Source: Nanobdellota archaeon (GTDB lineage Archaea > Nanobdellota > Nanobdellia > Woesearchaeales > JAHWHD01). Taken from it: DNA of 20,683 bases. A program made the translations under genes and the position numbers. The stretch is taken from the NCBI GenBank assembly GCA_034722435.1, contig JAYENX010000004.1, positions 1 to 20,683 of the forward strand, written 5' to 3'. Below are positions 1-20,683 of the stretch, in pieces; positions within the stretch are counted from its first letter, which is position 1, and each line of letters opens with the position of its first letter. The notes below the pieces were generated by a model. The model was given only the letters and a program-made list of their open reading frames with translations. It made no database searches and was not told the DNA's origin.

Positions 1-1
1 A

Positions 2-3000
2 GATGAATATTTAATTATTGATAATCAAGGTTACAATTCTGAACGAGAGACTCCTTTACCTAACGATTTAACAATTTACAATTTATCAATTGAAAGGGGT
101 GCAGAACTAACTATCGACAATGAAACGACTTTAAATGTAACTTATCTAAACGGCTCAGGCACCCTTAACTTATTTGGAACGTTGGATGCTAACAATTTCA
201 TCAATTCGGATATGAGTGAATTAACAATTCAAAACTATAACGGTAATTTAACGTTTTTAACAGAAAGTAATTATTTTAACATAACTTCAGGTGCAAGACT
301 TGAACTTGGCGGAATAGAAATGTCTTACATCAATCCTAATCTGGAGTTAACTGTTAAATCAGGCGGAACTTTGTCGCATGTTGATAATGTAGACCAGTTT
401 GATTATTATTTAGCACATTTAAATTATGATGATAAACCTTCGTATAACTTAAATTTAACACTTCCAAAACTTACTATTGAATCTGGTGCTTCAATTGACG
501 TAACCGGTAAAGGTTGGTCAGGCGGAGATTTCAGAAATAATACCGGTATAGGTTTTGGTGCAGGAAGCGATCCTTCAGTAACTGGCGGCGGTTCTGGCGG
601 CGGTTATGGTGGTTTCGGTTCAGGCACATCTACTTCAAATCCTCCGGGTTCTTATTACGGTTCCATGGTTGCCCCATTTTATTTAGGTTCTGGCGGCGGC
701 GATTGTACTGCTGGTCACGGCGGCGGAGCAGTTTATTTAAATATTTCAACATTAATCTTGGACGGTTCGATAATCTCAAGCGGTTCAAAAGGTGGAGATG
801 TAGATTGTGACTATCTTAGTAGGGAAGGTTCCGGTGGCGGTTCTGGTGGTTCAATCTATATTATAACTAAAAACATCTCTGGATCAGGTAACCTTGTTGC
901 AGAAGGTGGTAATGGCGGAGACGATTACGCATCAGATAACGGTGGTTCCGGTGGCGGTGGTAGAATTGCACTTTACGCATTGGATGATATTTCAAGTTTA
1001 TCTACATCAACTGCAGGTGGAAGAGCACCTGACAATCCTGTTTATGAAGGGGATTCAGGAACTTTATTTATATGTAACAGTAATGGTAGTTTTTATTGTT
1101 ACGGCGATGGTTCGAATTATTCTTTTGTTAGAACAGGTTCAATTTTACAGAATACTATTTTTTCAATAACCCATACTAACGAAATTAACAGAACTTTCAA
1201 TTATGCTTGGAATCAAACATATTTGAAATGGTCAGATGAAGCAACTGATAGTTCGACTGTTGCTACTTATAATATAACTGGATTATTACCTTCAACTGAT
1301 TATTATATTATTGACAATTCATTAGCAGCACCGGATTCTCCAAAATCCACTGATGGAACTGGACAGCTAGAGTTATTTAATATCTCTCTAAGTTCACCTC
1401 ACGAGATTGAAGTACTTGAAGCTGATCCTAGTATAATACCTGCTGTGACATTGGAATATCCTGTTAATTTGATAGAAGAAAATACGCGAACTATTACTTA
1501 TAGATATAGTGTAACATCTTCTGCAGAAATTGCAAGTTGTAGTTTATATATTGGTGAAAGTCTTAACGAAACAGATAATACAATAACAATAGATATTAAT
1601 CAAACATTTACTGTGGCATTGGATAACGGAGAATTTAATTGGTCTGTTAACTGTATTGACATGTTTGACAGGCAGGGTAATTCAAGTATGGGCTATTTTA
1701 ACATTTCAGCATACTTAAACCTTACTGTAAACTTAGATCCAAACCCTGCAGAGAATGAACAAGAAGTAACAGTGAGCGGACACGTTAATACGACTGGCGG
1801 AGAGGACGCGGCTGACACTTTACTTGATATTTTTCTAAATGGTACATCAATACTTCCAGATTGGTCATATAAACAACCAATAAATATAACTGAAAATACA
1901 GGTAGTGATTTGGATGAATACCAAGTTAATGTGAGTATAGATACTGCTTCATTAATATCTGCGGGAAAAATGAGTTCAAATTGTTCAGATATTAAATTTG
2001 AAGATACAGAAGGAAATAATTTATTTTATTGGATTGAAGATGACTGGGACCAAATAGACTATGCAACCTCTGCACAAGGTGCAACCTGTTCAGGAGGAAC
2101 TAGTTGTACTAACGCAATCGACAACGCATATTCTATTAGTAATTATTGGGAAATTGCTTCCCCGCAAGACGAAACCCTGACAGAATTAGGAGTAGTAGAT
2201 TTAGGCGCAATAAAAGATATTGGTAGAATAAGTATTCATTTGTATGATGGAAATACAAGGTCATATTACAATTATGCTATCCAAGTAAGTGAAGATAATG
2301 TTAACTGGAATACTTGGTTTAATGGAACAGGTTCAGGAATTAATTATCAAAGTTTACAAACCATTACTCATGATGTAGAAAATGTAAGATATATCAAGGT
2401 ATTTATCTCTGGAAGTACATCAAATGCGATTGGTCACATAATAGAACTATATGCATACGAGAAAGCAAATTCATGCAATTCTGAAAATACTAAGATTTGG
2501 ATTAATACAAACTTAACAGCAAGTACAGAAGAAACTGTATATATGTATTACGGGAACGATGGTGTTGAAAGTGCAAGTAATGGCACAGAAGTATTTGATT
2601 TCTTTGATAATTTTAATGACGCTTCTATTGGACCCGAATGGACTCATGATGCAGGGTCTGCTGTTGAAGCTGGTGGCGTTATTGTTTTGAAAGGGGATGA
2701 ACTTTACGGAAATTTCAATGGAGTACCTGGTTACACGGTTGAAGCACTAGCAAAGAAAACAACAGATAATAATTATTGTGCGGTTGGTTTTAGTGGTTGG
2801 TGGAATAGTAATCCTAGCAATGTAGGGGTCTCAACAATCAGTGGATGGGGTACTGGTGATGTACTTACTAGGTACAGTGGCGACGGGGCAGGAAGTTTAA
2901 ATCTGAATATTCATAAATGGACGCATTACAAAATTGATTGGATAGATTCAACACATCAAACCTATTATGCAAACGAAAATTCGAGAGCAATAACTCATGC

Positions 3001-6000
3001 GTCATATCCAAGCGGATTACCTACGCCTGGTTTAGCCGCAACAGACGGAACTGATACTATCATGGAAGTAGATTGGGTATTTGTTAGAAAGTACGCATCT
3101 GCAGAACCAACAATAAATTTAGGAATTGAAGAAGTCCTTCTCGCAAATACTAATGCTACGGGAGATTACGTATATACTTTCGCAGCACCCGCAACAAATG
3201 GCGATTATGAGGTAAAAGTAAACTTAACTTATAACGGAATGGATGCAGAGATTAATGACACATTAACTGTCACTACGCCAATAACTGTAACAACATCCTT
3301 AATAGGGCCTACTAATAATAATTATTCTGTTTCTTTAACAGATGAAATAACTTTTGAATGTAATGCTTCAGTATCCGGTCCTGGAGAATTAATAAACATC
3401 ACCTTGTACCACAATATTGATGGAACATGGATTGCTAACGGAACTGAAGAAATAACAGGAACAGAGAACTCAACAACTTTTACAAAAAATATCACAGACA
3501 TTATCGGAGCAAACAAATTCAAGGATACAAGTATTACCTGGAACTGTTTAGCACAGGGTACCTCTGGAAACTCTGATTGGGGTGATTCAAATTATATTTT
3601 TAGTAGTTGGGACTTGGGAAGTTATGATAATATAACATTAAACTCAAATAACATATCACTAATACCAAATAATACAGGACAATACGAAAATCAAACAGGA
3701 ACATACATATCAAAAATCTACAACGCAGGATTTGAAGCAAGCTGGAACAATTTAACATGGGATGAAGCTCTACCCTATGGAGATGAAGGGGAAGCAAATA
3801 GATCAGAAGTAGTTGCATATTACAAATTTAATGAAAATGCATTAGATAGTTCTGGAAATGGTAATGATGCGACAATAACAGGGAATGTTGCAAATATTAG
3901 TGGTAAACTAAATGGTGCTTACTATTTTGATGGAAATGGGGATTATGTTAGTAATTCAAACATTTCGTTTATGTCGTCATACACATTATCTGCTTGGATG
4001 AAAGCAGATTCTGGAGTGGCAGATGGTTATAAATCTATAATTAGTAGAGGTGCAATTTTTGATTCAAATACTAATTTTGCATTCGGATTAAGATATGCAA
4101 ATCCTAATCATCAATTATTCCTATATTATGATGGAGGAACATTAAGGGGTCTAGCACCAACCATTGAAGACCCAACAGCGGAATGGCATCACGTTGCTGC
4201 AAGATTCGATGAAACAAATAATGAAATGGCGGTATATTTAGATGGTATACAAGTATCTAGTTACGTGCAACCAGATGGCCCAGGTGATGGAGGTCAAAGT
4301 TTAAAGATAGGTAGTCCAGATACAGTAGATAGTACTGATGATCCATTCTCAGGTTCTTTAGATGAAGTTCTTATTTACAATCGAATTTTATCAGATAGTG
4401 AAGTTTTAGACTTATACAAAAGAGGAATTAATAAACTAAATATCTCAACAAGAACCTGCAACGATGCATCTTGCGACACAGAAACTTACGACGTAGACTG
4501 CACTGACTCAACATTTTGTGACTTGAGCAGTCTAACAGATAACCAATACTTTCAATACAAAGTAAACTTCGAAACCGAAGATACTAATTACACTCCTGAA
4601 TTATTAACCGAATCTGTAGAGATAGAATATGGTCCTGTGATAGAAAACCCTCCTGAAATACTAACTATATATCCTAACTCAACTGGTGGAGAAAGTTCTG
4701 AATCCATAACAATTGTAAATGTATACATTTCTGAACCAGAAAATCAATCTTTCAATATAACTTATAATAATGAATCTGCTGTATTGATAAGATGGTTTGT
4801 TGATGATATTGAACAAATAGCTTATCAGAATTTAACACAATATGATTGGACGGGTAATTATACTCAAAATGGTACTTACGATATTTTTGTAAATGTATCT
4901 AACGACGCAGGTTCAAGTCATCAATATTGGAACTTGGATATAAACAATACTGCAGAACTACCTTCTACTACAGAATACTATAATACTAGCGAAACAACCG
5001 ATTTCAGTAGTGTACCTGATGTTGCAAGTGTAGTTGATATGGTTCTCGGTAATACTTATGCAAATATCACTTGGAGTAGCTTAGTGAACGCAGAAGGACT
5101 TGACTTTGATAATTATATGGAATTCGGTGACAGATATGTGTATGTGAACTCTGCTAGTCTTGATACAAGCATTAACTCAACAGCACTAGTAACTTTGAAA
5201 GGTGTCGATTGTGATGTTGATAAAACGGTGTATTACTCACCTACTGCTAATACTTGGACCACTATATTAAACGAGAACACTGAATGCCCTGACACTATCT
5301 GCACACAAATTACTTGTGAAGGAACTACTATCAGTTTCTATGTCCAGCATTTCTCAGGCTTCGCATCTGGTGCAAATGCAAACCTTACAATTGACCATGA
5401 TGGACCTAAAAATACTGATGTTAACATTACTTTTGATGCTTTCTATGTTAACAAAACCTCTGGCGATTTAGTTACGGGCGCAGAATGTAATATTACATTT
5501 GAAGACGATCCTGGAACAACATATCCTATGATTGAACTGGCTGATAAGTATCGATATAATAAAAGTTTCAGTTCCCAAGGAACTTACAATTATAACGTAA
5601 CCTGTGACCAAGCAGAGTTCAGCTTACTTAACGCAAGCGACAGTGTTGAGGTTACTGTAATCACTGCCGAGCTTGCAATTTCAGATACTGGTCCTGAATT
5701 TGTTAATGCTAATGTAACATTCGATGCAAATTATACTAATAAATCTTCTGACCTTCTTATTACTGGTGCAGTATGCAATATTTCATTTAGCGATAACCCT
5801 GGAACAACATATTCAATGATAGAACTCAGCGACATTTATCAATACAATAAAAGTTTTTCAACGCATAACTCATATGACTATACCATCATTTGTGATTCTG
5901 TTGACTCAACATATCTTACAGATACATCTTTTTTATTGATCATAAGTTCAGACCCTGATGCGGTTCCAGAATTCTCGACAATTACAATGTTGATAGCTTT

Positions 6001-6052
6001 AACAGTTGTAATTGGCGGTTTTGTTATGATTAGAAAAAGAGAACTCTACTAA
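2..6052 (+). CDS. Giant multidomain cell-surface glycoprotein, 5'-truncated (>2000 aa): Gly-rich region, DUF2341 with inserted F5/8-type C (discoidin-like) domain, LamG-like domain, two tandem 96-aa repeats, C-terminal PEF-CTERM sorting signal
   Basis: Frame is open from nt 2 (DEYLIIDNQG...), so the TTG at 182 is not the real start. GGGSGGGYGG/GSGGGSGGSI/GGSGGGGRI repeats (~500-1050); WSYKQPINI...YWIE and TKIWINT...YMYYGN...FFDNF (DUF2341-like); VAYYKFNE...GAYYFDG...WHHV...LDEVLIYNR (LamG); very many N-x-S/T sequons; ends VPEF + hydrophobic helix + RKR. Confidence 0.9.
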   Translation, partial: DEYLIIDNQGYNSERETPLPNDLTIYNLSIERGAELTIDNETTLNVTYLNGSGTLNLFGTLDANNFINSDMSELTIQNYNGNLTFLTESNYFNITSGARLELGGIEMSYINPNLELTVKSGGTLSHVDNVDQFDYYLAHLNYDDKPSYNLNLTLPKLTIESGASIDVTGKGWSGGDFRNNTGIGFGAGSDPSVTGGGSGGGYGGFGSGTSTSNPPGSYYGSMVAPFYLGSGGGDCTAGHGGGAVYLNISTLILDGSIISSGSKGGDVDCDYLSREGSGGGSGGSIYIITKNISGSGNLVAEGGNGGDDYASDNGGSGGGGRIALYALDDISSLSTSTAGGRAPDNPVYEGDSGTLFICNSNGSFYCYGDGSNYSFVRTGSILQNTIFSITHTNEINRTFNYAWNQTYLKWSDEATDSSTVATYNITGLLPSTDYYIIDNSLAAPDSPKSTDGTGQLELFNISLSSPHEIEVLEADPSIIPAVTLEYPVNLIEENTRTITYRYSVTSSAEIASCSLYIGESLNETDNTITIDINQTFTVALDNGEFNWSVNCIDMFDRQGNSSMGYFNISAYLNLTVNLDPNPAENEQEVTVSGHVNTTGGEDAADTLLDIFLNGTSILPDWSYKQPINITENTGSDLDEYQVNVSIDTASLISAGKMSSNCSDIKFEDTEGNNLFYWIEDDWDQIDYATSAQGATCSGGTSCTNAIDNAYSISNYWEIASPQDETLTELGVVDLGAIKDIGRISIHLYDGNTRSYYNYAIQVSEDNVNWNTWFNGTGSGINYQSLQTITHDVENVRYIKVFISGSTSNAIGHIIELYAYEKANSCNSENTKIWINTNLTASTEETVYMYYGNDGVESASNGTEVFDFFDNFNDASIGPEWTHDAGSAVEAGGVIVLKGDELYGNFNGVPGYTVEALAKKTTDNNYCAVGFSGWWNSNPSNVGVSTISGWGTGDVLTRYSGDGAGSLNLNIHKWTHYKIDWIDSTHQTYYANENSRAITHASYPSGLPTPGLAATDGTDTIMEVDWVFVRKYASAEPTINLGIEEVLLANTNATGDYVYTFAAPATNGDYEVKVNLTYNGMDAEINDTLTVTTPITVTTSLIGPTNNNYSVSLTDEITFECNASVSGPGELINITLYHNIDGTWIANGTEEITGTENSTTFTKNITDIIGANKFKDTSITWNCLAQGTSGNSDWGDSNYIFSSWDLGSYDNITLNSNNISLIPNNTGQYENQTGTYISKIYNAGFEASWNNLTWDEALPYGDEGEANRSEVVAYYKFNENALDSSGNGNDATITGNVANISGKLNGAYYFDGNGDYVSNSNISFMSSYTLSAWMKADSGVADGYKSIISRGAIFDSNTNFAFGLRYANPNHQLFLYYDGGTLRGLAPTIEDPTAEWHHVAARFDETNNEMAVYLDGIQVSSYVQPDGPGDGGQSLKIGSPDTVDSTDDPFSGSLDEVLIYNRILSDSEVLDLYKRGINKLNISTRTCNDASCDTETYDVDCTDSTFCDLSSLTDNQYFQYKVNFETEDTNYTPELLTESVEIEYGPVIENPPEILTIYPNSTGGESSESITIVNVYISEPENQSFNITYNNESAVLIRWFVDDIEQIAYQNLTQYDWTGNYTQNGTYDIFVNVSNDAGSSHQYWNLDINNTAELPSTTEYYNTSETTDFSSVPDVASVVDMVLGNTYANITWSSLVNAEGLDFDNYMEFGDRYVYVNSASLDTSINSTALVTLKGVDCDVDKTVYYSPTANTWTTILNENTECPDTICTQITCEGTTISFYVQHFSGFASGANANLTIDHDGPKNTDVNITFDAFYVNKTSGDLVTGAECNITFEDDPGTTYPMIELADKYRYNKSFSSQGTYNYNVTCDQAEFSLLNASDSVEVTVITAELAISDTGPEFVNANVTFDANYTNKSSDLLITGAVCNISFSDNPGTTYSMIELSDIYQYNKSFSTHNSYDYTIICDSVDSTYLTDTSFLLIISSDPDAVPEFSTITMLIALTVVIGGFVMIRKRELY
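5378..5953 (+). repeat. Intragenic tandem duplication, 2 x 288 nt (96 aa), each with two Cys
   Basis: ANLTIDHDGP...TGAECNITFEDDPGTTYPMIEL...YNKSFS...CD vs AELAISDTGP...TGAVCNISFSDNPGTTYSMIEL...YNKSFS...CD; by hand 44 of the first 77 aligned residues are identical. Confidence 0.9.
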
Positions 6053-6058
6053 ATTGTT

Positions 6059-7624
6059 TTAAACAATTTCTCCGGTTACACTTCTTAGCATATGTCCAGT
6101 TATTTTCACATCTACAAATTCATCCAGTTCATGTCTTCCTTTAATCCCTACAATTAATGGATACGTACCTATCTGTCTTCCAAAGGTTATTTTTCCGTCA
6201 TATATTTCAGTTCTAACTTTCTTTAAAATCGTACCAACTGGTAAAAGTTTCTGAAGCATGGGATAATCTATCTTTTGTCTGATTTCATCTCTCCAACTCC
6301 AATAGTTTTTTTTATTTTTTTTAATATATTTATTACCGCACTCATCATAAAGTCTAGTTCCTGGGAATGCAACTACTTGTCGTATATTTATTCTTCTCAA
6401 AAGCAAATTTTCATCAAGCATTTTTTTAAGCCAAAACATGTTTTCTTTATGCGTATTTTTATTCTCTTTCATTAACCCAAAAAGAATATTTATTCCTGGC
6501 AAAAACTTAGGCATACCATTTTTTCCTTTTACAGCTCCGAACCTGTTAAGCATTTTCACAGCTTCATACGTAGTTTTTGGGTCTGAATTTAAGTTGTTAG
6601 CTTTAACCACTTGTTCATCAAAACTTTCCACGCCAAACGCAGCAATGTTCCCTGATGTACAATGTTTAACAACCGCCTCAACTTTTTCAGGTGTTACTGT
6701 TGCAGGATTTATATTATCAATATGTAAAACCTCTGCATATTTTTTAACATGCCGTAACAAAAAACTAATCTCTTTAGCAGTTCCATACGAAAAAAAGCAA
6801 CTTTGCTTGCCTAACCTAAAATTATTTACCCCAAAATTATGTAGTTCTTCAACCTCTTTTACAATGTCAGGCGTATCTCTTATTTCTGTGCCACAAAACT
6901 TTAAAGGTTCTGTACAAAAGCTACAACCCTTTTTCCTGTCACAACCTTTACTTGTTTCAATCTCTGCAATAACAAACTTAGGATAATCTGGATGCTCGCG
7001 AACAATTCTTGCACCAAATACTGCAATATTTTTAATGTCCTCATACTGACATTTAACATCTACATCTTCAGTAAAATTGTTACTTAGAATTTTCTTAAAC
7101 TTATACTCCAAATCTTTAACTACTAGATTAAACTCTTTTAAGTCTCTATCAACCGTCTTTGACACTTTCCCACCATAAAGTCCTGATCCGTAAGCAGCAG
7201 GTCCTGTTAATAATCTGAAACCTTTATACTTAATATTTTCCAATAAGTCAACGATTTCTTTAGTGGTTCCAGGAATTGCTGCTAAATATTTACCAGGCGT
7301 ATGAACTCCTGCAATGACTATTAATACATCAGTTTTTTCAAGTATATCTTTTATTTTCAGAATGTTCTTTGAAAGGTTCTTTATTTTAATATTTGTTTTA
7401 ATTTTTCCCCTTTCCTTTTTAATAATCTTGTCCACCTTTTCATCAGAGTTAAAATCTTTTTTGTATTTAGAATAAAATCGTATATCATCAATTGTAATAT
7501 ATGAAACATCATTTTTCGATTGAATTACTGCTCCGGCGATATACCTTGGATACGTTCCTATGTACGGCGGAACCCCTAACCCTGCAGGTTCGTCAGTATA
7601 ACAATCAAGTATTGTGAATCGCAT
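6059..7624 (-). CDS. Radical SAM protein, COG1031/TM1601-like, with TRAM-like C-terminus
   Basis: N-terminal LDCYTDEPAGLGVPPYIG motif; EIETSKGC-DRKKG-CSFC cluster motif; GVESFDE; RRINIRQV; C-terminal FGRQIGTYPLIVGI...VKITGHMLRSVTG. Confidence 0.8.
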   Translation of the reverse strand: MRFTILDCYTDEPAGLGVPPYIGTYPRYIAGAVIQSKNDVSYITIDDIRFYSKYKKDFNSDEKVDKIIKKERGKIKTNIKIKNLSKNILKIKDILEKTDVLIVIAGVHTPGKYLAAIPGTTKEIVDLLENIKYKGFRLLTGPAAYGSGLYGGKVSKTVDRDLKEFNLVVKDLEYKFKKILSNNFTEDVDVKCQYEDIKNIAVFGARIVREHPDYPKFVIAEIETSKGCDRKKGCSFCTEPLKFCGTEIRDTPDIVKEVEELHNFGVNNFRLGKQSCFFSYGTAKEISFLLRHVKKYAEVLHIDNINPATVTPEKVEAVVKHCTSGNIAAFGVESFDEQVVKANNLNSDPKTTYEAVKMLNRFGAVKGKNGMPKFLPGINILFGLMKENKNTHKENMFWLKKMLDENLLLRRINIRQVVAFPGTRLYDECGNKYIKKNKKNYWSWRDEIRQKIDYPMLQKLLPVGTILKKVRTEIYDGKITFGRQIGTYPLIVGIKGRHELDEFVDVKITGHMLRSVTGEIV

Positions 7625-8369
7625 TTTTTCTTATCTCCAATGATTCTATATATGCATTTCTCCAAACTGTGGCAACAGTTGATACCATTATAGGTACAAG
7701 TCTTCGTGTTATCAACATTTTTACGTTCTTATTAAATCCCAGTCTCTTGTACACATCATATATTTTAAGCTTGTAAACCTCTCTTGACTTTTTTTCAATA
7801 TATTCTTTTACTTTATCAGTACGAAATTTTTGTCTACAAGTTTTAATAAACTTCTTATTCATTTTCGCTCTGTTAAGTTTTTTAAACATATACATTAAAG
7901 CAATTCTTATCTCAAACAATGCATGATTTTTCCAGAAATTCAAGACAGGACTTTTATTCTCGTCCCAGTGCGGATCGAACCAATCCTTGATAGGTTCTTT
8001 GATTTTATACCTTCCTTCTTGGTGACTGGGCGTTAATGCATCAACTATAAAATGGCTCAACCAAGCAGCATACTTACCAGCTTTTCTCATCTTTGGCCGT
8101 TTTTTAGAAAGTTCCATTACTAGTTTATCATAGAACCTTTGTACGGCCGTACACGCTCCACCTTTTTTTGTTCTCGGATTGTATACGTGCCACGAACTTT
8201 TCTGAAGCCCTCTTAACCATAACATGTCAGGACCTAAAGCTCCAGAACTAACCTCTATCCAGTTATAGTTTGGAAACCTTTTTTTGTTAAATAATTTACC
8301 GAACGCACTTATATAACTAGCAAAATCTATCTTTTGATGTGTACCTAAAAATTCAATGTAACTGATCAT
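7605..8369 (-). CDS. Putative Zn-dependent phospholipase C / S1-P1 nuclease-fold protein
   Basis: N-terminal GTHQKID, GPD, WH, AAWLSHFIVDALTPSH (H-x3-D...H) and HALFE match the tri-zinc ligand pattern of the PLC/P1 fold; no signal peptide; very basic. Confidence 0.6.
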   Translation of the reverse strand: MISYIEFLGTHQKIDFASYISAFGKLFNKKRFPNYNWIEVSSGALGPDMLWLRGLQKSSWHVYNPRTKKGGACTAVQRFYDKLVMELSKKRPKMRKAGKYAAWLSHFIVDALTPSHQEGRYKIKEPIKDWFDPHWDENKSPVLNFWKNHALFEIRIALMYMFKKLNRAKMNKKFIKTCRQKFRTDKVKEYIEKKSREVYKLKIYDVYKRLGFNKNVKMLITRRLVPIMVSTVATVWRNAYIESLEIRKNAIHNT

Positions 8370-8824
8370 AGTATTAATAATATTAATGATAAAATAAAAA
8401 ACCAGATATACCTTGTAAAAATTGTCTTTGTGATAAGCAATATTTTATTCTTTTTATGTATCACTTTTTCAATTACTAAAGTTCCTTGCAATAACCCGTA
8501 TACAAATATTAAAGTGGGGATTATGATATTCAATTCATTATTAAAAAATAAAATGACTGCAAGCATGAGATATACTATTATATCATGATACTTCTTTTTC
8601 TTAAACACAAAAAATAATGCTGCGAGCACTATAACTGGAATAATTAAATTATTAAAAAAATATAAAAGTAATCCTAACATTGTAAAGAATATAACGCTTT
8701 TCAATATCTTGAAATATTGTTTTCCCGTCTTAAGTTCTTCATTTGATATATATCCTAATAAACTTCCTAAGAATATTGCTCCGAACAAAAGTAAAGCTGT
8801 CAAACTATATGTTAGTATCGTCAT
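8366..8824 (-). CDS. Hypothetical integral membrane protein (~5-6 TM)
   Basis: 152 aa, several hydrophobic stretches separated by Lys clusters; ATGA overlap with the downstream gene. Confidence 0.8.
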   Translation of the reverse strand: MTILTYSLTALLLFGAIFLGSLLGYISNEELKTGKQYFKILKSVIFFTMLGLLLYFFNNLIIPVIVLAALFFVFKKKKYHDIIVYLMLAVILFFNNELNIIIPTLIFVYGLLQGTLVIEKVIHKKNKILLITKTIFTRYIWFFILSLILLIL

Positions 8825-8847
8825 ATCAAGAAATTATGTATAGTTGG

Positions 8848-8855
8848 TTTATAAA
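8848..8855 (-). promoter_or_regulatory. TATA box for leaderless transcript of 8824 (probable operon 8824 to 6059)
   Basis: TTTATAAA preceded by A-rich CAAAAACC; first T is 31 nt from the ATG. Confidence 0.6.
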
Positions 8856-8888
8856 GGTTTTTGATTGTAAATAAGAGAGCTTAATTAA

Positions 8889-9317
8889 TTATATTTTCTT
8901 AATTCTTTCAATTCTGTGTACGGGTTCAATTTTGGCGGGATATCTATTAACTCTGTTACTAATATCCGCAAATTCATCCTTATGTATATTTTTTGATAAA
9001 AAGTCATCTCCTCTAGGCCCATTAAGTCTAGTTATGGCATCTACAAATATTTCTAAACCAGAAACGAATGCTGAATATCTTGCAACTGTTTCAGGAGATG
9101 AATATAAACATCCTGCTGCTGTTGCCAATCCTGCAAAGATTCCTAATGCGTAACCACTTTTATCTTTCATATTTTTAAGATCAAATTTTTCATATAATCC
9201 AAAACCAATAAGTTTATTATCATCACCGGTTAGATATTGCATTACACCACCATAAATATATGAAGGTATTTCAAGAACTGTTATTGTGGGCTCTACTAAG
9301 CCTCTTAAAAAACTCAT
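8889..9317 (-). CDS. Hypothetical protein, possibly with one hydrophobic segment
   Basis: 142-aa ORF; its ATG overlaps the TGA of the Dph2-like ORF (ATGA); GYALGIFAGLATAAGCLY segment. Confidence 0.7.
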   Translation of the reverse strand: MSFLRGLVEPTITVLEIPSYIYGGVMQYLTGDDNKLIGFGLYEKFDLKNMKDKSGYALGIFAGLATAAGCLYSSPETVARYSAFVSGLEIFVDAITRLNGPRGDDFLSKNIHKDEFADISNRVNRYPAKIEPVHRIERIKKI

Positions 9318-9568
9318 TTTCTAAACTCCGCATGACCAAACTGTAATATTAGATCAACACCTAACTTATCAACTTCTATAGGCAAATCACATGCCCCAAA
9401 ACAGCTACCTAACCAAATCATTATCTCGACGCCCGTCTTTTCTTTCAAAGATTGTTCAATCTGCATAGCTCTTGGCTTCAGACCATCTGGAAGCTGTATC
9501 AAGACCCGTTTTGCATTATTTTCTTTGATCTCTTCAACAACTTTATCAAGTTCATAATCTATTTCCAT
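9314..9568 (-). CDS. dph2: Diphthamide synthesis protein Dph2, N-terminal domain only (84 aa)
   Basis: RVLIQLPDGLK...SCFGACD...DLILQFGH is the Dph2 domain-1 signature. ATG 9568 is preferred over the track's TTG 9586 because TTTAAATA (9601-9594) lies 33 nt upstream of it. Confidence 0.85.
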   Translation of the reverse strand: MEIDYELDKVVEEIKENNAKRVLIQLPDGLKPRAMQIEQSLKEKTGVEIMIWLGSCFGACDLPIEVDKLGVDLILQFGHAEFRK

Positions 9569-9615
9569 TTTAATATATAATTTCAAAGAGTTATATTTAA
9601 AGATTTAGTTTAAAT

Positions 9616-10026
9616 TTAGTTTAATGCATGAATAAATTCAAGCCCTATATTGTAATCCGAATTTTCTTTTTTTCGTATGTCCCCTAACACATTTGCAGCA
9701 GTATCCCATGTCATCGGCAACGGTTCTGTCTGGAAACTATGTACTAGTCCAAAGTTTTCATCTTCTGCAAATTTTGTCAATCTATCTACCAAATTACCAT
9801 TTGCAATCTTGCCTTGTCCTAAATTAATCTTTTTAAATATATAACTATCTTGAACGCCTTGATTTTCTTTGGTTGCAATGTATATCTCTTTTTGACCTGT
9901 TCTATCTACACAGTATACAACCCAATCATTTGGAGAGTCTCCAACATTTCTAGGTATTCTAAGAAAATGATTCTGTTTATTTATTTCTTTAAGTTCAGGT
10001 ATATTAGGTATTTCGTAATCTGCCAT
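9616..10026 (-). CDS. Hypothetical protein (136 aa), paralog of 10026-10436
   Basis: ORF coupled by TAATG overlap; shared motif IYIATKENQGV. Confidence 0.75.
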   Translation of the reverse strand: MADYEIPNIPELKEINKQNHFLRIPRNVGDSPNDWVVYCVDRTGQKEIYIATKENQGVQDSYIFKKINLGQGKIANGNLVDRLTKFAEDENFGLVHSFQTEPLPMTWDTAANVLGDIRKKENSDYNIGLEFIHALN

Positions 10027-10436
10027 TATGAATACTTCTCCATAAATTTGAATCCTTCAGAAATTTTTAGATTATTTTCTCTACTAATAACTTCAGAAAG
10101 TATTTTTCTAATATTATTCTGCGTAACTGTACCATAAACTTTATGTAAACCTACGGGCTTTCTACCATTACAAGAATTAATTGCAATATCGCTTAGACCG
10201 TCAACATCTAAAGGAGAATTATACTTTCTTACTCTTGTTATAACTCCTTGGTCGCCTTTGTAAGCTATATGTACATAATATTGATCGCCTAACTTTCCGA
10301 ACATTTCTGTAAAAATTACGAGATCGCCACCTTGGCCATCTCCATTTTCAGGTGTATGAATAGCTTTAAGATATTCACATTTAAGTTCTGCGGGCATACT
10401 GCCTTCTAATCTTTTTTCAAAATCAAATTTTTCCAT
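10026..10436 (-). CDS. Hypothetical protein (136 aa), paralog of 9616-10026
   Basis: ORF; shared motif VHIAYKGDQGV. Confidence 0.75.
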   Translation of the reverse strand: MEKFDFEKRLEGSMPAELKCEYLKAIHTPENGDGQGGDLVIFTEMFGKLGDQYYVHIAYKGDQGVITRVRKYNSPLDVDGLSDIAINSCNGRKPVGLHKVYGTVTQNNIRKILSEVISRENNLKISEGFKFMEKYS

Positions 10437-10452
10437 TTTTTAAACTCAAATT

Positions 10453-10635
10453 TTATTCAAATTCTTCGTATGTATCGAAATCAAACCCTTCAAAATCAGA
10501 AATACTACCTTCATCTGTTGACATTAAAACATCAAGTTCAAATGAGTCCATATCTTTTCGACTCAGCAACTTTGCAATGTGCGGCCTTTCTTTCTTATTT
10601 TTTAGTTGTTCAAGTGTCTCTTGATCTTTGTTCAT
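10453..10635 (-). CDS. Small protein (60 aa) with basic N-half and acidic/Phe-rich tail
   Basis: Archaeal SD AGGTGA 4 nt before the ATG; tail SDFEGFDFDTYEEFE. Confidence 0.7.
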   Translation of the reverse strand: MNKDQETLEQLKNKKERPHIAKLLSRKDMDSFELDVLMSTDEGSISDFEGFDFDTYEEFE

Positions 10636-10639
10636 AAGT

Positions 10640-10780
10640 TCACCTTTTCAAGTAATCTTCTAAATATTCTAATCTTTTTTCGAGTAAGTAAACCCTGTCG
10701 CGTAACCTTTGCTGGTTCTGGACAAGTAAAGAAACATCATATCTGACGCGTCTGAATGCAAGTTTAATCTTACCAAACAT
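10640..10780 (-). CDS. Small coiled-coil protein (46 aa), not in ORF track
   Basis: Hand translation MFGKIKLAFRRVRYDVSLLVQNQQRLRDRVYLLEKRLEYLEDYLKR*; ATG overlaps the upstream stop (TAATG); Leu/Val heptad pattern. Confidence 0.65.
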   Translation of the reverse strand: MFGKIKLAFRRVRYDVSLLVQNQQRLRDRVYLLEKRLEYLEDYLKR

Positions 10781-10881
10781 TATTTGGCACTCCACTGTGC
10801 TCTTTCGCACCTTCTACAATAACCGTTTCTCACGACTCTTTTCGCGTCACATGAAACGCATTTGTTAATTTCTACTGCCAT
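10780..10881 (-). CDS. Micro-protein (33 aa), putative zinc ribbon CxxC-x10-CxxC, not in ORF track
   Basis: Hand translation MAVEINKCVSCDAKRVVRNGYCRRCERAQWSAK*; SD-like GAGGT 9 nt upstream of the ATG. Confidence 0.65.
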   Translation of the reverse strand: MAVEINKCVSCDAKRVVRNGYCRRCERAQWSAK

Positions 10882-10904
10882 TTTAGTTATACCTCATAAT
10901 TATG

Positions 10905-10931
10905 AAAAAGGTGGCTCCTTTCGAAGCCACC
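10905..10931 (-). terminator. GC-rich hairpin with GAAA tetraloop plus U5 tract (terminator/attenuator-like)
   Basis: Minus strand GGUGGCUUC-GAAA-GGAGCCACC-UUUUU: 9-bp stem with one G-U pair. Confidence 0.6.
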
Positions 10932-11015
10932 GGACAAACACTCAGTTGTGGGGGTCTATATGTTATATAGAATTTGGGTGTTTCGCCCTTGATAAGTAAC
11001 AAAAAGATTAACTAG

Positions 11016-11030
11016 TATATATATGTTTCG
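11016..11030 (-). promoter_or_regulatory. BRE + TATA for the small-ORF operon leader (TSS ~10993)
   Basis: Minus strand CGAAAC-ATATATATA. Confidence 0.55.
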
Positions 11031-11061
11031 ATTCGTTGTCACTGACAGGTGATTACAAAAG

Positions 11062-11076
11062 CGAAAGATTTATAAA
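11062..11076 (+). promoter_or_regulatory. BRE + TATA for leaderless gene 11099
   Basis: CGAAAGA-TTTATAAA; first T is 30 nt from the ATG. Confidence 0.7.
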
Positions 11077-11098
11077 CGGATAACTCGTACAATATATC

Positions 11099-11473
11099 AT
11101 GACATCTACAGAACAATTAGCTAAATTAGTGAAAAATTACGGCTGGCATGAGTTTCCAGTTCTTTCAAGTCCTCAATTAGATGTTTTACTTGCTAAGGAT
11201 GTTATTGATCATAAAGATGGGTCTGTTAACCGTGTTAGAATAAATTCTATTGATAAAGGAACATTAAAAATGCGAGATATTACTTGGTATATAAGCAATG
11301 CATATAGAACTTTTATTAACACAGGCGGTCGCGGTTATGCTCAATCAAGATTACCTGTTTATTCAAAATTACTAGGTACTAAACCAAAAATTACTGGTAA
11401 TAAAGCTGTTTATGACCTTGGTGAACGAGGTAAAGTAGAGATAGATTTCTTCTCTGTAAGGGATAGTCGATAA
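11099..11473 (+). CDS. Hypothetical protein (124 aa)
   Basis: ORF with a correctly spaced BRE/TATA promoter; no family recognised. Confidence 0.75.
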   Translation: MTSTEQLAKLVKNYGWHEFPVLSSPQLDVLLAKDVIDHKDGSVNRVRINSIDKGTLKMRDITWYISNAYRTFINTGGRGYAQSRLPVYSKLLGTKPKITGNKAVYDLGERGKVEIDFFSVRDSR

Positions 11474-11474
11474 T

Positions 11475-11482
11475 TTTATATA
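11475..11482 (+). promoter_or_regulatory. TATA box for candidate ncRNA
   Basis: TTTATATA; first T is 30 nt from G11505, the first base of the GC hairpin. Confidence 0.5.
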
Positions 11483-11502
11483 CAAAATTATATTTTACAT
11501 TT

Positions 11503-11576
11503 ATGCCCTGCCTTAAACTCCTCGAACCAGCCTTCGGGCTTGTAATGAACTGGAGTGAGTAGCAGGGCGTTATTTT
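11503..11576 (+). ncRNA. Candidate kink-turn small RNA, H/ACA-like pseudouridylation guide lacking a canonical ACA box
   Basis: P1 AUGCCCUGC/GCAGGGCGU; pocket CUUAA and GAGUA; P2 ACUCC/GGAGU; K-turn (GA at 11524-25; AAU bulge + GA at 11544-48); C-stem ACCAGCC-UUCG-GGCUUGU; followed by a U tract. Confidence 0.55.
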
Positions 11577-11582
11577 ATAGCT

Positions 11583-12281
11583 TTATTTTAAAACTTTAAA
11601 CCCTGATAATTCTCCCTCTTTATCTAACATTTCAGCACTCTTAATATCAATTTTAGAATTAAGTTTATTCTTTATTAACCATAAATCTGAAGGAATAATT
11701 TTAACTTTATCAAGTTCATCTAATTTATACCATTTAAGAGGCTGACTTCCTTTAAAGTCTGTACTTGTAATTTTAACTTTTGTAAAAAACAAAATAAAAC
11801 TAAATTTGATAATATCATTACTCTCAACTCTTTCATGTAAAACACTATTAGTAGAAACAAATTTAGAATCTAATGAAGTCATGTCCTTGACTAACCTTAT
11901 TGTTGATTCTTCAAAGTTTTCCTCGAGAAGCATTTTACCTCCTATTAAACCCCAATATCCTTTGTAAGGTCTTCTCTCTCTTTTTGTTAGCAATATATTC
12001 ATATCATTATCCATGACAGCCACTAACACAACTGGTAAAGGACTTAATTCGCTATCACAAATATGTGTTAAGACAGGTAAATACCTTTCTGCTTTATCGG
12101 TTAGAGAATAAAAATTATTTGTCTTCTCTAGCAGACCTTCTTTAACCATACAATCTAGATGATAAGCTACCATGTTAGATCGTATCTTGATACTTTTTTC
12201 AATCTCGCCGAATTTAAGTTTTGCATTCTTTTTGAACAACTTAAAGATATTTTCTCTTTCCTTTTTATCCAACCCTTTCAT
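11583..12281 (-). CDS. Winged-HTH + degenerate Nudix domain protein, probable transcriptional regulator (NrtR-like domains in reversed order)
   Basis: LKFGEIEKSIKIRSNMVAYHLDCMVKEGLLEK wHTH; GYWGLIGGK...EENFEESTIRLVKDMTSL is a Nudix box lacking the catalytic RE-xx-EE glutamates. Confidence 0.75.
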   Translation of the reverse strand: MKGLDKKERENIFKLFKKNAKLKFGEIEKSIKIRSNMVAYHLDCMVKEGLLEKTNNFYSLTDKAERYLPVLTHICDSELSPLPVVLVAVMDNDMNILLTKRERRPYKGYWGLIGGKMLLEENFEESTIRLVKDMTSLDSKFVSTNSVLHERVESNDIIKFSFILFFTKVKITSTDFKGSQPLKWYKLDELDKVKIIPSDLWLIKNKLNSKIDIKSAEMLDKEGELSGFKVLK

Positions 12282-12304
12282 TTACTCGAGAAAAGTCGAG
12301 GAAT

Positions 12305-12314
12305 TATTTAAATA
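12305..12314. promoter_or_regulatory. Palindromic bidirectional TATA element between the two Nudix genes
   Basis: TATTTAAATA reads TTTAAATA on both strands, 29 nt from ATG 12336 and 31 nt from ATG 12281. Confidence 0.65.
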
Positions 12315-12332
12315 TTGTTGAGCCTTAACAAT
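12314..12332. promoter_or_regulatory. Candidate operator (imperfect 8-3-8 inverted repeat)
   Basis: ATTGTTGA-GCC-TTAACAAT, one mismatch, between the TATA box and the Nudix hydrolase ATG. Confidence 0.45.
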
Positions 12333-12335
12333 CAT

Positions 12336-12791
12336 ATGAAAGAAAAAGCACATTATATTGCTGTAACAGGCATCATCAAAAAAGAAGGTAAATATCTTAT
12401 CTGTAAACGAAGTCCGAATGAAAAAGCATTTCCGAACAAATGGTGTGTACCTGGCGGTAAAATTGAACAAAAAGATTTTATAAATACAAAAAAAGATACA
12501 AGTAATCACTGGTTTGGTATATTTGAAAAAACGTTAAGAAAAGAGATTAAAGAGGAAACAAATCTTGAAATAAAAAATATAGGTTATGTTGCCAATGGCG
12601 CATTCATAAGACCTAACGGATTCTCTACAATTATAGTAAGCCTTTGCGCAGATCATGCTGAAGGTAATGTAATCCTAAAAAAAGATGAACTAACTGAGTA
12701 TGCTTGGGTAACTTTAGAAGAAGCTAAACAATATGACCTTATAGAAAATATCTATGAACAAATTGAAAAAGTAGATTCTATGCTTACTTAG
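12336..12791 (+). CDS. Nudix hydrolase
   Basis: YLICKRS...KWCVPGGKIE...LRKEIKEETNL (Nudix box with an internal insertion)...EYAWVTLEE. ATG 12336 is preferred over TTG 12315 on TATA spacing. Confidence 0.85.
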   Translation: MKEKAHYIAVTGIIKKEGKYLICKRSPNEKAFPNKWCVPGGKIEQKDFINTKKDTSNHWFGIFEKTLRKEIKEETNLEIKNIGYVANGAFIRPNGFSTIIVSLCADHAEGNVILKKDELTEYAWVTLEEAKQYDLIENIYEQIEKVDSMLT

Positions 12792-12836
12792 TTTTAGAAA
12801 TTATAATCTTATTTATACTTTTATTATGCTCCTATT

Positions 12837-13667
12837 TTATTCCAGTTTAGCAGGTGTAACATCAATAAACGGCATACCGCTTGTTGCTTCTGGCATAACT
12901 CCGTTCCACTTCTCGATTGCCATCATCTGCATTTCAATCTGTCTTAACTGAATAAGTTCCGGAGAAATCACAGCTTTCTGTAATCTTAACGCTTCAGCTT
13001 CAGCCTCTGCTTGAGTTATCTTTTGCTGTTTTTCAATTTCAATCCTTTGCAAATCTCTTTCAGCTTTAAGTTTGAGCTGCTCAGCTGTAACTTTCGCTTC
13101 GATTGCTTTATCAAACTCTTCTGAAAACTGGAAATTTACAATATTAAAATCATCTACAACAATATAATATTTTTTAAGATGTTCTGATAATAAATTTTTA
13201 ATATCGTCTCTTACTTGTCCCCTTTTCGAGATTAATTCTTCAGCTTTGTACTTAGCAGATCCAGCTTTAACACTTTCTTGCATTGCCGGTAGAATTATCC
13301 TTTCTTTGTAATCCATTCCTACTTTAGTATAAAGTTTAGATGCATATTTTGGAGAAACGTGATAGTTAAGAGCGATTGTGGTTTGTACGTCTTGTAAATC
13401 TGCACTTGAACTGTCAGCTAATACTTCACTTTTTTGTGTACGAACCTCCATATCGACTACTCTTTGCGCGAACGGAATTTTAAAACCAAGACCTTCTTGT
13501 TTTGCGTCTGTACTCGGTCTACCAAAAGTTAACAGAATTCCTCTATGTCCTGCCGGTACAGTATAAAATGCACCAAATAATGCTAATAGAATTACTATGA
13601 GTACGATTATACCAATTACAAATTTAAAAGTTGGTTTTTCTCCAACAACTTCAACTTTAGGTATCAT
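12837..13667 (-). CDS. SPFH/band 7 (prohibitin-family) membrane protein
   Basis: N-terminal TM; YTVPAGHRGILLTFG; GLGFKIPFAQ; DLQDVQ; FSEEFDKAIEAKVTAEQ; coiled coil with AEAEAEA; IEKWNG. Confidence 0.92.
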   Translation of the reverse strand: MIPKVEVVGEKPTFKFVIGIIVLIVILLALFGAFYTVPAGHRGILLTFGRPSTDAKQEGLGFKIPFAQRVVDMEVRTQKSEVLADSSSADLQDVQTTIALNYHVSPKYASKLYTKVGMDYKERIILPAMQESVKAGSAKYKAEELISKRGQVRDDIKNLLSEHLKKYYIVVDDFNIVNFQFSEEFDKAIEAKVTAEQLKLKAERDLQRIEIEKQQKITQAEAEAEALRLQKAVISPELIQLRQIEMQMMAIEKWNGVMPEATSGMPFIDVTPAKLE

Positions 13668-13690
13668 TATTTGTTGATAATATATGTAAT

Positions 13691-13698
13691 TATTTAAA
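13691..13698 (-). promoter_or_regulatory. TATA box for leaderless SPFH gene
   Basis: TTTAAATA, 31 nt from ATG 13667. Confidence 0.6.
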
Positions 13699-13751
13699 AC
13701 TAATGTTTATTGTAGTTTAGTAGAAAGTCTAGCTCGATTAATCAGTGAGCA

Positions 13752-14095
<344 letters not shown>

Positions 14096-14118
14096 GATTA
14101 CTTTATAAATAAGGGCTA

Positions 14119-14128
14119 TATTTAAATA
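14119..14128. promoter_or_regulatory. Palindromic bidirectional TATA element between rnp4 and the coiled-coil gene
   Basis: TATTTAAATA centred exactly (14123.5) between ATG 14095 and ATG 14152; 31 nt each way. Confidence 0.65.
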
Positions 14129-14151
14129 TTTAGAAATTCTTGAAAGATTAT

Positions 14152-15390
14152 ATGTTTAAATTCATCAGAAACTTGTTTAAAAAGGTTGAGCCTAATGAAG
14201 AATCAATCAAACTTGACCAGTTGGTCCAGTTTTTTAATAATAAGAAATCCGAAGTTTTGAAACCTTTAAACGAAAATATTACTCAATTTTATCAAGATAT
14301 AAAAGCAGAGTTTATAGCTTTAGAACAAAAAATTCCTGCTTTAGAAGAAGCATCTATAGGTAAAGATGATAAGAACCTTCCTGCTAAAATAAAAAACACT
14401 GTGGATGGTCACAGAAAACAATATATTAAACGAGTACAACTTTTCATTGACAGATGCAAAGTACCTGAGGATATTAAAGAAATAAAGACATTCCTTGAAA
14501 AGCTCGATACAGAACTTGAAGAGTTTAATAAATCAACTTTTAAAAGTTATAGAGCATCTCAACATCTATTTTTCAAACCTGTTGAAAATATAGTGAAATC
14601 TTTGAAAGAGATTAATAGCAAACTTAACTCTCTCAAATCGTTATTTGATAAACATCAGATGGATGAACTAGAATCATTAGAGAAAGATATCAAAGAACTC
14701 TTTCATAATATTGATCTTAAAGAAATTCTACAGAAACAGTATAAAGAACAACAGTCTAATCTTAAACAACAACAAAAACTTCTTGAAGAAAAAATAAAAA
14801 ATATCCAAGAACTAAAACAAAGCCCTGAATACAAAACATATGAACAACAGAAAATTGAAAGTGCTAGGCTTAACACCCAACTTAAACAGATTGAATTCAC
14901 TATTATTAATCTGTTTTCAATATTCGAACGAGCTTTTAGAAAATATAGTAAAGTGGCTGTAGATTCGAGACTTATCAACACTTATCTTACTAATCCTGTT
15001 GTCGCTCTGATTAATGATAAAGAAAAGACCATACTTTCTGTATTTACAGGATTACAAAAATCTATACTTAAACTTGGCCTTAACGAAAAAAGGATTGAAA
15101 AGATTAATCAAACAATTAAAGATATTCGTGATTCTGAATCTATTGACAAGCTTCAGGATAATTATAACACAATCATTAAACAGATTGGACAGGTTGAAGA
15201 ATCCTTGAAATCTATAGATATTTTGGATAGATTAAAAGATCTTGATAAGGATATTACGCATCTTGAACTTTCTATTGAAAAAATCAAAAAAGGTATAGAA
15301 GAACCTGACGAAAATAAACCTGAGACTCTTTTGACCGAGATTCAGGACAAGTTTTTTAAACTCTTCAATATTAAACTCATAATAAAATGA
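14152..15390 (+). CDS. Hypothetical long coiled-coil protein (412 aa)
   Basis: K/E/Q/L-rich heptads throughout; no Walker motif seen. ATG 14152 is preferred over TTG 14140 on TATA spacing. Confidence 0.8.
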   Translation: MFKFIRNLFKKVEPNEESIKLDQLVQFFNNKKSEVLKPLNENITQFYQDIKAEFIALEQKIPALEEASIGKDDKNLPAKIKNTVDGHRKQYIKRVQLFIDRCKVPEDIKEIKTFLEKLDTELEEFNKSTFKSYRASQHLFFKPVENIVKSLKEINSKLNSLKSLFDKHQMDELESLEKDIKELFHNIDLKEILQKQYKEQQSNLKQQQKLLEEKIKNIQELKQSPEYKTYEQQKIESARLNTQLKQIEFTIINLFSIFERAFRKYSKVAVDSRLINTYLTNPVVALINDKEKTILSVFTGLQKSILKLGLNEKRIEKINQTIKDIRDSESIDKLQDNYNTIIKQIGQVEESLKSIDILDRLKDLDKDITHLELSIEKIKKGIEEPDENKPETLLTEIQDKFFKLFNIKLIIK

Positions 15391-15836
15391 TACACGACTT
15401 TATAAAACAGTTCACTGAACACAGATTTGAAGGTATAGTTAAGAAGGGTAAAGAGTTTTTCTTGATAAATAAAGGTCTTCAAGAATTTGAGTCAAAGATA
15501 GATCTTGACCCTTTTGCATCAGGACTGTTTCTTGGTAAACAACGCGGAAAAATTTTCCGTCCTACACCTGCATTATTGGACTTGATTGCAAAACAGTCTA
15601 CTAAAAAGGTATTTATTAATGATAAAGCCGAATGGTTATTCATATGCGAAAATGATGTTTTTGGTAAATCCATTATAAAAGCTAACAAAAGACGCGGACT
15701 TTGTCTTGTTCAGAACAGGATAGATGAAAACCTTGGCTATGGCAAGTTCGTAGCACCTTTAGATAAAAGAAATCTTGATAAGATGGTCATTAAGAACATT
15801 CTTGACAAAGGTGAATATCTTAGAATGGAAAGGTAA
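15387..15836 (+). CDS. NIP7-like ribosome biogenesis protein (pre-PUA + PUA, UPF0113-like)
   Basis: GLFLGK...FRPT...KVFINDKAEWLFICENDVF...LVQN...LGYG...NILDKGEYLRMER; ATGA overlap with the upstream gene. Confidence 0.75.
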   Translation: MIHDFIKQFTEHRFEGIVKKGKEFFLINKGLQEFESKIDLDPFASGLFLGKQRGKIFRPTPALLDLIAKQSTKKVFINDKAEWLFICENDVFGKSIIKANKRRGLCLVQNRIDENLGYGKFVAPLDKRNLDKMVIKNILDKGEYLRMER

Positions 15837-15912
15837 AGTTTTCTTTGAACAAATAAAACACTTTAAATTTATATTCAAGTAAAATCAATAAAAAAACAGA
15901 GGTGAAATAATA

Positions 15913-16626
15913 ATGAAACATAATTTTAAAAGGATTATTATTGGTTTTTTAATATTAATTTCTATTTCTGTAGGGTTCAGTCTCGATACACAAAACTACG
16001 AAGATAGTTATATGGAATTTGAATATCCTACTACTTGGACTTTTGAAAAAGTAAAACCTTTTAATATTCTGGAGGGTAAGATAATTACAAGTAATCTATT
16101 TTATCAATTAGATAGGTTTACCGTGGTAAGTTATGATCTTATAGAGTTACAAGATGAACTTGATTTTTCAAATGAAAATAATATGAATGAATATATTGAT
16201 GATCTTATAATCGGGATGCTTGAAGGGTTTGGCGAGACTAAAGACAATTCAGAAGTATATTGGAGCAAATATACTAATATAAATGGCCAACCAGCTGTAC
16301 AATTTGAATTTCGAATAGGTTATTATAAGGGAACTATGGCAATATTTCCTGAAAGTAGAAGATTACACATTTTTGGATTAAATGCGGACATAGACGAATT
16401 TAATGAAACAATCTCAGAGTATAATTCTATGCTTGAAACTGTTAGAGTAATACCTGTGGGGGTAGTCAATACGGAAACACCATCTACCCAAATTCCTGAA
16501 ATAGGTTATCTTGATGATGCTGTCCCTACTAATGTAAAATCTAATTTTGAGATCCTATTTTATATTGGACTTTTTATTTTACTTGGATGTATACTCTATA
16601 GATATATTGCAAATAAAAAAAGGTAA
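15913..16626 (+). CDS. Secreted, C-terminally membrane-anchored protein with PsbP/DcrB-like domain
   Basis: SD GAGGTGA; signal peptide MKHNFKRIIIGFLILISISVGFS; FEYPTTW and INGQPAVQFEF motifs; C-terminal TM + KKR. Confidence 0.6.
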   Translation: MKHNFKRIIIGFLILISISVGFSLDTQNYEDSYMEFEYPTTWTFEKVKPFNILEGKIITSNLFYQLDRFTVVSYDLIELQDELDFSNENNMNEYIDDLIIGMLEGFGETKDNSEVYWSKYTNINGQPAVQFEFRIGYYKGTMAIFPESRRLHIFGLNADIDEFNETISEYNSMLETVRVIPVGVVNTETPSTQIPEIGYLDDAVPTNVKSNFEILFYIGLFILLGCILYRYIANKKR

Positions 16627-16631
16627 ATAAG

Positions 16632-16660
16632 TTTTTGTATTTTTTCTTTTTTTTATATTT
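16632..16660 (+). terminator. Oligo-T tract, probable archaeal terminator
   Basis: TTTTTGTATTTTTTCTTTTTTTT directly after the stop; A-rich tracts at ~16733-16767 give the equivalent on the minus strand. Confidence 0.45.
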
Positions 16661-16767
16661 TAATTAGTTTATATTATAGTTTTTGAGAGATTTAGAAAGG
16701 TAGATATATAAACGCAATGAGATTTAAAATATTAAAAGAAAATCATTAAAAAGAAATTAAAAAAAAT

Positions 16768-18774
16768 TTATTTCAAATACTTTTTTCTTCGTTCTAGTCT
16801 TGCTTTCTTCCTCTGCTTGACTAGTTTTTCGAATTCCTTGTCGTCTAATCCTGCGAACCATTTTTCGTCCTTTACAACCTTTCTTCCAGAGACGCCTCTC
16901 CACATTCTTGTGAAGACGTTCACATCACTGATTCCAGGTACTTCTGTTTCTTTTTTAGGAGCTTTCTTTGCAGGTTTAGCTTTTTTCTTGTCGTCTTTTC
17001 TTTTGAAAATCTTTGGACCAAAAGCTAAAAGTAGTAATGCAATCACCCATTTCCAACTTGTAACCATAAATCCGCTGAATACTGCCCATGCTCTGCCTAC
17101 TAAAGATTGTTCGTTATACTCAACACATTCAATGTCAAGCACTTCGCCGTCCTCTCCAATGACAGGTACTGACTTCATTCCATCAGCTTGACAAGTATCC
17201 ATTAGCTCTTGAACCTCTTCTTCTGTTAATCCTAAGATTTCATTAACAGGTTCTTCTTCCTCATCTTCTTCAGGCACTACATTCTTTTCAGCATGTATTG
17301 CGAACTCTGAAAATCCTGGAAGGTCAGATTCAAAATAATGATACTCATCATCAACAAAGATTTGTTCAGTAGGAAGTTTGTTCCAACCCTGATCATATCT
17401 GTGAAGAGCAGTTGTTGAAAGGTTAAGGTCATTCTCTGTGTACCATGTTTTAAGCACTTTAAACCTCGCCTTCACATAACTAAACTCTTCATTTGCTACG
17501 TTCTGATGGTTGATGACGTCAAATTCATAGACTTCACCTTCTAAATTTTTCTTTAGTCTCTCTAGTAATCTGCCAACGCTAAGTATTACAGTTCTTTTGA
17601 CATCATCTTTAACTGCGAATTCTAGTTCATATATCGCAATATCTTCACTGCCAACTTCCATTACATACTTATCTTTTGACGCTAGTAACTGGTCATAGAT
17701 ATGCGTTACATAGTTACCAAAAGGTAAAGCTAATCCGCTTATCATTCCACTACTACCGCCGCTTCTTCTACTAGGAGGACTATCCCCACAATTTTGTGTT
17801 TCCACGGTGACTTGCGTAACTCCGCAAACTCCTGAATGATTATAATATGTTAAATTTCTTGTTCTTTGTCCGCTTGTACATGTGCCCCATTCAGTATAAA
17901 TTGGACCTTCTTGTGTACATGTTGCATCCTGATGTATCAACGAAAAATCTTGAGTTTCAACTGCTCCGTTAACAATAGTAACTGAAGCTGTTGCATCGTT
18001 ATACTCAACCATTGAAACAACTACATCATATGTACCTGCTGGAACATCTACTGTATAGTTACCTGTTCCACTAGTTGTTACAATTGCAACTGTTACGTTA
18101 CCTTGATTCAATGATACGGTTGCGCCATTGATATATTCAGAATTGTTAGTGTAATTATTTACAACTCCTTGCAATGTTCCTGTTACTGCAAACTGTGAAA
18201 GTTCCATATCTACAGTTTCATTTGCATCTTTAATAATTACAACACCCTGTGTTGAATTATCTCCATAACCTGGTGTTGAAGCTAGTACTGTGTACGTACC
18301 TGGAGCAACTACTGGTAATTCATATTCTCCGTTACCATCTGTTGATGTGTAATATGTATTATTGCCTGTAACAATAATGCTTACTCCTGATAATACTCCT
18401 GTACTATTTGTTATTGTTCCGTTAATATGCCCTATTGATAAAGGTCCTAAGGTTCTATTAACTGTATAGTTAACTTCATCTTCAACAACTTTATCAAACT
18501 CATCATCATCATATCCTACTGCAGTAAAGTTAAACACATAATGTGTATTAACTGTTACATCTGTATTTAATATGTAAAAACCATTAACATCTGTAACATT
18601 ACTAGTTACCAAATTACTTGATAGATCGTAAATACCTACTGACGCTCCTGGGATAATTGCGCCTGTAGCGTCTGTTACTGTACCATTAATTATTTCTGCA
18701 GCTGATGCTGCTGTAATTGAAATTAAAAAAATTGTTAAGATTGTAAGTAGTCCGAATAATTTATTACCTTTCAT
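16768..18774 (-). CDS. Cell-surface protein: signal peptide, three carboxypeptidase-regulatory-like beta-sandwich repeats, Cys/Trp module, PGF-pre-PGF domain, TM, Lys-rich tail
   Basis: INGTVTDATGAIIPGASV / INGTITNSTGVLSGVSI / LQGVVNN...INGATV repeats; YHYFESDLPGFSEFAI; WKWVIALLLLAFG; SD GGTGA inside the upstream gene's end. Confidence 0.88.
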   Translation of the reverse strand: MKGNKLFGLLTILTIFLISITAASAAEIINGTVTDATGAIIPGASVGIYDLSSNLVTSNVTDVNGFYILNTDVTVNTHYVFNFTAVGYDDDEFDKVVEDEVNYTVNRTLGPLSIGHINGTITNSTGVLSGVSIIVTGNNTYYTSTDGNGEYELPVVAPGTYTVLASTPGYGDNSTQGVVIIKDANETVDMELSQFAVTGTLQGVVNNYTNNSEYINGATVSLNQGNVTVAIVTTSGTGNYTVDVPAGTYDVVVSMVEYNDATASVTIVNGAVETQDFSLIHQDATCTQEGPIYTEWGTCTSGQRTRNLTYYNHSGVCGVTQVTVETQNCGDSPPSRRSGGSSGMISGLALPFGNYVTHIYDQLLASKDKYVMEVGSEDIAIYELEFAVKDDVKRTVILSVGRLLERLKKNLEGEVYEFDVINHQNVANEEFSYVKARFKVLKTWYTENDLNLSTTALHRYDQGWNKLPTEQIFVDDEYHYFESDLPGFSEFAIHAEKNVVPEEDEEEEPVNEILGLTEEEVQELMDTCQADGMKSVPVIGEDGEVLDIECVEYNEQSLVGRAWAVFSGFMVTSWKWVIALLLLAFGPKIFKRKDDKKKAKPAKKAPKKETEVPGISDVNVFTRMWRGVSGRKVVKDEKWFAGLDDKEFEKLVKQRKKARLERRKKYLK

Positions 18775-18775
18775 T

Positions 18776-20683
18776 TTAGTTCACCACAATGTCGTTACCA
18801 GAGCTTGTTGAGCCTGGTGCTAGTATTACGTTTTCAGGTCTAGCAATATATGCTGCACCCGTATCAATATCATACGCAATTGAAGTCACTAGTCCGTTTA
18901 CAATGTAATCTCCGTTAACATCTGCATTTAATATCTGAACAACATTAGTTGTACCAGTTTCATAAACTACGATATTTGAGTCTGCAACTCTAGTAAGTCC
19001 TGTGGTAGCGTTAAACACTGCACCTAATATTTTGCCTGAGTTAACTCCTGGAGTTAAAGTTACATTTTGAACTGTACTGTTACCTGCAGCGATATCAACA
19101 ATTGCAATTGCACTGTCAAATCCTGACTTTGTAATTCTCAATGTATATGTAGATTGATTGATACCTGCGAATTCATAATCGCCTGTCTCATTTGTTTTTG
19201 TTGAGTAGATTGTTGAAGCTCCAAGTCTAAGTTCAACTAAAGCGTTAAAGATATTGTTGTTAGCATCGCTAACTTTTCCACTTAAGTTGCCCGTAATGCT
19301 TGTAGGTATTTCTAACACTGCATCAACTACTGTAATTTGTCCACTTGTTACTGATACATTATCAGTTTGGTTCTGGTTTAATCCAGGACTATAAACTAAT
19401 ACATCGTATGAACCTTCATCAGCCCATAACGAATATGTGCCGTTAGCGTCAGCAACTGTAGCATTGACTGTTACTGCTCCTTGTTTAATCTCAACAATTG
19501 CGCCTGATACATTATTACCATCAGAATCTGTAACATGTCCATCAACCATTCCTACTCTCTCAACTTCAAATGTGAAGTTAGCAGGTGCGAATGAACTTGC
19601 TGAGTTATTGTCAAAACATTCTACGTTCCAGATATAATTACCTGAACTTAGATCTGTAAGTGTAAAATTGTCAAAAGGAGTTGAATCATCAGATGAATCA
19701 TTTGTCCATACTCCTGTTGTGTCTGTATATAATGTACAGTTATCAACTTGATTATCGTCAGTTGCTGTGTAATCAAAATTAACATCTCCTGTATAAGTTC
19801 TTATTACTGAACTGTTAGGTGATACTAAAGTAACAACTGGTGCATCGTCAGTTGAATCAACTACTGCGATGTCCCATGCATAGTTAACTATATTGCTACT
19901 GTCATCTTCTGCTCTTACTGTAATATTGTATGTTTTCTCAGTATCAAATGATGTGTAATCAAATGTTCTGAATGAACCTGAGGTTACATTAACATCTGTT
20001 CTGTTAACAATACCGTCAACAATCCATGTTACTGTCATGTTACTTCCTTCTGCATCAGTAAATGTTGCATTGAAAAGTTGTGTATCATCAACATTTAATG
20101 TTAAAGGTGTAACTGGCGTTGTTAATGTGATTGTAGGTGCTTGATTAGCTGGAAGAGTTGATACTGAATTAAGTGCACCAGGTGTACCCAAATCAACTAA
20201 GCTTTCATTCCAGTTAACTGCTGTATTATCATCTGAAGCTGAATCTATCTTTTCTAGAGTTCTACCATTACCATCAGCTCCCCATGTGTCTGAGTACGTA
20301 ACTGAAGTTGTGTAAGTGTTAGTTGAATCGTTCAGTTCAACTGTCTCTCCTCCGTTTTCAAGTCCGCCACAAAGGCTTGCTGCATCTACGTGGAAAGCAA
20401 GAGCTCCGTTATCAACATTATAATTATCATAAACATCTGTGCCTGAACTGCCGTCTGTAATAACTGCATAACTGTTTGCAGATATTATCATTGGATTATC
20501 TAGGTATGTGTTGCCGTCTGTATGGTTTATGTATCCACCTTGAAGCAAGTCACCGCACAGGGTCCATCCTGACATGTCTATAGCAAATGACTCGTTATTA
20601 TAGATCTCAATCCATTCATTGTAGGAATTGTCAAGGTTAGGATTGTAGTCAATTTCATTTATCACAACATTACCTGTTGTAGC
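18776..20683 (-). CDS. Secreted protein, 5'-truncated: lamin-tail domain (LTD), two Ig-like domains, three carboxypeptidase-regulatory-like repeats; no C-terminal anchor
   Basis: Frame is open to the window end (ATTGNVVINEIDYNP...NEWIEIYN...DMSGWTL...LENGGETVEL...GRTLE); ends NDIVVN* one base before the next ATG. Confidence 0.88.
   Translation of the reverse strand, partial: ATTGNVVINEIDYNPNLDNSYNEWIEIYNNESFAIDMSGWTLCGDLLQGGYINHTDGNTYLDNPMIISANSYAVITDGSSGTDVYDNYNVDNGALAFHVDAASLCGGLENGGETVELNDSTNTYTTSVTYSDTWGADGNGRTLEKIDSASDDNTAVNWNESLVDLGTPGALNSVSTLPANQAPTITLTTPVTPLTLNVDDTQLFNATFTDAEGSNMTVTWIVDGIVNRTDVNVTSGSFRTFDYTSFDTEKTYNITVRAEDDSSNIVNYAWDIAVVDSTDDAPVVTLVSPNSSVIRTYTGDVNFDYTATDDNQVDNCTLYTDTTGVWTNDSSDDSTPFDNFTLTDLSSGNYIWNVECFDNNSASSFAPANFTFEVERVGMVDGHVTDSDGNNVSGAIVEIKQGAVTVNATVADANGTYSLWADEGSYDVLVYSPGLNQNQTDNVSVTSGQITVVDAVLEIPTSITGNLSGKVSDANNNIFNALVELRLGASTIYSTKTNETGDYEFAGINQSTYTLRITKSGFDSAIAIVDIAAGNSTVQNVTLTPGVNSGKILGAVFNATTGLTRVADSNIVVYETGTTNVVQILNADVNGDYIVNGLVTSIAYDIDTGAAYIARPENVILAPGSTSSGNDIVVN

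What the first reader, a model, noticed from the sequence alone, without database searches (positions are those of the whole stretch)
11475..11580. Kink-turn small RNA resembling an ACA-less H/ACA guide aimed at the 23S rRNA H69/H71 junction
Seen: a GC-rich hairpin in an AT-rich spacer, with its own TATA (11475-82) at the same 30-nt spacing as neighbouring promoters. Architecture is lower stem / pocket (CUUAA, GAGUA) / upper stem / K-turn / cUUCGg loop, with the K-turn oriented as in archaeal H/ACA RNAs. The pocket rule predicts substrate 5'-ACUC-psi-N-UUAAG-3'. Known from memory: eukaryotic and some archaeal LSU rRNAs read GACUCUCUUAAGGUAG here, fitting with exactly two unpaired bases; the U is E. 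coli position ~1923, pseudouridylated in yeast (psi2266). Pairing can extend to 9 bp (CUGCCUUAA with UUAAGGUAG). There is no ACA/ANA at the canonical distance (AUU instead); ACA-less guides are known in Pyrobaculum. Inference: a possibly undescribed non-canonical guide RNA in DPANN, predicting a eukaryote-like H69 modification.
Basis: partly seen in the sequence, partly recalled or inferred. Interest (0 to 1): 0.78.

Follow-up and report, generated by a model that had tools for sequence, protein, structure and literature searches.

The report
ACA-less pseudouridine guide RNA for 23S H69
This roughly 70-nt gene in a Woesearchaeota-type (DPANN) archaeon very likely encodes a small guide RNA that directs one uridine-to-pseudouridine change in helix 69 of the large ribosomal RNA; it is built like a classic H/ACA guide but lacks the ACA anchor box.

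Summary
Window 11503-11578 (+) is a stable hairpin: lower stem, internal loop, upper stem, K-turn, UUCG loop. It has a TATA-like box 30 nt upstream and a T-run just downstream.

Covariance models found the same RNA in 14 of 151 sampled genomes of the order (13 lineages), in unrelated gene contexts. Twelve of 18 base pairs show compensatory changes. The loop strands CUUAA and GAG and the K-turn 3' UGA never change.

By the H/ACA rule, the loop pairs with 5'-ACUC-U-C-UUAAG-3'. This occurs once in the organism's own 23S, at U1966 (E. coli U1923, H69 stem). All 50 sampled 23S genes of the order keep this sequence. The equivalent uridine is pseudouridine in yeast (2266), human (3749) and Sulfolobus islandicus (U2066).

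Cbf5 with its PUA domain, Nop10 and L7Ae are encoded; Gar1 was not detected.

No ACA/ANA box sits at the canonical position in 10 of 13 lineages. A second, double-hairpin H/ACA RNA in the same genomes keeps ACA in 6 of 6.

Verdict: a real guide-RNA gene and a new variant of a known kind, with lower stem kept and ACA lost. No expression or modification data could be obtained.

The parts
11475..11482 (+). TATA-like promoter box TTTATATA, 30 nt upstream of the first paired base
   Evidence: All 13 lineages have a match of at least 6/8 starting between -33 and -27, and the position profile peaks at -30.
11503..11578 (+). Predicted sRNA gene (about 68-76 nt). The 5' end is inferred at A11503-G11505 and the 3' end in or after the T-run 11573-11576.
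   Evidence: Fold. Covariance-model matches: 108.9 bits (R1), 85.9 bits (R2), 74.8 bits (R3). The ends are inferred; no transcript data.
11505..11511 (+). Lower stem, 5' strand GCCCUGC. A11503-U11504 can add two more pairs with G11569-U11570.
   Evidence: helix 1 is 100% paired in 14 sequences, and 2 pairs show compensatory changes.
11512..11516 (+). 5' pocket strand CUUAA (5' guide). It pairs with 23S UUAAG, LSU 1968-1972 (E. coli 1925-1929).
   Evidence: CUUAA is invariant in 14/14 sequences. Target match.
11517..11521 (+). Upper stem, 5' strand ACUCC
   Evidence: 4 of 5 pairs show compensatory changes. The pocket-closing pair A11517-U11556 is unpaired in 7 of 14 sequences.
11522..11551 (+). 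K-turn module. Non-bulged strand: UC-GA (GA at 11524-11525). C stem: 11526-11532 with 11537-11543, capped by UUCG (11533-11536). Bulge: AAU (11544-11546). Then GA (11547-11548) and ACU.
   Evidence: The 3' UGA is invariant and the 5' GA is present in 13/14 sequences. All 6 C-stem pairs covary. Orientation matches both hairpins of the ACA-bearing H/ACA RNA of the same genome.
11552..11556 (+). Upper stem, 3' strand GGAGU
11557..11561 (+). 3' pocket strand GAGUA (3' guide). GAGU pairs with 23S ACUC, LSU 1962-1965 (E. coli 1919-1922).
   Evidence: GAG is invariant in 14/14 sequences; the fourth base is U in 9 sequences (8 lineages) and A in 5 sequences (4 lineages).
11562..11568 (+). Lower stem, 3' strand GCAGGGC
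11569..11578 (+). 3' tail GUUAUUUUAU: no ACA/ANA at the canonical 14-16 nt spacing, and a T-run that probably terminates transcription

Best explanation
The locus encodes an independently transcribed single-hairpin small RNA that acts as a box H/ACA-type pseudouridylation guide.

Proposed mechanism:
- L7Ae binds the K-turn.
- Cbf5-Nop10 sits on the lower stem and the pocket.
- The two pocket strands pair with 23S rRNA on either side of U1966 (E. coli U1923, 3' strand of the helix 69 stem). GAG(U) pairs with (A)CUC and (C)CUUAA pairs with UUAAG(G).
- This leaves U1966 and C1967 unpaired at the top of the pocket, the typical 'UN' geometry, so Cbf5 isomerises U1966 to pseudouridine.
- The RNA has no ACA box, so Cbf5 would be held only by the 7-9 bp GC-rich lower stem, Nop10-L7Ae contacts and the substrate duplexes.

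Shown here: the structure, its conservation and covariation, the unique complementarity to the own 23S, and the presence of the protein genes.

Inferred: transcription, RNP assembly and the modification itself.
For: 1. Stable hairpin.

2. Conservation. The RNA was found in 14 of 151 sampled genomes of the order, 12 of 143 genera. The search converged: R2 and R3 return the same set, with a gap from 55 bits down to 24 bits.

3. Covariation. On the 14-sequence alignment, 93% of cells are paired against 45% or less for slid controls. Twelve of 18 pairs show double changes, and 0 of 500 shuffles do as well.

4. Invariant guide elements. The pocket strands CUUAA and GAG and the K-turn 3' UGA never change, while every apical-stem pair varies.

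5. Target. It is unique in the own rRNA operon, with 9 Watson-Crick pairs and a chance of about 1%. The same 23S sequence occurs in all 50 sampled genomes of the order that hold that part of 23S, including 7 that carry the guide.

6. The site is a known pseudouridine. Yeast Psi2258 = E. coli 1915, so Psi2266 (snR84) = E. coli 1923; human has Psi3749 (PMC2794176). S. islandicus 23S-U2066 is the same site and is guided by sR148 (PMC11077068).

7. Geometry fits the published H/ACA model (PMC4652768). The lower stem is 7-9 bp, the GA stem is 9-10 layers (published range 8-11), and the 3' guide is 5-6 nt.

8. Machinery. Cbf5 carries DKCLD, TruB_N, TruB_C_2 and PUA domains, and Nop10 and L7Ae are present.

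9. Positive control. The same descriptor and target logic picked out a canonical ACA-bearing H/ACA RNA in the same genome. Its second hairpin matches UAAC-UAUA-ACUCUC at E. coli 1915/1917 in the 'UNUN' mode known for H. volcanii sR-h45 (PMC7075261).

10. ACA is experimentally dispensable for typical single-hairpin 'UN' guides, in vivo and in vitro (PMC7075261).

11. Independent gene. A TATA-like box lies at -27 to -33 in all lineages, a U-rich tract follows the hairpin, and synteny is not conserved.
Against: - No ACA/ANA at the canonical spacing in the window RNA or in 10 of 13 lineages. ACA mutation abolishes detectable Cbf5 binding in gel shifts (PMC7075261).
- The duplex on the 3' side of the pocket is only 3-4 bp (5 in G129), and that side is reported to be the more important one (PMC7075261).
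- The pocket-closing pair is unpaired in half of the sequences.
- Gar1 was not detected, in a genome estimated 94.5% complete.
- The target sequence is invariant across the order, yet the guide was found in only about 9% of sampled genera. The modification would therefore be dispensable, or guided otherwise elsewhere.
- No guide-target covariation test is possible because the target never varies. The U/A change at the fourth base of the 3' guide is not compensated in 23S.
Confidence: 0.75

Rival explanations
1. A K-turn/L7Ae-binding small RNA that pairs with the H69 region of pre-23S rRNA as a folding or assembly chaperone without catalysing pseudouridylation. Alternatively, a decayed guide that still binds but no longer positions Cbf5.
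For: There is no ACA anchor and the 3'-side duplex is short, at 3-4 bp. Gar1 was not detected. The closing pair is degenerate.
Against: The pocket strands are invariant across 13 lineages and flank exactly a U-N dinucleotide in the typical geometry. The GA-stem and lower-stem lengths fit the catalytic RNP model (PMC4652768). The same site is a real guided pseudouridine in Sulfolobus and yeast (PMC11077068, PMC2794176). ACA-less typical guides are active (PMC7075261).
Confidence: 0.1
2. A genuine Cbf5 guide whose real substrate is another RNA (a tRNA, another sRNA or an mRNA), with the 23S match being coincidental.
For: Only 9-10 bp of complementarity, with a chance match rate of about 1% per pocket. 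Archaeal H/ACA RNAs are known to hit tRNAs and crRNAs (PMC11077068).
Against: The 23S site is the only all-Watson-Crick 9-bp hit in the rRNA operon. It lies in an invariant sequence at a position that is pseudouridylated in three other lineages. No better candidate was seen, but tRNAs and mRNAs were not scanned systematically.
Confidence: 0.07
3. A cis-acting hairpin (terminator or 3'-UTR stabiliser) between convergent genes, with no trans function.
For: In the window it sits between convergent ORFs and is followed by a T-run. In 8 of 14 loci a same-strand ORF ends 21-424 nt upstream (within 50 nt in 6 of them).
Against: Flanking genes and their orientations differ among loci, and in 5 or more loci the upstream ORF is on the other strand. 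A TATA-like box is kept at -30. An internal loop with invariant sequence, a conserved K-turn and covarying stems are not properties of archaeal terminators, which need only oligo-T (established knowledge).
Confidence: 0.03

Closest known systems
Classic archaeal single-hairpin box H/ACA sRNAs (e.g. Pyrococcus Pab91/Pf9, Archaeoglobus Afu46, S. islandicus sR115/sR435)
   Same: Lower stem of 7-9 bp. Internal pseudouridylation pocket with bipartite antisense strands flanking an unpaired U-N. Upper stem carrying a K-turn with tandem GA pairs 9-10 layers above the pocket. Genes for Cbf5, Nop10 and L7Ae are present.
   Different: No ACA/ANA trinucleotide 14-16 nt from the pocket. The 3' tail is a variable, U-rich sequence. 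The 3' guide duplex is short, at 3-4 bp.
Atypical H/ACA-like sRNAs of Pyrobaculum (sR203-210) and Sulfolobus islandicus (sR109, sR136, sR148, sR563)
   Same: They lack the ACA box, keep the K-turn hairpin and guide rRNA pseudouridines. S. islandicus sR148 guides the very same site (23S-U2066 = yeast Psi2266 = E. coli 1923), using only a 6-bp duplex.
   Different: Those RNAs also lack the lower stem, so their pocket is open-ended. The RNA here keeps a strongly conserved GC-rich lower stem and a closed pocket. No sequence relationship was tested.
Haloferax volcanii sR-h45 and its ACA-to-UGU / ACA-deleted single stem-loop mutants (Majumder et al. 2020, PMC7075261)
   Same: The engineered ACA-less single stem-loop guides with a typical unpaired 'UN' remain active in vivo and in vitro. 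The natural RNA here has that design. The same genome also carries an sR-h45-like double hairpin whose second hairpin uses the 'UNUN' mode on E. coli 1915/1917 and keeps ACA.
   Different: Those are laboratory mutants with different target sites (2605; 1940/1942). Here the ACA-less state is natural and conserved across lineages.
Yeast snR84, the eukaryotic H/ACA snoRNA for 25S Psi2266 (human 28S Psi3749 is the same site)
   Same: Same target nucleotide in the H69 stem.
   Different: Eukaryotic two-hairpin H/ACA architecture with H and ACA boxes and no K-turn. No homology is implied.

Membership tests
Classic archaeal box H/ACA sRNA | Hairpin with a lower stem of about 7-9 bp below an internal loop | tested here: met
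   7 bp, or 9 with A11503-U11570 and U11504-G11569. Helix 1 is 100% paired in 14 sequences. Range taken from PMC4652768.
Classic archaeal box H/ACA sRNA | K-turn or K-loop (tandem sheared G-A pairs) in the upper stem, with a GA stem of 8-11 layers | tested here: met
   GA at 11524-11525 faces AAU-GA at 11544-11548. Nine nt on the 5' strand and 10 on the 3' strand run from the closing pair to the second G-A. The motif is conserved in 13-14 of 14 sequences. Orientation is as in the ACA-bearing RNA of the same genome. L7Ae binding itself was not tested.
Classic archaeal box H/ACA sRNA | Bipartite pocket strands complementary to a target on both sides of an unpaired U-N | tested here: met
   ACUC-UC-UUAAG at LSU 1966, unique in the operon, with a chance of about 1.2%. 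Across lineages the two sides give 3-5 bp plus 6 or more bp.
Classic archaeal box H/ACA sRNA | ACA (ANA) box 14-16 nt 3' of the pocket-closing pair | tested here: not met
   The window has UAU/AUU at that position. Ten of 13 lineages have no ANA. ACA occurs only in G036 (spacing 14) and G129 (spacing 13), and AUA in G001 (spacing 12). About 0.5 such ACAs would be expected by chance (my estimate).
Classic archaeal box H/ACA sRNA | Assembly with Cbf5, Nop10, L7Ae and Gar1 | not testable with these tools
   Genes for Cbf5 (with PUA), Nop10 and L7Ae are present. Gar1 (PF04410) was not detected even at E = 10. The model also failed to score over its cut-off in Sulfolobus in the control set.
Classic archaeal box H/ACA sRNA | Pseudouridine present at the predicted target | not testable with these tools
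   Uncultured organism, and no modification data.
Atypical H/ACA-like sRNA (Pyrobaculum / Sulfolobus type) | Absence of the ACA box | tested here: met
Atypical H/ACA-like sRNA (Pyrobaculum / Sulfolobus type) | Absence of the lower stem (open pseudo-pocket with free 5' and 3' guide strands) | tested here: not met
   A conserved, covarying lower stem of 7-8 bp is present in all 14 sequences.
Any Rfam family (release 15) | Score at or above the family's gathering threshold | tested here: not met
   No hit at gathering thresholds in the window. With E up to 10 on 11440-11620, only chance-level hits appear.

The most novel reading that the evidence does not exclude
In this Woesearchaeales clade a closed-pocket H/ACA guide has lost the ACA box while a second guide in the same cells keeps it. 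The ACA-less RNA uses the typical 'UN' mode. The ACA-bearing hairpin uses the atypical 'UNUN' mode on E. coli U1915/U1917. This would be a natural counterpart of the laboratory rule that ACA is needed only for atypical reactions. It would also imply a mode of Cbf5 anchoring that relies on the unusually sequence-conserved GCCCUG/CAGGGC lower stem, or on the U-rich tail, instead of PUA-ACA recognition. That would make this RNA an evolutionary intermediate between classic guides and the stem-less atypical guides of Crenarchaeota.
Probability: 0.3. Interest if true: 0.6.

Novelty: new variant of a known kind. Interest (0 to 1): 0.48.

Why it matters
Archaeal pseudouridine guides are currently sorted into two kinds: classic (lower stem plus ACA) and atypical (neither). 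This family keeps the lower stem but has no conserved ACA, so it fills the gap between them.

It also provides natural, evolutionarily conserved support for the in vitro and in vivo result that ACA is dispensable for typical guides. The contrast with the ACA-bearing guide in the same genomes sharpens that point.

It adds a DPANN lineage to the organisms predicted to modify the H69-stem uridine that contacts P-site tRNA. That site is shared with eukaryotes and Sulfolobus.

It gives annotators a covariance-model-ready family for genomes where no such RNA is annotated.

The claim is testable with a simple reconstitution. It is not a new principle of RNA-guided modification.

Tried and rejected
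- **Rfam.** Nothing at gathering thresholds. Only chance-level hits at E up to 10.
- **Minus-strand reading, rejected.** It folds almost as well, but the GA/UGA K-turn motifs and the G-U pairs exist only on the + strand. The minus-strand pocket has no all-Watson-Crick target of 9 bp.
- **Box C/D sRNA, rejected.** There are no C (RUGAUGA) or D (CUGA) boxes.
- **MAFFT alignment of the first homologues.** It misaligned the 5' half, so I built a single-sequence covariance model and realigned instead.
- **Searches of the single-genome families of G014 and G131.** They added nothing.
- **Pattern scans of genome contigs and metagenome contigs.** They returned only sequences already found, or one identical to G131.
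- **Guide-target covariation.** Impossible, because the 23S target is invariant in 50 of 50 genomes, and several carrier MAGs lack 23S.
- **Target of the first hairpin of the second H/ACA RNA.** No rRNA match. Two genomic matches (on C25 and C44) are at chance level, and C44 has no Rfam hit.
- **Gar1.** No PF04410 match even at E = 10.
- **Earlier scan notes for this genome.** They mention C/D sRNAs and an L7Ae leader, but nothing on this locus that changed my reading.

Full report
**1. The observation**

Window 11440-11620 holds a GC-rich hairpin in a 109-nt spacer. The spacer lies between ORF 11099-11473 (+, 124 aa, no Pfam family) and ORF 11583-12281 (-, 232 aa, weak HTH plus NUDIX). The + strand folds at -30.7 kcal/mol, z = -3.96.

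Read 5' to 3', the parts are:
- lower stem GCCCUGC (11505-11511) with GCAGGGC (11562-11568);
- pocket strands CUUAA (11512-11516) and GAGUA (11557-11561);
- upper stem ACUCC with GGAGU;
- a K-turn, with 5' strand UC-GA followed directly by the apical stem, and 3' strand apical stem-AAU-GA-ACU;
- a UUCG tetraloop;
- the tail GUUAUUUUAU.

TTTATATA lies 30 nt upstream of G11505. No Rfam family matches.

**2. The organism and the machinery**

The window is contig C4 of a 1.30-Mb, 33% GC genome in 60 contigs, estimated 94.5% complete. Public records of relatives that carry the same RNA are titled "Candidatus Woesearchaeota archaeon". Some are titled, probably wrongly, "uncultured Methanosarcinales archaeon".

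The genome encodes:
- a full-length Cbf5 with DKCLD, TruB_N, TruB_C_2 and PUA domains;
- Nop10;
- L7Ae.

Gar1 (PF04410) was not found even at E = 10. That model is weak on some archaea in the control set, so I do not read this as absence.

**3. The target**

By the H/ACA rule, the substrate reads 5'-[complement of the 3' pocket strand]-U-N-[complement of the 5' pocket strand]-3'. The pocket therefore predicts (U)ACUC-U-N-UUAAG.

The own 23S (C56:44505-47466, minus strand) reads ...UAACUAUAACUCUCUUAAGGUAGC.... It matches ACUC-UC-UUAAG once, with the target U at LSU 1966. Counting from the UAACUAUAAC loop of H69, this is E. coli U1923, in the 3' strand of the H69 stem.

Yeast Psi2258 and Psi2260 correspond to E. 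coli 1915 and 1917. Yeast Psi2266 (snR84; human Psi3749) is therefore the same nucleotide, and it contacts the P-site tRNA D-stem (PMC2794176).

The site is also a documented archaeal pseudouridine. S. islandicus 23S-U2066 is annotated as the equivalent of yeast Psi2266. It is lost when the atypical guide sR148 is deleted (PMC11077068, Table 1 and text).

Shuffled or random 5+5 pockets reach 9 or more Watson-Crick pairs somewhere on the 6.7-kb operon in 1.2% of trials. The match alone is therefore suggestive, not decisive.

**4. Relatives**

BLAST found copies in a congener (G001, two near-identical copies) and in G014. I built a single-sequence covariance model (R1) and two rounds of rebuilding (R2; R3). 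Between them they found the RNA in 14 of 151 sampled genomes of the order, 12 of 143 genera. The set stopped growing, and scores drop from 55 bits or more to 24 bits. A sample of the wider class gave nothing convincing outside the order.

On the 14-sequence alignment A5:
- 93% of cells are paired, against 28-45% when partners are slid;
- 12 of 18 pairs carry compensatory double changes;
- no shuffle out of 500 reaches the observed values.

All six apical-stem pairs, four of five upper-stem pairs and two lower-stem pairs covary. In contrast, the 5' pocket CUUAA (usually CCUUAA), the first three bases of the 3' pocket (GAG) and the 3' UGA of the K-turn are invariant. Variable stems with fixed loop strands are the signature of a guide RNA with a fixed target.

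The alignment was fitted to the model, which favours pairing. The slid controls and the explicit compensatory pairs (for example GCC/GGC, CGC/GCG, UCC/GGA, CCC/GGG in the apical stem) do not depend on that.

Two things argue against parts of the drawn structure. The pocket-closing pair (A11517-U11556 here) is unpaired in 7 of 14 sequences. The fourth base of the 3' guide is A instead of U in five sequences (four lineages), which leaves only 3 bp on that side.

**5. An independent gene, not a terminator**

Every lineage has a match of at least 6/8 to TTTAWATA starting 27-33 nt before the first paired G, and the positional profile peaks at -30. Every copy is followed within a few nucleotides by a U-rich tract. 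Neighbouring ORFs and their orientations differ from locus to locus.

**6. The ACA box**

The published model places ACA/ANA 14-16 nt 3' of the closing pair (PMC4652768, PMC2377435). Here the 3' pocket strand plus the lower stem take 12-13 nt. What follows differs by lineage: GUUAUU (window), AUAAUU, GCCUUU, AAUUCU, AACUUU, GCAUUU, AACUUA, UACAUU, UUUAUU, CCAUUC, UUCUUU and ACAAUU.

Only G036 (U-ACA, spacing 14) and G129 (ACA, spacing 13) have ACA, and G001 has AUA at spacing 12. About 0.5 chance ACAs would be expected in 13 AT-rich tails (my estimate), so I cannot say the two are functional or ancestral. The family is, in effect, ACA-less.

**7. An internal control in the same genome**

A descriptor scan for lower stem, pocket, upper stem and K-turn over the whole genome gave only three GC-rich candidates of this kind outside a tRNA-like hit. 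They are the window RNA and two adjacent hairpins at C16:9804-9958.

That double-hairpin RNA is conserved in own, G001, G002, G014, G131 and G102 at 78-90% identity. Its lower stems covary and its pockets are fixed. An ACA follows the second hairpin in 6 of 6 genomes.

With four unpaired target bases, its second hairpin has one match in the operon: UAAC-UAUA-ACUCUC at LSU 1958, which is E. coli U1915/U1917. This is the 'UNUN' mode described for H. volcanii sR-h45 SL2 (PMC7075261).

Both of its K-turns have the same strand orientation as the window RNA, and the second hairpin (the one counted) has the same 9-nt 5' GA-stem count. So these organisms do use ACA-bearing guides. The absence of ACA in the window family is specific to that RNA.

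**8. Can it work without ACA?**

Majumder et al. (PMC7075261) showed that ACA-to-UGU or ACA-deleted single stem-loop guides still produce pseudouridine in vivo and in vitro. This holds when the target has the typical unpaired UN and the spacing is 17 nt or less. ACA is required for UNUN targets, for a paired N and for long spacing.

The window RNA is of the first type, and the ACA-bearing hairpin of the same genome is of the second. That concordance is my main reason to think the ACA-less state is functional and not decay.

The known natural ACA-less guides (Pyrobaculum; S. islandicus sR109, sR136, sR148 and sR563) have also lost the lower stem (PMC4652768, PMC11077068). This family has not. 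Its lower stem is unusually conserved in sequence, with GC.CUG nearly invariant (the third base, a C, is U in one sequence). I leave that unexplained; it may reflect a need for a strong Cbf5 platform.

**9. Weaknesses**

- There are no transcript or modification data.
- The 3'-side duplex is short.
- Gar1 was not detected.
- The target sequence is invariant in all 50 sampled genomes of the order that hold this part of 23S, 7 of them carriers. The guide's patchy distribution, about 9% of genera, therefore means the modification is either dispensable or made otherwise in most relatives. It also means guide-target covariation cannot be tested.
In all but one other lineage that side gives only 6-7 bp (G129: 8).

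**10. Use of restricted genomes**

G001, G002 and G133 are flagged as unpublished by the tool.
- G001 contributes one of the 13 lineages, the AUA tail and one of the 23S checks.
- G002 contributes one of six rows of the second RNA's alignment.
- G133 contributes one of the 50 23S matches.

No conclusion depends on them alone.

**11. Verdict**

This is a real, conserved, independently transcribed K-turn hairpin RNA with the architecture and target complementarity of an H/ACA pseudouridine guide for 23S U1966 (E. coli 1923). It fails one defining feature of the classic family (ACA) and one of the atypical family (no lower stem). I therefore file it as a new variant of a known kind: it works like an H/ACA guide (confidence about 0.75), but membership in either described class is not met in full.

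Noticed in passing
G000:C16:9804-9958 (+) = L057:805-959: An unannotated double-hairpin H/ACA sRNA, conserved in six genomes. ACA follows the second hairpin in 6/6. That hairpin matches 23S UAAC-UAUA-ACUCUC (E. coli U1915/U1917) in the 'UNUN' mode of H. volcanii sR-h45 SL2. No Rfam hit. The hinge reads CCA in this genome but ACA in four relatives.
   Followed up: partly
G000:C16:9804-9875 (first hairpin of that RNA): The pocket strands AUGGGUC and (A/C)CACUC are conserved, but I found no rRNA target. The E. coli 2605 region of this 23S reads GAGACAGUUUGUUUGAUAUC and does not fit. Two genomic matches to GAGUG-N-GACCC (on C25 and C44) are at chance level.
   Followed up: partly
whole genome G000: Gar1 (PF04410) was not detected even at E = 10, although Cbf5, Nop10 and L7Ae are present. 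It could be a divergent Gar1, a gap in the assembly or a true loss.
   Followed up: partly
window 11505-11511 / 11562-11568 and homologues: The lower-stem sequence GCCCUG...CAGGGC is nearly invariant across families whose apical stems have changed at every pair. This is more constraint than pairing alone would require.
   Followed up: no
L055:1501-1570 (G014:C81:3852-3921, +): A weak covariance-model hit (25 bits) to another K-turn-like hairpin in a relative. It may be a further guide RNA.
   Followed up: no
L066:1501-1581 (-) (G240:C20:10249-10329): A genome of another order in the class has a single-hairpin RNA with the same pocket as the second hairpin of the C16 RNA (GAGAAUACUC ... GAGAGUUAGUG) and an ACA box. 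The U1915/U1917 guide is therefore more widespread than the window family.
   Followed up: no
window 11583-12281 (-) and 12315-12791 (+): Two divergently oriented NUDIX-domain genes lie next to each other. The first has a weak N-terminal ArsR-like HTH match.
   Followed up: no
window 10909-10957: A second GC-rich island in non-coding sequence upstream of ORF 11099-11473. It is not a tRNA and was not examined further.
   Followed up: no
L049, L050, L053 (record titles): Three MAGs in the same GTDB order as the Woesearchaeota record are titled 'uncultured Methanosarcinales archaeon' in their public records. This is probably a labelling error.
   Followed up: no
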